Source of the DNA: Candidatus Micrarchaeota archaeon
Lineage (GTDB): Archaea; Micrarchaeota; Micrarchaeia; Micrarchaeales; CABMGC01
NCBI GenBank assembly: GCA_021804095.1
Contig: JAJZKQ010000001.1
Location: 17,993 to 81,992 of the forward strand
Direction of reading: 5' to 3'
Length of the DNA stretch: 64,000 nucleotides
Shown: piece by piece, positions 1-64,000 of the stretch
Layout of the letters: every line of letters starts with the position of its first letter
Position numbering within the stretch: position 1 is the first letter of the stretch
Position numbers and translations under genes: made by a program
Notes under the pieces: model-generated
The model's database searches: none
What the model was told of the DNA's origin: nothing
Seen by the model: the letters and a program-made list of their open reading frames with translations, nothing else

Positions 1-783
1 TGTTCCCGGAGTCTGTAGATTATGTTTGCTCTGAACGAAATCGCCGACTGCGATGAAATCATATCTGTTAGTTATAGTGCCGAGAACTCCGGAGACGACC
101 CTTACGCTTACATTTTGGCATGCGAAGTTGATTATTGGCATGGTGGCATTTACAAAAACGCTCTGTTGTCTGTTCCCAGAGGTTGAATTGAGAGTATTAT
201 AATGATTTATTCTGAAGGGCTTTCCATTGTATAGAAGTTCAACATATAAGAGCGCGTCCTTTGGTGATGTTATCCTAAAATTCAGGTATGGCTCCACCAC
301 CTTGAATGTTGGGGATGTGAGATTTCCAGGGCTGAGTGATAGACCGCCGTGGTAGGTTGTTGCAAAATAGGTACCGGAATAATTGCTCCAAGGCTGCCCA
401 TAGTAGCTTCCTTTGGCGTTTGCAGCAATTATATTTGTAGGCAAGGCAGAGCCAGTCTCATTCAGAAAGCCTTGCCCGGTTATATTCCAGTATTCATATG
501 TTCCTGTGCTGAAATTGCCATTCGGTATTGGGACTACAGGTTTTGTTGATATGCAGTTTTCATACTGCGAAGGAATACTGCTGTTGTTCTGGGATGAAGG
601 CGTGGAATTTGTTATTTTAGTGATTGTATTTGTAGTAGCTGGGGTCGTATTGGCTGTTTTTGAGGGTTTTGTTGTTACTGTCCTTATTGGAGAGGTAGAT
701 TGGCTTGGCTTCAATACTATGAATGCCAAGATTACAAGAAGTAAAAGAATCACTATGAATGCGATTATTGGTTTTTTGTTCAT
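1..783 (-). CDS. Secreted/membrane-anchored protein, N-terminal part (start at 783, runs off left edge); concanavalin/LamG-like beta-sandwich suspected
   Basis: Absent from the ORF track because there is no stop in the window. The reverse complement from 783 reads MNKKPIIAFIVILLLLVILAFIVL (TM anchor). A Thr/Ser/Asn-rich linker follows (TTKPSKTANTTPATTNTITKITNSTPSS), then GNFSTGTYEYWNITGQGF...YYGQPWSNYSGTYFATTYHGG...LTSPTFKVVEPYLNFRI. The frame stays open to base 1 and carries many N-x-S/T sequons. Confidence 0.6.
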   Translation of the reverse strand, partial: MNKKPIIAFIVILLLLVILAFIVLKPSQSTSPIRTVTTKPSKTANTTPATTNTITKITNSTPSSQNNSSIPSQYENCISTKPVVPIPNGNFSTGTYEYWNITGQGFLNETGSALPTNIIAANAKGSYYGQPWSNYSGTYFATTYHGGLSLSPGNLTSPTFKVVEPYLNFRITSPKDALLYVELLYNGKPFRINHYNTLNSTSGNRQQSVFVNATMPIINFACQNVSVRVVSGVLGTITNRYDFIAVGDFVQSKHNLQTPGT

Positions 784-1007
784 TGTATCCCGTGGTTATG
801 TATTGTATCTTCAGCTTAATGGAATATAAATCTATTCGTACTTATAGAATATGATATAATATTGGTGTTAATTTGGGAAGCATACCTAGAAAATGGAAGA
901 AGAAAGGAAGAATGAGATGGAAATGGGTAAAGAAAAGGAGGAAGAGGGTAAAGAGAACGCAGAAGAGAAGGATAGGAGATCTCTGATTTGTATTGAAGTT
1001 GAAGTAG

Positions 1008-2249
1008 ATGAATTACAAGATACATGACTTGAGGCTGGCAGAAGAAGGGAGGAGGCAACTCGAATGGTCAGAGATGCATATGCCGGCTTTGATGGAGATG
1101 AGAAAGGAATTCTCTTCGAAGTTGCCTTTGAAAGGGCTTAGGATAGCTGCAGTCTTGCATGTGACTAAAGAGACAGGAGTTCTTGCGAGAGCCTTGAAGG
1201 ATGCCGGTGCGGAAGTATGGCTGGCCGCATCTAATCCGCTCTCCACTCAGGATGACGTTGCGGCTGCGCTTGTGGAAGACGGCATAGCAGTATTTGCATG
1301 GAGAGGGCAGAGCGAAAAAGATTATTATGACAGTGTTGAGAGTATTCTTGCTGCGAAGCCCGATATCCTTATGGACGATGGGGCTGACCTTCATGCTGCA
1401 GTACATAGCAGGTATCCTGATCTTAGGATAATAGGAGGTACGGAAGAGACAACGACTGGAGTTACAAGGCTCAAGGCATTGGAAAGAAGCGGAAAGCTCA
1501 GATATCCCATAGTGGCGGTAAACAATGCCAAGACCAAATACCTCTTTGACAACAGATATGGAACAGGCCAGAGTACAATAGACGGCATACTTCGTGCTAC
1601 TAACATATTGATTGCGGGTAAATGTGCGGTTGTCGTAGGCTATGGATGGGTAGGAAGAGGCATAGCGATGAGGCTTAAAGGACATGGGGCTTCGGTGATA
1701 GTGACAGAGGTTGACCCATTCAAGGCTCTGGAGGCTGTTATGGACGGGTTTGAGGTAATGCCAATGGCAGAGGCTTCTTCAAAAGGAGATCTTTTTGTCA
1801 CAGCGACAGGAAATAGATCAGTTATAACTAAGGAAGATATTTCTAGAATGAAGAATGGCGCCATACTATGCAATTCTGGCCACTTCGATGTAGAAATAGA
1901 TGTACGGGATCTTGAAAAAGAATCCAAGGGAAAGCGGGAGATAAGGAAGAATACGACAGAGTATGAGATTTATGGCAAGAAGATATATCTGCTTGCAGAA
2001 GGAAGACTGGTCAATCTGGGTGCAGCGGAAGGCCATCCAAGTGAAGTAATGGATATGAGTTTCTGCAACCAGGCCCTCTCTGCGATATATATAGCTGGAA
2101 AGAGGTCTATGCCGGCGAAGGTGTATGATGTTTTTGAAGAGATAGATGAGAAGGTTGCCAAACAGAAGCTTCTTTCGATGGGCATCAAGATAGATAATCT
2201 TACAGAAGCGCAGAAGAGATACATGAATGACTGGGAATCTGGGACATGA
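1008..2249 (+). CDS. ahcY: S-adenosyl-L-homocysteine hydrolase
   Basis: 413 aa. Typical N-terminus [29 protein letters not shown]-binding GYGWVGRG, and conserved [10 protein letters not shown] near the C-terminus. Confidence 0.95.
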
Positions 2250-2349
2250 AGTTCGTGTTCGGAATTTCCGCGTGCCTTTATTTACACTTATGGACTCATT
2301 TATAGCTAAGGGTTAAATTAACCCTTGGATATGTATTATAGGGATATTC

Positions 2350-2832
2350 ATGGAGAAAGATGGAAATTTATACCTGGAAAAGGCAGAGGGCATTTTTTCG
2401 AATAATAAGTATATGTGCATCGGTACAAGCACAAAAAAGGGCAGACCATGGGTTACTCCAGTGCTTTACGTTTACGATGAAGAGTATAGAGTCTACTTTC
2501 TCTCAGCTATAGATTCGCTTCATGCTGAGAATATAAAGGAGAATCCAGAAGTTTCCATAGCCATCTTTGATTCTGAACAGAAAATAGGCATGTCAGACGG
2601 AGTCCAGGCAAGAGGAAAGTGTAGTATGGTCGAAGAGGAAGAGATTGAAAAGGCTATAACCATGTATTGTGATAAGGTGTTTTCTGGTTCAGACGTGAAA
2701 CCTACTGACAGATATGAAACAAGCGAGTATCTTGGCGCTTCTGAATTTAGGTTCTTCAGAATAGATCTTTCTGAGATATATGTGACAGGTGCTGAGAGGA
2801 GGGTAAGGGTAGACCTTAGAGAGGAATCGTAA
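2350..2832 (+). CDS. Pyridoxamine 5'-phosphate oxidase-like FMN-binding split-barrel protein
   Basis: 160 aa. The pattern YMCIGTSTKKGRPWVTPVLYVYDEEYRVYFLSAIDSLHAENIKENPEVSIAIF matches the PNPOx-like family layout. Confidence 0.6.
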   Translation: MEKDGNLYLEKAEGIFSNNKYMCIGTSTKKGRPWVTPVLYVYDEEYRVYFLSAIDSLHAENIKENPEVSIAIFDSEQKIGMSDGVQARGKCSMVEEEEIEKAITMYCDKVFSGSDVKPTDRYETSEYLGASEFRFFRIDLSEIYVTGAERRVRVDLREES

Positions 2833-2884
2833 TACGCTCCTGCTTTGGCTTTTATGCTCTTGAATCCGGAATAGCTTTTGCTCT

Positions 2885-3829
2885 TTATTTTTTAGTATAG
2901 CCTAACTTTATTGCTTTCTTTATTGAATGCTTATAAGAGACTATCCCTATTATTATAACAGCGAATATTACAAGAAAGAAGCCTATGCCCAGATTATCGA
3001 GATTGTGTATTTTTATTCCTGTGTTTATGCCGATGTTGATGAGGTTTGGATAGAGAAGAATGGCTATTCCGCCTATTACGAATGCCAGACCCCCGTATTC
3101 AAGAACATCGCTGCTTATTGTTCTTGAAACAAAACTTATTCCTTTCTTTGTTAATTTCTTTACGCTTGTAAGCCATTTGCCGAATGCTGCTCCGAAGGCT
3201 ACCTGCATAGTCATGGTTCCGAGTCCGAAAAGCAATCCTGGAAGAAAACCCAGATATGGACTTGGCATTGCAGGTGCCAATACAGTATAGATTATCAGTG
3301 CGAATGCGCCAAATCCGAAGCCGGCTATGAGCCCGTGAAGGAAAGCCGCTTTGGGGGGAACTGGACGCAGTTCTTCATCTATATCTTCGGAAGGGTTTCT
3401 CTTGTGCTCGAGCTCTTCGTGCATTTCCTTTTTCGAGTGCTTATGTATGAAGTAGGATCCGAGCTTTTCTTCGATAAAATGCCAGTGGGGATATATGCTC
3501 TTTCTTTTGATATACAATCCTGCAATAAACATGGCAAGCCCTACCAAGAGATAGGTTATTCCGAATACAGTCGCTGTCATGAAGATTCCTGCAAGGGCAA
3601 AATATGCTATCTCTGAGAGTATTGCTCTTTGGATTGTGAATCCGCTTGAGAATATGAGGCCTGATTTCATTCCGCCTTTTGTCGTTCCGCTGCCTACAGC
3701 ATATGAAAAAGTTATGGGCCATGTATGCTCGTCTGGAGTAGCCCCGTGAACAATTCCTAGAAGGTATGAAAGAATAAGCGCAGTGAAAACACTGACATTT
3801 TCAGGATTCCATAGATTTATTCCGGACAT
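2885..3829 (-). CDS. Polytopic membrane protein, probable divalent-metal transporter (NicO/RcnA-like assignment tentative)
   Basis: 314 aa with multiple hydrophobic segments and an N-terminal HGATPDEH motif. A central His/Glu-rich loop reads HKHSKKEMHEELEHKRNPSEDIDEE. It starts 4 nt downstream of a DtxR-type regulator on the same strand. Confidence 0.5.
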   Translation of the reverse strand: MSGINLWNPENVSVFTALILSYLLGIVHGATPDEHTWPITFSYAVGSGTTKGGMKSGLIFSSGFTIQRAILSEIAYFALAGIFMTATVFGITYLLVGLAMFIAGLYIKRKSIYPHWHFIEEKLGSYFIHKHSKKEMHEELEHKRNPSEDIDEELRPVPPKAAFLHGLIAGFGFGAFALIIYTVLAPAMPSPYLGFLPGLLFGLGTMTMQVAFGAAFGKWLTSVKKLTKKGISFVSRTISSDVLEYGGLAFVIGGIAILLYPNLINIGINTGIKIHNLDNLGIGFFLVIFAVIIIGIVSYKHSIKKAIKLGYTKK

Positions 3830-3833
3830 ACGC

Positions 3834-4226
3834 TCACCTTATCGGTTTTCCGTGTGGGCAGTTAGTTGATCTTATTGTATTGATAAGCATCCTGCCTGTG
3901 CTGCCATCTATCTTGTAATCGAATCTTTTTATTTCCTCGCAGGCCTTATCTGGATCTATTCCTGCATTGCTGAATATTGATTCAAGACTCCTGTGGGTTG
4001 ATAGGATAAAATGATAACTTCGCATGCCTTTTTTTGTGATAGATATGGAACCATGTTTATTTTTTATAAGGCCTTTTGTCTCAAGTCTCCTGATTATTTC
4101 GTGTGTTGTCGGACTGGAAACCTCTATCTTCTTTGAAATTTCGTATAGTCTTGCTACTACTTCGTCTTTAGTTATTTCAGCTACACTGAAAAGGCAGTCC
4201 CGTTCTCTTTTTGTAAGCCGGTTCAT
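3834..4226 (-). CDS. DtxR/MntR-family metal-dependent transcriptional repressor
   Basis: 130 aa. N-terminal wHTH (LYEISKKIEVSSPTTHEIIRRLETKGLI), then a dimerisation/metal-site segment (STHRSLESIF...NCPHGKPI). Confidence 0.8.
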   Translation of the reverse strand: MNRLTKRERDCLFSVAEITKDEVVARLYEISKKIEVSSPTTHEIIRRLETKGLIKNKHGSISITKKGMRSYHFILSTHRSLESIFSNAGIDPDKACEEIKRFDYKIDGSTGRMLINTIRSTNCPHGKPIR

Positions 4227-4316
4227 GCTAATATATTGAAATTAATATTTAAATATCTATGCTAATTTTATTAGTACCATACTAATTTGATGCATAAATA
4301 GCAAAAAATTGGAGAT

Positions 4317-4889
4317 ATGGAGGATTTAATTTTGGAATATTCGGAAAGCATTATAAATATGATTGTCCATTCATATACTATGCGAAAAGAAAATCAGGCA
4401 ATAAATGCAATTCGTTTGGTGTTAGGTTCTAAAAAGTATTTTATTGCGTTTTTTGCTATAGCTGCATTTGCATTTCTTGCTTATTCTTATCTGCTTTTTG
4501 GCTCTACGCTGAATTTAGCTCTGCCCAAGGTTTTTGGATTTAGCATTTATCTGATATTTGTTTCAATGATGATAGGCGTTTTGCTCTCATTGACAATAGT
4601 AATGAATGTGTTTGCCTTTGCAAATGGGGCTGTGAAGGGTGGAAAGACAGGTTTGGGAGCTGCATTAATTGCGTTGGTTCCGGGAAGCCTATGCTGCACA
4701 TCTGTAATACCCGCATTGTTGGCCGCTTTTGGTGCTTCTACAGCTACAATAATAAGGATAACTGGAACAATTCAAGGACCTTTTGCAGCTTATGAAACAG
4801 GATTTATTGCTTTATCAATAGGGCTTCTTTTTTTGAGCGTTTATCTTGCTTCTAAGAGTATTCTCAGATGTAATGGGAGGAGGAAATGA
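4317..4889 (+). CDS. Membrane protein with TM-embedded vicinal cysteines (candidate thiophilic-metal transporter)
   Basis: 190 aa with about 4-5 hydrophobic helices. The motif ALVPGSLCCTSVIPALLAAFG lies in a helix. Its stop overlaps the start of the next gene (ATGA at 4886-4889). It is the first gene of the ArsR-MerA cluster. Confidence 0.6.
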   Translation: MEDLILEYSESIINMIVHSYTMRKENQAINAIRLVLGSKKYFIAFFAIAAFAFLAYSYLLFGSTLNLALPKVFGFSIYLIFVSMMIGVLLSLTIVMNVFAFANGAVKGGKTGLGAALIALVPGSLCCTSVIPALLAAFGASTATIIRITGTIQGPFAAYETGFIALSIGLLFLSVYLASKSILRCNGRRK

Positions 4890-5443
4890 AAAAAAATATA
4901 AAAATAATTGGAATTGTCGTTGCGTTAGTGATAGTAGCATCAGTATATTTCCTGTGGCCTAGATCGACAGGCGAAAGTTCAGCAATTCAAAATATTACTA
5001 TAGGTTCGAAAGCTCCAGAAAATAACTTTCTTTTAGATAACGGCACGTATGTAAATATTTCCAAGTATAGAGGGCACCCCGTCGTACTCTGGTTTGTTGC
5101 TACTTGGTGTTCCACCTGCGCGCAGGGAAATCAGGTTTTGAATGGAAATTACCAATTTTTTAAGAAGCATGGTATAGATATCGTAGAATTAGAACTTTAT
5201 AAGGATCTTGGGTACCAAGGACCTACCATAACGAATTTCATTAGTTCGTATGCTCCTGAAGCCTATGCTAATGGTACAATAATACCCGCACTTTCAGGAA
5301 ATAATATGACATTGAAGTATGACCCGAAAGGTTATCTCGATATTTATTACCTTGTTTCAGGAAATGGTACAGTGGAGTATATAAGTGGGGAGCCTGCTTT
5401 GACTTTAGGTCAATTGAAAAATGCAATAAACAATTCATTATAG
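4886..5443 (+). CDS. N-terminally anchored thioredoxin-fold protein (TlpA/ResA-like redoxin, CxxC)
   Basis: 185 aa. Signal anchor MKKNIKIIGIVVALVIVASVYFLW, followed by the redoxin pattern GSKAPENNFLLDNGTYVNISKYRGHPVVLWFVATWCSTCAQ. Confidence 0.8.
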   Translation: MKKNIKIIGIVVALVIVASVYFLWPRSTGESSAIQNITIGSKAPENNFLLDNGTYVNISKYRGHPVVLWFVATWCSTCAQGNQVLNGNYQFFKKHGIDIVELELYKDLGYQGPTITNFISSYAPEAYANGTIIPALSGNNMTLKYDPKGYLDIYYLVSGNGTVEYISGEPALTLGQLKNAINNSL

Positions 5444-5447
5444 GGAT

Positions 5448-5780
5448 ATGATGGAAAAACTTGAATTCAAAGCTTTTTTTCATGCACTAGGAGATTACAG
5501 CCGGTTTGTTATATTGCATTCGCTTGCCAAACAAGATATGAGCGTGGGGGAGATAGTATCTGCAACAGGCATTGAACAGAGTAATGTTTCACATCATATG
5601 TATTGCTTGTTGAATTGTGGATTTGTAAATGTAAGGAAGGATGGGAATAAGCGCATTTATAGAATTAATGAGGAAGTGAAAGAAACAGTAGAAAAGATAA
5701 CCGAACACATAGATACCTATAAGAAAGAGATAATATCTTGTGGCATAGCAAACGGTGAATATATCTCTGGGGTAATTTAA
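5448..5780 (+). CDS. ArsR/SmtB-family metalloregulator
   Basis: 110 aa. Reads ALGDYSRFVILHSLAKQDMSVGEIVSATGIEQSNVSHHMYCLLNCGFVNVRKDGNKRIYRIN. Its stop overlaps the merA start (TAATG). Confidence 0.85.
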   Translation: MMEKLEFKAFFHALGDYSRFVILHSLAKQDMSVGEIVSATGIEQSNVSHHMYCLLNCGFVNVRKDGNKRIYRINEEVKETVEKITEHIDTYKKEIISCGIANGEYISGVI

Positions 5781-7195
5781 TGGAAAAGTTCGATTATGCA
5801 ATATTGGGCCAAGGATCTGCTGCGTTTGCCGCAGCAATAAAAGCAAATGAGATCGGAATAAAGACAGTTATGATAGGAGGAAATGCTACAGAAGGCACGA
5901 TACTCGGAGGCACATGTATAAATGTAGGATGTGTCCCTAGCAAAAGGCTCATAACTGTAGGTACTTTTGCCGAAGAGCTTAGGAAGAGGAGGTATGCTGG
6001 ATTTGATTATAATGTTGGAAAGTTGGATTATGCGGAAATAGTAAACGAAAAGAACAAAATTGTAGAAGAACTTAGAAGTGAAAAGTATGACAGGGTTTTG
6101 GAAAGCTTGGAAAATGTCAGTTTCATAAATGGAATAGGAAGATTCATAGGTAAGGATATAATCAGAGCAGGTAAAAAGGAGATAAAGGCAGGAAATATAC
6201 TAATAGCTACAGGGGCAAGGGCCTCTGTGCCGAGGATGAAGGGAATAGAGAAGGTGAAATATTTGACAAATGAGGAAGCATTGTCAGCGAAGAAGCTTCC
6301 CGATTCAATTATTGTTGTTGGAGGCAGGGTTCTTGGTCTTGAGTTCGCGCAGATGTTCTCCAGATTTGGAGTTAAAGTCACTCTGTTACAGAGAAGTGAG
6401 AGGATAATACCCAATTGGGAGCCTGAAATAAGCAATTATCTTACAGAATATATGAGAGAAAACGGAATAAGGATAGTTACAGGAGTAAAGTTATCTGAGA
6501 TACATTCTCGAAAAGGGTTGAAGGAGATAATTGGAGAAGTTAATGGGAAGGAGGTTAGCTTTGAGGCTGAGGAAATTCTTTTTGCTACAGGCAGAAGAGC
6601 TAATATAGAGAGACTTGGTCTTGACAAGGCAGAAGTACAATTAAATGAAAGGAATTTCATAAAGATTGATAGAAGGTTAAAGACAACTGCAGATAACATA
6701 TATGCAGCAGGAGATGTTACAGGAGAGCCTATGCTTGAAACCCTGGCTGCTAAAGAAGGCAATGTGGCAACTTCGAATATCTTCCAGAACTCCAAGAAGG
6801 AGATAAATTTGAATGAAGTGCCTAGTGCTATATTTACTTATCCTGAAGCTGCGATGGTAGGCATGACGGAAGCGCAGATAATAAATAATGGGATAAAATG
6901 CAGCTGCAGCCCTTTAGAGTTTAAGTTTGTTGCCAAGTCCAGAATAATTGGGGATACGAGAGGGATTATTAAGATAGTGATAGACAGGAACACGAGGAAG
7001 ATGCTTGGAGTACATATCCTAGCTCCGCATGCGGCTGAACTTATACATGAAGGGGTACTCGCAGTGAAGTTAGGATTGACTATAGATGACATAATTGATA
7101 CGGTGCACGTCTTTCCTACGCTCAGTGAGGGCTTAAAACTGGCAGCCATGGCTTTTTATCAAGATATCTCTAAAATTAGTTGCTGCAGCGTATGA
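5780..7195 (+). CDS. merA: Mercuric reductase core (no N-terminal HMA domain)
   Basis: 471 aa. FAD motif ILGQGSAAFAAAIKA and redox-active GGTCINVGCVPSK. The C-terminal LKLAAMAFYQDISKISCCSV carries the MerA-diagnostic terminal Cys pair. Confidence 0.85.
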   Translation: MEKFDYAILGQGSAAFAAAIKANEIGIKTVMIGGNATEGTILGGTCINVGCVPSKRLITVGTFAEELRKRRYAGFDYNVGKLDYAEIVNEKNKIVEELRSEKYDRVLESLENVSFINGIGRFIGKDIIRAGKKEIKAGNILIATGARASVPRMKGIEKVKYLTNEEALSAKKLPDSIIVVGGRVLGLEFAQMFSRFGVKVTLLQRSERIIPNWEPEISNYLTEYMRENGIRIVTGVKLSEIHSRKGLKEIIGEVNGKEVSFEAEEILFATGRRANIERLGLDKAEVQLNERNFIKIDRRLKTTADNIYAAGDVTGEPMLETLAAKEGNVATSNIFQNSKKEINLNEVPSAIFTYPEAAMVGMTEAQIINNGIKCSCSPLEFKFVAKSRIIGDTRGIIKIVIDRNTRKMLGVHILAPHAAELIHEGVLAVKLGLTIDDIIDTVHVFPTLSEGLKLAAMAFYQDISKISCCSV

Positions 7196-7287
7196 TATGA
7201 AATTTTAGTGATCTGAATATAACCTTTTACATAAAATTAGTTGTATATATAGCTGTAATTAGTGGATAAAGGCAGTTAGTGTTTTTT

Positions 7288-7440
7288 ATGGATGAAGAGC
7301 AAATGAAAACTGAGATATCAAAACTCACCGAGAAGTATAATCGTGAGAAAGGAAAAAGATACAATGAGTAGGCTACGGAAAACGACTTTATACTGTCTTT
7401 ATTCAAGACACTGGACTAGAATACAGAAGATTCCGATGAG
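7288..7440 (+). pseudogene. Possible remnant of a restriction-modification enzyme N-terminus, interrupted by in-frame stops
   Basis: The frame from ATG 7288 reads MDEEQMKTEISKLTEKYNREKGKRYNE*ATENDFILSLFKTLD*NTEDSDEV. It resembles the NEA-TR--FI-PLF-ALGW motif at the N-termini of type I/IIG enzymes. TAG codons sit at 7369 and about 7417, and no downstream body exists. Confidence 0.25.
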
Positions 7441-7483
7441 GTATCAAAAAAGAAGAGAACGTACCAGTTAGAACTTAATGAAA

Positions 7484-7756
7484 TCAACAAACCTTTTTAT
7501 CAGAATCTTGAGTTACTGATTGTTCACTGGCTTTGCTTGATAGTTCCAAGTCGTGTACAGTGGGGAGCCTGCCAGTTGCCTTTTTTGAATATATGGTTAT
7601 GCCGTCTTTCATCACTTCGAATGATCCCGATTGGCCCGGAATAAGCTTTAAAGAAAATTCTTCATTGTGTGCATTGCTTTCCAAAACCTTTTGGGCCAGT
7701 TCTATAGCAACTGGTAGGTAGCAGCCAACACAGAATCGCATTTCGTATTTCATCAA
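7484..7756 (-). CDS. Rdx-family (SelW/SelT-like) thioredoxin-fold CxxC protein
   Basis: 90 aa. Contains MRFCVGCYLP...LIPGQSGSFEVMKDGITIYSKKATGRLPTVHDL, the classic Rdx pattern (CxxC, PG--G-FEV, SK---GRFP). Confidence 0.7.
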   Translation of the reverse strand: MMKYEMRFCVGCYLPVAIELAQKVLESNAHNEEFSLKLIPGQSGSFEVMKDGITIYSKKATGRLPTVHDLELSSKASEQSVTQDSDKKVC

Positions 7757-7825
7757 TTCACCTTTATATAAATACTACAAAAGATAAAGTATTTATACTA
7801 CAATGTTCAAACTATTGTAGATGCT

Positions 7826-8215
7826 ATGAAGAATCAAAGTAGTGAATCTAAAACTTATTGTTTTTGTGCTCTCGATGGTACCATGAATCTTTTAGGAAAG
7901 AAGTGGGTCCTTTTCACGATAAATGTGATTGGAAATCATGGAACTGTTAGATTTACTGATCTTTCTAGAGAATTGCAAGGCATTTCGCAGTCAACGCTCG
8001 CTTGGATACTTAAAAACCTAGAGCATACAGACATTATTGAGAGGAAATCGTTTGCAGAGATACCTCCGAGAGTCGAGTATTCGCTAACAAGGAAGGGCAG
8101 CGAGCTAAGAAAAGCGTTAGTACCCCTGCTTTTCTGGGCTGCAAAGCAAGATGATTACTCAAAGAAGGTTGAGAAGTGTGATCAAAACCAGTACGTCAGA
8201 GTCAATATAATTTAA
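7826..8215 (+). CDS. HxlR-family transcriptional regulator
   Basis: 129 aa. Reads CALDGTMNLLGKKWVLFTINVIGNHGTVRFTDLSRELQGISQSTLAWILKNLEHTDIIERKSFAEIPPRVEYSLTRKG. It is divergent from the Rdx gene. Confidence 0.85.
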   Translation: MKNQSSESKTYCFCALDGTMNLLGKKWVLFTINVIGNHGTVRFTDLSRELQGISQSTLAWILKNLEHTDIIERKSFAEIPPRVEYSLTRKGSELRKALVPLLFWAAKQDDYSKKVEKCDQNQYVRVNII

Positions 8216-8273
8216 GATTAGCTACTACTTTAGAGTAGATAGATTTATATATTATATATGTATATATAATACC

Positions 8274-8537
8274 ATGCAGAAACAACGGATGATGCACTAC
8301 CCGAGACTTGATACTGTGCTTATGGTAGAAGATGCAATTAGAGATGCAAAGGAATATCCATCAAAGAGGCAGCTTTGGCTATCTTTGAAGAGAAAGGTGA
8401 TGTACCAAACCTTCAATGTAATAATATCGTATCTTGAAGATTCAGGCAAGATTTTGCAGAAGAACGGTAAGATAATCTGGATATGGAACCCCGAACTGGT
8501 TAAGAAGTACGGCAATAGCAACTTGGTGTTGAAATAA
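8274..8537 (+). CDS. Small wHTH-like protein, possible antitoxin partner of the downstream RelE-like gene
   Basis: 87 aa, ending 41 nt upstream of the RelE/ParE-like ORF on the same strand. I recognise no family; the role is inferred from position only. Confidence 0.4.
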   Translation: MQKQRMMHYPRLDTVLMVEDAIRDAKEYPSKRQLWLSLKRKVMYQTFNVIISYLEDSGKILQKNGKIIWIWNPELVKKYGNSNLVLK

Positions 8538-8578
8538 ACGGCAACAGGAAGATTAGCGTAGTCTTTGCAGATGAAAAA

Positions 8579-8866
8579 TTGCAAAAGGCGTACTTTAAGG
8601 TAAAGGTAGAAAATCCAATTCTTTACAAGTTCCTTGACAGGGCAACAGATGATTTGAAGGCCGACCCAAAATGCGGCATAGAGATACCTAAACGTTTGAT
8701 TCCAAAAGAGTATAAGCAAAAATACGGAATAAACAACTTATGGAAGTACAACCTTCCTAATGCTTGGAGGCTTGTTTATTCTATAACTGGCAATGAAGTC
8801 GAGATAATTGCCATATTGCTTGAGTGGTTTGACCATAAAGACTATGAACGACGCTTTAAGTACTGA
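8579..8866 (+). CDS. RelE/ParE-superfamily toxin
   Basis: 95 aa with a TTG start, the only canonical start after the in-frame stop at 8516. The pattern ...LKADPKCGIEIPKRLIP...NLWKYNLPNAWRLVYSITGNEVEIIAILLEWFDHKDYERRF fits the RelE/YoeB fold. Confidence 0.6.
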   Translation: MQKAYFKVKVENPILYKFLDRATDDLKADPKCGIEIPKRLIPKEYKQKYGINNLWKYNLPNAWRLVYSITGNEVEIIAILLEWFDHKDYERRFKY

Positions 8867-8875
8867 TTTTTCTCT

Positions 8876-9631
8876 TCAGAAGTTCTGTTGTCGTAATGAA
8901 AACGATTTGTCTATCTCATTGTATAACTCTTGCTTGGTAGTGCTTATGTAGGTCAGCGTTACAGCTGTTGCTCTATGGCGAGCAAACTTGGCTGTAAGAA
9001 TGATATTGCCGTTTGTCTGCTTAGAAAAGCTAGTTATTGCATAATGTCTGAGGCTATGAGTAGTAAGCCTGTGTAGGCTTCTAGGAACATTATCATAATT
9101 GGTTTCATCGCTGCTATCATATATTCTGTCTAGCCCTGCTTTCTGAACGTAATGCCTGAACCTGTTTCTAAGATAGTCCTTGCTTAGATACTGCTCATTT
9201 CTTTCGCTGTAATAGCCATCTTCTTTGAAGAACAGATAGCCCATAGATGTTTCTCTCCGCTTCTTGTTTTGCTTTAGGAATTCAAGCGTCAGCCTGAAGA
9301 GAGGTATTGGTAGGATTAAAGTGTCCAATGTGTTTGACTTTTCACTTTTTATAGTAAGTTCTCTTGTTTGGAAGTCAATATTCTTGATATTGAGTCTTAC
9401 TGCTTCTCCTACTCTTATGCCAAGCTGCGCTTGATAGGAAAAGAGCAGTTGAAGTTTCGGGTTGTCTATAATCCTGAAGAACAGCTGCACCTCCTGTTCG
9501 GTAAAACCTTTGTTGAGGCTTCCGTATTTAGGAGGTTGATTCTTTGCAAACTTCTTTAGAAATTGTTTGTGTACAATTTTCTTTATGAACTTCATCTGAT
9601 GATAGGTAAGCTTTGGAAGCACTGAATACAA
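8876..9631 (-). CDS. Tyrosine recombinase / phage-type integrase (XerC/D-like)
   Basis: 251 aa. Catalytic-region motifs LGIRVGEAVRL (Arg), HSLRHYAITS (H-x-x-R), and ARHRATAVTLTYI (His...Tyr). Confidence 0.85.
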   Translation of the reverse strand: MYSVLPKLTYHQMKFIKKIVHKQFLKKFAKNQPPKYGSLNKGFTEQEVQLFFRIIDNPKLQLLFSYQAQLGIRVGEAVRLNIKNIDFQTRELTIKSEKSNTLDTLILPIPLFRLTLEFLKQNKKRRETSMGYLFFKEDGYYSERNEQYLSKDYLRNRFRHYVQKAGLDRIYDSSDETNYDNVPRSLHRLTTHSLRHYAITSFSKQTNGNIILTAKFARHRATAVTLTYISTTKQELYNEIDKSFSLRQQNF

Positions 9632-9669
9632 GTCGTTTATAACGACTTTCGTATTCGGATTCCTTTTTC

Positions 9670-9726
9670 GGATTTGAACACGCCTTTTCTTTCTGATTTT
9701 GCTTGATTATCTAGGATTTGAACCCG
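9670..9726. repeat. Two degenerate copies of the tRNA T-arm core (GGATTTGAAC)
   Basis: GGATTTGAACACG lies at 9670-9682 and GGATTTGAACCCG at 9714-9726. The genuine tRNA-Glu T-arm GGATTTGAACCCG is at 9761-9773. Spacing is 44 and 47 nt. The copy at 9714 also shares an ATTTTG flank with the tRNA 3' flank. Confidence 0.5.
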
Positions 9727-9749
9727 CGACTTACGTCGTGAATTTTGAG

Positions 9750-9824
9750 TGCTCCCGCCGGGATTTGAACCCGGGTTGCGGGGTTGAAAGCCCCACGTCC
9801 TTGGCCGAGCTAGACGACAGGAGC
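9750..9824 (-). tRNA. tRNA-Glu (anticodon UUC)
   Basis: Hand-folded cloverleaf. Acceptor GCUCCUG/CGGGAGC, D stem GUCU/GGAC, anticodon arm UGGGG-CUUUCAA-CCCCG, T arm CCGGG-UUCAAAU-CCCGG. No encoded CCA and no intron. Confidence 0.9.
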
Positions 9825-9981
9825 AAGTGGTTCAGATATGGATTCTCATGTAAGATATAAATAATAATTTTTTGCCTGGCCTGTCCGGAAGATTGCACAT
9901 GAAAAATTATGAATGGTAATACGCCTATATAAAGATGCGAATATGGTATAAATAACTAGTAGTCATGATAAGTATCTGGTT

Positions 9982-10617
9982 GTGGGTGTCTGTCTGGAAG
10001 GAGCTTTGATATGTATTGAAGGAGTAGACGGAGCTGGTAAGAGTACTCAGACAGAGATGCTTGCTAAAAGGCTGAAAGATTCCAGATCTAAAGTAATAGT
10101 TTACAACTATCCAGATTATTCATCAAGGTATGGGAAGATAATAAAGGATTATCTCTATGGAAAAATAGATATGGAAAACGATGAATTCTTCTTCTTGCAG
10201 ATGCTCGACAAGCAGAAGGACAGAACTAGGATAAGAAACGATATGAATGAAGGAAGCACAGTAATTATGAACAGATATATACACTCGCAGATAGCTTACC
10301 AGTGTGCTTCTGGATTCGATTATGAAAGTGCAAAGAGGATCATCAATCTCTCCAAGATGCCTCTTCCAGACATAGTCGTATACATAGACGTTGATATAGG
10401 AACAGCTTTGAAAAGAAAGAAGATACAGAAGTCAGGCAACCTTGATAGGAATGAAAAATCCGAGGAGTATCTTGAAAAAGTTAGAAATATTTACAAAAAA
10501 CTTGAATCGGAGAAATTTGGATGTGGGAAGTGGCTCAGAGTAGATGGTAACAGAGAGTACTCAGTCATACATGAGGAAATATATATGGAAGTCTGCAACA
10601 TATTAAAAGTATGGTGA
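9982..10617 (+). CDS. tmk: Thymidylate kinase
   Basis: 211 aa (GTG start in the track). P-loop IEGVDGAGKSTQ and a typical dTMP kinase layout. Confidence 0.9.
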   Translation: MGVCLEGALICIEGVDGAGKSTQTEMLAKRLKDSRSKVIVYNYPDYSSRYGKIIKDYLYGKIDMENDEFFFLQMLDKQKDRTRIRNDMNEGSTVIMNRYIHSQIAYQCASGFDYESAKRIINLSKMPLPDIVVYIDVDIGTALKRKKIQKSGNLDRNEKSEEYLEKVRNIYKKLESEKFGCGKWLRVDGNREYSVIHEEIYMEVCNILKVW

Positions 10618-10621
10618 ACGT

Positions 10622-11068
10622 ATGGCGGATAATAGGCCAACTATAGATGAAGTGATGGTTGATATTTCAAGAATGATGGCTAAACGGAGCTCATGCCCTA
10701 AGAGACAGGTTGGGGCAGTTATTACTAAGGGAGGGAGGGTAATAAGCAGCGGTTATGTTGGAGCGCCTGCAGGCATGCCTCATTGTATTGACGAAGGAGT
10801 CGGCTGCCTATTGGATTCTGATGGCAGATGCATAAGGACAGTGCATGCGGAGCAGAATGCCATAGCCGTTGCTGCCAAGAATGGAATATCAACTGATGGG
10901 GGAACACTTTATTCTACAGTCCAGCCTTGTTTCCTATGTGCTAAGAGCATTATTGCAGCAGGAGTCAGGAGGGTAGTATATGTAGAAGAATATAGAAAGG
11001 AAAATCCAGGATCTCTTGACCTCTTCGCTAGCGCAGGTGTTGAAGTTCTGCACTGGAAGGGGAAATAA
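10622..11068 (+). CDS. dCMP deaminase (cytidine/deoxycytidylate deaminase family)
   Basis: 148 aa with zinc motifs HAEQNAI and PCFLCAK. Confidence 0.9.
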   Translation: MADNRPTIDEVMVDISRMMAKRSSCPKRQVGAVITKGGRVISSGYVGAPAGMPHCIDEGVGCLLDSDGRCIRTVHAEQNAIAVAAKNGISTDGGTLYSTVQPCFLCAKSIIAAGVRRVVYVEEYRKENPGSLDLFASAGVEVLHWKGK

Positions 11069-11118
11069 AGGGCATGTGACTTAAGAAGGCTTATTTCTTC
11101 TTAATTTTGCAGAGTTTG

Positions 11119-11703
11119 CTAGATCTGTTTCTCCACTCCTCCGGTTGATACTCTACCTCCTTTCCATTGGCCTTCATAAGCGCGATGTATATCTCCGGCT
11201 ACCTGCATGAAGACTATATTTGCAAATCTTGCGCCAAGCTCAAGCCTGAATGGTTTTCCGCCTAGATTTGCAATGGCGAATGTCAGCTCACCGCTATAGC
11301 CAGGATCAGTCTTTGTAGCCATTAGATATATGCCGCAGCGCTGCAGCGTGCTTCGTGGATATACATGCAGAGAAAGATACATCGGTTTCTCTCCTTCTTC
11401 AATTGTTATCTTTTCTCCTGGAATATTGAATTTCTCAATTGTTTTTACAAGGAGGTATTCGCCTGGAGCCATGATTATATCCTTGTCTCCTTTATCTATG
11501 TCTGCTATTTTTTCCGTGTCTGAGCTCTTGCGGTCTTCAACTCCGAGAAAGCCTTCTCCTATCAGCTTGTATATCTTGCCGGCTCGGATGTCAATGCCTA
11601 CGCCCTCTGGATTTGTAAGCTCTCGCTCATCCATATTCTCTATCAGGTTATACTTTTGATTTAATTCCAATACTTTTAATGTGGATATTATCATTTTATT
11701 CAC
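11119..11703 (-). CDS. dcd: dCTP deaminase / dUTPase-family protein
   Basis: 194 aa. Contains TDPGYSGELTFAIANLGGKPFRLELGARFANIVF, typical of the dCTP deaminase/dUTPase fold. Confidence 0.85.
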   Translation of the reverse strand: MNKMIISTLKVLELNQKYNLIENMDERELTNPEGVGIDIRAGKIYKLIGEGFLGVEDRKSSDTEKIADIDKGDKDIIMAPGEYLLVKTIEKFNIPGEKITIEEGEKPMYLSLHVYPRSTLQRCGIYLMATKTDPGYSGELTFAIANLGGKPFRLELGARFANIVFMQVAGDIHRAYEGQWKGGRVSTGGVEKQI

Positions 11704-13306
11704 TTTTTTTCATGTCGAGCTCTTCCAGTTTTCTGTCTATTCGCTTTTCGCTCTCTATCCTTGGAAGCGCATAGTCATTCATGTCTACCTGCATATACTC
11801 TGCGATTAGAGGATGTTTCTCGAATATTATGTTCCTTAGCCGCTGCGCTACTTTTCTGTAGTCTGGATGTCCTTGTTTGGAAGACCTGAGTTCGGTTATA
11901 TGGAAGGCTTCCCTAAGATTCATTTTTATGTACCATTTCATCCTGAAGCCGCGTGGGACAATATATTGTGCTTCGTTAGGAAGATCGGCATATATGACAT
12001 CATATGCCTCTTTCGCCTTGTCCATGACTTCTTTGAATTCTTTTTCTAAGCCTATCTCAGCAAGCTCGGCAGGCGTGTCAAATCCCATATCCGCAGTCAG
12101 TTCCTGTCTTTCCTGGCTTAGCTGCCTGTGCCTGTGGAGGTCTCTGAAGACTCCGTAGTTTGCACATAGTTCGAATGTATAATATATGTTCTCAAGCGCC
12201 CTGCCCGGCTTATCCCGCCTGTTTCTCCTCTTGGAAAGATAGTCTGAAGCTAGCCGCTTCTTTTCATCAGGAGACATTGCCTTTACTTTGGATAGGAGGG
12301 CATCAAGAGTATCGTCAGAATAGGGATAGAGCATTGCCGCTAGAATCTTATTTTCTCCGTCCGGATCATAATCTACCAATTTTATTGGTTCTGTCTTAGA
12401 TTCTTTGTTTCTTGCTTTATTTCTATGTTTGCTCATCTCTGCCCTTGTATCTATTATATATTCGGAGGGTTTTGACCGTTTTACGAATGCAGGTATTACC
12501 TTTGATAATTCTTCGTGTATATCTTCGGCAAGAAGCTGGGCCTCTTCAAGATTGCTTGAATGGAGCTTTGTAAGAAGATACTCGAATGCCCTTCCATTTC
12601 CATACAGGCCTACATTGGTAAGCCTTCCTGCAGGAAGCAGGTTCTTCAGTATGTCGCATGCCTTGGCTCTTGTCGCGCTCTCATATGCTCGATCTGTGGC
12701 AGCAGGATCTTTAGGCGTTACTGACTTTACATGTGCCTGGACTATGGGAAGCCATTTGGAGTATGAAGAAAAGAGGAGGTCCATTGTTTCTTCGTAGATC
12801 TGCCTGTGTTTTGATGACATTATGGCTTTATTTCTGTACCAGAGATATTTTCCGTCTATTTTTTTATCGAAAAGTATGTACCTTGCAGACTTTTCAAGCG
12901 GTGAAATTCCTATCCTTGAATCGGTAAGAAGGTCTGCTGCAAGGCTGGAGATATTCTCGCATGCAAGATGCACTCCTGCAAGTTCAGCTACTGAATCGTC
13001 CCCATATCCTACAAGAACTCGCTGGTAGAAATCCTCGGCCTTCTTTATCGCCAGTGCGGTGTTGGAGTAATCGGATTGGGATCCTGCGCCTATTACCTCG
13101 GCTATATCTTTGTTCTGAATGAATTCGTCTAGAAGAAGCCTTCTTGCGCCTTTGTCTGATCTGCTATACCTTGAGAATAATGTTCCTTTTATAACTTCAG
13201 GCAGGTTTGTAAGCACGAAAGTGTTCTTCTCCAGGCTTGAAAAATAAGGCTTTATTATCTCCTTCTCATTTTCACTAAGTCTCTCTTTAAAAACAGGCTC
13301 TTCCAC
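11696..13306 (-). CDS. thyX: FAD-dependent thymidylate synthase ThyX, double-length form
   Basis: 536 aa. The ThyX signature RHRxxS appears as DLHRHRQLSQERQ in the C-terminal half. The N-terminal half has a degenerate counterpart (TLFSRYSRSDKG). Overlaps dcd by 8 nt. Confidence 0.85.
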   Translation of the reverse strand: MEEPVFKERLSENEKEIIKPYFSSLEKNTFVLTNLPEVIKGTLFSRYSRSDKGARRLLLDEFIQNKDIAEVIGAGSQSDYSNTALAIKKAEDFYQRVLVGYGDDSVAELAGVHLACENISSLAADLLTDSRIGISPLEKSARYILFDKKIDGKYLWYRNKAIMSSKHRQIYEETMDLLFSSYSKWLPIVQAHVKSVTPKDPAATDRAYESATRAKACDILKNLLPAGRLTNVGLYGNGRAFEYLLTKLHSSNLEEAQLLAEDIHEELSKVIPAFVKRSKPSEYIIDTRAEMSKHRNKARNKESKTEPIKLVDYDPDGENKILAAMLYPYSDDTLDALLSKVKAMSPDEKKRLASDYLSKRRNRRDKPGRALENIYYTFELCANYGVFRDLHRHRQLSQERQELTADMGFDTPAELAEIGLEKEFKEVMDKAKEAYDVIYADLPNEAQYIVPRGFRMKWYIKMNLREAFHITELRSSKQGHPDYRKVAQRLRNIIFEKHPLIAEYMQVDMNDYALPRIESEKRIDRKLEELDMKKSE

Positions 13307-13375
13307 GATAGCACAAGAATTCTTTAAGAGTAAAAAGATTATAAACTATCTGTGGAAGAGCATGAAATTTATTAC

Positions 13376-13657
13376 TCATCTGGATAGGTCGTTTATCTCT
13401 TCCCTTGTTGCTGTTTCCTCCTTCAAGCCCGAAGGGTTTGAAACGAGAACAACGTCACCTACATTCTTTACGCTCTTGTATAGTATGCTCTTCTTCTTTA
13501 GAAGAGAGGCCGCATCGCTCTTAACTCCTTTCCATGGAGTCATGAGAAGCCTGCTTATCTCACCTTTTTCGAGATCTATTACTACATCCTGCACGTCCCC
13601 AAGGTATTGCCCTGAATCGCTATATACATCCATCCTGTATATTTCTGATATCTTCAT
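13376..13657 (-). CDS. PRC-barrel domain protein
   Basis: I moved the start to the internal ATG at 13657, preceded by GGTGA. MKISEIYRMDVYSDSGQYLGDVQDVVIDLEKGEISRLLM is a typical PRC-barrel N-terminus. The track ORF starts at 13723. Confidence 0.6.
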   Translation of the reverse strand: MKISEIYRMDVYSDSGQYLGDVQDVVIDLEKGEISRLLMTPWKGVKSDAASLLKKKSILYKSVKNVGDVVLVSNPSGLKEETATREEINDLSR

Positions 13658-13846
13658 TTTTTCACCAGTTCGCCTTAACCTATATAGGAAGCAGGTATTA
13701 AAAACTTTTCCAGTTGCGGACATTTAGAGGAAGTCTTGGTCTTCCGTAAAGAAATTTGCAGAAACTGGGTTTTGCATTGAGATGCTCATGCCCGCATAGG
13801 CTTGAATTTAGCTAATTCTATAAATGTTGAATAGTCAATATTAGAT

Positions 13847-14953
13847 ATGGCTGATCTTGAAACAACCCTTAATGAGCTTAGGGAAGAGTATGCCAAGACT
13901 AAGCATAATAAAGCTACAAACAAGCATCTGGGCATACTCAGGAAGAAGATAGCTAATGTAAAAAAAGAGATGTCGAGCAGCAAGAAGAGCAGGGGGATCG
14001 GGTTTGCCGTTAAGAAATCGGGCGATGCTACTGTAGTATTGGTTGGTTTCCCTAATGCAGGAAAGAGCTCACTTTTGAGTGCCATCACAAATGCGGAATC
14101 GAGAATCGCAGCTTATGAGTTTACTACACTTGATGTCATACCTGGCACTATGAGGTACATGGGCGCAAACATACAGATCCTTGATATACCTGGGTTGATA
14201 GAGGGCGCAGGGCAGGGAAAAGGAGGCGGAGCCAAGATAGCGAGCGTAATACGCGTTTCAGACCTTCTCTTGATAGTGCTCGATATAACAAAACCGGAGG
14301 GCCTGTACACACTTCTGGATGAACTTTATGACCTGGACATAAGGATCAACAAGCCGAGACCGAGAATAAATGTTGAAAGACGGCTTACTGGAGGTCTTGA
14401 ATTGGAGGGTCTTGGGCATAAGATTCCGTCAAAAAAGGAGGTTCAGGAAATCCTTAACGGCTATGGAATCTATAATGGAAAGGTGATCTTCCACCAAGAC
14501 GCGGATTTGTTTGACTTGATGGAAATAATGGACAATAGCATAGTAAACATAAGGGCATTGATAATACTAAACAAGATAGATAGCGTCACTCCCGGATTTA
14601 CAAACGCTATAAGCAGGGAGATAGAGGAAAAAACAGGAGTTAGGACAGTTCCAATAAGCGCGGCCGAGAAGACCAATCTTGAGGCACTTAGGAGAATTAT
14701 ATTCTCGGAATTGGAGCTTGTGAGAATATACCTTAAACCGAAAGACGGCAAGGCAGATATGGAAAAGCCCATGGTGCTTAGAGGCAATTCTACAGTGATG
14801 GATCTTGCCAGAAGACTGCATTCAAAAACAGCAAACAACCTTAGATATGCATATATAAATGGGAAAAGCGCAAAGTTTCCTAACCAGAGGCAGGGAAGGG
14901 AGCATATTCTTGCAGATGAAGATATAGTGACTCTTGTTTATGAAAAGGTATGA
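13847..14953 (+). CDS. OBG/DRG-family GTPase with C-terminal TGS domain
   Basis: 368 aa. G1 GFPNAGKSS, G3 DIPGLIEGA, G4 LNKID, and C-terminal YINGKSAKFPNQRQGREHILADEDIVTL (TGS-like). Confidence 0.9.
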   Translation: MADLETTLNELREEYAKTKHNKATNKHLGILRKKIANVKKEMSSSKKSRGIGFAVKKSGDATVVLVGFPNAGKSSLLSAITNAESRIAAYEFTTLDVIPGTMRYMGANIQILDIPGLIEGAGQGKGGGAKIASVIRVSDLLLIVLDITKPEGLYTLLDELYDLDIRINKPRPRINVERRLTGGLELEGLGHKIPSKKEVQEILNGYGIYNGKVIFHQDADLFDLMEIMDNSIVNIRALIILNKIDSVTPGFTNAISREIEEKTGVRTVPISAAEKTNLEALRRIIFSELELVRIYLKPKDGKADMEKPMVLRGNSTVMDLARRLHSKTANNLRYAYINGKSAKFPNQRQGREHILADEDIVTLVYEKV

Positions 14954-15452
14954 GTATATGGTAAGAGGTTTTGATATTGTAGATATGGATTCTGTCAACA
15001 TTAGGCTTGCTGAGGTTATAGGTTACAAGAAGGTATATGCTAGAAATGAGATAATAGTTACTGAAGATCAGGCATATGAGGGAAAGTGCATATTTTTGGG
15101 AAGGGAGCATGGAGCATTGGGAAAGGCTCTCAGGAGGAACAATGTGGAAGGCATAATGATCTTTGACAATGAACTTATAAGACAGACGTTAGAAGAGTGC
15201 CGTGATAACGAGAAAATTCTTTTCGTAGATATTTCAAACCTAACAGTACAGGAGCAGAGGCTGAGGCTTAGGAATATACATAGGGCAAGATTCCTGATAA
15301 GATCCGCCTTGAGGAGCAGGACTAAGATAGCGTTGGTCTCGCTTGCGAAGGATGAGGCAGGGATGCTTTCAGCTATGCAGATGCTTGCATTTGCCAAGTT
15401 TCTTGGTATAAATGAGAAAGATGCTGACAGTATATTCTACAACAAAGGATGA
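14934..15452 (+). CDS. rnp3: RNase P protein component 3 (Rpp30-like), tentative
   Basis: 172 aa. The C-terminal KIALVSLAKDEAGMLSAMQMLAFAKFLGINEKDA resembles the Rpp30 TIM-barrel end. It sits directly upstream of a clear Pop5 homolog, as in other archaea. Confidence 0.55.
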   Translation: MFMKRYEYMVRGFDIVDMDSVNIRLAEVIGYKKVYARNEIIVTEDQAYEGKCIFLGREHGALGKALRRNNVEGIMIFDNELIRQTLEECRDNEKILFVDISNLTVQEQRLRLRNIHRARFLIRSALRSRTKIALVSLAKDEAGMLSAMQMLAFAKFLGINEKDADSIFYNKG

Positions 15453-15777
15453 TGCGTTGATACTGAGATACAAATATAGATACATATTATTCATGTCTTC
15501 TTCTGAGCTTGATTTTGGGATTGAGGAAAGAGGTTTATTAAACGAGATAATGAGATACATTGGTGAGATTTCTTACTCTAAAGCAAATCCTAAGATAGCT
15601 GCTCAGTACTCGCGGAAGTTGTTTGTCATAAAAACCGAGAGAAGCTACGAAGATTTGATAATACTTGCACTTTCTTTCATTAAAGAGCTTCATGGCAGGA
15701 GGATCGGGTTTTTTTCTCTGAAGAGCTCCGGAACAATAAAAAGCCTGCGTGTATACTCTAAAAAGATAACCGCTTAG
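15412..15777 (+). CDS. rnp2: RNase P protein component 2 (Pop5/Rpp14)
   Basis: Contains LRYKYRYILF...FVIKTERSYEDLIILALSFIKELHGRRIGFFSLKSSGTIKSL, which matches the archaeal Pop5 pattern (LR-K-RYI-F ... SGTIK-L). The start is uncertain; an alternative TTG at 15457 lies just after the rnp3 stop. Confidence 0.7.
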   Translation: MRKMLTVYSTTKDDALILRYKYRYILFMSSSELDFGIEERGLLNEIMRYIGEISYSKANPKIAAQYSRKLFVIKTERSYEDLIILALSFIKELHGRRIGFFSLKSSGTIKSLRVYSKKITA

Positions 15778-16094
15778 AATATCTCCCCAACCAGCGAGGT
15801 AATTCCGCCTTTCATGCTTATTGAGTTTATTCCGAACTTGTCCTTTAGCAAGGTAGCAAGGTATCGTGAGGAATTCCCATGGTAACATACAAATACATGA
15901 TCAGAGAACTTCTCGGCTTCGGCTCTGTCTGCATACGCGAGGTTGTTAGGTTCTGCCTTTATTAGCTGGCTTTCTTCTAGTCCTGTAAGTTCACGTATAT
16001 ACTCTATCGGTTCCCTGCCTATCCATACCAGCTTGGTATTCTTTTCCTTTGTAAATCTTATTGCTTCTTCAAAATTCATTTCAGTTATTGCCAT
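15774..16094 (-). CDS. Single-domain rhodanese (sulfurtransferase)
   Basis: 106 aa with the active-site loop CYHGNSSR (Cys-x5-Arg). Confidence 0.8.
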   Translation of the reverse strand: MAITEMNFEEAIRFTKEKNTKLVWIGREPIEYIRELTGLEESQLIKAEPNNLAYADRAEAEKFSDHVFVCYHGNSSRYLATLLKDKFGINSISMKGGITSLVGEIF

Positions 16095-16783
16095 GGTTAT
16101 GCCTTTGTTATTGTGGCGTTATTGTAACGCTGATAGTTTGAACTTTCATTGATTTTTGGTTTTCGGTTTTTTAGTTGATCTTATCAATGATCTGAGAATT
16201 AAAATAGTTGTTGCTGTTATTAGCAGTATCCCTATAGAAGATGTGGGCCTGGCTAGTTTTTTTAGTTCGGCAGATACAGTGGAATCAGATTTTGATTTCA
16301 CATCTGCTAGTTTAGTAGATCCCATATGCATCAATGTGTGAAGTAGATTTTTGATAATTAATAAATGCTCTTATGTATTACTTTCTATTTGAAGGCATTA
16401 CTTCAGGTATTATGCTCTTGCCTTTCTTTATTAGTCTGGTTTGGTTTGGAACTTGATTGGTTTTTGGTTGGTTTTGGTTGGATTTTTGGATTGTTGGTCT
16501 TGCTGCTTCTTTTAAGCGGAGGAGGTGGGGAGGCAGTCCATGCCCATAATGTGGCACTGGCGTCTGTGTTGCTGCCATAATTAAATAGCCTTTCAGAATT
16601 CCCATAATGATTATTATGGAATTTAGATATTTAATTGTATTCTTGCTGTGTCTGTCTCTGTTTTGATTGTTTTGATTATAATTATTTAGTTGATGCGGAA
16701 TTTTGTATATTGCATGGTAAACATAGGGATTATTATAACTTTTCTGGCTTAGCTTAATCACTATTTATCACTCTGGTGAATAA

Positions 16784-17146
16784 ATGAATATAAGCGATTT
16801 GAAGGCAGGAGCATCGAATGTTGATGTTGAAGCGGTAGTAGCAGAAAAGGATGAACCTAGAGAGGTCGTGACAAAATATGGGAAGAAGCTTAGTGTAGCA
16901 AATGCTATACTTAAGGATGATACCGGAAGCATAGCGATTTCACTCTGGGGAGACACGATAGGCCAGATAAATGTTGGCGACAAAGTAAAGGTTACCAATG
17001 GTTATGTAAATGAATTCAGGGGTACGCCTCAGCTTTCAACTGGTAAATTCGGGAAGATAGAAGTTATCGAGAAAGGAAGTGGAAACTCGGATAGCCCATC
17101 TGAAGAGAATTATGATCCTGAAGAAACGGATGCAGAAGAGATGTAA
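16784..17146 (+). CDS. ssb: Single OB-fold ssDNA-binding protein with acidic C-terminal tail
   Basis: 120 aa. OB pattern VDVEAVVAEKDEPREVVTKYGKKLSVANAILKDDTGSIAISLWGD...VTNGYVNEFRGTPQLS, with tail EENYDPEETDAEEM. Confidence 0.75.
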   Translation: MNISDLKAGASNVDVEAVVAEKDEPREVVTKYGKKLSVANAILKDDTGSIAISLWGDTIGQINVGDKVKVTNGYVNEFRGTPQLSTGKFGKIEVIEKGSGNSDSPSEENYDPEETDAEEM

Positions 17147-17198
17147 TTTTACATCTTTTCTTCTTTTTGATTAGATAAAACAGGCAAAGGTTCTTTTT

Positions 17199-17876
17199 TT
17201 ATTTTTTTGAATTGGGGCCGTTGCTGTTTATTAGGCGCTTTACCGCCTCAAATGCTGTTGCTGTATCCATCTCCGATATTATAAAGATCTCTTCGGTAAG
17301 AGTTGAGACTACTTCATAGATATTGATGTTTTCCCAGCCGAGCGCTTTTGTTAGAAGATAAAGAAGACCTACCGACTCCGCTGTTTTTTCTGGAATCCGC
17401 ACTATTACAGATGAAAGGCCTGTGCTCTTCTTCTTTATCTCTTTTTTTTCGAATAAGGCCAGTATTTCATTCATATATTTTACATTTGAAAGTACAGTTA
17501 TCTCATAAAGCCCCTGTGTTACAGTTAAAAAATCTCCTGCGCCGAAATTTATCAAGTCGTATAGTTTTGGGATTATCTTTAAGGTATTTGCAGATTTCAC
17601 AGCGGTTATCTCGAATATTCCTGAAGTTATGGTAATGTCTGCATGACTTAGGTCTGGCTGGGGCTGCCCCACAAAGCTCTCTTTAAGCTCCTCTGAGAAT
17701 CTTCGTATTGCCATTATTATGGCATAACGATTGACTTCTCTGCGCATGGCATGTTCTACTTCAGGCTTTATCATATCTGCAAGATATGCATAATTTATTA
17801 TGTCATTTACTAGGGCTTCTTCTAGGAAGGGGCGTTTTTGTATTATTCCAGACACTACATGTGCAACAGTTACCAT
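17199..17876 (-). CDS. Conserved-looking cytoplasmic protein with ACT-like C-terminal repeats (function unknown)
   Basis: 225 aa, a clean ORF with no competing frame. The beta-alpha-beta-like repeats (ITITSGIFEITAV..., SSVIVRIPEKTAESVGLLYLLTKALGWENINIYEVVS) suggest ACT domains. The family is not firmly recognised. Confidence 0.4.
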   Translation of the reverse strand: MVTVAHVVSGIIQKRPFLEEALVNDIINYAYLADMIKPEVEHAMRREVNRYAIIMAIRRFSEELKESFVGQPQPDLSHADITITSGIFEITAVKSANTLKIIPKLYDLINFGAGDFLTVTQGLYEITVLSNVKYMNEILALFEKKEIKKKSTGLSSVIVRIPEKTAESVGLLYLLTKALGWENINIYEVVSTLTEEIFIISEMDTATAFEAVKRLINSNGPNSKK

Positions 17877-18032
17877 GATAAAACCATAACTTCTGAAAGG
17901 TTTATATAATATCCAAGAATATAATAATATTCTGTTATTCCTATAACACTAATTATATATAGTTGTTATGAGAAGACATATATGCAGATTAGAGGATGGG
18001 GAAGCATACTCTATTACATTTAGGTAAAAGTA

Positions 18033-19103
18033 ATGGAAACTCTGGCTATAAGGAAAAGGCCGTCAGGTATACGCCAGGAGAATAGTTTTAGAGGATATCA
18101 GGCTTCCGCGATTTTTGGCCCGGTAGGCTATATCGGACATGCTTCTGCGGATAGAGTAAAGGGATTCTTGCCTTTTAGGATTAATTCTGAGGAGAAGGTC
18201 TCGGAAATTTATTCGATAGTAGAATATAGTTGTGATTCTATTGATAGGCAATCCTTTTCTTCTGGAGATGGCTTATTTTTGGGTAAGAGTAGATTTAGCC
18301 TGAGATTTGTTTTAGACAATGAGTATAAATGGAATCTCAATGAACGCCTTAACCAGATCGGGGCAGACGTAGAGGCATTGTTAAGGTTAGATGAACGTAG
18401 TTCAGTTGCATATGTGGGATATAATAGAAGGGAGAGAGAAGGATATGACTGCAGAACTCAGATACGGTTGCGGAATATGTTAGAACAGATATATGGTGGA
18501 GATTTCAGAATTGGGAAGTTTTACGATAAGGAGAGGCTTGTAGATGTCAGCAATAACTATGGGATGCCAGTTGTTTTTAGAGGCTCTGAATCGGAGTCTA
18601 GATTGGGCAGGGAAGGGCTTAATGAACTTGCTCAGTTGATTTGCAGGACATATGATTATGATCTAGGATCAGTTCATGACATATTGATAAACAAGGAAAA
18701 TATAATTTCAGTTATACCATACACATACCCGAGACGTGGGAAGATAGCTGCAGCAGGAGTTGTTGAATGTGTGAGAGTAAATCTCGAAGGAAGGGAGATA
18801 GGATTTGCGGAGTTGACAGATACAATTGTAAGACGGAAGGACAGAGAAGAGGGAATGGCATTATCCTTGGGCTTTGCGCTTAGCTCTGAAGTGGTAAGAT
18901 ATCTTAGTTCTATGCAGAGGAAGCCTGATGTTATATTCTCCGAATCCAGTTTGGAAGACCCCTCAATATTGATATCCTCATATATGCAGAGACGAATCCC
19001 TTCAGGATATCTCCATAGCCATACTAAGATTGAAGAAACTTTTACAGACTTGGTGGTAATGCAGATATCTGAAGATTCGTTTAGGTCTATTGCAAGAAAA
19101 TAA
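18033..19103 (+). CDS. Hypothetical protein (no recognisable family)
   Basis: 356 aa ORF with AT-rich promoter-like DNA upstream (TTTATATAAT at about 17903). No motif recognised. Confidence 0.65.
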   Translation: METLAIRKRPSGIRQENSFRGYQASAIFGPVGYIGHASADRVKGFLPFRINSEEKVSEIYSIVEYSCDSIDRQSFSSGDGLFLGKSRFSLRFVLDNEYKWNLNERLNQIGADVEALLRLDERSSVAYVGYNRREREGYDCRTQIRLRNMLEQIYGGDFRIGKFYDKERLVDVSNNYGMPVVFRGSESESRLGREGLNELAQLICRTYDYDLGSVHDILINKENIISVIPYTYPRRGKIAAAGVVECVRVNLEGREIGFAELTDTIVRRKDREEGMALSLGFALSSEVVRYLSSMQRKPDVIFSESSLEDPSILISSYMQRRIPSGYLHSHTKIEETFTDLVVMQISEDSFRSIARK

Positions 19104-19179
19104 ATTATCCTGCAAATGCCGAATATCTTGTAGTACTTTTATTCGGCTCTAATTCAAAGCGATAAATCCCAGAAGGTTT

Positions 19180-20430
19180 TCAGAAATCTATCTTTATTCT
19201 TTCCCCTATTTCAGGGGCGTAGGCTTCGAAACCTTCCATTTCCAACCGGTCCTTTAATGCTAATGTGCTGGTTTTATCTCCGTGAACACATACTACAGTT
19301 TCAGGGGAAGATCTTTTTACATAGTCGTATAGGTCTGCTTGGCCTGCGTGGGCGGAAAGATCATAAAAGGAGAATGGGGTCTTTATGAATACCTTTCTGT
19401 TGTCTATATCGAGGGGATTGTTGTCCAGAAGTTTTCTTCCGTTTGTACCTTCTGCCTGATATCCTGTAAGGAATATCATCGATTTGTCATTAAGTTTTGT
19501 AAGATAGTTCAAGACAGGACCTCCAGTAAGCATACCGGATGTTGTTACAATTATGCTGCCTCCGGATAGGGCCTCCTCCCTTTCCGCATCTTTTTTAAGA
19601 GTAGTTACCTTTGACATAGCTCCACTGAGAAGTTCAGGGTTATGTATGTATCCCTGATGCTCGAGGGCAATCCTCGTGGCGGCTTTGGCCATCCCATCAA
19701 GATAAGTATAGTTTGTAAGTTTGTGCTTTTCTAGAATTGCGAGGACCTCTTGACTGCGTCCTACGGCAAAGACAGGTATTAGTGCTATGCCATTATTTTC
19801 TACAACTTCCTTAATGTTTTCTACAAACAGTTTTATCAGGTTATTACGATCCGGGTGTTCTTTTATTGCATATGTTGATTCTATGACTAATACATCGCTT
19901 TCGACTACTTCTGCTCCATTTTGCAGAAACTGGGGTGAGAGCTTAAAATCCCCTGTATATACAATTTTTTTCCCGTTTCTGTTATTCTCTATCTTGGTTA
20001 TTGAGCTTCCGGAGATATGGCCTGCGTTGTGGAGTGAGATAGTGTAGTCGTGGAAATCTATCTTGCTACCATAGTTATAAGTTACGAAGGAATTTAGAAA
20101 GGACCTTAATTCGGTCTTTTTGTATTTAGATGGGTTATGTTTCATTTTTTGTACTCTGATTGCGTCCTCTATCAATAACTCCGCGAGGGCTCTGGTAGGA
20201 TCTGTACCGAAGGCCGGAGGCATTCCATTATGATACAATGCTGGAGAGAATCCGCTGTGGTCCAGATGTGCGTGGCTTAGTACAAAAGCGTCAACCCTGC
20301 CAGCAGGTAGAGGATATTCCACCTTTTCTTCTACTTTTATTCCGTAGTCGAGTAATATATTCTTGTTTCCTTCAAGGAGTATTCCTGATCTGCCTACTTC
20401 CTGGCCTCCTCCTAAAATCTTTATGTTCAA
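19180..20430 (-). CDS. Beta-CASP metallo-beta-lactamase RNase (aCPSF2 type, no KH domains)
   Basis: 416 aa. MNIKILGGGQEVGRSGILLE, HAHLDHSG motif 2, and a beta-CASP region ending in VHGD. Confidence 0.85.
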   Translation of the reverse strand: MNIKILGGGQEVGRSGILLEGNKNILLDYGIKVEEKVEYPLPAGRVDAFVLSHAHLDHSGFSPALYHNGMPPAFGTDPTRALAELLIEDAIRVQKMKHNPSKYKKTELRSFLNSFVTYNYGSKIDFHDYTISLHNAGHISGSSITKIENNRNGKKIVYTGDFKLSPQFLQNGAEVVESDVLVIESTYAIKEHPDRNNLIKLFVENIKEVVENNGIALIPVFAVGRSQEVLAILEKHKLTNYTYLDGMAKAATRIALEHQGYIHNPELLSGAMSKVTTLKKDAEREEALSGGSIIVTTSGMLTGGPVLNYLTKLNDKSMIFLTGYQAEGTNGRKLLDNNPLDIDNRKVFIKTPFSFYDLSAHAGQADLYDYVKRSSPETVVCVHGDKTSTLALKDRLEMEGFEAYAPEIGERIKIDF

Positions 20431-20535
20431 AAAATCACTATTATTGAGATATTGTTTAGAAAAGTTTATAATGATAGATAAATAGATGTATTAAGAAACC
20501 TTTTATTGTTTCCCATCCTAGGGAGTATTGATTAT

Positions 20536-21342
20536 ATGATGGACGATATAACATTTGTGGATCTTGTTGTACTTCTTAAGGTAACACCAAATACACCGAT
20601 GGAAAAATTGGGAGCCGTGCTAAACGCAACGATATTTGATGCTTCCAATATAGCCGGTACTTTAAAACAGAAGGACCTTATTAACTTCACTGCGAATTAT
20701 CCTGGTCCTAATTTTATAACTATAACAGATACAGGAAAGGCATTAATTGCTGAGGCTGAAAGCAAGAGCGATTCGCCTTTAGATCAGCTTGATCATTCCC
20801 TCTTATCCCAGATGGCTGGCGGAAGAAGGCTCCTCTCAGACTTGCAGAGCACACTTGGAATAAGGGCAAAAGACCTGGCAATGAGGCTTTATAAGTTGAA
20901 TAAACAGAATTTGATAATTTATGAATTAAGGAATGGTAGTATTGAACTGTTACTTACAGAACAGGGTTTTCTGCAGGCTAAAAGTTCAGGAAACCAGAAT
21001 ATGAATAATCAGGCTCCGCAGAGCGCATATCAGTCGTCTCAGGCGCAGCAAAAACCTGTTCAGATCAATGTGCATTCCCCTCAACAAGCTCCTGAAGTTC
21101 AGCCGCAGAGATCTGAACCTAAGAAAACGCCTCTGATTGAAAGACCTATGCAGATTAATTCGCATACGGAGGAAGCGGGAAATAATGAAGTGGAAGTTCA
21201 GAATGTTGGTCAGGCTGGGAGAGATCCGGAAACAGGGAAGGCGGCGGATATGAAAGAAGGATCAAAGACACTTCCGTATTTGCTAATGTTGATAATCATC
21301 CTTGTAGCCGCATTCATCTTATATTACGTGAATTTTCATTAA
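20536..21342 (+). CDS. Tail-anchored membrane protein with wHTH-like N-terminal region and Gln-rich linker
   Basis: ATG at 20536; the track uses TTG at 20506. C-terminal TM LPYLLMLIIILVAAFILYYV. The low-complexity stretch QNMNNQAPQSAYQSSQAQQKPVQ is present. No family recognised. Confidence 0.55.
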   Translation: MMDDITFVDLVVLLKVTPNTPMEKLGAVLNATIFDASNIAGTLKQKDLINFTANYPGPNFITITDTGKALIAEAESKSDSPLDQLDHSLLSQMAGGRRLLSDLQSTLGIRAKDLAMRLYKLNKQNLIIYELRNGSIELLLTEQGFLQAKSSGNQNMNNQAPQSAYQSSQAQQKPVQINVHSPQQAPEVQPQRSEPKKTPLIERPMQINSHTEEAGNNEVEVQNVGQAGRDPETGKAADMKEGSKTLPYLLMLIIILVAAFILYYVNFH

Positions 21343-21367
21343 GGCAATAGAGTAATAGGCGGTATTA

Positions 21368-21985
21368 ATGTTATGGGATTATTTCAAGGCAAAAGAGATT
21401 TTAGACAAATATGGAATACGGAGCATTGACAGCAGATATATAGAAAGTGCCGAGGATGCTGTAAGGTTTTCTAAAAACAGACCTATAGTATTGAAACTTA
21501 TATCTGAAAAAGAGCTCCACAAATCAAAGGCAGGGCTTGTCAAGCTGGAACTCTCTGATGAAAAGGCCATAAAGGCAGCTTATGAAGAACTCGTCTCTAA
21601 GGGAAAGAGCCTGAAGCCGTATAGGATAATAGCCCAGGCAATGGCGAGTGGAGGAGGAGTCGAGGCCATAATAGGCGGCAGGGAAGACCCTCAATTCGGA
21701 AAGCTTATCCTGATAGGGCTTGGAGGAATATACGTTGAAGCATTCAAAGACTTTGCACTTAGGGTATGCCCGATAAGCGAGTATGATGCTGGAGAGATGC
21801 TCGAACAGCTCGTTTCCAGAAGTGTGATAACTTACAAGGGGAAATCAAGGAAGATGCTGGTAAAGCTTCTTATGGATGTTTCCAAGCTTTTGGTGGAGAA
21901 TCCACAGATAAAGGAGCTAGACCTGAATCCAGTCATATTGAGGGAAAAGAGCTACGATATAGTAGACATCAGGGTGTTGGAATGA
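21368..21985 (+). CDS. acdB: ADP-forming acetyl-CoA synthetase, beta (ATP-grasp) subunit
   Basis: 205 aa. An ATP-grasp-like sequence ending in ELDLNPVIL. Overlaps the alpha subunit gene by 4 nt. Confidence 0.8.
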   Translation: MLWDYFKAKEILDKYGIRSIDSRYIESAEDAVRFSKNRPIVLKLISEKELHKSKAGLVKLELSDEKAIKAAYEELVSKGKSLKPYRIIAQAMASGGGVEAIIGGREDPQFGKLILIGLGGIYVEAFKDFALRVCPISEYDAGEMLEQLVSRSVITYKGKSRKMLVKLLMDVSKLLVENPQIKELDLNPVILREKSYDIVDIRVLE

Positions 21986-23364
21986 AAGAATTGAAGTATA
22001 TTTTGAAACCGAAAAGCGTAGTCATAGTTGGAGCATCTAGGATACCCGGGAAGGTAGGCCATATAATATTACAAAATTACATAAATGACGGATATTCGGG
22101 AAAGATATATCTGGTAAATAGGAACGAAGAAGAGATTTTGGGGATGAGGTCCTACAGCAGAGTTACAGATATCAAGGCAGACGGCATAGATCTTGCGGTG
22201 ATTGCTGTGCCTGCGGAAGCTGTGCCTGGTGTTCTTGAAGACTGCGGTAAGGCTGAAGTAAAAAGTGCAGTGGTTGTAAGTGGAGGATTTGCGGAGATAG
22301 GGAAACAGGAATTGCAAGATGAGATAGTTAGAATAGCAAAAAAGTACAAAATAGCGATGATTGGGCCTAACTGCCTGGGAGTTATGGATCCTAGGTCAAG
22401 AGTCAACACGCTCTTTCTTCCTTCGTACAAGCTTGCAAAACCGGAGATAGGTGGAATAAGCTTCGTCGCACAGAGCGGTGCTGTTGGAAGTACTGTCCTG
22501 GATCTGATGGCAGGGGAGGGATTTGGAATCTCGAAATTTATCTCTTATGGAAATGCGGCGGACATAGACGAAGTGGATATACTCGAATACCTTATGGAAG
22601 ATGAGGAGACAAAAGTAATAGCAATGTATATAGAAGGGATAAAGAGAGGCAAGGACTTCATTGAGCTTGGAAAAAGAATAACCAAAAAGAAACCAGTTAT
22701 AATATTGAAGGCTGGTAGAACCGAGGCTGGAGCTACAGCCGCACATTCGCATACTGCTGCGCTTGCAGGAAGCTATGAAGCACATGAAGCCGTTTTCAGG
22801 CAGTTTGGATTTACCATTGCAAATGATATAAGCGAGCTCCTATATTACTCTAAGATTTTTGCTTCTGAAGCCGCACCGGCAGGAAGCAGAATAGGAATAA
22901 TAACCAATGGAGGAGGAGCAGGAGTTCTTACTACTGATGCGATAGCTTCTTCCAGGCATATGTTGCTCGGGGAACTGAGTGAGAAGTCCAAATCGGAGCT
23001 CAAGAAGGTAATGCCCCCTCTTGTGAATATAGCAAACCCTTTGGATCTGGCCGGAGACGCGGATGACAGAAGATATAGAGATGCACTTACATCCATGGCT
23101 TCTGATCAGGGAATAGATATGATAATAGTAATAATTCTGTTTCAGACCCCAGGTGCAGATTCGAGGCTTGCCGCTGAAGTGGTAGCCATGAAGGAAAAAA
23201 CATCTAAACCGATGGTTGTTTTAAGCATCGGCTCTGAGTACACAGAGATGCATAAGATGATGATGGAGCGATCAGGACTTCCTGTTTATGACTCGCCTAG
23301 AGCAGTAGCGCTTTCTCTTGAGGCACTTTATTCTTACTACAAATATAAGGCCAGATTTGGGTAG
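21982..23364 (+). CDS. acdA: ADP-forming acetyl-CoA synthetase, alpha subunit (CoA-binding/ligase-CoA domains)
   Basis: 460 aa. CoA-binding VVIVGASRIPGKVG and the phosphohistidine loop AAHSHTAALAGS. Confidence 0.85.
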   Translation: MKELKYILKPKSVVIVGASRIPGKVGHIILQNYINDGYSGKIYLVNRNEEEILGMRSYSRVTDIKADGIDLAVIAVPAEAVPGVLEDCGKAEVKSAVVVSGGFAEIGKQELQDEIVRIAKKYKIAMIGPNCLGVMDPRSRVNTLFLPSYKLAKPEIGGISFVAQSGAVGSTVLDLMAGEGFGISKFISYGNAADIDEVDILEYLMEDEETKVIAMYIEGIKRGKDFIELGKRITKKKPVIILKAGRTEAGATAAHSHTAALAGSYEAHEAVFRQFGFTIANDISELLYYSKIFASEAAPAGSRIGIITNGGGAGVLTTDAIASSRHMLLGELSEKSKSELKKVMPPLVNIANPLDLAGDADDRRYRDALTSMASDQGIDMIIVIILFQTPGADSRLAAEVVAMKEKTSKPMVVLSIGSEYTEMHKMMMERSGLPVYDSPRAVALSLEALYSYYKYKARFG

Positions 23365-23431
23365 TGAATCGGTCTTTTAATAGGAGTTATCCGCACGGAT
23401 TAAAAAGTCGTAGTGCAAACACATTTATATC

Positions 23432-24136
23432 ATGTTAAATATCATTAACGGAGTAACCCAGAGAGAGTTACAGGTTTTAGATATGGAAATTTTAATTAGA
23501 AGGCCTGAAGTAGAAAAATTTAGGTTAGGAGTAGACATAGACAACGTTACTGCGAATTCTTCGCAATTATTAGTAGATATACTAAGAAGGAGAGGATTCT
23601 GGGATATTGAAAGGGACCATATAACAAGGAGGCCTTTCCACGAGTCGCCGAGATTTATGGAGCTTGGAATAAGCAGAGAGGTAGTATCAAAGGTATTGGA
23701 TGGTTTATGGGAATATGAATTCGGCCGTATTGAGTTGATGGATAAAAGAATAGGAAGAATAATCGATGGTCTGCGTGCGAAAAATATAAGCATAGATATA
23801 ATAACTACAATGGGTGCAAGAAACCCTTTAATGCGACCGAATCTTGAAGTATGGCTCCAAGGAAAAGGGATAATTTATGATACAGTAAGCTTTGTCAGTG
23901 GCAATTCCGAGAAAGCAGAAGCGGGGCTACACACTATAGTAGATGATGAAGAAGGACTTGCCAAACTTCTGTCAGCAAAGGGAAAGCCTGGAATAATATA
24001 TGATGCTCCATGGAATAGAAAATTTGTTGAAGATCTCAGGCTTGAAGGTCGTCGAAACCCTTTGATTTACACCGTAAGGAACTGGGAAGAGCTTGGGACG
24101 GTAGTGGAAGAATTGAATAAGGCTTTTAGAAGCTAA
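23432..24136 (+). CDS. HAD-like hydrolase, possibly 5'(3')-deoxyribonucleotidase (NT5C-like)
   Basis: 234 aa. The Asp motif LGVDIDNV fits HAD motif I. Neighbouring genes act in nucleotide metabolism. An alternative start lies at 23483. Confidence 0.45.
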   Translation: MLNIINGVTQRELQVLDMEILIRRPEVEKFRLGVDIDNVTANSSQLLVDILRRRGFWDIERDHITRRPFHESPRFMELGISREVVSKVLDGLWEYEFGRIELMDKRIGRIIDGLRAKNISIDIITTMGARNPLMRPNLEVWLQGKGIIYDTVSFVSGNSEKAEAGLHTIVDDEEGLAKLLSAKGKPGIIYDAPWNRKFVEDLRLEGRRNPLIYTVRNWEELGTVVEELNKAFRS

Positions 24137-24151
24137 TTGTGATATACATAC

Positions 24152-25072
24152 ATGGTGCAGTTGGAGATCCTCTGTTGTGGAGAACTGACAATTGATGAGA
24201 TATCTGAAGCCGGTTCGATATCAGGAGAGGGTTCATTAAAGCTTAGTTCTACAGGGCGGTTTTTTGGAGGCAGGGGGGGAAATGCCTCAGTATATGCCAG
24301 CATGTTCGGAGTCAGTGTAGGGATTATGGGTGCTGTGGGAGAAGAAATCGGGGGACAGGAGTATGTAAAACACCTGATTTCTGAAATGGTTGATGTTGAG
24401 AACCTTTATTATAATAAGAAAGCCCATACAAACAAATGCTTTATTTTTAATGGGCAGGAAGGCTCCAAGATTTTCTTTTATGGCGGAGCACTCCTGGAAG
24501 AGAGAGAGCCTTATCTAGAGCATCTTAGTAGCAGGATAGCCAAAATAGAACATAGGATGCTTTATTCCACCTCTCCTGATCCTGAAGTGAATTATATCTT
24601 ATTGAAGAATTCGGAAGCCGGGATAAAGTGCTTCGGTCCTTCAAGCAATATTTATTCATATTTAAAAAAGGAAGCGGAGGCATGCCTGGGAAATTCGGAT
24701 ATTTTATTCTTGAATGAAGATGAAGGCGAGTTTCTTGAAAGACTGCTCCAGAAAAAGATGCAGGAGATCATAAAAGAGTTTAATCTGAAGTTCATTGTGA
24801 AGACTTTGGGAAACCGGGGTGGCGAGATAATTGCCGAAGATTCGGTATTGAAAATACCACCGTATGAAGCTTCAGGTGTTATCGACACTAGTGGTGCGGG
24901 AGATGCGTTTGCAGGAGCATTTATGGCCAATTATTATAAGACAGAAGATCTTCCTTATTCGGGTAATATAGCTTCAGCTACAGCTTCTTTCGTTGTAGAA
25001 CAGGCTGGTTGCCAGAGCAGAATGCCAACTAGGGAGGAGATATTTGAAAGGATGAAAAAGAGGATTATTTGA
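24152..25072 (+). CDS. PfkB-family carbohydrate/nucleoside kinase
   Basis: 306 aa with the C-terminal signature DTSGAGDAFAGAF. Confidence 0.8.
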   Translation: MVQLEILCCGELTIDEISEAGSISGEGSLKLSSTGRFFGGRGGNASVYASMFGVSVGIMGAVGEEIGGQEYVKHLISEMVDVENLYYNKKAHTNKCFIFNGQEGSKIFFYGGALLEEREPYLEHLSSRIAKIEHRMLYSTSPDPEVNYILLKNSEAGIKCFGPSSNIYSYLKKEAEACLGNSDILFLNEDEGEFLERLLQKKMQEIIKEFNLKFIVKTLGNRGGEIIAEDSVLKIPPYEASGVIDTSGAGDAFAGAFMANYYKTEDLPYSGNIASATASFVVEQAGCQSRMPTREEIFERMKKRII

Positions 25073-25893
25073 TGGATAGGATTGGATTGAGTTATGAAGA
25101 AAGGATAGGAAATTCTTCAAATTCTGCCTCTGCAAGATTATTTTCTATCATGTCAGAGAAAGAGACAAATTTGGCATTTAGTTGTGATGTCGCAGACTAT
25201 ACAGAGCTACTCGGTCTTGCTGAACTTTTGGGGCCCGAGATTGCAGTCCTAAAGACGCATGCAGACATAGTTGAAGGATTTACATCCGAGGTTGGGCTTA
25301 GGCTAATGGCTATCGCGAGAAAGCACGGCTTCCTTATTTTCGAAGATAGAAAGTTTGCCGATATAGGCAATACATCAGTAATGCAGTATGCTCAAGGCAG
25401 CCTTAGAATATCGAGCTGGTCTAATTTTGTCAGTATGAATGTTCTTTCAGGTCCTGGGCAGCTTGAAGGAATTGGCAGCGTGATGCGCAGGGCTGATGAC
25501 GGAAATCCCAGGGGAATATTGATACTTGCACAGATGTCCTCTGAAAAAAACCTTGCCAGTGGAGAGTATACAAGGAAGGCGGTGGAATTCGGGCATGCTA
25601 ATCAGGATGTAGTTTCAGGATACATAGGGAATGGCAGCAACCCTTTGGAGCTGAATATGCTTTCAAAGATGTCTTTACCTGGAGATGTGATAATGGCTCC
25701 GGGAGTTAAGATGGGTGGCAGAGCAGATGCAATGGGACAGAATTACAGTAGCCCCGATGGAGCAATATTGGCTGGAGCTGACTGCATTATAGTGGGGCGG
25801 GGCATTTATGAAGCGGAGAAGCCCGAACTTGCTGCTGTTTCTTATAGAAAAGCGGCATGGAAGGCTTATCTTAAAAGAATTGGTAGTGGATGA
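25069..25893 (+). CDS. pyrF: Orotidine 5'-phosphate decarboxylase
   Basis: 274 aa. Catalytic motif FEDRKFADIGNT and C-terminal IIVGRGI. Confidence 0.9.
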   Translation: MMDRIGLSYEERIGNSSNSASARLFSIMSEKETNLAFSCDVADYTELLGLAELLGPEIAVLKTHADIVEGFTSEVGLRLMAIARKHGFLIFEDRKFADIGNTSVMQYAQGSLRISSWSNFVSMNVLSGPGQLEGIGSVMRRADDGNPRGILILAQMSSEKNLASGEYTRKAVEFGHANQDVVSGYIGNGSNPLELNMLSKMSLPGDVIMAPGVKMGGRADAMGQNYSSPDGAILAGADCIIVGRGIYEAEKPELAAVSYRKAAWKAYLKRIGSG

Positions 25894-25894
25894 A

Positions 25895-26683
25895 ATGGTC
25901 AATTTTCCAGATATAGATGTAGAGGACGATTTGAAGAAAGAGATAATTAAGGAGATGTATAATACAGGACAGATACTTACATGGTATAGGGATAGACCTG
26001 AAGGATGGAAGCTTGCTGGCGGACTCTGGAGCCCGTTATACATAAATCAGAGGTCGATGCCTTCAAATCCTAGAACTTTCAAGAAAGCTGTCGAAGCTCT
26101 CGGCTCAATTCTCATTAGCCTGGGATATAAACCTTACGGGAATGATAAAGTAGTAGGGCTTGCCATGGCAGGGGTGCCTTTTGCAAGTGCGCTTTCTGTA
26201 ATGTTCGGCTTCCCTGCTCTTTATACTAGAAAGCTTCCTGAAGGCGTTAAGACTGAAGAAGACGTTCAGGCATATATCAAAAGTCATGGCCAGCATGCGC
26301 TTGTGGAAGGTGAACTTAATGATGGGGACAGGCTTGTTATGATAGATGATCTGGTCACAGGATTCGATAGCAAGCTGCTCGCTATTGGCCAGATTAATGG
26401 GGAACTTCTGAGAAGGAGTGTTTCAGGCACTTCGATGAAAGACATAGTAGTTCTGATTGATAGAGAACAGGGTGGAGCGGATAAGGCAAAAAAGCTGGGA
26501 TACCGTCTGCATTCAGTGATACGCTTTAAATCTGAAGGATTAGAGCTCCTCAAGGATTCCATATCAGATATTGAGTATTCCATTATCACAAGGTATCTTT
26601 CAAATGACAGCAGATTCCAAGACAGGGTGATTCAGGAGGAATTGAAGGAAGCCGCTATGGAGAAGAAAAGAGAAGGCCCATGA
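25895..26683 (+). CDS. pyrE: Orotate phosphoribosyltransferase
   Basis: I moved the start to ATG 25895, one nt after the pyrF stop. The track start at 25808 would overlap pyrF by 86 nt. PRPP-binding loop LVMIDDLVTGFDS. Confidence 0.85.
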   Translation: MVNFPDIDVEDDLKKEIIKEMYNTGQILTWYRDRPEGWKLAGGLWSPLYINQRSMPSNPRTFKKAVEALGSILISLGYKPYGNDKVVGLAMAGVPFASALSVMFGFPALYTRKLPEGVKTEEDVQAYIKSHGQHALVEGELNDGDRLVMIDDLVTGFDSKLLAIGQINGELLRRSVSGTSMKDIVVLIDREQGGADKAKKLGYRLHSVIRFKSEGLELLKDSISDIEYSIITRYLSNDSRFQDRVIQEELKEAAMEKKREGP

Positions 26684-27890
26684 TACGATTTATTGTCGCC
26701 TCTTTTTTTTCTTCCGATGCAAGAAGGTCAAACAACAGTGATGGATTCACATTCAGGTCATATTTGTTCTCTGCTAGCTTTTTTAAAAAGAGGCCTACGC
26801 CATAGTCACGTATGGATACGCTTTCAAGCATACCGTTTCTGAGCTCTTCGGCTTCTTTCGAATCTTGAGATTCTATTCCGGATTTTGTTATCTCTATTAT
26901 AGCATTTGCAGAATGCGAATCGGAGATCCCTTTTAATCCGATATCTATGTTTTTGAAGCCTTCTTTGAGTCTTCCTTCTAGAACTACCCGTATTATGGGT
27001 TTTTCTTTATTTTCAGTAGGTATTTTTAATATCTGCTCTTCGACCTTGCTTTTTATCTCTGCGGGAGCAAGATTAGCTATGTCTATCTTTAACATGACAA
27101 ACTTTCGCGAATTTATCTTTCTGAAGAAGTAGGTGTTTGTTTTTGTATCGTATATGAAGAAGCCCTTTTCCTCCTGCTCGCCCTCTTTTAGCTGTGTAAG
27201 TACAGTGCTTCCTGGTATTAAGAAATTCTTCCCGTGGCACTTCGATTCGACCTTGCTATGTATATGCCCATCTACATAAAGGTCAAAGCCTTTTGGAAGT
27301 TCCTCAAGTTTTATTATGTTCTCTCCGAAAGGAAGAAATTCATATACAGATTGATGGAAGAGGAAGAGATTGAAGGCTCCTTCAGAAGGCTGGGGCTTTA
27401 CCTGATTTATTGTTTCTTTGAATCTCTCTTCAGCGACTCCGCCTATTCCATATACAGATACAAGTTCTCCGTTCTTTTCTACTGTCACTCTTGCCTGATT
27501 GGCATTTACAAGATATCCTGCAAGATTCAATAGGTCTATAGAATCGGTCTCATCTGCAGTCCTCCTTTCATGGGTTCCGGGTATTGCGATTATAGGTACT
27601 TCAGTATAACACTTTCCCCTTCCTTCAAAACCAACTACCTTGGCCGTGAATTTCTGGGATGATATTTTTTTGAACAAGCTTACAGCCTCTACTATTACTT
27701 CGGGCTTCGGATGTCTGTAGTCGAAGATATCACCAGCTATTACTATAATGTCGGCTTCCCTGCTTGCTATTTCCATTGCTTCAGAAGCCTGCCTGAAAGC
27801 ATCTTCCCTGAATCTCTCGTAGCCTATATGAAAGTCTGAAAGTATTGCTATATTCAAATAAAGACCTTGTGAATGGCTCCTTTTCATCAA
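26655..27890 (-). CDS. mre11: Mre11/SbcD-type metallophosphoesterase nuclease
   Basis: 411 aa. Phosphoesterase motifs LSDFHIG, IAGDIFD, GTHE, LFLFHQS and DGHIHS. No rad50 is adjacent. Confidence 0.75.
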   Translation of the reverse strand: MMKRSHSQGLYLNIAILSDFHIGYERFREDAFRQASEAMEIASREADIIVIAGDIFDYRHPKPEVIVEAVSLFKKISSQKFTAKVVGFEGRGKCYTEVPIIAIPGTHERRTADETDSIDLLNLAGYLVNANQARVTVEKNGELVSVYGIGGVAEERFKETINQVKPQPSEGAFNLFLFHQSVYEFLPFGENIIKLEELPKGFDLYVDGHIHSKVESKCHGKNFLIPGSTVLTQLKEGEQEEKGFFIYDTKTNTYFFRKINSRKFVMLKIDIANLAPAEIKSKVEEQILKIPTENKEKPIIRVVLEGRLKEGFKNIDIGLKGISDSHSANAIIEITKSGIESQDSKEAEELRNGMLESVSIRDYGVGLFLKKLAENKYDLNVNPSLLFDLLASEEKKEATINRIMGLLFSSP

Positions 27891-28754
27891 TTAGATGATG
27901 AAATATATAAGGAGATTGCCGAATAGCAGTGATATTATTATGCCTATAAGCGCAAAAAATGCGAGGGGTATTCCGCTGGTATAGACGGGTATTTTCTTTT
28001 TTATAGCCTTGGTCTCATTAAGCGTTTCCTTGGTCACAAGCCTTCCGAAATGCTTTGACTTTGATGAGAAATATTTAAGATCTGCGGTTGGCATGAGGTT
28101 TGTGGCTATCATGTCTTCTTTTGATAGGTCTTTTGGATATACGTAAGAGACCATCTGCATATTGATCTCCTTTTCAAATATGACAGCTAATGAAGAAGCT
28201 GCGCCCATTGTTATGATTATGACTGCCGTAAACGCCTTAAAGCCTGCCAGATAGGAAATTAGAAATAGAAGAATAAGATACGATATAAAAAGCCCTAATC
28301 CGTGGTATATCTTTCTCCTTTTTGGCGAAGCCGATCTGAATCCTCCTTTTATAAACGATCTTCCCAGATAGTATATAGTTGTAAGGACTATTGCAGAATA
28401 CCCGGTAGATATAAGCACAGATAATATGAATGGAAGGCCGAATTGAGGGAGCTGGGAGAGAATAGGGTTAGGCTGTATTGGTAGAAGCATGCTTATAGTT
28501 GCAAATTCCATGAAGTCTCCTGCGCCCATTATCCCTTTCCTGTATATTAGATAGCCTAGGGCTATTATTAAAGTTGAGATGGTCAGACTTATCTCTATTG
28601 TCCTTAATCCATAGGTGAAGGTTATAGCCAAGCCCAATATGAAGACTCCATATACAAAAATGTCAGGTACATTTCTTTTGTTAAGTAGATCATATGCAGC
28701 ATATGCAAGTCCCACTATAAGCAATAAAGCTATCCTGTATATGAACGGAATCAT
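27891..28754 (-). CDS. A24-family prepilin/preflagellin peptidase (PibD/FlaK-like)
   Basis: 287 aa polytopic membrane protein. The two Asp motifs are AAYDLLNKR and GIMGAGDFME (GxGD type). Confidence 0.75.
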   Translation of the reverse strand: MIPFIYRIALLLIVGLAYAAYDLLNKRNVPDIFVYGVFILGLAITFTYGLRTIEISLTISTLIIALGYLIYRKGIMGAGDFMEFATISMLLPIQPNPILSQLPQFGLPFILSVLISTGYSAIVLTTIYYLGRSFIKGGFRSASPKRRKIYHGLGLFISYLILLFLISYLAGFKAFTAVIIITMGAASSLAVIFEKEINMQMVSYVYPKDLSKEDMIATNLMPTADLKYFSSKSKHFGRLVTKETLNETKAIKKKIPVYTSGIPLAFFALIGIIISLLFGNLLIYFII

Positions 28755-28996
28755 CTGATCAGGTCAGAATACTTATAGTAAATATTTATAGATATCTTTG
28801 AGTTCCTTTAAAGTTATTTTGAATAAGCAGTGAAAGTATAGACAGGGCATTCTGCAGTGATGTTGTGCATACGTTTCTGGAGATATTTTGCCCGGTGGTG
28901 GAGAATGGGATTTGTAAATTGAAAAAGTTAAACTGATTAGTTTCTATATCCAACAGAACTTTTTTAAACTTTTGTGTGGTATTCTGTCCAGATTGG

Positions 28997-30112
28997 ATGG
29001 AAAGACAGACATATGCTTATAAAAGTAGTCATGGGAATTCCATACTCGCCATATTTCTCGGAATCATAATATCATTGGTCTTCTTTCTTTTAGACTATTA
29101 TCTTACTTCTAGCTTAATCGGCAGCGCTGCGGTTTCACTTGTCGTTTTTGTCATATACTTTATGCTTGGCGTAAAGGTTTTGAAAGAATGGGACAGGGCA
29201 CCTATACTCACTTTGGGAAAGTACAAGGGGACTTATGGTCCTGGACTCTTCTTCATAATACCCATAATACAAAAAATGCCATACAGATTTGATCTTAGGA
29301 CCTTCTCGACAACATTTTCAGCTGAGAAGACCCTGACGCAGGATAATGTTGGCGTAGATGTTGAAGCTATAATGTTCGCGAAGATAGAAAACCCCGAGAA
29401 TACTGTGCTACAGGTAAATGATGTTTACCAGTCAGTTTCGCTTGCGGCGCAGACAGCGCTTAGAGATGTTATAGGAAAAGTAAGCCTGAGCCAGATGATT
29501 GTCGGGAGGAGTGAGATAGCAGATAGTGTAAAGACTCTTATCGACCAGCGAGTTACACCGTGGGGAATGAATGTCATATCGGTTGAGATAAGGGATGTGA
29601 AGATACCGGATGAATTACAGGATGCTATGGCAAAGGTAGCTATAGCTTCAAGGGAACGTGATGCCAGGGTTATTCTTGCGGAGTCGGAAAAACTTGCAGC
29701 TACCAATATGGTTGCGGCTGCGCAGACCTATCAATCCAATATTTATGCAATGCAGCTGCGTGCATTGAATATGCTTTATGAGATAGGGATAAGCGGCAAG
29801 AATCATCTTATATTCATACCCACAGAATCAAGAGGGCTCGGGATACCTACGCCGATAGGTGTGCTAGGTATAGAGAAGATGGTAGGCATAGGCAATGAAA
29901 AGGACTCGGGGTCAGAAAATCCGCATGGCGGATCTTCTTCAGGAAAAGGCAGATCTCAGACTATGCGTAATTTCCCACCTTCTATTAATAAGAATACACC
30001 CCAGGAAGTAAACAAACCAGATAAACAGGATGTAGGTGTGGCTTCGGGAGGAGGAATCAAGCTTGTGCCTGATCAGGAAGAAGAGAGAGGAAATGATACA
30101 TTTAAGATATAG
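28997..30112 (+). CDS. SPFH/band-7 (stomatin/prohibitin-like) membrane protein
   Basis: I prefer ATG 28997 to the track's GTG 28976. N-terminal TM hairpin, then an SPFH core (EWDRAPILTLGKYKGTYGPGLFFIIP...EIRDVKIP). Gly/Ser-rich tail. Confidence 0.85.
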   Translation: MERQTYAYKSSHGNSILAIFLGIIISLVFFLLDYYLTSSLIGSAAVSLVVFVIYFMLGVKVLKEWDRAPILTLGKYKGTYGPGLFFIIPIIQKMPYRFDLRTFSTTFSAEKTLTQDNVGVDVEAIMFAKIENPENTVLQVNDVYQSVSLAAQTALRDVIGKVSLSQMIVGRSEIADSVKTLIDQRVTPWGMNVISVEIRDVKIPDELQDAMAKVAIASRERDARVILAESEKLAATNMVAAAQTYQSNIYAMQLRALNMLYEIGISGKNHLIFIPTESRGLGIPTPIGVLGIEKMVGIGNEKDSGSENPHGGSSSGKGRSQTMRNFPPSINKNTPQEVNKPDKQDVGVASGGGIKLVPDQEEERGNDTFKI

Positions 30113-30130
30113 AAAATTTGATGTGATTTT

Positions 30131-30913
30131 ATGGAATACGAAGCTGTAGGAAGCTCGATGCAGATGTTGAATGTTAAGCTTGCTGGAGGAGAAAAGATAT
30201 ATGTGGATGGAAGCAAACTCGCAAGCAAGAGCGATAATGTAAAGATAGAGTCGAAACTTGGAGGAGGTACAGGATTCTTAAAAGGAGTAAGCATGATGTT
30301 TGCCGGATCTACTGCTTTTTTGCTAGAATGCAGCGCACAGGAAGATGGAATGGTATCACTTGCAGGAGTTATGCCAGGAAAGATAAAGGTAGTGGAACTT
30401 AAAGAGGGAGAATCCATCTTAGTGGAACATATGGCATTCCTTGCTACAAATGACCCTTCCAAGATAGACGTTAAAGGCTCATGGAAAGGCTTCTTTTCAG
30501 GTACGGGAGTGTTTCTAGAGAAGTTTACAGGCCCATGCACTGTGTTCCTGCATGTCTGCGGAGACATAGTAGAGTATGATCTTGCAGATGGCTCTGCTGT
30601 AGAGATTGATCCGGGACATATAGCTGCTTTTGGTGGCGATATGAGGATAGACTTCAGTGCTGTAGGAGGTTTAAAAACCGAGTTGACAGGAGGAGAAGGA
30701 TTTTGGATGGGAAAGATAACGGGTCCTGGCAATGTAATACTCCACAGTGTTTCTAGAACCAGGCTTAGGCAGAGCATAGCCCCAAGTTCAGGTAATAATT
30801 CAGGAGGAGGCGGAGCTCTTGCCGGAGGCTTGGCTGGAGCTGCTGCTGGAGGATTGATTGGAGCGCTTGGTGAAGCAGGAAAGAAAGGAGGCTTCGGAGG
30901 ATTTAAACTTTAA
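30131..30913 (+). CDS. AIM24/DUF124 (TIGR00266) family protein
   Basis: 260 aa. Characteristic segments LNVKLAGGEKIYVDGSKLASKSDNVKIE...GESILVEHMAFLA...GPGNVILHS, with a Gly-rich tail. Confidence 0.8.
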   Translation: MEYEAVGSSMQMLNVKLAGGEKIYVDGSKLASKSDNVKIESKLGGGTGFLKGVSMMFAGSTAFLLECSAQEDGMVSLAGVMPGKIKVVELKEGESILVEHMAFLATNDPSKIDVKGSWKGFFSGTGVFLEKFTGPCTVFLHVCGDIVEYDLADGSAVEIDPGHIAAFGGDMRIDFSAVGGLKTELTGGEGFWMGKITGPGNVILHSVSRTRLRQSIAPSSGNNSGGGGALAGGLAGAAAGGLIGALGEAGKKGGFGGFKL

Positions 30914-30924
30914 ACTGTTTTGAG

Positions 30925-30968
30925 CCTGTGTCTAATTATTGCCACAGGTTTATTTTTTTCTTTTTTAC
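30925..30968 (+). terminator. Hairpin plus T-tract downstream of the AIM24-like gene
   Basis: CCTGTG(30925-30930)...CACAGG(30943-30948) is followed by TTTATTTTTTTCTTTTTT. Confidence 0.4.
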
Positions 30969-31307
30969 ATGCATAGACATATTTAGAGGTCTAAAGTGCA
31001 TGGGCCTGGGTGTTGGTATATTTATGCGTAATCTCATCAGATTCCTTGAAAGATGTGAGGCATCTCTGCAGGCTGGCTGGTTTTTTTGAAGCATTAGGTA
31101 GATCCCTAACATGCAAAATTGTAGAAAAGATTTAAATATTAATCTTTTTAGATATAAGATTAGCGTGTAGAAATGCAGATGGCAACAATGCTGGGAATGT
31201 CCAAGTTTACCTATTTGCCAGTTATAGCCATAGCAATAATAAATAATACATGCAATCCTCATTCTTCTGCTGCTTGCATCGAATAAATTTCCTCGGGTGT
31301 TTTTTGA

Positions 31308-31679
31308 ATGCAAGTGGCTAAAACAATAGTTAGAACTGTTTCCGTTTCCCATCAGGATATCGAGGTAAAGGAGAAGGAGTCCGTAATACTTTATGAGATA
31401 GGACTGCAGGATATACCTACAGCGACCAGCTTTGTTGAATATCTTGCTGATCTTTATGGATGTTCTCAGAGCGGGATTTGGTATACACTCAAAAAACTCA
31501 AGGAAAAGGGATATGTTGATTTTACTGAAAGAGGGCGGGGGGAGGAATACAAACCCCTCTCATTAACTATGCGTGGGAGGGAATTTATTAGGAGGAATGT
31601 CAGTGAGCCCTATGTGAGGGCTCCTGACTTTCACCGGACAGTAGAGAGAACAGTAAGATATGAACAATCTTTCGTCTAA
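31308..31679 (+). CDS. Winged-helix transcriptional regulator (MarR/TrmB-like)
   Basis: 123 aa. Contains YLADLYGCSQSGIWYTLKKLKEKGYVDFTERGRGEEYKPLSLTMRGREF. Confidence 0.6.
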   Translation: MQVAKTIVRTVSVSHQDIEVKEKESVILYEIGLQDIPTATSFVEYLADLYGCSQSGIWYTLKKLKEKGYVDFTERGRGEEYKPLSLTMRGREFIRRNVSEPYVRAPDFHRTVERTVRYEQSFV

Positions 31680-32272
31680 GATTTCCAGTCTTTGTCTATT
31701 TTTGAAAGCACTTTATCAAGCTTAAGCTTGAGTTCCTCTTTGGTTCCTGAATTGTCTATTACATAGTCGGCCTGTTTCATTATTACCAGCACGCCGTGCT
31801 TCTCTTCCTTTTTGTCAGGCATGAAACCGCGCTTTTCGCGTGTTTCAAGCCATCTGAAATCGTCTATGGTCTTCGGGTCTTCTGGCTTAGCGCGCTTCTT
31901 GAGCCTATTGAATCTGGTCTCGAATGGGGAGCGGACTGAGATTATGTCTACCTTGTCAACCTTCTTTTTTATATAATCCAGTTCGTATGTGCTCCTTAGG
32001 CCCATCAGGACTATGTGTTTCATGCTCTTCTTAATCTTTTTGACTGCATATTTTGAGTAGATGTCTTTTCCGTATTTTTCTCTAAGCCTTGCTGTGAATT
32101 CCCTTGTGGCTTTTGGGTCATTTAGCGGTATTTTGGCTTTTTTAAGCAGTTCCCTCCATATATCCCCATATTCTATGACGTCGAATTTTTCCTCCCTGAG
32201 CATCTCCGCTATTGTGCTTTTACCTGATCCGGGAAGGCCAACTACTATCAATATCATCCTATCACTCAACAA
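31676..32272 (-). CDS. P-loop nucleotide/nucleoside kinase (UPF0200 / dephospho-CoA-kinase-like)
   Basis: 198 aa. P-loop VVGLPGSGKST, with an adenylate-kinase-like size and layout. Exact substrate unknown. Confidence 0.6.
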   Translation of the reverse strand: MLSDRMILIVVGLPGSGKSTIAEMLREEKFDVIEYGDIWRELLKKAKIPLNDPKATREFTARLREKYGKDIYSKYAVKKIKKSMKHIVLMGLRSTYELDYIKKKVDKVDIISVRSPFETRFNRLKKRAKPEDPKTIDDFRWLETREKRGFMPDKKEEKHGVLVIMKQADYVIDNSGTKEELKLKLDKVLSKIDKDWKS

Positions 32273-32293
32273 TCTGTTTTAATGTTTCATACC

Positions 32294-32623
32294 TTACCTT
32301 ACAGCACTTCCCTCTTTCAATTCCTTGTCAGGAGTCAGTAGTGCTATTCCGTTTTCATCTTCTGCTGCCAATACCATCCCGTTTGACTCCACTCCTGCTA
32401 TTGTCTTGGGTTCAAGGTTTGTTATGCATATCACTTCCTTGTTCAAAAGCTGTTCTTTGGAGTAATGTGACTTTATTCCTGCAAGAATTATGCGCATGCC
32501 GATTTCAGGACCCATGTCAACTAAGAATTTATATATGGGCTTTCGGGCTTTGTCGACGTCCTCTACCATGAGAATCCTTCCGACTCTGAATTCAAGCTTT
32601 GCGAAGTCTTCAATTTTTGCCAT
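32294..32623 (-). CDS. tRNA-binding domain protein (CsaA/Trbp111/EMAP-like)
   Basis: 109 aa. Contains FAKLEFRVGRILMVEDVDKARKPIYKFLVDMG...ICITNLEPKTIAGVESNGMVLAAED. Confidence 0.8.
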   Translation of the reverse strand: MAKIEDFAKLEFRVGRILMVEDVDKARKPIYKFLVDMGPEIGMRIILAGIKSHYSKEQLLNKEVICITNLEPKTIAGVESNGMVLAAEDENGIALLTPDKELKEGSAVR

Positions 32624-32778
32624 TATTAGAATATTGAGTAGAACTATTTATAAATGGGTTTACTTGGGTCGGATTTGGAGTATACAGATCAACAGTGTTT
32701 TTGCCTGTATGCAGAATAATCGGATTGGTTGAGAAGAGATATGTCCTCAGGCTGGTCTGCTCTTCCTTCTGCGTTCGT

Positions 32779-33396
32779 TTAAGAGTTATTTGGAGTTATC
32801 GGTACCTGTGGTTTTTGGATGGGAGAGCCTGACTGGAGTGGTGAGCCTGGAGGAGCCTGTGTTGCTATCAATTCTCCTGGACGGTATATCCTATTTTCAA
32901 GAAGCAGATTGTATACGCGGCCTGTATAAAGATCCATTATTATATGGCGCTTTTGATTTCCGAAAAGGTCTGTTTCTGCCAGCTTTCCTGGATGCATCGC
33001 CTTTGCAAGTGTCTCTAAAACAGTCAAGGATCCGGTCTGGGAGTTCTGGAGCCCTATGGCTCTTATCTCTATGTTGGGGTTTTTTATTTTTTTCCTCATT
33101 TTATATACGCTTTCCAGGTATTTTTCTGGCTGTGAAGAGGTTCTTATTGCAAGAACAGTTCTTGTGTTGACGTCGTAGAAAGATAGGAATATATCTGAGA
33201 TTATGTTTTTTGCTATTATATGGCTTCGGTCAAGGTTCCATTCTGCAATAATGGAGCTCTCCTCCTGAAGTTCATCTGAGAATTCCTTATAGCGCAGTAT
33301 TGAGGTATTCCACCGTTCGCCTGTCTTAAGCCAGAGTTGGCTGGAGCCGAATGATTTCGCGCCTTTTTTTCCAGTGTATGTCTTCCAGAAATCCAT
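32779..33396 (-). CDS. Hypothetical protein (Cys-free; weak CheD-like C-terminal pattern, see findings)
   Basis: 205 aa ORF with a Pro/Gln/Ser-rich tail. No firm family. Confidence 0.6.
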   Translation of the reverse strand: MDFWKTYTGKKGAKSFGSSQLWLKTGERWNTSILRYKEFSDELQEESSIIAEWNLDRSHIIAKNIISDIFLSFYDVNTRTVLAIRTSSQPEKYLESVYKMRKKIKNPNIEIRAIGLQNSQTGSLTVLETLAKAMHPGKLAETDLFGNQKRHIIMDLYTGRVYNLLLENRIYRPGELIATQAPPGSPLQSGSPIQKPQVPITPNNS

Positions 33397-33470
33397 ATGT
33401 CTTTCAAGAGTCGCAAATATTTATATATATTGTCAGGTAAAGTATATTCTACCCTTATTCCGGTTTTTGA

Positions 33471-34037
33471 ATGAAATTGACCATATTAGATGATTCACCA
33501 GGCGTGTTGAGGTTCAGGATAGATGAAACCAGTGTTAATTTTGTAAATGCGATAAGGAGAATAGCAACCAACAGCATAAAATCCATTGCAATAGACTCGA
33601 TAACGTTCTATGAAAATTCCAGTGCCATATTTGATGAATATATAGCGCACAGGATTGGGCTTGTTCCAATACTTACACCTGAAGGCTTTGGTGAGAAGGA
33701 TGAGGTAATTTTCAAGCTTGATGCTGAAGGCCCCGGCACAATCTATTCTGAAAAGCTTGAAAGCAATGACAAATCAGTCAAAGTTGCAAATGGAAAGATA
33801 CCGATAATTAAGCTTGCTGGAGGGCAGAAATTAAGATTGGAAGGAAAGGCCATAATGGGCTCGGGATCTTCTAGCGCAAAGTTCCAGCCTGGCCTCGTAA
33901 CATACAAGCAGCTGACCGATAGCTCCTTTGAGTTTTATATTGAATCTTTCGGGCAGATGCCTGCTCTGGAGATAATAGAGAAGACGCTAAGTATAATAAC
34001 CAACAATATCAAAGAGGTACACAAAGAACTTAAGTGA
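33471..34037 (+). CDS. rpoD: DNA-directed RNA polymerase subunit D (short form)
   Basis: 188 aa. FVNAIRRIATNSIKSIAIDSITFYENSSAIFDEYIAHRIGLVPI. It heads the conserved rpoD-L18e-L13-S9-rpoN cluster. Confidence 0.8.
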   Translation: MKLTILDDSPGVLRFRIDETSVNFVNAIRRIATNSIKSIAIDSITFYENSSAIFDEYIAHRIGLVPILTPEGFGEKDEVIFKLDAEGPGTIYSEKLESNDKSVKVANGKIPIIKLAGGQKLRLEGKAIMGSGSSSAKFQPGLVTYKQLTDSSFEFYIESFGQMPALEIIEKTLSIITNNIKEVHKELK

Positions 34038-34041
34038 AGAC

Positions 34042-34128
34042 GCGGGGGTGGCAGAGCCTGGTCAAATGCGCTGGCTTGAGGGGTCAGTAGCTTTAGTGCT
34101 TGCGCGAGTTCGAATCTCGTCCCCCGCA
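34042..34128 (+). tRNA. tRNA-Leu (anticodon GAG), long variable arm
   Basis: Acceptor GCGGGGG/CCCCCGC, anticodon arm CUGGC-UUGAGGG-GUCAG, T arm GCGAG-UUCGAAU-CUCGU, with about a 17-nt variable arm. No intron. Confidence 0.85.
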
Positions 34129-34158
34129 TAGAAAGAGATATTTATTTCAGATGAGAAA

Positions 34159-34497
34159 ATGGAAAAGAACAGTATAAAGAGATTGATAGAGAATCTTGAA
34201 AAGATAGACAAGAAGGCGAAGAACGCCAAGCTTGCCTTGAAGGTAATTAAGATAGCTGGGCTTCCTAGGAGAAGGCGGATATCGATAAACCTGGAGGAGC
34301 TTAATGAGCTGGCAAAGCCTGGAGAGAATATAATAGTTCCTGGAAAAGTTTTAGGCACAGGGAATGTAGATAAAGCATTTGGTATAGCAGCTATTGAGCT
34401 TTCTGGAAGCTCTGAGAAAAAGCTCAAGGAGGCAGGGTGTACCCTTATAAGCATAGAAGAAATGCTTAAGAAGGAGAATGCTAGACTTTTAGTCTGA
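34159..34497 (+). CDS. rpl18e: Ribosomal protein L18e
   Basis: 112 aa. Its position between rpoD and rpl13 fits, and it contains PRRRRISINLEELNELAKPGENIIVPGKVLGTG. Confidence 0.85.
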   Translation: MEKNSIKRLIENLEKIDKKAKNAKLALKVIKIAGLPRRRRISINLEELNELAKPGENIIVPGKVLGTGNVDKAFGIAAIELSGSSEKKLKEAGCTLISIEEMLKKENARLLV

Positions 34498-34508
34498 AAG
34501 GTGAAGAA

Positions 34509-34946
34509 ATGAAATACTTGATAGATGGAGAAGATGCAATACTTGGGAGAGTAGGAAGTAAGGTAGCCAAGCTCCTGATAGAGGGTAATGAAGTGGCTCT
34601 TATAAATGCGGAAAGGATAAGGATAACAGGACATATACCTGACCTTGCCATGAAATATAAGAGATTGATAGAGTTGAAAGACAGAGCCAATCCTGAACAT
34701 TCCCCTTTTTACTCTAGAAGGCCTGACCTCTTTGTAAAGAGAAGCATAAGAGGGATGCTGCCATACAAGCAGCCTAAGGGAAAGGAAGCATACAAGCTTC
34801 TTAAAGTCTATATGGGAGATGCGAAAGATATAAAAGAGGCAAAAACATATACTATAAAGGATGTCAAAGCCAAGAAAGCCGGAGACGCTTTTGAGAACTC
34901 GGTTTCAGTTCTTGAGCTGGTTGAGAAATTAGGATATAAGAAATGA
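34509..34946 (+). CDS. rpl13: Ribosomal protein L13
   Basis: 145 aa. IDGEDAILGRVGSKVAKLL...RSIRGMLP. Confidence 0.9.
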   Translation: MKYLIDGEDAILGRVGSKVAKLLIEGNEVALINAERIRITGHIPDLAMKYKRLIELKDRANPEHSPFYSRRPDLFVKRSIRGMLPYKQPKGKEAYKLLKVYMGDAKDIKEAKTYTIKDVKAKKAGDAFENSVSVLELVEKLGYKK

Positions 34947-35515
34947 TTAATATGGCAGAGCAGACGCAAAATAAGAAAGGGACTGCAGATTTGGAAAAGG
35001 AGATAAGTGAGTTCAACGAGAGCTATGCCAAATCATCCAAAAAGGCAAAGCCTGCGCAGAGGAGAACAGCTCCGGCAGCGCAGAAGAAGACACAGAGAAA
35101 GTCCAAGAAGGAAACCATAGTATCGAGAGGAAAGAGGAAGAGGGCGATTGCCAGGGCAAGCATGAGTAGCGGCAGTGGCAGAATCACAGTCAACGGAGTA
35201 AGTGCTGAGCTCATAAAACCAAAGGAGATAAGAGACCTTATACTTGAGCCTATAATCATTTCGAAGAAAGTGAGCAGCCTTATGAAGAATTATGACGTAA
35301 AAATTAATGTTTATGGTGGAGGAATTATGGGACAGGCGCAGGCTTCAAGGACCGCTCTCGCAAACGCAATAGTAGAGACAACCCATGATGAAGGACTAAG
35401 CAAAGCCTACATGATATACGACAGAAGCATACTTGTGGAAGACCATAGAAGAGTTGAGCCTAAGAAATTTGGAGGACCTAAGGCTCGTGCAAGAAACCAG
35501 ACCTCATACAGATGA
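34943..35515 (+). CDS. rps9: Ribosomal protein S9 with Lys-rich N-terminal extension
   Basis: 190 aa. The core begins at IVSRGKRKRAIARAS and ends KFGGPKARARNQTSYR. About 55 extra N-terminal residues. Confidence 0.9.
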   Translation: MINMAEQTQNKKGTADLEKEISEFNESYAKSSKKAKPAQRRTAPAAQKKTQRKSKKETIVSRGKRKRAIARASMSSGSGRITVNGVSAELIKPKEIRDLILEPIIISKKVSSLMKNYDVKINVYGGGIMGQAQASRTALANAIVETTHDEGLSKAYMIYDRSILVEDHRRVEPKKFGGPKARARNQTSYR

Positions 35516-35524
35516 TGTGATAGA

Positions 35525-35725
35525 ATGATGATACCAGTAAGATGTTTCTCATGCGGTCAGGTAATAGCTGACAAGTGGGAGGAGTACGACAGAAGAGTGA
35601 ATAAAGGAAAGGAAGATCCCAAAAAAGTCATCGCAGACCTTGGCATAAAGAGATACTGCTGCAGCAGAATGCTCATAGGAAACATCGAGCTTATTGATGA
35701 GATAATAAACTACGGAAGGAAGTAA
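35525..35725 (+). CDS. rpoN: DNA-directed RNA polymerase subunit N (RPB10)
   Basis: 66 aa. [13 protein letters not shown]...YCCSRML zinc motif. Confidence 0.9.
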
Positions 35726-35821
35726 TGCTTTGGATAATGCTGTGCCAGGTTATAATTTTAGGCGGTATGGAGCGGCATATAGGAAAGTATATATAAGGAT
35801 AAAGACAAATGTTTTAAGCGC

Positions 35822-35913
35822 GGGGTCGTCTGCTAGTCTGGTCAGGCTCTGTGCTTAGGGAGCACATGACCCGAGTTCAAATGGCATGATGCCTGAAAGT
35901 CTCGGCGACCCCG
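35822..35913 (+). tRNA. tRNA with 18-nt insertion in the T-loop; anticodon loop UUAGGGA (formal anticodon AGG, Pro family; isotype provisional)
   Basis: Acceptor GGGGUCG/CGACCCC, anticodon arm UGUGC-UUAGGGA-GCACA. The T stem CCGAG (35871-75) + UUCAAAU is followed by GGCATGATGCCTGAAAGT (35883-35900) before the pairing strand CUCGG (35901-05). D stem is only 3 bp (U10-U25 mismatch). Confidence 0.65.
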
Positions 35914-35930
35914 AATTAAGGAATGGTTTT

Positions 35931-36557
35931 ATGGCAACACAAGAGGAACAGAATTCGTTAATAGATCAATCAACATATCTGGATGTAGGAATACATATAG
36001 GCACAAAGGTAAAGACTCCGGGAATGAAGAGATTCATATATAAAGTAAGGGAAGACAGCCTCTACCTTCTTGATCTTAATACCATAGACAATAGGATAAG
36101 GATAGCCGCAAAGATGCTTGCAAGATATGAGCCAAAGGACATAGTAGTAACAGCATCGAGGATATATTCGGTTTCTGCAGCTACAAAATTTGCAGAGATA
36201 GTAGGTGCAAAGCTTATGACAGGCAGAGTAATGCCTGGCGTATTCACAAACCCTAACAGGAGCGACTTTTCCGAGCCTGAGATACTTTTGATAAGCGATA
36301 ATAGAAACGAGAGGCAGGCAGTTAAAGAAGCAAACAAGACAAATATACCGATCATAGCTTTGTGCGACACAGATAACTGGATGAAGTTTGTAGACCTCGT
36401 TATACCTTGCAACAACAAGGGAAGAAGGTCTCTTGCGCTTATCTACTATCTTCTTTCAAGGGAATTCATGAAGGAGAAAGGATTAATAAAGACCAATGAA
36501 GAATTCCAATATAAGATCTCGGATTTCGAAGCGAAAGTAGAGATGAAGGCAAAATAG
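35931..36557 (+). CDS. rps2: Ribosomal protein S2
   Basis: I moved the start to ATG 35931 (MATQEEQNSL...), because the track start at 35886 lies inside the tRNA. Contains YLDVGIHIGTK...PIIALCDTD. Confidence 0.9.
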   Translation: MATQEEQNSLIDQSTYLDVGIHIGTKVKTPGMKRFIYKVREDSLYLLDLNTIDNRIRIAAKMLARYEPKDIVVTASRIYSVSAATKFAEIVGAKLMTGRVMPGVFTNPNRSDFSEPEILLISDNRNERQAVKEANKTNIPIIALCDTDNWMKFVDLVIPCNNKGRRSLALIYYLLSREFMKEKGLIKTNEEFQYKISDFEAKVEMKAK

Positions 36558-36558
36558 A

Positions 36559-37104
36559 ATGTCGTTGATTGGAGGCACTAACAGGAAGCGTCTGCAGGTT
36601 GCAGTCGACTTTATGTCTTCTTATGGAGTTGCAATATTAATAATGGCAGTAGCGATAGGCATAGCCTACATACTAAGCTCTGGAGTGACGAATGCCTTTG
36701 CGCCTGAATGTATTCCTTCGCCTGGATTCTCATGTGGATACTTCAGCATGGCAGATAATGGCTCCCTGATAATACAGGTATCGCAAGCCACAGGATCTGC
36801 AATAACAGTCAACGGAATTGCATGTTCCACTCTTTCTGGGCTTAATGGCCTTCCTAAATATGGAAACCTGTATGTGAATTCAAATTCAATGTATTATCCT
36901 GAGGGATTCACACCTCCTGCAAATATACCAAGCGGAGGGAGCTTTACTTTCTTCCTGTACTGCTACGGGCCCAAAGGACTATCGAGATTTTCAAAAGCAG
37001 GAAGCACATTTGTAGGGTATATCTGGATGAATTATACACTATACAATACAAAAATAAATACAACACAGCAGATTGCCAGCATACAATTGCAGACAACAGG
37101 TTGA
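36559..37104 (+). CDS. Type IV pilin-like protein (class III signal peptide)
   Basis: 181 aa. N-terminus NRKRLQVAVDFMSSYGVAILIMAVAIGIAYIL is a charged stretch, Gln, an acidic residue at +5 and a hydrophobic helix. It parallels the RLQSAMEYLMTYGWAIFIIAVV N-terminus of ORF 40002..40964. Confidence 0.55.
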   Translation: MSLIGGTNRKRLQVAVDFMSSYGVAILIMAVAIGIAYILSSGVTNAFAPECIPSPGFSCGYFSMADNGSLIIQVSQATGSAITVNGIACSTLSGLNGLPKYGNLYVNSNSMYYPEGFTPPANIPSGGSFTFFLYCYGPKGLSRFSKAGSTFVGYIWMNYTLYNTKINTTQQIASIQLQTTG

Positions 37105-37188
37105 AAATTGTATAATCTCAGAGAGGAAAGTTTACCCCTCAGTATATAAATTTTTCCTCTGTTAATATAGCGACAGAATGGTGTATTT

Positions 37189-37422
37189 ATGGCTACGAAT
37201 CATGACAGACCTTTCGATCTTCTTAACAAATCGATAGGGCAGCAGGTACTTATAAGATTAAAGAACGGAACAGACTTGAGGGGGAAGGTCCAGTCTTTTG
37301 ATGTTCATATGAACATTGTTCTTGAGAATTGCGAAGAGCTTGATGAAAGCGGAAGTGCAAGGGCAAAACTCGGAGTCATACTTCTCAGAGGAGGAAACAT
37401 ACTATTCCTATCGCCGGCATGA
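37189..37422 (+). CDS. Sm-like archaeal protein (SmAP/LSm)
   Basis: 77 aa. Sm1/Sm2 motifs VLIRLKNGTDLRGKVQSFDVHMNIVLENCEE...ILLRGGNILFLSP. Confidence 0.9.
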   Translation: MATNHDRPFDLLNKSIGQQVLIRLKNGTDLRGKVQSFDVHMNIVLENCEELDESGSARAKLGVILLRGGNILFLSPA

Positions 37423-37462
37423 AAAGGTATTTCTGTCTTTGCGGTTAATACTACTTACAGAT

Positions 37463-37567
37463 GGGCTTGTAGCGCAACGGCAGCGCGCCTGCATGGCATG
37501 CAGGAGGTTGCGGGTTCAAAAAAAACCTTCCCGTATTGAGAGGTTTATGGAATTCCCGCCAAGTCCA
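37463..37567 (+). tRNA. tRNA-Ala (anticodon GGC) with 33-nt insertion in the T-loop
   Basis: Acceptor GGGCUUG/CAAGUCC with the G3:U70 Ala identity pair. D arm GCGC-AACGGCA-GCGC, anticodon arm CCUGC-AUGGCAU-GCAGG. T stem GCGGG (37510-14) + UUCAAA, then about 33 nt (37521-37553) before U-CCCGC (37554-59). Confidence 0.75.
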
Positions 37568-37568
37568 T

Positions 37569-38066
37569 CTATTTATCTGTTCTTTTCCGCGTATAGATTA
37601 TTCTTGTAAATTTTTTATGTATTTCAGGCTTTTCCGCAATCCAATCTTTTTTATTGAAATCGGGGAAGAATGTATCACCCATGTATCTGCCTTTTACATA
37701 TGATAGATACATTTTGTCTGCAATGCCGATGGCCTGGGAGAAGATCTCTCCGCCGCCTATTACGAATATCTCTTTATCTTTGGACTTCTCAGCCGCTTTT
37801 ATGGCCATATCTAGACTTTTGTATATTTCTATGCCTGGCCTTTTTTTGAGGCTTCGGCTTATTACAATATTTCTGCGATTTTTCAAGATCCCGGTATCAA
37901 GAAAGGTCCTCTTTCCCATTATTATTGTGTGTCCTAATGTGAGTTTCTTGAATAGCGCTGTTTCTTCTGGAATATTCCATGGTAACTTACCGTCTTTCCC
38001 TATTACCAGGTCTTTTGAGACTGCGGCAACCAGTGATATCATCAGATCATCGAGGAGCCTAGCCAT
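37569..38066 (-). CDS. folA: Dihydrofolate reductase
   Basis: 165 aa. ISLVAAVSKDLVIGKDGKLPWNIPEETALFKKLTLGHTIIMGKRTF...FVIGGGEIF. Confidence 0.85.
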   Translation of the reverse strand: MARLLDDLMISLVAAVSKDLVIGKDGKLPWNIPEETALFKKLTLGHTIIMGKRTFLDTGILKNRRNIVISRSLKKRPGIEIYKSLDMAIKAAEKSKDKEIFVIGGGEIFSQAIGIADKMYLSYVKGRYMGDTFFPDFNKKDWIAEKPEIHKKFTRIIYTRKRTDK

Positions 38067-38362
38067 GCCAGATATTCGGTGCTTGCCATTCCTATATTAA
38101 AAGAAATTATCTCGGGAAGCTCATACTTGTGTGTTTTCTTTAGCTCCTCTTCAATTTTTTTGTATTTGGAATTTTTTGTCTTTATGATACATATCCATTC
38201 TCTTGAGATGTGTGGTTTCCCTTTCCATGTATAATAGCTTTTTACAGGTCCCGTTACCTTTGTACATCCCGCAAGACGTTTTTCCATAATAAGCTTGGCC
38301 ATTCTTTCCGCTTCTTTTTTGCTGTCAACAGAAGTCATTATAATGATAAAGCCTTTTCCCAT
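38042..38362 (-). CDS. cutA: CutA1 divalent-cation tolerance protein
   Basis: 106 aa. VKSYYTWKGKPHISREWICIIKT...YELPEII is a CutA pattern. Overlaps folA by 25 nt. Confidence 0.8.
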   Translation of the reverse strand: MGKGFIIIMTSVDSKKEAERMAKLIMEKRLAGCTKVTGPVKSYYTWKGKPHISREWICIIKTKNSKYKKIEEELKKTHKYELPEIISFNIGMASTEYLAWLGSSMI

Positions 38363-38409
38363 GGTATCTAGTTATTTATTGCTTTAATTCCTATATTTGT
38401 TGCGGTAAG

Positions 38410-39384
38410 ATGATAGTTTTAGGGATGGAGAGCAGCGCACATACCTTCGGCGTTGGCATAGTAGATAACGGAAAGGTGCTTGCGAATGAAAAAGCCATGT
38501 ACAGGATAGGCACTGCAGGAATGATACCGGGAGAGGTGGCTAGATTCCATGCTGAAAATGCCGCAGAGGTATTAGGCATGGCTCTGGAGAAGGCAGGAAT
38601 AAGCAATAATGAAATAGAAGGGATAGGATATACAATGGGGCCTGGGCTTGGACCATGTCTTGAGGTTGCACAGCTATCCGCAAAGACAGTAGCTAAGAAG
38701 CTGGGGGTGCCTATAGTTCCTGTAAACCATTGCGCTGCACATGCGGAGATAGCCAGGCATTTCGGAAGGCTTGCCGATCCGATAATGCTATATGTAAGCG
38801 GAGGGAACTCGCAGATACTTGTTCTTGAGGAGAGGCCGTATTTGCATTATGTTGTGCTAGGCGAGACTTTCGATATAGGAGTAGGAAACATGCTTGACTC
38901 TTTTGCCAGGAAGCTCAAGCTTGAGCCGGCTTGGGGGTCAAGCATAGAAAAACATTCGCAGGGAGGTAGATATATTGAACTTCCATATACGGTAAAGGGA
39001 ATGGATTTTTCGTTTACAGGCCTGGCAACAAGAGCCACTGAGCTCATTGGAGAGGAAAGGCTTTCAGACCTCTGTTTTTCAATACAGGAAACTGCTTTTT
39101 CGGCATTATGTGAGGCTACTGAGAGGGCGATGCTTCTTAAGAATAAGAGAGAGATAGGAATTTGCGGAGGCGTTGCCCAGAATAGAAAATTAAGGGAGAT
39201 GCTCGAGGAAGTGGGAAGAGAACATGATGCAAAATTTGGATTTGCTCCTGACGAATTCAATGCGGATAATGGAGGGATGGTAGCATATCTTGCAGAGCGT
39301 ATGATAGGATCTGGGATAAAAAGCAGGCTTGAGGATTGCGGGATCAGGCAGAAATACAGGGTTGATACAGCAAGATTGGGATGA
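38410..39384 (+). CDS. kae1: tRNA N6-adenosine threonylcarbamoyltransferase Kae1
   Basis: 324 aa. LGMESSAHTFGVGIV, the metal-binding VNHCAAHAE, and ICGGVAQN. Confidence 0.9.
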   Translation: MIVLGMESSAHTFGVGIVDNGKVLANEKAMYRIGTAGMIPGEVARFHAENAAEVLGMALEKAGISNNEIEGIGYTMGPGLGPCLEVAQLSAKTVAKKLGVPIVPVNHCAAHAEIARHFGRLADPIMLYVSGGNSQILVLEERPYLHYVVLGETFDIGVGNMLDSFARKLKLEPAWGSSIEKHSQGGRYIELPYTVKGMDFSFTGLATRATELIGEERLSDLCFSIQETAFSALCEATERAMLLKNKREIGICGGVAQNRKLREMLEEVGREHDAKFGFAPDEFNADNGGMVAYLAERMIGSGIKSRLEDCGIRQKYRVDTARLG

Positions 39385-39387
39385 TGT

Positions 39388-39987
39388 ATGGACAATTCGA
39401 AAGTCATAGGGGTTGGCGCGGAAGCGAGGCTTTCCCTAATAAATTTGTTTGGAAGTGATATAGTAGTCAAAGAAAGGCTGCCTAAAAAATACAGAGCTAA
39501 AGAATTGGATCTCAGAATTCGGAAGGAGCGTACAAAGAATGAGGCAAGAATAATGTTCAGGATTTCGAGAGCAGGGATAAGATGCCCAAGAATAGTGGCG
39601 CTTGGGCGCTTTTCTATATATATGGAAAGATTGGAAGGGGTACTTTTGAAAGACAAAAAAATAAGCAACAAGGAAATTGCCGAATCTGGGCGCATACTTG
39701 GAAGCATGCATTCTTTAGATATAGTACATGGGGATTTTACTCCTGCGAATCTTATATCAGATAATTCAGGGAAGATCTATGTAATAGATTTTGGACTGGC
39801 TGAAATGACAAGGAGCGAGGAGGAGAAGGCAGTAGATCTTCTTCTTATGAAGAGATATCTGAAGAGGAATCTTTACCGTTTGTTTGAAGATTCTTATTCT
39901 AAAACCTACAATGATTCGGAGAAGATTCTCAGGAGGCTTGTCGAAGTAGAGAAAAGAGGAAGATACCAGACAAGGACTCTGGCATAG
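39388..39987 (+). CDS. bud32: Bud32/PRPK atypical kinase (KEOPS subunit)
   Basis: 199 aa. GAEARL, HGDFTPANLI, and IDFGLA. Directly follows kae1 as a separate gene. Confidence 0.8.
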   Translation: MDNSKVIGVGAEARLSLINLFGSDIVVKERLPKKYRAKELDLRIRKERTKNEARIMFRISRAGIRCPRIVALGRFSIYMERLEGVLLKDKKISNKEIAESGRILGSMHSLDIVHGDFTPANLISDNSGKIYVIDFGLAEMTRSEEEKAVDLLLMKRYLKRNLYRLFEDSYSKTYNDSEKILRRLVEVEKRGRYQTRTLA

Positions 39988-40001
39988 ATTGTTCTCTTAA
40001 T

Positions 40002-40964
40002 TTAGGTTGTGAAGTTTTGAGGCTGGGTGTATCCTGAAGACCAGGAGGTTGTATACTCTACATTTATGGCATTGCCATTATTATTTACTCCGCTGTAGTC
40101 GTTGGCGTTGCCGTTGAGCGGCCACCACCCGGCAAGGTTTTGAAGCGCTATTGGAGCTCCGCCTATTCCTTCATCGTAAAGCTGCATTATGTCTGACTGG
40201 GAAAGCGAGACGTTGTATAGCTGTAGGTTTGCAATCGAGCCGTTATATTGGTTGGTAAGTATTGGGCTGTTTGGAACGTTATAGCTTCCAATAAAGAGTC
40301 CATTGTCTGGGATATTGTTGCTCGTAATATAATTAGTTGTTGCGATTGGAACCCCATTTAAGTATAAGGTAAGGGTATTGCCGTCGTATGTTGTGGCTAC
40401 ATAATACCATTTGTTATTAAAAGTGGAAGAAGGGTAGACGGAAGAGTATGCAGAAGTTCCGGTGTAAGAAGTTCCTACTGTAGAAAATAATTGTGAAGCA
40501 ATAAGGCCATTTGGTTGTATAGCGACATTTATTGACATTCCCTCGTCTCCTTTAGAATAAGAAAATATTCTCGCAATGCAGAAAGGCGCATATATCATTA
40601 TGCAATTATCAGGTTTTATCCACATTGAGTAAGTTACCGGTTCCCAGTTTATATTGCTATAACGATATATTTTGATGATGCTGTTTTGTCCATTGAAATT
40701 TGCAACGTATTGGGGCTCTTCGTTGTTGCATTGGCCTTCAAGGTTTCTGTTTGTCCTGGATAATCCGAGATTGCTGTTTTGGTAAGACAGTTGTACAAAA
40801 CAATTTCCCGGAGATGCCTTGGGAGAGATCAGATTGGAGGCGTTTCCAGAGAAGAAGAGGTATGCCAGGCTTCCCATTACAACGGCTATTATGAATATTG
40901 CCCACCCGTAGGTCATGAGATATTCCATTGCCGATTGTAGACGCATGTTTCGCATGCTATTCAT
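40002..40964 (-). CDS. Type IV pilin-like protein with LamG/concanavalin-like domain
   Basis: 320 aa. Class III signal-peptide-like N-terminus MRNMRLQSAMEYLMTYGWAIFIIAVVMGSLAYLFF. LamG-like segment WYYVATTYDGNTLTLYLNGVPIA...GSIANLQLYNVSLSQSDIMQLY. Confidence 0.65.
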   Translation of the reverse strand: MNSMRNMRLQSAMEYLMTYGWAIFIIAVVMGSLAYLFFSGNASNLISPKASPGNCFVQLSYQNSNLGLSRTNRNLEGQCNNEEPQYVANFNGQNSIIKIYRYSNINWEPVTYSMWIKPDNCIMIYAPFCIARIFSYSKGDEGMSINVAIQPNGLIASQLFSTVGTSYTGTSAYSSVYPSSTFNNKWYYVATTYDGNTLTLYLNGVPIATTNYITSNNIPDNGLFIGSYNVPNSPILTNQYNGSIANLQLYNVSLSQSDIMQLYDEGIGGAPIALQNLAGWWPLNGNANDYSGVNNNGNAINVEYTTSWSSGYTQPQNFTT

Positions 40965-41009
40965 TATGTAAAAAAATTTAATAAGGTGTTGATTGTTGAG
41001 CTTTGAGGA

Positions 41010-42263
41010 TTAGCCGGCCTCGTTTTCCTCCTTTGTTGCTTCAACAGTGTGCTGTTCATCTTCCTTGAATATGGTCTTCTCTATGAGCTCCTTTATTTTC
41101 TGGGGAGGATATGCGAGTTTTATAAGTTTTGTATGCCCTCTTATTCCTTTTCCTGATTCGTAGGAGATTATTATGCCTTGCATGTTTAGATCTGCTATGT
41201 ATCTCCTGTAGAGCCTTGTGCTTTTTGCTTCTTTGTTTAACGAGCTTGCAATGGAATGATATCTGTTGTATATCTCCCCGCTAAGAACAAAAGAATCGTC
41301 GCCTTCATTAAGTTTTTTGTACCTGCTCCCGTTTATTGTCATTAAGGCTATGGCGTATACTATAAGCCGCTGATGCTCAGGCAGCGTGTTTATTATCTCG
41401 TAGGCAATCTCCTCCTCTGCCGATTTTGCAGCCTCGGATATTTCTTTTGTAGTTACATTCTGGAGGTTTCTTTCCTCCGAGAGCTCGCCTGCTTTCGTTA
41501 TTATCTTAAGTGCAAGGCGTGCGTCTCCGCTCTCTTTAGCTGAAATTGCAGCAGTTAAACTTACGCATGCAGGGTCTACAACTCCTGCTTTGAAGCCTTT
41601 TTCTACCCTGTCTTTTATTATTGCTGAAAGTTCCTGCGAATTGTATGGAGGGAATGCAAGTTCCTTTTCATAAAGGGTAGAGAGGCTTCTTGGATCTAGA
41701 TCTTCCTTGAATGAAACCCTGTTGGATATGCCTACCATTGTTATCCCTCCGGACTTCATATCGCTGTTTGCCCTGGATAGCGTGTATATGAGATCGTCCA
41801 GATCTTTTATCATATCTATTTCATCTAGAATTACTATTAGCATGCGGTTGTCTTCCTCTACCCAGTTTATTACCTTTTCATATATGTCTATGACTCCATA
41901 GCCTCGTTTTGCATACATTGGGATATGATCAGTAGCTATCTTGCTGAGCACCCTGTATCTTGAGTTGTATACCCTGCAGTTTATGTAGGATATCTCGGCT
42001 TTTATCATAGGAAGCTTTCTTATCTGTTCTATTATGTATTTCATGCATGAGGTCTTTCCCGTACCTGTTTTTCCGTAAATGAAGACATTTCTTCCCCTTT
42101 CGCCGCGCAGTGATGGCGTTATGGCGTTCTCTATTTCGGATATCTGTTTGTCTCTGAAGAGTAGATTATGAGGTATATAATGAGGGGAGAGAACCTCTCG
42201 GTTGGCAAATATAATTGATTCCTTGAATAAAGACTCGAATCCTTTTCCCAAGCTATCTACCAA
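41010..42263 (-). CDS. cdc6: Orc1/Cdc6 replication initiator
   Basis: 417 aa. Walker A GKTGTGKTS, Walker B VILDEID, sensor region, and a C-terminal winged helix. Confidence 0.9.
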   Translation of the reverse strand: MVDSLGKGFESLFKESIIFANREVLSPHYIPHNLLFRDKQISEIENAITPSLRGERGRNVFIYGKTGTGKTSCMKYIIEQIRKLPMIKAEISYINCRVYNSRYRVLSKIATDHIPMYAKRGYGVIDIYEKVINWVEEDNRMLIVILDEIDMIKDLDDLIYTLSRANSDMKSGGITMVGISNRVSFKEDLDPRSLSTLYEKELAFPPYNSQELSAIIKDRVEKGFKAGVVDPACVSLTAAISAKESGDARLALKIITKAGELSEERNLQNVTTKEISEAAKSAEEEIAYEIINTLPEHQRLIVYAIALMTINGSRYKKLNEGDDSFVLSGEIYNRYHSIASSLNKEAKSTRLYRRYIADLNMQGIIISYESGKGIRGHTKLIKLAYPPQKIKELIEKTIFKEDEQHTVEATKEENEAG

Positions 42264-43050
42264 CTATCTTTTTTGCTATTTCGGAATATTCGTTTTTTAT
42301 TTCTTTGTCTTCCTGTGCTGGAATCTTGCCCGAGTCGCTTAGCCTGCCGAATTTTGGATCTGAGCTTATGCTACCTAGGAAATCACATTGGAGTTTTTCG
42401 GCAACCTCCCTGCCTCCTGTGCCGCTCCCGTCAGACATGTTTTCAATAACCCCCAATATTGATACGTTCAGCCTTCTTGCCATGCCTCCGGATCTTATCG
42501 TGTTTACTGCAGATATGTGCTGTGGCGTTGTAACAAGGATGAAGCCGTCTAAGTCGAGAAGCTGGATTAGGGAGAGAGGAGCATCTGATGTGCCTGGAGG
42601 AAGATCTATTATAAGATAATCGAGGGTTCCCCATTCTGTATTTTCGAAGAATTCTGATATCATCTTGCCTATCATTGGGCCTCTCCATATTATTGGCGCT
42701 TTCAAGTCATCAACAAGCATAGCTGTTGATAGGATTTTTATTCCGTCTTTTTCAACAGGCATAAGCGGATACTCACCTGACAAGGTATCATTTATACCCA
42801 AGAATAGTGTGAGATTTGGGCAGTCCACATCCGCATCGAGAAGACCTACTTTGTAACCCATCTCTTTTAGCAAATATGCCAGATTGACTGAAGTTGTGGT
42901 CTTTCCAACGCCTCCTTTAGCGCTGTATATGCCTATTTTGTGCTTTATTCCTGATAGCTTTTCCCTGAGCCTCTTCTTCTGTTCTATCACTTTTAGGATT
43001 GACGGATGAGGCTTTGGAAGGCTATCTGGGTTTCTTTTTTCATCTTCCAA
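42253..43050 (-). CDS. Mrp/NBP35/ApbC-family Fe-S cluster carrier ATPase
   Basis: 265 aa with the deviant Walker A YSAKGGVGKTT. Overlaps the cdc6 start by 11 nt. Confidence 0.85.
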   Translation of the reverse strand: MEDEKRNPDSLPKPHPSILKVIEQKKRLREKLSGIKHKIGIYSAKGGVGKTTTSVNLAYLLKEMGYKVGLLDADVDCPNLTLFLGINDTLSGEYPLMPVEKDGIKILSTAMLVDDLKAPIIWRGPMIGKMISEFFENTEWGTLDYLIIDLPPGTSDAPLSLIQLLDLDGFILVTTPQHISAVNTIRSGGMARRLNVSILGVIENMSDGSGTGGREVAEKLQCDFLGSISSDPKFGRLSDSGKIPAQEDKEIKNEYSEIAKKIVGR

Positions 43051-43155
43051 TAAACCACGAATATATTTGCCATAAAAAGCATATAGTTATTTGTATTTCC
43101 ATAATTTCAGTTGGTAGTAATCGGTTTCTTAAATATTTACAGCCAATTCTAGGAT

Positions 43156-43611
43156 GTGGAAACCAAAATAATATACATAGGGAGTGATCATGCCGGCCTT
43201 AATCTGAAAAAAGCAGTTTCGTTGTTTCTTGAAAAGGAAGGTTATGAGATAAGGGATCTTGGGCCTTCTGTGCTTAACGCAGAAGACGATTATCCGGACT
43301 ACGCAAAAGAGGTCTGTAGGGAGGTAGTATCCAGGAAAGGCAGGGGCATACTTATATGTGGTTCTGGACAGGGAATGGACAGGGCCGCAAATAAAATTCC
43401 GGGAATACGGGCTTCGGTCTGCTGGGATGAGAAGTCGGCGATTTCTGCGAAGAAAGATGGTAATATCAATGTACTATGCCTTGGAGAGAGAATGGTCAGC
43501 CCTGCTGCTGCCAGGAAGATAGTTAAAATATGGCTGGAAGTGCCATTTGAAGGAGAAGAAAGGCACCTTAGGAGAATTATGAAAAGTGAAAGGATAAATA
43601 AAAATAGATGA
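43156..43611 (+). CDS. rpiB: Ribose-5-phosphate isomerase B (RpiB/LacAB family)
   Basis: 151 aa with a GTG start. IYIGSDHAGLNLKK...ILICGSGQGM. Confidence 0.8.
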   Translation: METKIIYIGSDHAGLNLKKAVSLFLEKEGYEIRDLGPSVLNAEDDYPDYAKEVCREVVSRKGRGILICGSGQGMDRAANKIPGIRASVCWDEKSAISAKKDGNINVLCLGERMVSPAAARKIVKIWLEVPFEGEERHLRRIMKSERINKNR

Positions 43612-43615
43612 GATT

Positions 43616-44491
43616 ATGATGGTTCTTGAAGGCCCTGCCGCAAATGGAATGGGAAAGAGCATTGCCGGAAGGCTTTCGTGTGATTTTGGAAAGATTGAAC
43701 ATAAGCTATTTCCTGATGGTGAGTCGTACATAAGGATGCCTCCGGTTATTGGCGATAGCTTTGCAGTGGTGCAGTCCACATATGCGCCTTCTGAAAAACA
43801 CCTGGTAGAGCTATTATTCATGATAGATGCGCTAAGAGACATGAACAAAAAAGAAATAACTGCAGTTGTTCCGTATTTGGCATATTCCAGGCAGGATAGA
43901 AGATTTAGAGAAGGGGAGGCAATTAGCATAAATACGGTATTGCGACTTCTTGCTGATTCGGGCATTGGAAGGCTCATAACAGTAGAACCACACAGAAAAG
44001 AGCCGTTTTCTTCGTTTTCCGGAAAATACACGGTGATAGACCCTGTTGAAAAATTTGCAGAGGTTCTTTCTGAAAGGATTAAAAGTCCTTTTATAATAGC
44101 AACTGACGAAGGAGATATGGAAAGGGCGAAGAGGCTCGCTGACCTTATGGAATGCGATTATGATTTTATAGAGAAGGAGAGAGATCCGGATAGCAATCAG
44201 GTAAGTGCTGTTTCTTCCATAAACTCAGATCTTAGTGGAAAAGAAGCGGTGATATACGATGATGTCATAAGCACCGGGGGGACCATAGAGCTTGCAGCGA
44301 AGATTGCCATTTCTAATGGAGCGGCGAAAGCCGTAGCTGTTGCTTCACATCTTGTGATGGCAGGGAATGCTTATGAAAGGATGATCTCTGCCGGAATTTC
44401 TGAAATTTATGGAAGCAATACTGTGCCATTTAGCAGGTGTCATGTTATTGATGTCTCAGGATTGATTGCTGAGACATTGGTTTCAGAATAA
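43616..44491 (+). CDS. prs: Ribose-phosphate pyrophosphokinase
   Basis: 291 aa. FPDGESYIRM, YLAYSRQDR, and the PRPP loop VIYDDVISTGGT. Confidence 0.9.
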   Translation: MMVLEGPAANGMGKSIAGRLSCDFGKIEHKLFPDGESYIRMPPVIGDSFAVVQSTYAPSEKHLVELLFMIDALRDMNKKEITAVVPYLAYSRQDRRFREGEAISINTVLRLLADSGIGRLITVEPHRKEPFSSFSGKYTVIDPVEKFAEVLSERIKSPFIIATDEGDMERAKRLADLMECDYDFIEKERDPDSNQVSAVSSINSDLSGKEAVIYDDVISTGGTIELAAKIAISNGAAKAVAVASHLVMAGNAYERMISAGISEIYGSNTVPFSRCHVIDVSGLIAETLVSE

Positions 44492-45148
44492 CGAAGATGG
44501 AATTGGAGGCAGGGGGGGCTTGTGGCTCTTCACATTTGTGACTATTTTAGAATATTTGGCCCTTTTTAACAGATATCTTTTGTTGGAGCTATATCGCATT
44601 TTTATCATCCGTCTCAGTGCATTTATCTCTCCTTTTCTTAAAAAGCGAAGGGGGCCTTTCGATTTCCTTTCTAATTCGGCGATTAGTTCGTCTATGGTCT
44701 TGTTCTCTTTTAAGGCTCTCGTTTCAAAGTAGTTGGCCTTTGTCTCCATTCTGGTAAGGAAATTATTCAGATATTTGGATAGGGATCTTGTGTCCCTTGC
44801 CTTTAGAGTCAAACCTGCAAGGTAGATGTTGGCAAAATCGCTTCCAAACCAGTGGGTATACCCTATACCCAAAGACTCTACAAGGGATAAATATGAAATA
44901 AGCTCTCTGTGGCTCATTTTTTTTGAGTTTGAAATTATATTTGGCATACATATAGCACCATAATCAAAGCTTTTTAGAAGTTCTTCCATTCTTGATGCGT
45001 GTTCGTTTAGGATCTGCGAGAATTTTTGGTCTGTTGACATTTTTTGCCATTCTTCACTGACTACCCTTCTTAGAGCCTTGCTTATAAAATCGTTGTTTGG
45101 GAATTTCAGTACTGTTTTTTCAGGTTCGTTTTTTATTGCCGCATCCAT
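44483..45148 (-). CDS. Hypothetical protein
   Basis: 221 aa ORF with a basic C-terminal third (RFLRKGEINALRRMIKMRYSSNKRYLLKRAKY). No family recognised. Confidence 0.55.
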   Translation of the reverse strand: MDAAIKNEPEKTVLKFPNNDFISKALRRVVSEEWQKMSTDQKFSQILNEHASRMEELLKSFDYGAICMPNIISNSKKMSHRELISYLSLVESLGIGYTHWFGSDFANIYLAGLTLKARDTRSLSKYLNNFLTRMETKANYFETRALKENKTIDELIAELERKSKGPLRFLRKGEINALRRMIKMRYSSNKRYLLKRAKYSKIVTNVKSHKPPLPPIPSSLF

Positions 45149-45170
45149 TTAATATCCCAATATCCACGTT

Positions 45171-46892
45171 TCATATGCCTACGAATGCCATTTTTTCTTT
45201 ATTGTCCAGTTTAAAGAAGCCTGTGCGCTCCAATTGGACTGTCCCGCCTTCCTCTATTCCGCTTACATAACTTTCGATGAATCCCTTCGTCGAAAGCATG
45301 CTTTTTTCATTGAATATTTCATTCTCTAATAGATCCCCTATCTCAAGGAGGTTAGCCTCAAGATAGTTATCCTTGTTCACCCATGGAATTCTCGCGGCAC
45401 TATCCGCAGTTTCTGAAAGATAGCTTGCTTCTATGTTATCTTTTTCAATACTGTGAATTTTTATGCCGAAGGCATCCTTGAGCTTTATGGTGTCGCCATT
45501 TCTAAGATTCAATGCGTCATATGAATTTATAAAGAATATGTCAGAGAGATTATACCTGCGGTGCTTTAAACTTTCGGAAGGATGCGCTTTCATTTCTATC
45601 TTTCTTTTGGAATCCGGTATTTCCGTTACGGTTATTTTTATAGGATCTTTGATAAAAAACAGCCTGGGGGATTTGTTATCAATTATCTTTCTATTTTCTG
45701 CAAGAAGCATTTCTATTCCTACTTTGCTGTCTGTCTTGCTCATTCCGAACCTTAAGACAAATTCCATTATTGCGCTGGGTTGTATTCCTCTTCTTCTCAA
45801 GCCAGCTATGGTAACAAGCCTTGGGTCGTCGAAACCCCAAAGTAGGTTCTTCTTGATAAGCTCCTTGAGCTTTCTTTTCGAGGTTATATTATTGTTTATT
45901 TCAAGTCTTGCAAAACTGTGTAGTCTCGGAAGCCTGAGCTCTAATCCGATGAGTATTTCATAATAAAGACGGTCTCTGAGTTCGTATTCTTTGCTTCGGA
46001 GAACATCCGTAACTCCCATTATGGAATCCATTATAGGAGTATTAAAATCATAGGTAGGCCATAGCCAGTATTTTGATCCTTGGCGATAATGAACGTTTTG
46101 CTTTACGCGGAATAGGGTCGGGTCCCTTAATGCAGTATTCTGATCTTTTATATTTCCCTTGTAGCGAAGTATTGAATGGGAGTTTTTATCGCTAAGCATT
46201 TTTTCCCATTCCGAGAGGTTCTCTTCAGGTGGCTTTTCTTTATGTGTGCAGTCTATTCCGTTGGTTCTCTTTTCTGAAATTTCTTCAGGTGGACAATCGC
46301 ATACATAGGCCTTTCCTTTTTTTATCAGGGCGGAAGCAAACGAGTACATTTTTTCAATATTGTCGCTTGCGTAGTATTCGGTATCAAAACCGATGTTTAG
46401 CCATTCAAGGTCTTTTTTAAAAGATTCTACATATTCCTGGCTGTCTGTCTCGGGATTTGTATCATCGAAGTATAAATTTATATGCCCATTATATATTCTG
46501 GAAAATTCCTTTTCCATGAATACTGCTTTTGCATGGCCTATATGCATGTATCCGTTTGGAGCAGGCGGAAATCTAGTGACAAACGCTCCGTTTTCTGCAC
46601 CTTCCAGAACCATTTTAGGCTTTGCTGTCTTTTCTATTTTTTCCTTTCTTTCCGAGGCGAATTCTTCGTTGTACTTTAGTGCTTCTGAATTTATCTCTTC
46701 TGGATTTAGTCTGTTTATTCTGGCAACCTCTACACTTATTTTTTTTGATAGTTCTTTTATTTCAGATCGCATTTCAGGGAACTCGGAAAGAACGCCATTT
46801 AGTACTGTCGATTCCCTTGCCTTCCCGTAATTCAAGGCGTTTTTTACTGCGGCTTTTACGATCTCTTCGCTTATTTCTTCATCGGATGCCAT
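45171..46892 (-). CDS. gltX: Glutamyl-tRNA synthetase (archaeal/eukaryal type)
   Basis: 573 aa. HIGH-region PNGYMHIGHAKA and a class I GlxRS layout. Confidence 0.9.
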   Translation of the reverse strand: MASDEEISEEIVKAAVKNALNYGKARESTVLNGVLSEFPEMRSEIKELSKKISVEVARINRLNPEEINSEALKYNEEFASERKEKIEKTAKPKMVLEGAENGAFVTRFPPAPNGYMHIGHAKAVFMEKEFSRIYNGHINLYFDDTNPETDSQEYVESFKKDLEWLNIGFDTEYYASDNIEKMYSFASALIKKGKAYVCDCPPEEISEKRTNGIDCTHKEKPPEENLSEWEKMLSDKNSHSILRYKGNIKDQNTALRDPTLFRVKQNVHYRQGSKYWLWPTYDFNTPIMDSIMGVTDVLRSKEYELRDRLYYEILIGLELRLPRLHSFARLEINNNITSKRKLKELIKKNLLWGFDDPRLVTIAGLRRRGIQPSAIMEFVLRFGMSKTDSKVGIEMLLAENRKIIDNKSPRLFFIKDPIKITVTEIPDSKRKIEMKAHPSESLKHRRYNLSDIFFINSYDALNLRNGDTIKLKDAFGIKIHSIEKDNIEASYLSETADSAARIPWVNKDNYLEANLLEIGDLLENEIFNEKSMLSTKGFIESYVSGIEEGGTVQLERTGFFKLDNKEKMAFVGI

Positions 46893-46896
46893 GTGT

Positions 46897-47565
46897 TCAC
46901 TTTATTTTTGATGAGCTGAGGCTGTATATGGTCCCGTTGTTGGTTATCAATGCTGAAACCTTGACCTGTACTGTTTTTACTGCGTTGTTTGTTAGGTCTT
47001 CGGTTATTTGAGAATGGCGCTGACTTGGAAACAGCGGAATTGTGTATGTCTTTCCGGAGATGTAGAAGTTGAGGGCTGATGGAAGAAGTATTTCAGCAGG
47101 AGCTGAAAAGGAAATGCACGAAAGGGTGCTTGAATTAAAGTTTCTGTTTATAAAATTGAATAGCTCTGAAGTGTTCATTGTTCCAGCAAGTATTAGCGTT
47201 TGGTTCGGCAGGGAATAGAAGTTATATATGGAATTGTTGTTTTCAAGCTTGTTTAAAGTGTTCTGTAATTTTGTGTTTACTGCTGTTGTAAAAGAAGAAT
47301 TGGAACAGGATATACTTAGGTTTAAGGTGTTGTTGTATCCTATAATCGAAGCGTTTGTAGTGGCGATCCCATATGTTGTAGGTGGGGGTGTTGATGAGGA
47401 TGATGTTGGTGAGGAAGGAGTGACGCCTACAGAACCCGGTGAAAGATAAAATCCAGTAATGAAGAATAAAGCTACGAGTATTGCTGCTAGCACAGGAAGG
47501 ATGCGCTTTATTCTTGATTTTAGGTCTGGTTTCTTTTCTGCGGTGTTTTTTTGTTGATTTTCCAT
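46897..47565 (-). CDS. Membrane-anchored secreted protein, Ser/Thr/Pro-rich stalk, N-glycosylation sequon-rich
   Basis: I prefer ATG 47565 (MENQQKNTAEKKPDLKSRIKRILPVLAAILVALFFITGFYL). Followed by SSPTSSSSTPPPTTYG and many N-x-S/T sequons. Confidence 0.55.
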   Translation of the reverse strand: MENQQKNTAEKKPDLKSRIKRILPVLAAILVALFFITGFYLSPGSVGVTPSSPTSSSSTPPPTTYGIATTNASIIGYNNTLNLSISCSNSSFTTAVNTKLQNTLNKLENNNSIYNFYSLPNQTLILAGTMNTSELFNFINRNFNSSTLSCISFSAPAEILLPSALNFYISGKTYTIPLFPSQRHSQITEDLTNNAVKTVQVKVSALITNNGTIYSLSSSKIK

Positions 47566-47902
47566 TTGATGCACTTCATTGAATGCGTTATAACACATAT
47601 TAATAGGATATTTGTTATTGTGACGTCCTCCCGCCCGTAAACGGTGTGGGCATAGATCCTGAATTTGTAGGCTCTTGCCAATTCAATGAAGTTTATATCG
47701 TTATTCATGTTTATACACTTTTCTGCGGTTCGCTCTCATCCTACCCTTGAAGAGTGTGGGATTTCAAGCTTACGGTGATGACTTTTGAATTTACTGGTCA
47801 AGACAGGCATAACTTGCTTTGTTATATCTGCCCGAGGTACTTTGTACTATTATATTATATGTTTTGGTGCATATGTATTAAAATAAAATTATAAGTGATA
47901 GC

Positions 47903-48610
47903 ATGGCTTTTAAGGATAATGACTTCCTAAAAATAGATTACAGTTTGTGGAGAGTTGCAGACAATCAGCTAGTCAGAACTACAGAAAAGAAACTTGCGGA
48001 GGGGAATGGGATATTTAGAGAGGATATTAGATACACGCCACAGCTTGTTGTGATAAGTAGAGATAATGCAATAAAGGCGCTTTGGGAAGCTTTGAAGACA
48101 ATGGATGTTGGAGAAAGCAAAACATTAGATCTTGAGCCTAAAGATGCTTTCGGAGAGAGAAATCAAAGCCTCGTAAGAATGATGCCAATAGCCGACTTCA
48201 GAAAGAGAGATATTGACCCAGTTCCAGGGATGCAGATAGACATAGATGGAGTTATTGCTACTGTGAAAAGCGTCAACTCCGGAAGAGTCATGGTAGATGC
48301 AAACAACCCTCTGGCAGGAGAAAAGGTGCGTTATGAGATAAAGGTTGTCTCGCAGTTGGTCAAGCCTGAAGAGAAGGTTAGGGCAGTGGCGGAGATGTAT
48401 GCTCTTGAGCCTCATGCCGTGAGTGTCAATCAGGCCGAAGCCCGTGTTGTTTTTGATAGCAAGACAAAGATGGATGCCGATTACTTCTTGAATAAGACAT
48501 ATTTCGTAGGTACTGTTTTTGAATACCTCGACGAGATGAAGAAGGTAATTGTAGAGGAAGAGCATCTTAAAGAGAGGCCTGCCGCTGTGGAAGAACACCA
48601 TCATTCTTGA
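47903..48610 (+). CDS. FKBP-type peptidyl-prolyl isomerase (long archaeal SlyD/FKBP26-like)
   Basis: 235 aa. DFLKIDYSLW...AIKALWEALKTMDVGESKTLDLEPKDAFGERN...NNPLAGEKVRYEIKVV. Confidence 0.85.
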   Translation: MAFKDNDFLKIDYSLWRVADNQLVRTTEKKLAEGNGIFREDIRYTPQLVVISRDNAIKALWEALKTMDVGESKTLDLEPKDAFGERNQSLVRMMPIADFRKRDIDPVPGMQIDIDGVIATVKSVNSGRVMVDANNPLAGEKVRYEIKVVSQLVKPEEKVRAVAEMYALEPHAVSVNQAEARVVFDSKTKMDADYFLNKTYFVGTVFEYLDEMKKVIVEEEHLKERPAAVEEHHHS

Positions 48611-48654
48611 CTTGAATCCGGCTTTGGATGCAGGTTTTTGGTAGGCTTTGGGAA

Positions 48655-49815
48655 TCAGGGTTGGATCCAGTCTATTTCATAATATTCGGCTTTGCTGTCT
48701 TTTAGTTTTATCTGCTTGATTTTATAGTAGGTTACTGCCGTTTCCCGATCGGCTATTGCAATAACTAGTTCTATTTTTAGGCGCTTGGCTTCCTTTATTG
48801 CACTTGCAAGTTCTGCGCCTCCTATAAATTCTTCTTCGCCGAAGGAGAGCATGGCATATCTTGGAGGATTGTCGTTTGGATTTTCTGAATCTCCAGATCT
48901 TCGATGGTAAAGTATGAAGTCTATTTCTGTCTTTCTGCTGTTTTTTTTGCCAGGAACTGCTAGGATAAACGTCTTCCTTACTGAATGGGCTACCCTTATT
49001 GCCCTCGCCCATTCAGATATTAGTAGGCGCGAGTTTCTTGGAAATACATGTACCACATGCCTTGAGTGCGCCCACTCCCCATTTTCTGCCTTGAATGGCT
49101 TTGCTCCTGGGAAATATATCCTAAAGTGTGTTCCAAACTTGAAGCCCGTCTTTACCACATAGCCATTCTTCCTCCAGTCTTTGTATACAGAATATAATAG
49201 ACCAAATTGGCCATGTCTGCTTTTTAGTTCTCCTATTAGCCTCTTTTTGTTTATATTGGTAAGTCTAAGCTGCCCGTTTTCAATTAAGAACAGTGTTTCA
49301 TATACGTCAAGCTTGTTTAGGTTTCCTCTGTCTGAGGCTTTGTAGGAACCGTATTGTCCGAACCAGAATGACTCGTAGATCTCTTTTGCCTTTTCTGTGC
49401 GGTTTATGACAGTCACAAGATCGGTAATAAAGAAGGTCCCTGAAAAGTGGTACCCGTGGAGGGAGAGTTTTTTTGAAGGATACTCCTTTATAGGATTGGA
49501 ATGGGGCCTTTTGTGCTTGGTCTCCGGTGTCTTTATTATAAGCCCCCTGTCTCTCCAGTCTTTATAAGTAAGGTATTTCGCCATGAACTTCTTTTCTTTC
49601 CAGAATTTTCCGGCAATCTCGTTGAATGATAATTTTGAACCTTTGTAATATATCTCCGCATTTCTCACATCTGCAAGATATAACGCTTCGAATATTGAGA
49701 GCTGTGTAGGATTTCCTTTCTTAGGTTTTCCTAGAAATCCTCTTTCCAGTATATCTTTTGTAGATTGGTCTTCTGCGGTTATTTTTTTCCTTGAATGGTA
49801 ATTTAGGACTATCAT
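48655..49815 (-). CDS. endA: tRNA-splicing endonuclease, multi-unit single polypeptide
   Basis: 386 aa. One complete catalytic unit (YSVYKDWRKNGYVVKTGFKFGTHFRIY...HSRHVVHV...RVAHSVRKTFILAV). There is also an N-terminal partial unit (LSIFEALYLA...YLTYKDWRDRGLIIKT) and a C-terminal extra segment (YAMLSFGEEEFIGGAELASAIKEAKRLKIELVIAIAD). Confidence 0.85.
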   Translation of the reverse strand: MIVLNYHSRKKITAEDQSTKDILERGFLGKPKKGNPTQLSIFEALYLADVRNAEIYYKGSKLSFNEIAGKFWKEKKFMAKYLTYKDWRDRGLIIKTPETKHKRPHSNPIKEYPSKKLSLHGYHFSGTFFITDLVTVINRTEKAKEIYESFWFGQYGSYKASDRGNLNKLDVYETLFLIENGQLRLTNINKKRLIGELKSRHGQFGLLYSVYKDWRKNGYVVKTGFKFGTHFRIYFPGAKPFKAENGEWAHSRHVVHVFPRNSRLLISEWARAIRVAHSVRKTFILAVPGKKNSRKTEIDFILYHRRSGDSENPNDNPPRYAMLSFGEEEFIGGAELASAIKEAKRLKIELVIAIADRETAVTYYKIKQIKLKDSKAEYYEIDWIQP

Positions 49816-49871
49816 CTAAACGTCTGTATTGGTTTTTTCTTGCTTTTATATTTATTGTGTGCAGGCCTGTT

Positions 49872-50567
49872 TGTCTGTTTTGAGATAAAGTGTTTTTTAA
49901 ATAGGCATGTGGTGTATGCCTGCTGCCTTGAATCAGATAGGAGATCGGATAGGTTGACTATCATAAATATAAATAATGTTTTTCCATATCTCCTTGTGCT
50001 TCTGCAATGGCAAGTAATAAAGAGGGCAAAAACCTCGATATCAGAAAAAACTCCGATTATGTCTTGAGGCTTAGGAAGGCAAGAAGAATAGTAGGCTTAG
50101 TTATGGGAGTGAGCCTCAGCATTTTTATAATAATAGCGGCGCTCGCAGTGCTGAATGAGGGTGTCATCAACTTCCTACACATAATATACTCAATAAACCT
50201 CTATTATTATGGCGCTGCGTGTCTGTTTTGAGATAAAGTGTTTTTTAAATAGGCATGTGGTGTATGCCTGCTGCCTTGAATCAGATAGGAGATCGGATAG
50301 GTTGACTATCATAAATATAAATAATGTTTTTCCATATCTCCTTGTGCTTCTGCAATGGCAAGTAATAAAGAGGGCAAAAACCTCGATATCAGAAAAAACT
50401 CCGATTATGTCTTGAGGCTTAGGAAGGCAAGAAGAATAGTAGGCTTAGTTATGGGAGTGAGCCTCAGCATTTTTATAATAATAGCGGCGCTCGCAGTGCT
50501 GAATGAGGGTGTCATCAACTTCCTACACATAATATACTCAATAAACCTCTATTATTATGGCGCTGCG
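49872..50567. repeat. Perfect tandem direct duplication, 2 x 348 bp
   Basis: 49872-50219 and 50220-50567 read identically by eye. The ORF track confirms this with identical peptides (49840/50209 frames; 50007/50355 frames share the first 71 aa). Confidence 0.9.
50007..50231 (+). pseudogene. Truncated duplicate of the 5' end of the downstream membrane-protein gene
   Basis: 74 aa. The first 71 aa are identical to the N-terminus of ORF 50355..51398. It then reads 3 codons into repeat copy 2 and stops. Confidence 0.6.
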
Positions 50568-51398
50568 TTTGTTGTCTTGTTTGCAGGTTATCTTCTACGT
50601 TTTCCTAAATGGGAAAGATATCTGAAATCTCTTAAAATCAAGATAAGAAGATGGGATAATTTCATAATATACCTTTCAATGTATTCGATGGACATAACCC
50701 CGGGAAGATGGGGAAGGGGAGTGGTTTCTTATACAATAAACAGGCTTACTGGGAGCAGGTTTGCAGTTACATTCCCCGCGGTAGTCGCAGACATATTTAC
50801 AGATTTTGTGGGCTTCGGGGCCGTTGCGATATTTTTTGCTTTTTTTGTGCATAGATATTTTGTGCTCTCTGTTGTGATAACAGGCATACTTCTCCTTCCT
50901 TTCCTCTTTTTGTATTACAAACGGCCATTCGACTATATGAGGAAGAAGCTTTCGAGATTTCGTTTTCTCAGAAGTTTCTGGAATGTCGGGGAACTCTATT
51001 TTAAGGAGAATAATAAACTAGGAAAGTTTGACTATCTGTATTCAATGATATTTACCATACCCTCGGTGATCCTGAACGGTATTGCTCTCTTTTTTGTCAT
51101 ACTTGCTTTTGGCATACACCTTCAGATTGGGGAACTTCCTGTTGTAATATTCATATTCTCCTCTTCGCTTCTCTTCGGCATAATAACCGGAGCCCCGGCT
51201 ACGCTTGGGGTCACTGACGCCCTTCTTATAGGATATCTTGTATTTTTCTTTCCAAACTTGGGAATTACCTTCGGGGTCGCAGCGGCTATAACAATATTCT
51301 TCAGAATAGTAAGTGTCTGGTTTGTACAAGGCTTCGGTTCTGCTGCGCTTTTTTACAGCATGAGGCATTGGAAATTACCTAAAGCTCAAAGTTCATGA
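50355..51398 (+). CDS. Flippase-like / lysylphosphatidylglycerol-synthase TM-region family (UPF0104) membrane protein
   Basis: 347 aa polytopic protein. The pattern YLLRFPKWERYL...YSMDITPGRWGRGVVSY fits the UPF0104 family. The assignment is tentative. Confidence 0.6.
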   Translation: MASNKEGKNLDIRKNSDYVLRLRKARRIVGLVMGVSLSIFIIIAALAVLNEGVINFLHIIYSINLYYYGAAFVVLFAGYLLRFPKWERYLKSLKIKIRRWDNFIIYLSMYSMDITPGRWGRGVVSYTINRLTGSRFAVTFPAVVADIFTDFVGFGAVAIFFAFFVHRYFVLSVVITGILLLPFLFLYYKRPFDYMRKKLSRFRFLRSFWNVGELYFKENNKLGKFDYLYSMIFTIPSVILNGIALFFVILAFGIHLQIGELPVVIFIFSSSLLFGIITGAPATLGVTDALLIGYLVFFFPNLGITFGVAAAITIFFRIVSVWFVQGFGSAALFYSMRHWKLPKAQSS

Positions 51399-52149
51399 CC
51401 AAGGCTTTCTCGGCGAAATTCATATCCGCGGGTATTATCAGGGCAGTTCTTTTGGAAGCTAGACGTTTTTCGAGACGTTGCAGTTTCAGATTTTCTGTTT
51501 CGGTATAGATGATGTTTTGGCTCTCTGTACCTATTTCACAGAGAATTATTATCTTTCTATTCCCTATAACTGTTGCGCCACGCTTCTCTTCTGCTTTTTT
51601 GATAAGGAGTATTGCATCAGCGTATGACATAGTCATGCCTGCGGAGGCGTCTACGTCAAGAAGCACAAGGGTGTGCTGGTTGTTTTCAAGGTTTCTTTTT
51701 ATCACATCGATAAATGAGACCGGTTTGTATTTGGAGCTCCAGAAGGGGACTGTTGTTGTTGGCCCGAACCGATATATGTCGAGTCCGCTCTCCCCGATGC
51801 CCGCAGTAAAGATAGAGGAGGAATGAATTGTCTGGGTTTCGGCCCCTAGCTTTCTTGCTGCCTCTATTATTATGTGGTGGGTTGTAGCTATAAGCGGGTC
51901 TCCGGGAACGAGGATGGCAAGGTTCGAATCCTTTGCAGGTTCTACTGTAATAGCAACATTGTCTTCCAGGCCTTTCCTGTCTATGGCGGTTATCTCCTTT
52001 CCTGATTCCTTTTCTAGAAAATCAAGATACCCGGATGGGAGAGGAAGAGTATAGCTCTCCATTAGTACAATGTTTGCGTCCCTTATGGCTTGGATGCCTT
52101 TGTAGGAGATATCCCCTATGTCTAAGCCAAGACCTATTATCGAAAGCAT
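51379..52149 (-). CDS. dph5: Diphthine synthase
   Basis: 256 aa. MLSIIGLGLDIGDISYKGIQAIRDANIVLMESYT...VPGDPLIATTH. Confidence 0.9.
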   Translation of the reverse strand: MLSIIGLGLDIGDISYKGIQAIRDANIVLMESYTLPLPSGYLDFLEKESGKEITAIDRKGLEDNVAITVEPAKDSNLAILVPGDPLIATTHHIIIEAARKLGAETQTIHSSSIFTAGIGESGLDIYRFGPTTTVPFWSSKYKPVSFIDVIKRNLENNQHTLVLLDVDASAGMTMSYADAILLIKKAEEKRGATVIGNRKIIILCEIGTESQNIIYTETENLKLQRLEKRLASKRTALIIPADMNFAEKALVMNFEL

Positions 52150-52197
52150 GTTTATTGCCTTTTGAGTTTTAAAGAAATTGGAAGGAAATGAGAGAAT

Positions 52198-53148
52198 TCA
52201 GTCCCTTATTCCTCCTGCGGTTATCTTTATTACAACTTCGCCTTCTGGCATGTTTGGTGAATCTACAAGCCTTATTATCCTTTTGTCCTCTTTGCTCTTT
52301 CGCATGTATAGCCTGGTGGTTGCTGCGTGTGCTACTATATTTCCACCTACAGGCGTGGTCGGGTCCCCAAAAAGAATGCCTGGATTGTCCATAACCTGGT
52401 TTGTTATGTATACTGCCAGGTTGTGGTTGTCCGCAAGCTGTTGTAGTCTATGGATGTGGCTGTTTAGCTTCTGTTGCCGCTCACCCAAGGCTCCACGGCC
52501 CGGATATTCGGATCTGAAGAGAGACATTAGAGAATCTACTACTATTAGTTTTATGTTATGCTCTTTTATGAGCTTGTCTGCCTTTTCTATTGAAAGTATT
52601 TGTTGTTCTGTTGTTGTTGCCCTCACAACAAAGATATTTGCGAGCACCTCTTTGGGATCCATTGAAGATGCGCTGGCTATCGCTTCTATTCTCTCCGGTC
52701 TGAATGTGCCTTCTGTGTCTATGAATAAGACTCCTCCACCAAGGCCGCCGCTTTCTACAGGAAGCTGGGCATTTACAGTAAGCTGGAATCCCAGCTGGGT
52801 CTTGCCGGAAGCGAATTTTCCATAGGCCTCGGTTATGCCTTTGGCTTCAACTCCGCCGCCCAAGAGCTCGTTGAGCTCCTTGCAGTTGGTGGTTATCCTC
52901 CCTATGGTTTTCCTTTCATCATATAATGCTGAGCCCGTGCTGAATTCTAGGGTTGTGGCCTGCTTTGCTGCATCTACCGCTTTTTTAGCAGCTTCTACAC
53001 TCATGCCTACAAGTTCTGAGAGCTCATGCGGCGAAGCCACCCCTATTTTATCAAGGGTATCGTAGCCTGAGCTGCGAAGTTTCTCTGCTATTGTTGGCCC
53101 TACTCCTGGAAGGTCTTCGATTTCCTTTATGCTCTTTTCCTTGGCCAT
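52198..53148 (-). CDS. radA: DNA repair and recombination protein RadA
   Basis: 316 aa. HhH LPGVGPTIAEKL, Walker A GKFASGKTQ, Walker B LIVVDS. Confidence 0.95.
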   Translation of the reverse strand: MAKEKSIKEIEDLPGVGPTIAEKLRSSGYDTLDKIGVASPHELSELVGMSVEAAKKAVDAAKQATTLEFSTGSALYDERKTIGRITTNCKELNELLGGGVEAKGITEAYGKFASGKTQLGFQLTVNAQLPVESGGLGGGVLFIDTEGTFRPERIEAIASASSMDPKEVLANIFVVRATTTEQQILSIEKADKLIKEHNIKLIVVDSLMSLFRSEYPGRGALGERQQKLNSHIHRLQQLADNHNLAVYITNQVMDNPGILFGDPTTPVGGNIVAHAATTRLYMRKSKEDKRIIRLVDSPNMPEGEVVIKITAGGIRD

Positions 53149-53335
53149 GAAATCACAATAGATGGTATTTATTATGTACCGAAAGTATAAATAAGGAATC
53201 AGTTATCATGTTTAAAAACAGGAAGAGGCCAGTACCACTTCGTGTACTGGCAAGGCGACCAGTTATACTCTTCCTCTGTAGAATTCGTAATATAATTAAG
53301 TAATACCAGGTTTATATAGCTTTTGGAATGTAAAT

Positions 53336-54022
53336 TTGAATTTTAGTGATCTCATGAAAACCCTTCTCACGCTTGATATGTTTGGGTTTTTTATTGCGTT
53401 GGTTATGGGTCTTCTTATCTTTGTTTTTGGAGGTGCCGTAGGTATCTGGTTTCTGCTCGTAATATTTTTGTTTTTGATTGTTTCCGCGCTTGTTACAAGG
53501 TTTAAGAAAAAGAGGAAGATAGCCATGAAGACATACGAACATTCACGCAACTGGAGAAATGTCCTTGCAAATGGTATGGTCCCTTTGATTATATCCTTTC
53601 TTTATTTCTTAAACGAGCATATGAGCTTCGTGGGGGCTGAGATGCTTGTGGTAGCTTATGTTGCAAGCGTAGCCGCAATAACTGCTGATAAATTTTCTAG
53701 CGAGGTGGGCATACTGGACAATCGGGTTTTTGATATCCTCACGCTGAAGAGGATCAGGCCGGGCAAATCTGGGGGCGTTTCGTTGCTGGGTCTTGCTGCC
53801 GGTGCGCTGGGATCTTTTATAATAAGCGTTGTGCTTTTTTCCTTCAGTAAGGGCATTTTGCTACTATCCATAGTCTTGGTGGCAGGGCTTGTGGGAGACA
53901 TAGGCGATTCTGTACTAGGATATTTTGAAGAGAGAGGCTTTGGAAATAAATATACCTCTAATTTTGTATGTGCGGCCGTTGGTGCAGCAGTAGGAATTGC
54001 CTTGGTTTCTCTTATTCTTTGA
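53336..54022 (+). CDS. DUF92/TMEM19-family integral membrane protein
   Basis: 228 aa (TTG start in the track). SGGVSLLGLAAGALGS and C-terminal GDIGDSVLGYFE resemble the DUF92 (TIGR00297) signature. Confidence 0.55.
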   Translation: MNFSDLMKTLLTLDMFGFFIALVMGLLIFVFGGAVGIWFLLVIFLFLIVSALVTRFKKKRKIAMKTYEHSRNWRNVLANGMVPLIISFLYFLNEHMSFVGAEMLVVAYVASVAAITADKFSSEVGILDNRVFDILTLKRIRPGKSGGVSLLGLAAGALGSFIISVVLFSFSKGILLLSIVLVAGLVGDIGDSVLGYFEERGFGNKYTSNFVCAAVGAAVGIALVSLIL

Positions 54023-54036
54023 GCCTCGCTTTCTCT

Positions 54037-54810
54037 TTATCTTATATAGGTAAACATGTCGTTTGATGGCTTGCCTCCTGGCTGGCCTTCTTGTGAGGAT
54101 TTTGAAATGTTTTCTATATCGCCGATTATTTTTTCTGTCTCTGCCTTTATCTTTTCAAGGTTTTCAAGGTTTATATCTATGTTTATTATCTTTTTTACTA
54201 CTTCCAGCACTGCCTTTGCCGCGTTTGCGTCTATTTCCAGCATGCTTGATTCTCCCATTATGCATGCCGATTCAATCTCGTACTTTTTTGACATGGCTGG
54301 GATGAGGCCTGCCGAACCCCATATGGTACCACCCACTTCGCCAAAGGAGACACCCTGTTTTGAGAGGCTCTGGATCAGGGCTTTGCTGTTTGATACTCCG
54401 AAGACTCTGGGTTTTTGGACGTATTGTGCGCCCATGCTGTACCCTCCTATCGTATATGCCGTCTTTCCTCCCAAGGACTTGAAGAATTTTATTATTTTTT
54501 CGTTTACGGAATATTGTCCTCTTGGAGAGGTCGCCTGAACATCTCCCAGAAGGAGTATTATGCTTCTTCCGCTCTTGTTTTTGAAATGGTAGAATCTGTT
54601 GCTAACCATTCTCACGCCGCCTTTTCTGCCCATTATTACATGGTGTGGAAAGAATGGAGAGTATAGTGTTGCGACCTTTGTAGCGTCTGTTTCGTTCCGA
54701 ATGTGCTCTCCTACAAGGCTGCCTACGTTTCCGATTCCGGGAAGGCCTACAACGAGGATCGGGTTTTTGAATTTGAGATTCTTTTTATAATATATTGTTG
54801 TTTTGTTCAT
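54037..54810 (-). CDS. PAC2-family proteasome assembly chaperone-like protein
   Basis: 257 aa with N-terminal PILVVGLPGIGNVGSLVGEHI, typical of the family. Confidence 0.75.
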   Translation of the reverse strand: MNKTTIYYKKNLKFKNPILVVGLPGIGNVGSLVGEHIRNETDATKVATLYSPFFPHHVIMGRKGGVRMVSNRFYHFKNKSGRSIILLLGDVQATSPRGQYSVNEKIIKFFKSLGGKTAYTIGGYSMGAQYVQKPRVFGVSNSKALIQSLSKQGVSFGEVGGTIWGSAGLIPAMSKKYEIESACIMGESSMLEIDANAAKAVLEVVKKIINIDINLENLEKIKAETEKIIGDIENISKSSQEGQPGGKPSNDMFTYIR

Positions 54811-54814
54811 TTAG

Positions 54815-55570
54815 TCATGCCTTGTCGCTTTTTATGGTGTAGGAAAGGTTTTTCTGTTTCTCCAGCAGGCGCTGCGCTTCTTTTATTCTGCTTTCGGCTT
54901 TCGGGTAGTCGCTGTCCTCCGAGGTAAGCCTATACCTGGGAGCTCCGAGGTAGAGAACCCCTACCCCTTTGTTCTTTATTTCTTCGAGTGTTTTTTTTAT
55001 CTGGGTTATCCCTGTTTTTTCGTCAACAGATCTGAGCTCTATAGTGTATGAAACTTCGTAGCGTTTTGGTTTGATGTTTTTGCTTACTATTTCGGCGAGA
55101 GCGGTCTCGAGTGGCTTGTTCTTTATTACCGAAGACACGTCTCGCTTGTCTATGAACATTTGGATGATTTCGGTATAGGTGTTTACTTTTGAAGAGAGTT
55201 CCTTTATTATCTCTGCTTTTTTTGGGTTAAGTTTTGTGGCTATTATTGCCTGTTCGAAAAGCTTTTCGTATCTTTTTTCTAGATTGTATTCGTTCAATTT
55301 GTCGTTCTTTTCTTTTGTAGTTACTTTTTTGAAGGAGATATCCACGGCTCTTTTGTTCCTGTCTATTGTTATTACGCGTCCTACCTCTTTCTGGCCTTCT
55401 TTTATGAATTCGTGGATGTTTTTTATCCACCCGGAAGCTATCTCGGATATTGGAAGATATGCGTCTATGTCATATTCTAAGAGCTGACAGTAGGCCCCGT
55501 GTGGCATTATTTTGCTTATTTTTACTAAAACAAGCTCTCTTTCGTCTGGGAGTTCTTTTTTAATAAGCAT
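54815..55570 (-). CDS. eif2a: Translation initiation factor aIF2 alpha subunit
   Basis: 251 aa. N-terminal S1 domain (LPDERELVLVKISKIMPHGAYCQLLEYDIDAYLPISEIASGWIKNI). Confidence 0.9.
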   Translation of the reverse strand: MLIKKELPDERELVLVKISKIMPHGAYCQLLEYDIDAYLPISEIASGWIKNIHEFIKEGQKEVGRVITIDRNKRAVDISFKKVTTKEKNDKLNEYNLEKRYEKLFEQAIIATKLNPKKAEIIKELSSKVNTYTEIIQMFIDKRDVSSVIKNKPLETALAEIVSKNIKPKRYEVSYTIELRSVDEKTGITQIKKTLEEIKNKGVGVLYLGAPRYRLTSEDSDYPKAESRIKEAQRLLEKQKNLSYTIKSDKA

Positions 55571-55571
55571 T

Positions 55572-55856
55572 TTATCTTGCTTTTATTTCTATTTTCTTTT
55601 TTGTTCTTCCTCCAAAAACCCTTTCTACTGATTTTTTACATTTTGAGCATTCTAAGACAACTTTCTGCCTCTTGCCTAGCTTTTTAGGATGGATTTTAGG
55701 TTCTATGCTGCCGACATAGCCTTTTATTACCCTGTTGTGCCTTCTTGTGGCTTTGCCCAGGCCCCGCTGCTTGCCTTTAGATGCTATTTTTGCAGTATGG
55801 AGCGTGTGCTCGTTGCAGTATGGACAGTAGATGTTGATTTCTCTTCTTATTTTCAT
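55572..55856 (-). CDS. rpl44e: Ribosomal protein L44e
   Basis: 94 aa. YCPYCNEHTLH...LECSKCKKS zinc ribbon with a basic composition. Confidence 0.9.
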   Translation of the reverse strand: MKIRREINIYCPYCNEHTLHTAKIASKGKQRGLGKATRRHNRVIKGYVGSIEPKIHPKKLGKRQKVVLECSKCKKSVERVFGGRTKKKIEIKAR

Positions 55857-56329
55857 ACAATCACTTTTTCTCCTAGTTTGTTCTCTATTAAGAATTCTGT
55901 TTCTTTTTCACTTTCCGGGCTTATTATACTGTCTTTTACAAAAGGCCCTATCTTTTTGCCCTCCGGTGTTATCAGTTCGGGCATATCGGATGTTATTTTT
56001 ATCTTTGTCTTTTTATTTCCGGCTTTCTCTTCTTTAATTATATTGTTTATACGTATATATAACCTTTCTTCTTCTTCGGGTATCTGTGCGGGGAGGTTCC
56101 TGCCATAGGCGATGTATGTGAGTATTTTCTGCAGGCGTTTTGCTTTTAGAGATTCTATAAGCCTGTCGTGGTTTTCCTTCTGTTTTCCGGCAGTTCCTGT
56201 TTCGGATTCTTCAGTTTCGATCTGGTTTTTACTATAGAAGTCTCTGCCAAGGGGAAGGAGTTCCCCTGTTCTGCGCTCTCTTTCTAATACTGCAAATATT
56301 TCCTCAGTTGAAACAGAATCACCCAACAT
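55853..56329 (-). CDS. GINS subunit (Gins51/Gins15-like)
   Basis: 158 aa. A-domain pattern EIFAVLERERRTGELLPLGRDFY...LKAKRLQKILTYIA. B-domain pattern KIKITSDMPELITPEGKKIGPFVKDSIISPESEKETEFLIENKLGEKV. Confidence 0.65.
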   Translation of the reverse strand: MLGDSVSTEEIFAVLERERRTGELLPLGRDFYSKNQIETEESETGTAGKQKENHDRLIESLKAKRLQKILTYIAYGRNLPAQIPEEEERLYIRINNIIKEEKAGNKKTKIKITSDMPELITPEGKKIGPFVKDSIISPESEKETEFLIENKLGEKVIV

Positions 56330-56343
56330 ACCATATACCCTGT

Positions 56344-56442
56344 ATTTCCACTATTATTTAACAGGATCTTTTCTCAAATATAACTCTGTTATCAGAATAT
56401 ACTAATTACATATTATATAAAAAGAAAACAAATAGTGGAAAT
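56344..56442. other. Candidate replication-origin core: perfect 12-bp inverted ORB-like repeats flanking a 75-bp AT-rich spacer
   Basis: ATTTCCACTATT (56344-56355) and AATAGTGGAAAT (56431-56442) are exact reverse complements. Each is followed outward by a G-run (GTGGGGT on the right, ACAGGGT on the left reverse complement). A degenerate third copy TAGTGAAAT lies at 56481-56489. Confidence 0.35.
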
Positions 56443-56514
56443 GTGGGGTCCAGGTTGTCTTTTTTAATAATATTTTAATATAGTGAAATAGTCTCTTGAC
56501 AATGTAGGTCTGTA

Positions 56515-56589
56515 TAGCGGGGAGTGGATTTGAACCACCGTTCTCTGGGTTATGAGCCCAGCGGGCACTCCGAGCTACCCTACCCCGCT
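56515..56589 (-). tRNA. Initiator tRNA-Met (anticodon CAU)
   Basis: It has an A1:U72 acceptor end (AGCGGGG/CCCCGCU). The anticodon arm CUGGG-CUCAUAA-CCCAG carries three G:C pairs. Both are archaeal initiator hallmarks. T arm GGUGG-UUCAAAU-CCACU. Confidence 0.9.
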
Positions 56590-56601
56590 ACTGATTCAGT
56601 T

Positions 56602-57312
56602 TTAGGTTTTTATAAGTTCTTCTGCTGCTTTTCTTGTTATTGCTTCTAAATTCTTACCACAGTTGCATTTAAAACTCTTCTCATATGCAATATCAAAAGG
56701 ATAGACTAGGCTCTGTTGTTTAGAACAAACAACACAGACAAAAAAATCATTACAGCCTTCCGGAAGAGGACTACCCCTGCTTTCTGTTTTCTTGTTCAGC
56801 GTCTTATAAAAATCTGAGAAGGCCACATAATCGACATGCCACTCGAAGGTAAGCCATCCTGTGTTGTCTCTCTTAACATCATACCTTACAATTCCATGCC
56901 TATTTAGTAGATTTAACGACCTTCTAACCTCATTTAACTTAATTTCCGCCTTTTCTGCGAGGGCTTCGTCCTTCTGAGGTCCCTCCAAAAGCCTTTTAAG
57001 AAGGCCATTCGCCTGGCTCCCTATATTTTTAGATATATAATCTACAAAAACCTCATCGCACATGGCGTTTTCTACAATTGAAAGTATCTCTTGAGGAGGC
57101 ATCTTGAATTCGCTGGCCTTTCCTCCCGCCTGATCACTACCACGCTTTTCTTTATGTGATATATGAACTGATTTCGCTATTCTCGAAGCGCTCTCCGTTG
57201 TCTTTGTTTTTATGGGTTTTTTAATTTCGAGAGCCTTCTTCTTTCCCGCGCTAGTTTTTCCTGACGGTAATTTCTTGCCTTTTTTCCCCTTTAACTCTAT
57301 TTTTTTAGACAT
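56602..57312 (-). CDS. tfe: Transcription factor E (TFE, TFIIE-alpha homolog) with Lys-rich N-terminal extension
   Basis: I prefer ATG 57312 (MSKKIELKGKKGKK...). Winged helix (EIKLNEVRRSLNLLNRHGIVRYDVKRDNTGWLTFEW) and a zinc ribbon (CVVCSKQ...CNCGKNL). Confidence 0.75.
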   Translation of the reverse strand: MSKKIELKGKKGKKLPSGKTSAGKKKALEIKKPIKTKTTESASRIAKSVHISHKEKRGSDQAGGKASEFKMPPQEILSIVENAMCDEVFVDYISKNIGSQANGLLKRLLEGPQKDEALAEKAEIKLNEVRRSLNLLNRHGIVRYDVKRDNTGWLTFEWHVDYVAFSDFYKTLNKKTESRGSPLPEGCNDFFVCVVCSKQQSLVYPFDIAYEKSFKCNCGKNLEAITRKAAEELIKT

Positions 57313-57602
57313 ATTTATCGACCCAGAACAAAACGCAAACAGAGAAAACCTGTTTATAAACATATATTATGTTATTTAGGTATATATACCTTATCCAAAA
57401 CGCGTCCCTATAGTTAAGTCTATCAGCGTGAACACCAAACACCATACGCCTGTCGTTGGGTGCACGCCACACCCCGCAGTTTTCTTGGTGTTTGGAATGT
57501 TCTATAACACCACACCGCAGGGCAGCCAACCACAAGGAATTCCAAACCCACAAAACATGCGAAAAAGATATATCCATAAGCAACGTAGCATTCTATGTTG
57601 GT

Positions 57603-58064
57603 ATGTCAATAAAATACTGGGAATTCGAAGACGCTCCCCTCAGGGAAAAGCTAAAAAACCCAAGCGTCAAGGAGATAGCCAAAATATATTTTGACAACGA
57701 AACGAAGGCATACCGCTTTGCCCTAGCTCTTGACTCGGTAAAACACGCGAAAGAACTCAGGCTAAAGGACTGTTCCACCCAGCTTCCCATTCCAACCTGG
57801 AAGCGTTATCTCGATTATGGGGTATCTGTGGGTCTTTTAAAACACGAAAATAACACATACAGTTTTACAGACAGATACTCCCGTCCTCTAAAGAACATAT
57901 CTACCTATATAAAAGCCTGGGTAGAAACGGACACCAACGAGGACCTTAATATAATATTTGCAAACGCTAAAACTGAAAAACAGAAACCAAGAACAAGCAA
58001 AAAAACAGACGGACAAGCACAAAACGCAAATAGCGAAAGCACGGAACAAAACAGGCAGGCATAA
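57603..58064 (+). CDS. Hypothetical protein, wHTH-like, Lys/Gln/Asn-rich tail
   Basis: ATG 57603 (MSIKYWEFEDAPL...). The track begins at TTG 57456, adding a Cys/His-containing 49 aa (WCLEC...H...H...C). The start is unresolved. Confidence 0.5.
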   Translation: MSIKYWEFEDAPLREKLKNPSVKEIAKIYFDNETKAYRFALALDSVKHAKELRLKDCSTQLPIPTWKRYLDYGVSVGLLKHENNTYSFTDRYSRPLKNISTYIKAWVETDTNEDLNIIFANAKTEKQKPRTSKKTDGQAQNANSESTEQNRQA

Positions 58065-58258
58065 CGGTTATTAATAATTATCCTGCCAAACTCTAATATC
58101 GAAACAGTGATCTTCTGGGACTAAGTGAAGCTGAACTCATAGAAAAAGAACTTACAATAAGGAACCTAAGGCTCAGCCGTGAAGCGGTAGAAACCCGAAG
58201 GTCAGCAGTACGATGGCTCGCACTCTCTCTAGGGATCATAAACTCCGGCGAATCAAGA

Positions 58259-58585
58259 ATGGGATCTCTTGCGGTCTTGGACTCCATGGTATACTTCCAG
58301 TTTATCAGGAAACAAGATCCCACAGTAAAAGAGATGTCAGAATATATAGGCAAAAACTGGAAGCCGATAAATGAGAAAACACTTAGATATCATCTCTTAC
58401 GCATGAAAAAAATGGGCTTTCTTGAAAACGGGGAAGGAAAATTCAGTTTCAAACATCCAGCAGCCGGAGACCGGTTTGATGCATATAACTGGTCTTCCAG
58501 TATTTTTGATTCGTTTTACAAGGAAGTATCCGCAAAAATAGGGGAAGTTGTGAAAGAGATAAAAAACAAGAACGCAGTGATATGA
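58259..58585 (+). CDS. Small winged-helix DNA-binding protein
   Basis: 108 aa. VKEMSEYIGKNWKPINEKTLRYHLLRMKKMGFLENGEGKFSF. The frame is open a further 162 nt upstream without ATG/GTG/TTG. Confidence 0.55.
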   Translation: MGSLAVLDSMVYFQFIRKQDPTVKEMSEYIGKNWKPINEKTLRYHLLRMKKMGFLENGEGKFSFKHPAAGDRFDAYNWSSSIFDSFYKEVSAKIGEVVKEIKNKNAVI

Positions 58586-60210
58586 ATCTGTATGGTGCCA
58601 CAATGAAAAAAGAAATATACTACTGGATTGTACTTATTGTAATAATATTGGGAACAGCATTCTACGTTAGATTAAACTATAACCCCAAAACATCAGTATC
58701 GCTAAACTTCTCCTCCTCAGCTTCCAATACCACCATATACCAATACCAACAAGCCACGTTGGAACTACAAGTACTTAACAACGGCCCCACAGTGAAAGGA
58801 CTAACTGTAGGCCTATCGCTAAACGGAAATCTAACTGACATATATAACGTATCTTTGCCTACCGGAAAAGGAACAATGATAAAAATAACACACACGTTCG
58901 GAACCCCCGGCATATACAATTTTACTGCAGAAACAGACCCTACAAAACTATACAACAACATAAACCAAGCATCAACCAGCATTACTGTCTCTGTTCTTCC
59001 TCCAGAAAAAGCAGAGCCTCAGACGCTGCTTCCCGCAAACCAGACTGACTTCTACGCCTCAAACATGACAATTTTAGGCTATGGTATCTCTTCGTATCTA
59101 AATAAAAACTACAGCGTAAGCCAGACAAAACTTTCCAATATCCTTCCAGTCAATATATTCATGGATCGTCTATTCACAATCGGCGGAAGCTATATAGAAA
59201 ACATATCAACAGCAAGCGCGGAGTATAATAACGGGAGAGGCCTCTCCCTGTGGTTCGACGGATATCTTAAACCTTCAATAATCGGAGTATCAGCCCAAGC
59301 CGAAAATCTGACAGTTTCCAACCAGACAATAGGAACCCAACCTATCTCTCTGATAAGGGTTTCGCCAAACGTGACAACATGCAGCTGGTATTCTTCCGGA
59401 TGGATAAAGACCTTCTCCTGGGAAGGAAACTCAACCTGCGCCGAAATCCTGAAAGAGAATCCTACAGGAATTTCAGAAAACAACACACTTAAAAAACTTC
59501 TTACCTTCCAAAACAACACCATTTCCCTTGAAAACTTCTACGAAAAAAACAACACAAGTTCCAGATATGGAAATCTTATAGTCACAGGAAAAGACGCCCT
59601 TGCATATTATACTCTCTGGGACAATTATACTGAAAACCACACCTGCTATGGTCTCACAGACACTTTCAATTCAAGCTCCTTCTGCAGTGTCTACATGCTG
59701 CAAAATTCAGGCAGCTTGGGAAACGTCTCCCTCATACGCACAACGGAATATCTAGGCAAATACAACATAAGCGTATTTTCAATAACAAACTCTTCAACAA
59801 ACCCATTCAACCAGGTAAGCAACAACATAGGCATGATACAAAACCTAAAACTACAAGGAGACTCAATAAACTTCACTTCAGGCCTTTCAAATACATGTGA
59901 TTTCACAGGAGTAGTTTCGTGCGGCACACCGACATTCGCCAACAGCTCAATATCACTGAACCTAACAAACATCGCAAATCAGACAATCAGGCTAAATTCA
60001 ATCGGTTGTTTCATGTCAGGAATAGGCCCAGGATCGCTTATCAACAAGACACTTGCAGCAGGAGCATCTACACAAATAACAACAGAGTGCTACAACAACA
60101 GCAAGACCATAAATGCCATACCACTAAACCTGCAGCTCAGGATTCTATTAAACTATACTGAAAATAACGTTTCAGATACGATGCAGGGAGGCGCACTCAT
60201 AACAATATGA
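58582..60210 (+). CDS. Large secreted/surface protein, N-terminal TM anchor, heavily N-glycosylation-sequon-rich
   Basis: 542 aa. Anchor KKEIYYWIVLIVIILGTAFYV, with roughly 30 N-x-S/T sequons counted by eye and several Cys pairs. ATGA overlap with the upstream gene. Confidence 0.65.
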   Translation: MNLYGATMKKEIYYWIVLIVIILGTAFYVRLNYNPKTSVSLNFSSSASNTTIYQYQQATLELQVLNNGPTVKGLTVGLSLNGNLTDIYNVSLPTGKGTMIKITHTFGTPGIYNFTAETDPTKLYNNINQASTSITVSVLPPEKAEPQTLLPANQTDFYASNMTILGYGISSYLNKNYSVSQTKLSNILPVNIFMDRLFTIGGSYIENISTASAEYNNGRGLSLWFDGYLKPSIIGVSAQAENLTVSNQTIGTQPISLIRVSPNVTTCSWYSSGWIKTFSWEGNSTCAEILKENPTGISENNTLKKLLTFQNNTISLENFYEKNNTSSRYGNLIVTGKDALAYYTLWDNYTENHTCYGLTDTFNSSSFCSVYMLQNSGSLGNVSLIRTTEYLGKYNISVFSITNSSTNPFNQVSNNIGMIQNLKLQGDSINFTSGLSNTCDFTGVVSCGTPTFANSSISLNLTNIANQTIRLNSIGCFMSGIGPGSLINKTLAAGASTQITTECYNNSKTINAIPLNLQLRILLNYTENNVSDTMQGGALITI

Positions 60211-60303
60211 AGGTCTTCACGTATTTCACCAAAACAAAACATAAGAACTCAAGCCTTAATAAACGCCCCCAGATTTTCCAAACAGAACAAATGTGGTCTA
60301 TTC

Positions 60304-63066
60304 ATGCCAGACATATACCAATTATTCCTTGGAAAATTCACTACGTTTACAGAAATACAGAAGCTAGCAATTCCAATAATAAAAGAAGGGAAGAACTGCA
60401 TAATATCTGCCCCTACAGGCAACGGAAAAACCGAAGCCGCGCTTCTTCCCATCCTTGAAAACTTAGGGAACAGGAGAGAAGACCCAGGTATACGTGCAAT
60501 ATATGTTACACCGCTCAGAGCATTGAACAGAGACCTTGAGAAAAGACTAGTCTGGTTATGCGGAGAGATGGGAATAACCATGGCATCAAGGCATGGAGAC
60601 ACCCCAACATCAGAACGGTCAAAACAAGCTTCGTCTCCTCCAAGCCTTATGATAACCACACCAGAAACATTACAAAATCTTTTTTTCTCGCCCAGGCTGC
60701 GATCATCACTAAAGAACATAAAGACGGTTATAATAGATGAGATGCATGAACTATACTACAACAAACGCGGAGCGCAGCTGGCTGTTGCATTAGAACGCAT
60801 AGAAGAAATTTCAGGACCATTCCAACGCATAGGAATAAGTGCAACAATAGGGGATCCTGGAAAGGTATCCTCTTTCCTTTTCGGAAAGCGACAATTCGAA
60901 ATAATAAAAGTCAAGACACCAAAAAAACTCTCCATCAGAATAGAAATGCCTGGAATTCCACAGCGCCCCCATCCGGAATTTGTACAGGCATTCTCATTAG
61001 ATGACAAATCACTTGCCAGGATTGAGAGAATCTCAGACCTGATAAAGACATCAGGAGCCTCAATAGTCTTTGCGAATACGCGACAGGCAGTGGAATCTCT
61101 CGGCAGCAAGCTAATATACCTGAACAGGCTGGAAGGCACCAATTCGATAGGAATACATCACAGTTCTCTCGACAAGCAGGAACGAATTGAAATAGAAAAC
61201 ACATTCAAGGAAGGCAAATTAAACGCAATAATAGCAACGAGCTCACTAGAATTGGGGATAGATATAGGCCGTGTAGATCATGTAATACAATACGGTTCGC
61301 CAAAACAACCTGACAGGCTAATACAGAGAATGGGCAGGGGAGGACACCGGGAAGGAGAAACATCAAAAGGACACATAATTGTATCCAGTATCCTGGAGGC
61401 AGCAGAATCGGCTTCAGTCACGATTGCTGCAGAATCAGGAATCTTAGAGAACAAAAACATAGAAGTCTGCCCATACGATGTAATGATAAACCAGATAACC
61501 GCGATGGTGCTGGAGCATGGGAAGATAAAAACAGAAGACATCAAGCGAATACTTTTAAGGACATCAAACTTTTCCGATCTAAAAGATCAAAAATTCGAAG
61601 AAGCGCTGAAACTCGGAGAAGAACTCGGCCTGTTCAATTCAAAGGAGGGAGTGCTCTCGGTCTCATCAAGAACAAGAAAATATTTTTACGGCAACATAAG
61701 CGTAATTCCTGACTCACCGCGATTTTTTGTAAGAGAAGCCATAAAAAACCGCATAATTTCTACACTGGATGAAAAATTCGTACACAGCTATCTTGACCTA
61801 AACAGCACTTTTATAACAAAAGGAACTCCGTGGAAGGTTATAAACATAGAAGAAAATACGATCTTTGTAGAACAGTCACAGGATCTCGAATCGGCAATTC
61901 CTGACTGGGAGGGGGAGGACATTCCCGTTTCACAGGAGATAGCAAGAAAAACCATGGGCATTCTCAACGACCCTTCCGAAATTTCAAACAAACTGGACAA
62001 GAACACATTCAAGGATCTCCGTGACTTTTCAGAAAGACACAGAAAAGATTTCCTATACGAAGAAGAAAACATAACAATAGAAGAGCTTGAAGATTATGTC
62101 ATCATATACCTTCCTTTAGGAAAACTCGCCAACGAGTACCTTGCCAGAACAATATCTGGTCTAGTAGCAGCATCAGTACACGACAGAGCCTATGTAAAAT
62201 CTACACCGTATGTGATACTCATAGATTGCAGGCAACTTATGAAAATCCCAAACATGCAGAAAGTATTCAACACACTAATTAACATCGATTCGGAAACCAT
62301 GAAATCATTCATAGAAAAATCGGAACTTTTCAGATACAAATTCATACAAATTGCAAAACTTTCCGGAATCATAGACAAAAAAGCGGCAATAACAAAGAAT
62401 GTAGCCAACAGGATTTCCGAATTCTACAAAGACACTCTAATATACGAAGAAACAATGAGAGACCTTGAGAAAAATTACCTGGATTCGCATACTGTAGGAA
62501 TTTTTCTAGAAAAAATCCGAAAAGGCAAGATAACATTTAAGACAAGAACATCAGAATCCCCTCTTACAAGAGAGATACTCTCACAGGCGCTGAATTACAG
62601 GGAATTCCTATCTGCCATCACTCCTGGCACAGAGGAAATAAAAGCCTTCGAAGAAAAATTCAAGGCAAAAGAGGTAGTAATGTTATGTACTTTCTGTTCA
62701 CTCCAATTCAGCCACAAGATAGACCTTTCAAATAATACAAAACTAAAATGCAAGAGATGCGGAAGCCCCATGCTCTCCATATATGAAGAAGCATATGATG
62801 CGGTGTTGAAGAAAAAACAAGAAGGCAAAAAACTTTCATCGGCAGAACGCCAGGCATATTCTAACGCGATTGCTGAAACCGGCATGATAAGCGCATATGG
62901 CGACAGGGCCATCGTGGCTCTTCTGACATATGGTGTGGGCACAGTAACAGCTTCAAGGTTACTCAGAATGATAAGGCCAGACAAAGACAAATTCATAAAA
63001 GACCTTATAGAAGCCCAGAAGACCTTCATAAAGAACAGCAAATTCTGGAAAACTACCGGAAAATAA
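60304..63066 (+). CDS. lhr: Lhr-type large superfamily-2 helicase with C-terminal zinc-ribbon
   Basis: 920 aa. Motifs I APTGNGKTEAA, II IIDEMHE, III ISATIG and VI QRMGRGGHRE, with a C-terminal CTFCS...CKRCGSP. Confidence 0.8.
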   Translation: MPDIYQLFLGKFTTFTEIQKLAIPIIKEGKNCIISAPTGNGKTEAALLPILENLGNRREDPGIRAIYVTPLRALNRDLEKRLVWLCGEMGITMASRHGDTPTSERSKQASSPPSLMITTPETLQNLFFSPRLRSSLKNIKTVIIDEMHELYYNKRGAQLAVALERIEEISGPFQRIGISATIGDPGKVSSFLFGKRQFEIIKVKTPKKLSIRIEMPGIPQRPHPEFVQAFSLDDKSLARIERISDLIKTSGASIVFANTRQAVESLGSKLIYLNRLEGTNSIGIHHSSLDKQERIEIENTFKEGKLNAIIATSSLELGIDIGRVDHVIQYGSPKQPDRLIQRMGRGGHREGETSKGHIIVSSILEAAESASVTIAAESGILENKNIEVCPYDVMINQITAMVLEHGKIKTEDIKRILLRTSNFSDLKDQKFEEALKLGEELGLFNSKEGVLSVSSRTRKYFYGNISVIPDSPRFFVREAIKNRIISTLDEKFVHSYLDLNSTFITKGTPWKVINIEENTIFVEQSQDLESAIPDWEGEDIPVSQEIARKTMGILNDPSEISNKLDKNTFKDLRDFSERHRKDFLYEEENITIEELEDYVIIYLPLGKLANEYLARTISGLVAASVHDRAYVKSTPYVILIDCRQLMKIPNMQKVFNTLINIDSETMKSFIEKSELFRYKFIQIAKLSGIIDKKAAITKNVANRISEFYKDTLIYEETMRDLEKNYLDSHTVGIFLEKIRKGKITFKTRTSESPLTREILSQALNYREFLSAITPGTEEIKAFEEKFKAKEVVMLCTFCSLQFSHKIDLSNNTKLKCKRCGSPMLSIYEEAYDAVLKKKQEGKKLSSAERQAYSNAIAETGMISAYGDRAIVALLTYGVGTVTASRLLRMIRPDKDKFIKDLIEAQKTFIKNSKFWKTTGK

Positions 63067-63078
63067 GATAAGAAAATA

Positions 63079-64000
63079 TCAACCGCTTACCCCTTCTGAG
63101 TTGTCTATATGTTCATCATGTTCAGATTGGCTGGATCCATCCTCAGAACGCAGTTCATCAAAGAGCATCGCGTCAGACACTACTGCTCCTTCTGACATTC
63201 TCATAAGCCTCACTCCACTTGCGCTTCTGCCTGTGATCCTTATGGACGATATGGGTATGGTTATGCTCTTTCCTTTGGTGTTTATGAGCGCCAGGTGTTT
63301 CTCTCCTCTAAGGAACATGCATCTGGAAACGCTCCCGGTTTTTGAGTTTATTTTCATATTTCTTACTCCCTTCCCTCCTCTCGATTGAAGCCTATACTCT
63401 TCTACCGGTGTTATCTTCCCGAAACCGTTAATTGTTATTGCAAGTATGCTGCCTTCCTCATTAGCAGGAAGTATATTTACCGGTTCATCATTAACCATCC
63501 TGATTCCACGTACTCCCATTGACATCCTCCCTGTAAACCTTAACGATTCCTGATCGAATTTTATCGCCTTGCCATTTTTAGTAACTATTATCAGGTATTT
63601 TTCATTTTGATATACTACAGCATCTGCTATCTCGTCTCCTTCTCCGAGAGTAAGTGCTCTTATTCCAGAAGACCTTGGATGGGAAAAGAGCTCTCCACGC
63701 ATCTTCTTGACCATCCCTTTCTTGGTGAGGAAGACGATCTTAGAATCTGAAAACTGTTTTATGTTAAGAAGCCCTACTATCTTCTCATTCTCCAGGTTTA
63801 GCAGGTTAACTATTGCCCTCCCTTCCGAATATCTGCTGCTCTCAGGTATCAGATAGGCTTTAAGCCAATATACCCTTCCGGTGTTGGATATACATACTAC
63901 GTAATCCTTGTTATTGCAGTTAATCATCTGCCTTACGCTGTCCCCTTCCTTCAGATTTATGGATATCATGCCTTTTCCTCCACGGGACTGTTCTTTGTAG
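63079..64000 (-). CDS. gyrA: DNA gyrase subunit A, C-terminal domain (5' part beyond right edge)
   Basis: The frame is open to base 64000, reading ...YKEQSRGGKGMISINLKEGD. Repeated beta-pinwheel blades carry the GyrA-box-like QSRGGKG. Acidic tail SEDGSSQSEHDEHIDNSEG. Confidence 0.85.
   Translation of the reverse strand, partial: YKEQSRGGKGMISINLKEGDSVRQMINCNNKDYVVCISNTGRVYWLKAYLIPESSRYSEGRAIVNLLNLENEKIVGLLNIKQFSDSKIVFLTKKGMVKKMRGELFSHPRSSGIRALTLGEGDEIADAVVYQNEKYLIIVTKNGKAIKFDQESLRFTGRMSMGVRGIRMVNDEPVNILPANEEGSILAITINGFGKITPVEEYRLQSRGGKGVRNMKINSKTGSVSRCMFLRGEKHLALINTKGKSITIPISSIRITGRSASGVRLMRMSEGAVVSDAMLFDELRSEDGSSQSEHDEHIDNSEGVSG

Follow-up and report, generated by a model that had tools for sequence, protein, structure and literature searches.

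A 64,000-nt stretch of a Candidatus Micrarchaeota contig, referred to here as the window, carries two adjacent and identical copies of a 348-bp segment at the head of a gene for a flippase-like membrane protein. The locus raises the question of whether a strain of this archaeon really carries a duplicated gene start, possibly with a function of its own, or whether the repeat was introduced during assembly or curation.

Structure and gene content of the duplication

Direct comparison showed that positions 49872–50219 and 50220–50567 are identical at 348 of 348 nucleotides, with 0 mismatches, and the run of matches at period 348 extends over 349 nt (49872–50220 against 50220–50568). Tandem Repeats Finder reported a period of 348 with 2.0 copies, 100% matches, 0% indels and a score of 1394. 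No other tandem repeat in the 64 kb has a period exceeding 24 nt, and the window contains no other long repeat and no further copy of the unit; a repeat like this cannot have originated by chance. The feature is a simple head-to-tail tandem segmental duplication with one novel junction (50205–50235, plus strand), at which TATTATGGCGCTGCG is followed directly by TGTCTGTTTTGAG (in short form, GGCGCTGCG followed by TGTCTGTTTTG). At the left boundary of the duplication CAGGCCTGTT meets TGTCTG and at the right boundary GCTGCG meets TTTGTTG. To the right of the junction, starting at 50220, the sequence runs collinear with that of the single-copy contigs described below.

The left end of the unit lies 57 nt upstream from the ATG of the divergent neighbour endA, and the right end follows codon 71 of the plus-strand flippase-like gene. 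Copy 1 (49872–50219, plus strand) holds 135 nt of upstream DNA followed by flippase-like codons 1–71 (50007–50219), and the identical copy 2 (50220–50567, plus strand) continues into the intact gene. From the ATG at 50007, copy 1 gives a truncated ORF of 74 aa (50007–50231, plus strand), consisting of native residues 1–71, then CLF and a TGA stop. The ATG at 50355 in copy 2 opens the intact 347-aa gene (50355–51398, plus strand), a PF03706 LPG_synthase_TM/TIGR00374 membrane protein. By hydropathy, the duplicated part comprises TM1 (about residues 28–50) and roughly two thirds of TM2 (about residues 56–80). The PF03706 match of the 347-aa protein has an E-value of 1.1e-20 and 74.7 bits against a cut-off of 33.4, spanning residues 36–324 and profile positions 4–298 of 302. 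A homologue search returned 214 proteins, the best 120 of which all carry PF03706; among the matches listed, the homologues are full-length at about 330–370 aa, the named ones are mostly from Micrarchaeota, and the source annotations call them flippase-like or LPG-synthase-TM proteins. The first-pass annotation, made from the letters and their open reading frames, had described every element of this arrangement (the perfect 348-bp tandem repeat, the two start codons with 71 duplicated codons, the first transmembrane helix inside the duplicated part, the truncated and full-length products, and the flippase-like identity of the gene), and the repeat comparison, the ORF translations, the hydropathy profile and a full-length Pfam match above the curated cut-off bore it out.

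Two observations on ORFs in this region are worth recording beside the duplication. On one 11,845-nt ENA contig, the flippase-like gene is split into products of 166 aa and 178 aa (P0125 and P0128) at the T-rich ttttttgctttttttg, corresponding to about 50840–50860 in the window; the split reflects a frameshift variant or else a homopolymer error in sequencing. On the minus strand, a 50-aa ORF (49812–49964) shares 4 nt with the start of endA, and every public conspecific contig has it annotated as a gene. The duplication also covers its first 31 codons and thereby creates a junction-spanning ORF of 40 aa (50190–50312). No tblastn match to the 50-aa ORF was found in three related Micrarchaeota, and it is probably spurious.

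Upstream region and possible junction transcript

The 135 nt of upstream DNA in each copy include the 11-mer ATAAATATAAA, 34–44 nt before the ATG. In copy 1 this TATA-like box lies at 49963–49973 (plus strand), ahead of the ATG at 50007, and in copy 2 at 50311–50321 (plus strand), ahead of the ATG at 50355, where it would form part of the native promoter. The same 11-mer is found 30–40 nt upstream of endA on the minus strand (49845–49855), 17 nt outside the duplication. These three, the endA box and the flippase-like box with its duplicate, are its only occurrences in the window, and A/T-rich boxes stand at similar distances ahead of many other genes there. Taking ATAAATATAAA as an archaeal TATA box is a reasonable inference from its sequence and position. 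The first-pass annotation had held that a promoter was duplicated; the TATA-like box is indeed present in both copies, and the promoter role is what we infer from that box.

Two further elements of the unit may bear on transcription. The palindrome AGGCAT-N7-ATGCCT (49903–49921, duplicated at 50251–50269) sits between the divergent promoters and may be a regulator site common to endA and the flippase-like gene. A T6 run (50241–50246, plus strand) begins 10 nt past the stop of the 74-aa ORF and might end transcripts that start at the copy-1 promoter, in the manner of archaeal oligo-T terminators. A scan with bacterial-type promoter and terminator models gave results at chance level, and these models do not apply to an archaeon.

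At the RNA level, the junction lengthens a native 9-bp pairing to a 21-bp G-U-rich hairpin (50212–50263, plus strand) directly after the stop of the 74-aa ORF. Its folding energy is −29.1 kcal/mol (z −2.5), and 5 of 200 shuffles fold as well; the hairpin is probably a coincidence, irrelevant at the DNA level. We also considered a non-coding RNA or tRNA within the unit, and this was ruled out by an Rfam search of the unit that gave 0 matches at E ≤ 1 and by a search that found no tRNA nearby.

Distribution among conspecific and related genomes

In public assemblies, 41 indexed blocks contain the exact 347-aa protein; the reading covered 23 contigs, and a protein-cluster look-up has the protein on record for 21 contigs. 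DNA comparisons were made with a conspecific set of ten distinct contigs (labels L001–L009 and L013–L019) that are 99–100% identical and come from ENA, JGI and NCBI, namely eight ENA MEGAHIT assemblies, JGI 3300033990 and NCBI GCA_027354725.1. All ten show a left flank, one unit and a right flank, and in all ten the distance from the start of endA to the flippase-like ATG is 191 nt, whereas it is 539 nt in the window. Contigs L001–L009 each align to the window as two pieces that overlap by exactly 349 nt, and a 34-mer spanning the junction is absent from them; for L013–L019, the single-copy structure itself rules out the junction. Copy number in other strains or metagenomes had been put forward earlier as a check on the repeat, and the answer from these contigs is one copy throughout. 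A graph assembler would be expected to break contigs at a repeat longer than k, so the single-copy state in the ENA samples is unlikely to be a collapse artefact.

The protein records agree with this picture. The 74-aa junction product (P0126) has one record in a collection of 15 billion proteins, on one 86,596-nt NCBI contig, and the RadA allele private to the window (P0133) is likewise recorded on a single NCBI contig. In a gene-position index, neither the products of the junction-spanning ORFs (74, 40 and 68 aa) nor the window RadA allele were found. Exact 25-mer scans of two contig collections, one of genomes and one of metagenomes, found neither the single-copy nor the duplicated form; these collections are without this species at the site or mask it, which makes the scans uninformative. 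Since the conspecific contigs are single-copy and the junction product is found on one contig, the sequence comparisons indicate that the duplication is derived and private to one assembly.

Looking beyond the species, the closest loci in a collection of species-representative genomes are in two Micrarchaeota MAGs and one labelled ‘uncultured archaeon’, with 47–57% protein identity. In all three, the flippase-like gene has endA and radA close by, one on each side, and two of the three loci include diphthine synthase as well. No second N-terminal fragment of the flippase-like gene was found by tblastn in these related loci (L010–L012), each of which gave a single locus, and recurrence of the duplication in the related species is thereby ruled out.

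Strain background around the duplication

Over 21 kb, the duplication is the sole structural difference between the window and the conspecific contigs. Contig L014, for example, differs from the window over this length by 20 substitutions and 0 indel columns. Several contigs match the window with about 99.99% identity on both sides of the duplication. The closest site at which any contig departs from it is about 150 nt to the right, a difference private to one contig, and the first difference from most contigs comes at least 860 nt to the right. No switch in SNP profile was seen at the junction, although the population is close to clonal for 1 kb to each side of it. A chimeric join of two strains at this point was considered and is unsupported, as the SNP profile does not switch there.

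Further to the right, 12–17 SNPs in a patch of about 400 bp at the boundary of radA and diphthine synthase (52092–52483) separate the window from most conspecifics, and at several of these positions all contigs differ from the window. Additional differences lie in strain-specific recombination tracts to the right of this patch. In two strains (contigs L001/L013 and L009/L019), identity is about 100% on the left and falls to about 90% from around 52.3 kb rightwards. The pattern points to a mosaic boundary, formed by recombination, within radA; the population is otherwise close to clonal.

Homology at the breakpoints

The first-pass annotation had pointed to a T/G-rich microhomology between the junction regions as compatible with slipped or illegitimate recombination. 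The T/G-rich resemblance is real, with 6-nt exact runs and up to 16 of 30 identities in the best alignments, but those alignments lie 2 and 5 nt off register, and the similarity as a whole is 2–6 nt off register. In register, the breakpoints share 1 nt (T), with 11 of 30 identities around them. Pairing off register would give a different junction and so cannot have made the one observed, which rules out microhomology-mediated slippage and leaves the proposed mechanism without its basis. The duplication event, if real, would have been essentially homology-independent, judging from the breakpoint sequences. The footprint of a mobile element or a target-site duplication was also discarded as a candidate: the copies abut directly, no element separates them, and target-site duplications are all far shorter than 348 bp.

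Origin of the duplication

The first-pass annotation had named three alternatives for a repeat with zero divergence, a very recent event, a heterogeneous amplification in the population and an assembly artefact, and all three are still standing. We lean, by a modest degree, towards a genuine duplication that is very recent or heterogeneous, carried by the sampled strain or by a large share of its population. A single illegitimate event, either a replication template switch or a break-and-join, would have joined codon 71/72 of the flippase-like gene, at 50219/50220, to a point 348 bp upstream, in the intergenic region between endA and this gene, giving a promoter with a truncated 74-codon ORF followed by a promoter with the intact gene. 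One breakpoint is intergenic, the left one lying 17 nt past the endA TATA-like box, so that the intact gene keeps its 135 nt and endA keeps all of its upstream DNA. Both neighbouring genes thereby keep what appear to be their native promoters, and the variant should be close to neutral. Its side effects would be at most a small peptide of one and a half transmembrane segments and a second upstream transcription unit, possibly terminated at the T6 run. Two perfect 348-bp copies would also be a substrate for RadA-dependent recombination, making the duplication unstable and prone to revert to one copy, and ready loss of this kind fits both the zero divergence and the absence from all relatives.

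Prokaryotic populations often contain spontaneous tandem duplications (PMC3411829), and the locus resembles those with short junctions in its head-to-tail order, its one novel join with little or no homology, its identical copies, the single-copy state of its relatives and the instability by homologous recombination that would be expected. It is unlike them in that 348 bp is very small and covers the promoter region and 5′ end of one gene only, with no gain in dosage, and in that it comes from an uncultured DPANN archaeon and is known from one assembly. The preservation of the intact 347-aa gene and of both TATA-like boxes means that the event disrupts nothing, as expected of a real variant that survived, and the exact identity of the copies and the clean junction fit the same reading.

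An error of assembly or curation is a serious competitor to a genuine duplication, to which we give a little under an even chance, and some of the same features speak for it. Zero divergence between copies is also what an artefact would give, as is 1 nt of microhomology, which arbitrary ends would provide. In a survey of Salmonella, the duplications that were verified showed microhomology of at least 11 bp at their junctions, and junctions with short microhomology were chimera-like (PMC3411829), and in this respect our 1-nt junction is unlike the verified cases. The duplication is present in one contig among dozens of conspecific ones, 21 of which are on record with the identical protein, and the junction product has one record among about 15 billion proteins. 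Over 21 kb, a single structural variant stands beside about 8 background SNPs, a high ratio that counts against a real variant. Chen et al. 2020 (PMC7111523) describe metagenome assembly errors in which overlaps are duplicated where scaffolds are joined, repeats are given the wrong number of copies or, rarely, identical stretches hundreds of bp in length are artificially concatenated, and these classes fit: an exact repeat of a few hundred bp with adjacent copies, absent from independent assemblies of the same population, is what such local errors in MAGs look like. The likeness goes only so far. Unmerged scaffold overlaps have a length of n or n−1 (Chen et al. 2020, PMC7111523), whereas 348/349 nt is no k or k−1 overlap of common assemblers, and the 64-kb window contains 0 Ns with no scaffold scar at the junction. 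These signs speak against an unmerged contig or scaffold overlap. The strain background is unchanged across the junction, there is no other anomaly or independent sign of misassembly in 64 kb, and the concatenation error is described as rare, with phage examples (PMC7111523). Assemblers that report only unbranched graph paths should be incapable of emitting a repeat longer than k twice, and repeat-resolving graph assemblers could thread such a loop only with junction-spanning reads, meaning that most automatic assemblers would probably require real reads across the junction to produce this structure. On balance, the junction is slightly more likely than not to exist in real DNA molecules.

It is also conceivable that the duplication is a selected or regulated reversible amplification, acting as a phase-variation-like tandem-promoter switch of flippase-like expression or supplying a functional 74-aa membrane micro-protein. 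The unit carries a TATA-like box, a start codon and a full transmembrane helix, then a stop and T6, and could thus form an autonomous mini-gene, and perfect repeats permit RadA-mediated gain and loss of copies. We still consider such a function very unlikely, as the duplication does not recur and is absent from the other strains and related species examined, its breakpoints have no specific recombination site or usable microhomology, whole-gene dosage is not raised, and a neutral event suffices with nothing further to explain. The most specific form of this idea, in which a real, heterogeneous and reversible duplication works as a crude on/off switch, with the 74-aa fragment interfering with the flippase-like protein or altering its transcription until RadA collapse restores the single copy, strikes us as barely credible. 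Amplifications of promoters or 5′ regions of the heteroresistance type do offer a parallel, in that a promoter-bearing segment is tandemly duplicated directly upstream of a gene. The present case is unlike them, with no sign of selection, recurrence or a copy number above 2, and with a T6 run that may end the upstream transcript.

Whether it is a young variant or an assembly error, the duplication is biologically ordinary. If genuine, it would add one more case to the known young and probably neutral tandem duplications, this time from a population of uncultured Micrarchaeota, and would document homology-independent duplication in a DPANN genome. In practical terms, the locus deserves a flag for genome curation and little weight for biology, and the 74-aa ‘protein’ deposited from the duplicated contig is a by-product of the duplication.

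Neighbouring genes

The neighbourhood includes genes for endA, diphthine synthase, RadA, eIF2-alpha, L44e, GluRS and Cdc6, a gene content that marks the organism as an archaeon. The divergent neighbour endA (48655–49815, minus strand) encodes a tRNA-splicing endonuclease of 386 aa, and its TATA-like box lies outside the duplication. EndA has two N-terminal domain matches, one catalytic domain and a C-terminal extension of about 95 residues, a layout that we take to resemble the three-unit architecture reported for ARMAN-2. Three related MAGs, of which two carry the label Micrarchaeota, conserve the protein at 54–60% identity. Cdc6/Orc1 and a ParA-type ATPase (41010–43050, minus strand) are adjacent about 8 kb away from the duplication, and a replication origin may lie near this pair.

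Follow-up and report, generated by a model that had tools for sequence, protein, structure and literature searches.

A conserved two-box module between the initiator tRNA and a GINS-like gene is a candidate chromosomal replication origin of Micrarchaeota

Introduction

In the oriC1 of Sulfolobus, two inverted boxes, ORB2 and ORB3, surround an AT-rich duplex-unwinding element (DUE), forming a 130-bp unit in which each box is needed in vivo and is occupied by one Orc1-1 monomer with defined polarity (PMC12141716). Gel shifts with Pyrococcus furiosus oligonucleotides showed that Cdc6/Orc1 binds ORB1, ORB2, ORB3, and the mini-ORB (PMC1904270). The G-string is a described ORB feature (PMC1868953; PMC4010727). 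Adjacency to orc1/cdc6 is usual for archaeal origins but not universal; exceptions include Thermococcus litoralis and T. sibiricus, whose predicted origins have ORB clusters away from cdc6 (PMC4640148). In the origin-related literature searched, no described replication origin was found for Micrarchaeota or close DPANN relatives, and the only related proposal was a skew-based, cdc6-adjacent origin prediction for a diapherotrite.

Here, a 64-kb stretch of a Candidatus Micrarchaeota genome (64,000 nucleotides, referred to below as the window) was analyzed together with related loci. An initial annotation, made from the sequence, had pointed to a candidate oriC in the intergenic region between a GINS gene and the initiator tRNA. 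The core and G-string of its boxes, the inverted AT-rich anatomy, the rarity of the motif, and a switch in strand composition all support that proposal, and the module is probably the chromosomal oriC of this archaeon, of a minimal ORB-DUE-ORB design that overlaps the GINS promoter region.

Results

Two inverted ORB-like boxes flank an AT-rich spacer

The module lies between the initiator tRNA-Met gene (positions 56514 to 56590, minus strand) and a GINS-like gene (55853 to 56329, minus strand). It is built around a perfect 12-bp inverted repeat. One arm, ATTTCCACTATT, spans 56344 to 56355, and the other, AATAGTGGAAAT, which is its exact complement in reverse, spans 56431 to 56442; each arm is followed distally by a G-run. 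The distal box, on the tRNA side (56431 to 56449, plus strand), reads AATAGTGGAAAT-GTGGGGT and points away from the spacer. The proximal box, on the GINS side (56355 to 56337, minus strand), reads AATAGTGGAAAT-ACAGGGT and ends 7 bp before the GINS ATG. The 75-bp spacer between the arms (56356 to 56430) has a GC content of 0.20, compared with 0.41 for the window. The coordinates, the exact complementarity, the AT-rich spacer, and the two G-runs were all read back from the sequence as initially annotated.

The spacer is a candidate duplex-unwinding element. Its nearest-neighbor stability is -78.3 kcal/mol (mean for the window, -96.4; SD, 5.5), and within the 64 kb it ranks in the bottom 5 of all 75-bp regions (lowest 0.2% of stability). 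It contains a T-run with a TATA-like block (TGTTTTCTTTTTATATAATATG; 56409 to 56430, minus strand) that lies next to the distal arm in most species as well and might serve as a melting start or a promoter element. A palindrome, ATAAC-NNN-GTTAT (56380 to 56392), could also be a TATA box of GINS (GTTATATTT). This palindrome is kept in one clade only, comprising the window, L001, L004, L007, L012, L013, L018, L026, and L035; the spacers of other clades have a different block, AGTATTAATAAAAAGTTC, in its place.

The 12-bp repeat by itself is weak evidence and is not significant window-wide. Three perfect 12-bp inverted repeats with spacers of 20 to 150 bp are present in the window versus 0.55 expected. 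In simulations, at least one occurs in 32% of windows; the local probability of such a repeat in the 184-bp intergenic region is 0.004. A chance repeat was ruled out only once the conservation of both arms and their G-strings in 40 related loci was added, together with the restriction of weight matrix matches to two sites. Scored with a 28-nt weight matrix of the box and a cutoff of 10 bits, the 64-kb window contains only the two arms, at 37.6 bits (distal, the best in the window) and 29.9 bits (proximal), with no other site of at least 10 bits. In 176 kb of related loci, all other matches reach at most 12 bits, and the motif is thus not widespread in intergenic DNA. The same searches detected no additional boxes near orc1 or elsewhere in the window or the related loci. 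The module consists of only two boxes without a mini-ORB cluster, which counts against the origin reading.

A third, degenerate copy noted in the initial annotation (TAGTGAAAT; 56481 to 56489, plus strand) was rejected as a box. It scores below 10 bits, its core matches with one mismatch, as 8- to 9-mers do elsewhere in the window at chance frequency, and it is not conserved in the closest relative (L001) or in L004. When viral contigs were searched for the two-core pattern, 67 matches were obtained, none with a G-string and none above 14.5 bits by the weight matrix. By our own estimate, this number is about that expected by chance for 18 specified bases and a gap of 31 possible values, so these matches provide no evidence of the module on viruses or plasmids.

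The module is conserved across Micrarchaeota

About 40 Micrarchaeota species have the module in the same position, flanked by tRNA-iMet and the GINS-L44e-aIF2alpha operon. It was found in 33 of the 36 species-level genomes labeled Candidatus Micrarchaeota and in 7 relatives from metagenomes. The consensus of the arms is AATAGTGGAAAT-n-TGGGGT, in which GGA is invariant in 80/80 arms (40 loci, window included). In both arms, the G-string (TGGGGT or AGGGT; consensus, nTGGGGT) begins 1 to 3 bp past the core, and one subclade carries the variant GAACC(G/C)T. The cores are separated by 73 to 96 bp with a median GC content of 0.23 (40 species), compared with 0.32 to 0.54 for the loci. The core of the proximal box ends 11 to 62 bp upstream of the GINS start in all species. 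In most species, no more than ~30 nt separate the start of the distal box from the tRNA 3' end, with overlaps of up to 3 nt; this gap widens to 56 to 62 nt in L001 and the window and is longer again in L004. Box positions 10 and 11 change together in both arms, and the agreement at position 11 uses all four bases; conversely, positions 5 and 6 vary independently between the arms.

The box core and the initiator resemble those of described archaeal origins

The core of the arms, CATTTCCACT/ATTTCCACT, is the core common to P. furiosus ORB1, ORB2, ORB3, and mini-ORB (9 to 10 nt, exact), and the distal box shares the 10-mer CATTTCCACT with ORB1 and ORB2. Within the window, the core 9-mer has no occurrence outside the two arms. 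A 10-mer in common with the P. furiosus oligonucleotides is present in 3.9% of random 126-nt pieces of the window, and the weight of the match consequently lies in its core-to-core placement.

The window encodes a single Orc1/Cdc6 (41010 to 42263, minus strand; Pfam Cdc6_lid, Cdc6_C, and AAA), the presumed box-binding protein. In the PDB, it is matched best by S. solfataricus Orc1-1 (2qby_A; E value, 1.2e-63), followed by A. pernix ORC1 (2v1u; E value, 4e-59). The match to Orc1-3 is about 1e-25, and Orc1-2, like Orc1-3, matches far more poorly than Orc1-1. By sequence, the protein is closest to the ORB-binding Orc1-1 class. The module does not adjoin this gene: the distance is 14 kb in the window and about 10 kb in L025. 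This distance counts against an origin.

The module shares with the Sulfolobus/Saccharolobus oriC1 the pair of inverted boxes around an AT-rich DUE, in a unit of ~115 bp (130 bp in Sulfolobus). The Orc1 of the window is most similar to Orc1-1, and a short conserved motif lies in the spacer of both, although the sequences differ (ucm, ATTATACAAAC, in Sulfolobus; ATAAC-NNN-GTTAT here). However, the Sulfolobus origin adjoins orc1-1, whereas the present module is beside GINS and tRNA-iMet; Sulfolobus has a third box, ORB1, with no counterpart here. The box here is also shorter, with the G-string only 1 to 3 bp after the core, and in the TCCA-N-TGGA dyad AATA takes the place of the first half.

Pyrococcus oriC has an identical core (...CCAGTGGAAATG...TGGGGGG in P. 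furiosus, compared with AATAGTGGAAATGTGGGGT here) and likewise presents two long ORBs as an inverted repeat. Unlike the module, it includes many 13-bp mini-ORBs, with a second cluster in dp1, and an adjacent cdc6; its G-string is 7 bp further from the core, and its GC-skew polarity is reported to be bacterium-like (PMC1868953), opposite to that found here. The oriC1 of Haloferax, Halobacterium, and Haloarcula shares with the module both the inverted ORBs with G-strings around an unwinding element and the inverted GC-skew polarity, with a C-rich leading strand (PMC1868953; PMC4010727). In contrast, it adjoins cdc6/orc1, and haloarchaeal genomes contain several origins and numerous orc paralogs, compared with the one Orc1 of this window. 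The predicted origins of T. litoralis and T. sibiricus are similar in that the ORB cluster is remote from the only cdc6 gene but near RadA (PMC4640148), which is 3 kb away here. Their separation of 350 to 450 kb resulted from rearrangement, unlike the 10 to 14 kb in L025 and the window.

Strand composition switches at the module

Whatever the gene strand, the GC skew at third codon positions (GC3), taken on the plus strand, is positive in nearly all genes to the left of 56330 and negative in 5 of the 6 genes to the right of 56601, the remaining short ORF having a value of +0.02. The switch point, at which both GC and AT skews at codon position 3 change sign, is thus located within 56330 to 56601. 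The side effect on GC3 in the window is -0.211 (t = -7.0). Pooled over 29 species, t is -9.3 for GC3 and 17.7 for AT3, and the sign agrees in 26/29; the same switch was seen in the relatives L001, L012, L022, L027, L037, L046, L047, and L049. A skew extremum had been expected at the locus, and the switch does fall here, but the cumulative GC skew of the window has its maximum at the module rather than the expected minimum.

If forks leave the module, their leading strand would be enriched in C and A at neutral sites, a polarity opposite to that of bacteria. Inverted GC-skew polarity characterizes mapped haloarchaeal origins (PMC1868953), and the sign of the third-position skew is variable among archaea (PMC12999951). 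Because both polarities occur at archaeal origins, inverted polarity does not refute an origin, and skew polarity was dropped as a criterion for distinguishing an origin from a terminus. Skew alone fits either and cannot separate the two.

Discussion

Alternative explanations

The initial annotation had also raised an operator in the GINS promoter. As the sole role of the module, this is unlikely: the boxes would bind a regulator, whether Orc1 in a transcription factor role or a different protein, for repression or looping of the GINS-L44e-aIF2alpha promoter, and replication would start elsewhere. The constant placement of the proximal core 11 to 62 bp before GINS, the TATA-like blocks within the spacer, and the covariation of the arms at box positions 10 and 11, as if one coevolving protein reads both, are in line with regulation, and the Pyrococcus ORB cluster inside dp1 provides a precedent for Cdc6 binding without proven origin activity (PMC1904270). 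However, a mere operator leaves unexplained the gene-strand-independent skew switch in the window and most of the 29 species, as well as the distal box, since the tRNA 3' end toward which it points offers no target for regulation; the core, moreover, is that of origin boxes. Operator and origin roles are compatible rather than exclusive, and regulation of GINS is possible as an additional role of the module. A structural reading, with a role in processing or regulation, is very improbable; the two arms would pair within a DNA cruciform or, at the RNA level, as a long-range stem of the GINS leader or of a transcript reading through from the tRNA into GINS. In favor of pairing are the RNA fold z-score of -4.5, the covariation of 0.186 versus 0.143 in shuffles (0/500 as high), the 13 pairs that change on both sides, and the agreement at position 11 that spans all four bases. 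An inverted repeat folds well by construction, however, and related sequences can beat shuffles without any structure. Against pairing, the central pair is broken in 11/40 species and another in 18/40, the paired fraction of cells (74%) compares with 71.5% in shuffles, box positions 5 and 6 are independent in the two arms, the loop would be 73 to 96 nt long and AT-rich, and no Rfam family is matched.

The strand asymmetry would also be produced by fork convergence, with G/T-rich leading strands meeting at the module and the boxes serving as a barrier or a resolution-related site. The cumulative skew maximum agrees with this, as do the GC3 and AT3 polarities, which are those of a bacterial terminus; thermophilic archaea, Pyrococcus among them, are reported to have bacterial polarity (PMC1868953), and most window genes between 1 and 40 kb are on the strand that points toward the module. 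We nevertheless regard a terminus as distinctly unlikely, given that the boxes have the core of initiator-binding ORBs and that the anatomy, with inverted boxes around a 73- to 96-bp AT-rich element, is origin-like and unlike dif. An Xer/dif site consists of two ~11-bp recombinase-binding arms with 6 to 8 bp between them, whereas the arms of the module are 73 to 96 bp apart in 40/40 species, and the spacer palindrome, present in one clade, has 5-bp arms around 3 bp. We know of no site-specific terminator in archaea, and there would be no precedent for a terminus that stays in one intergenic spacer phylum-wide, beside GINS and close to gyrase, RadA, and Orc1. True haloarchaeal origins, furthermore, have documented inverted polarity.

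Proposed mechanism and implications

If the module is an origin, one Orc1-1-type monomer, encoded 14 kb away, would bind each inverted box, AATAGTGGAAAT-n-TGGGGT. In A. pernix and S. solfataricus cocrystals, the winged-helix domain reportedly sits on the core and the AAA+ initiator-specific motif on the G-string. The bound initiators would face the 73- to 96-bp AT-rich spacer, onto which their ATP form would load MCM; the spacer would then melt, and forks departing both ways would generate the switch in strand composition. The mechanism itself is ordinary, that is, the standard archaeal origin design. The location of the proximal box 11 to 62 bp before GINS, with TATA-like blocks in the spacer, suggests that initiator binding probably also tunes transcription of the GINS-L44e-aIF2alpha operon.

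A more far-reaching proposal, which is possible but on balance doubtful, is that Micrarchaeota have a phylum-wide, single two-box origin, detached from orc1 and fixed between tRNA-iMet and GINS-L44e-aIF2alpha, whose proximal box doubles as the operon operator. Such an arrangement would wire origin licensing to genes for a CMG helicase component and for translation initiation and would leave a strong, gene-strand-independent, inverted asymmetry with a C/A-rich leading strand, in contrast to the weak skews driven by gene orientation that have been reported in most archaea.

The clear asymmetry at the module, which is independent of gene strand, probably replication-associated, and inverted in polarity although it lies outside haloarchaea, bears on the debate between mutational and gene-orientation causes of archaeal skews (PMC12999951). 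An origin at this position would give Micrarchaeota metagenome-assembled genomes a fixed start point and orientation, and would provide a reference for peak-to-trough estimates of growth rate in uncultured symbionts from metagenomes. The ~115-bp two-box module is also a small substrate suited to the biochemistry of Orc1 and MCM loading.

Genes surrounding the module

The 158-aa ORF at 55853 to 56329 is tentatively assigned as GINS-like on the basis of matches to NCBIfam Gins23 (E value, 1.5e-5) and to a PDB GINS chain (9moj_C; E value, 0.038) and of its position in the cluster. It is the first gene of a cluster continuing with L44e, aIF2alpha, and PAC2; a Gins15-L44E-aIF2alpha cluster has already been described (PMC2643942). 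The placement of the locus between GINS and the initiator tRNA thus holds, with the GINS identity to be read as provisional. On the other side, the tRNA-Met (anticodon CAT) was detected by ARAGORN and Rfam (60 bits), and its initiator traits, an A1:U72 pair and a GGG/CCC anticodon stem, can be read from the sequence. An intrinsic terminator or sigma-70 element is an unlikely reading in an archaeon, and no T-run of at least 5 follows the tRNA on its own strand. The Rfam search of the locus returned only the tRNA, apart from two microRNA matches far below threshold. An att integration site at the tRNA 3' end was considered and rejected: the GINS side contains no integrase or variable island, and synteny is kept phylum-wide.

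Several replication and repair genes surround the module, in favor of an origin, namely, the adjoining GINS-like gene, RadA at 3 kb, and Lhr, with Orc1 at 10 to 14 kb in L025 and the window. Gyrase A and B are encoded 2 to 7 kb from the module in the relatives checked (L001 and L010 to L012), and gyrA is present in the window. Gene orientation, in turn, counts against an origin: codirectionality with outgoing forks is weak, amounting to 49% in the window and 56% in the pooled data, and both tRNA-iMet and TFE are oriented toward the module.

An inverted-box module between tRNA-iMet and a GINS-like gene

The 184-bp intergenic region between a GINS-like open reading frame (ORF) and tRNA-Met(CAT) is mostly occupied by a module of two inverted arms, a proximal one on the GINS side and a distal one on the tRNA side. 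The proximal core ATTTCCACTATT (56344-56355) is the exact reverse complement of the distal core AATAGTGGAAAT (56431-56442); the arms are 75 bp apart, and the spacer has a GC content of 20%, compared with 41% for the window. Each core is followed outward by a G-run, giving AATAGTGGAAAT-GTGGGGT on the plus strand (56431-56449) and AATAGTGGAAAT-ACAGGGT on the minus strand (56355-56337). The inverted repeat, AT-rich spacer and distal G-runs are as described in the initial annotation, which proposed a candidate oriC. The third, degenerate copy that it placed at 56481-89 did not hold up, being a one-mismatch core match that scores <10 bits by the arm weight matrix and shows no conservation in the closest relatives.

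By itself, the repeat is weakly above chance. The window contains three perfect 12-bp inverted repeats with a 20- to 150-bp spacer against 0.55 expected, at least one occurs in about one-third of simulated windows, and the chance probability of such a repeat in this 184-bp region is ∼0.004. The other two, at 17356-17440 and 47573-47692, are formed by AGATAAAGAAGA and ACTTCATTGAAT, with 61-bp and 96-bp spacers. Elsewhere in the window, the arm core with one or two mismatches occurs at chance frequency. Scanned with the arm weight matrix, the 64-kb window, orc1 region included, contains no further site of ≥10 bits, and 176 kb of related loci contain nothing above 12 bits beyond the module; therefore, the motif is not common in the intergenic DNA scanned, a point on which the initial annotation had made its reading depend.

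Conservation across Micrarchaeota

At the level of sequence, comparison of loci settles that the module is more than a chance repeat. The comparison set consisted of contigs encoding GINS homologs, from 81% down to 45% identity, and 36 species-level genome loci of GTDB representatives, nearly all labeled Candidatus Micrarchaeota. The module lies between tRNA-iMet and GINS in 40 loci, with the arm consensus AATAGTGGAAAT-n-TGGGGT and a GGA that is invariant in 80/80 arms. The core-to-core spacer measures 73 to 96 bp (median, 78), with a GC content of 0.12 to 0.37 (median, 0.23), compared with 0.32 to 0.54 for whole loci. The distal arm usually starts ≤30 nt from the tRNA-iMet 3′ end, and the proximal core ends 11 to 62 bp upstream of the GINS start. 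A nonconserved insertion separates tRNA-iMet from the distal box in the window (56450-56513), in the closest relative, L001 (9745-9800), and in the related locus L004 (7123-7240), the gap being 56 to 62 nt in the first two and ∼120 nt in L004. Beside the distal box, the spacer of most species contains a conserved block made up of a T-run and the TATA-like TATATAATATG (window 56409-56430). Other TATA-like blocks are clade specific (GTTATATTT in one clade and TATTAATAAAAAG in another), as are the palindrome ATAAC-NNN-GTTAT (window 56380-56392) in one clade and AGTATTAATAAAAAGTTC in another. The Sulfolobus “ucm” motif occupies a position comparable to that of these blocks, although its sequence is different.

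Flanking genes and the Orc1/Cdc6 initiator

The 158-aa ORF next to the proximal box (55853-56329, minus strand) is weakly recognizable as GINS, with a match to NCBIfam Gins23 (E 1.5e-5, below the cut-off) and a profile match to PDB 9moj_C (E 0.038); its homologs come from Candidatus Micrarchaeota/Micrarchaeaceae MAGs, which identifies the source of the window as a DPANN archaeon. It is the first gene of an L44e-aIF2alpha-PAC2 string, and Gins15-L44E-aIF2alpha is a known archaeal gene association (PMC2643942). In L001 (81% identity), the conserved GINS N-terminus (9899-10001) has no canonical in-frame start codon, and the gene is called from an internal TTG, yielding 132 aa; this could be a noncanonical start or a sequencing difference. 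Both an A1:U72 pair and a GGG/CCC anticodon stem, marks of an initiator tRNA, are present in the tRNA-Met(CAT) gene (56514-56590, minus strand). A separate Rfam tRNA match at 37470-37534 (plus strand), absent from the ARAGORN output, narrowly exceeds the gathering score at 31 bits and is truncated to model positions 8-63; it may represent a tRNA that has an intron or is atypical.

The TFE gene lies on the far side of tRNA-iMet from the module. This side (window 57456-60210, plus strand; L004 1377-5070; L010 7339-8679) is variable between species, and its ORFs of 202, 108, and 542 aa in the window have no Pfam or NCBIfam match. On the GINS side, synteny is kept across the phylum; given this synteny and the lack of an integrase, a mobile-element attachment site at the tRNA was rejected. 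Viral or plasmid copies of the module were also discounted, the 67 viral-contig matches being to two bare cores without a G-string, at ≤14.5 bits, and treated as chance.

Many genes near the module serve replication and repair: GINS adjoins it, RadA is found at ∼3 kb and Lhr in the vicinity, gyrase B/A genes lie at 2 to 7 kb in the relatives checked (L001 and L010 to L012; a partial gyrA is present in the window), and Orc1 lies at 10 to 14 kb in the window and in L025. The window Orc1/Cdc6 gene (41010-42263, minus strand), 14 kb from the module, overlaps by 11 bp the end of a gene for an Mrp/NUBPL-type ParA-like ATPase (42253-43050, minus strand), which suggests that the initiator and this P-loop ATPase are cotranscribed. 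By its PDB matches, the protein is much nearer to the ORB-binding Orc1-1 class (2qby_A, Sulfolobus solfataricus Orc1-1, E 1.2e-63; 2v1u, Aeropyrum pernix ORC1, E 4e-59) than to other classes (2qby_B, Orc1-3, E 6e-25; 1w5s, Orc1-2, E 2.5e-20). No second Orc1/Cdc6 copy is present within the 64-kb window.

Similarity to known origin recognition boxes

The boxes were compared with Cdc6/Orc1-bound Pyrococcus origin recognition boxes (ORBs), whose sequences are those of the oligonucleotides that Matsunaga et al. used in gel shifts (PMC1904270). Set in ORB orientation, the P. furiosus ORB1 sequence is ...TTCCAGTGGAAATGAAACTCTGGGGGG and that of the distal box is AATAGTGGAAATGTGGGGT; both contain the identical core AGTGGAAATG, or CATTTCCACT when read from the opposite strand. 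All four P. furiosus elements (ORB1, ORB2, ORB3, and the mini-ORB) carry the 9-mer ATTTCCACT, which in the window is confined to the two arms. Some 10-mer is shared with the four oligonucleotides by 3.9% of random 126-nt window pieces; the weight of the match lies in the ORB functional core meeting the conserved arm core, in both arms. Together with the G-string, a described ORB component (PMC1868953; PMC4010727), this shared core bears out the annotation of the boxes as ORB-like. The G-string begins 1 to 3 bp past the core here, compared with about 8 bp in Pyrococcus ORBs, and AATA stands where the canonical TCCA-N-TGGA dyad would have its first half. The outer-part variant of a subclade, GGAACTGAACC(G/C)T, resembles GGAAATGAAAC, which forms the midsection of the long Pyrococcus ORB.

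Two inverted boxes around an AT-rich element, spanning about 115 bp here, are also the design of the tested core of Sulfolobus oriC1, a 130-bp unit in which ORB2 and ORB3 flank the duplex-unwinding element (DUE), each binding one Orc1-1 monomer with defined polarity and each needed in vivo (PMC12141716). Orc1-1 and its boxes covary between Sulfolobus species (PMC3607249).

Strand composition switches at the module

The sliding-window profile pointed to a change of GC skew near 54 to 57 kb. At third codon positions, GC skew (GC3) is positive in nearly all genes left of 56330, on the plus and minus strands alike, and negative in 5 of the 6 genes right of 56601, the exception being a short ORF (58259-58585, +0.02); GINS has +0.10 and TFE −0.30. 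When skew was regressed on gene strand and side of the module, the side effect in the window was −0.211 ± 0.030 for GC3 (t = −7.0) and +0.133 for third-position AT skew (AT3; t = 4.1), and the gene-strand effect on GC3 was only +0.03. The same GC3 switch, with the same polarity, was found in the relatives L001, L012, and L022 (differences of +0.37, +0.25, and +0.58), and is also present in L027, L037, L046, L047, and L049. The GC3 difference has the same sign in 26/29 species and the AT3 difference in 29/29; pooled over species and corrected for gene strand, t is −9.3 for GC3 and 17.7 for AT3. Some species, for example, L010/L020, L015, and L030, show little to almost no skew at this locus. 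Such a compositional switch, tied to a single intergenic module throughout the phylum, identifies a site that is fixed in the replication program. In the window and the eight relatives with strong, gene-strand-independent skew (L001, L012, L022, L027, L037, L046, L047, and L049), the polarity is inverted: with forks moving outward from the module, the leading strand would be C/A-rich at third codon positions. Gene orientation helps little as origin evidence, with 56% of genes pooled over species, and 49% in the window, codirectional with such forks.

A predicted minimal origin and its alternatives

The ORB core, inverted design, conservation, and skew switch support the candidate-oriC interpretation, and the module is most likely where chromosome replication starts in this micrarchaeon and, as judged by its conservation, in the phylum; its predicted structure is a minimal Orc1-1-type ORB-DUE-ORB unit. 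It would differ from a textbook archaeal origin in its distance from orc1 (10 to 14 kb), its location between tRNA-iMet and the GINS operon, its possession of only two boxes, the compact core-to-G-string spacing, and the inverted skew polarity. Taken alone, the skew is compatible with either an origin or a terminus. On either side of the module, the G/T-rich strand points toward it in the 5′-to-3′ direction, so that cumulative GC skew shows a maximum here instead of the minimum initially expected at the origin; in bacteria, such a maximum marks the terminus. An origin is indicated by the boxes together with the AT-rich element and the gene neighborhood; the arm spacing of 73 to 96 bp is unlike dif, and no site-specific terminator is known from archaea. 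The inverted polarity, the main evidence against an origin, is not decisive because inverted polarity and variable sign are on record in archaea. Pyrococcus GC skew follows the bacterial rule, whereas the skew is inverted, with a leading-strand excess of C, in four haloarchaea whose origins were mapped genetically (Norais et al., PMC1868953). The correlation of archaeal third-position skew with gene-strand bias is variable in sign (mean, −0.17 ± 0.61), and in Haloferax volcanii it is strongly negative, inverting at a mapped origin (Paravel et al., PMC12999951).

The boxes could instead be an operator that regulates GINS transcription, with no origin. The proximal box does likely have a role in GINS transcription, because it lies directly upstream of the gene and the spacer contains TATA-like blocks; however, a pure operator leaves unexplained both the skew switch and the mirror box facing the 3′ end of the tRNA gene. 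Pairing of the arms as an RNA or DNA stem is consistent with a fold z of −4.5, though an inverted repeat folds well by construction, and with a covariation score of 0.186 versus 0.143 in shuffles; arm-to-arm agreement at box positions 10 and 11 is 100% and 50%, versus 86% and 24% expected. Against a hairpin, just 74% of cells are paired, central pairs are broken without compensation in 11/40 and 18/40 species, box positions 5 and 6 are independent between arms, and no Rfam family matches. In the 40-species alignment, positions 10 and 11 (GGA[A/C]N-TG) change jointly in the two arms of a genome, with all four bases used, which suggests coevolution with the initiator or homogenization between arms; two sites read by one evolving protein and changing in concert fit these data better than a hairpin.
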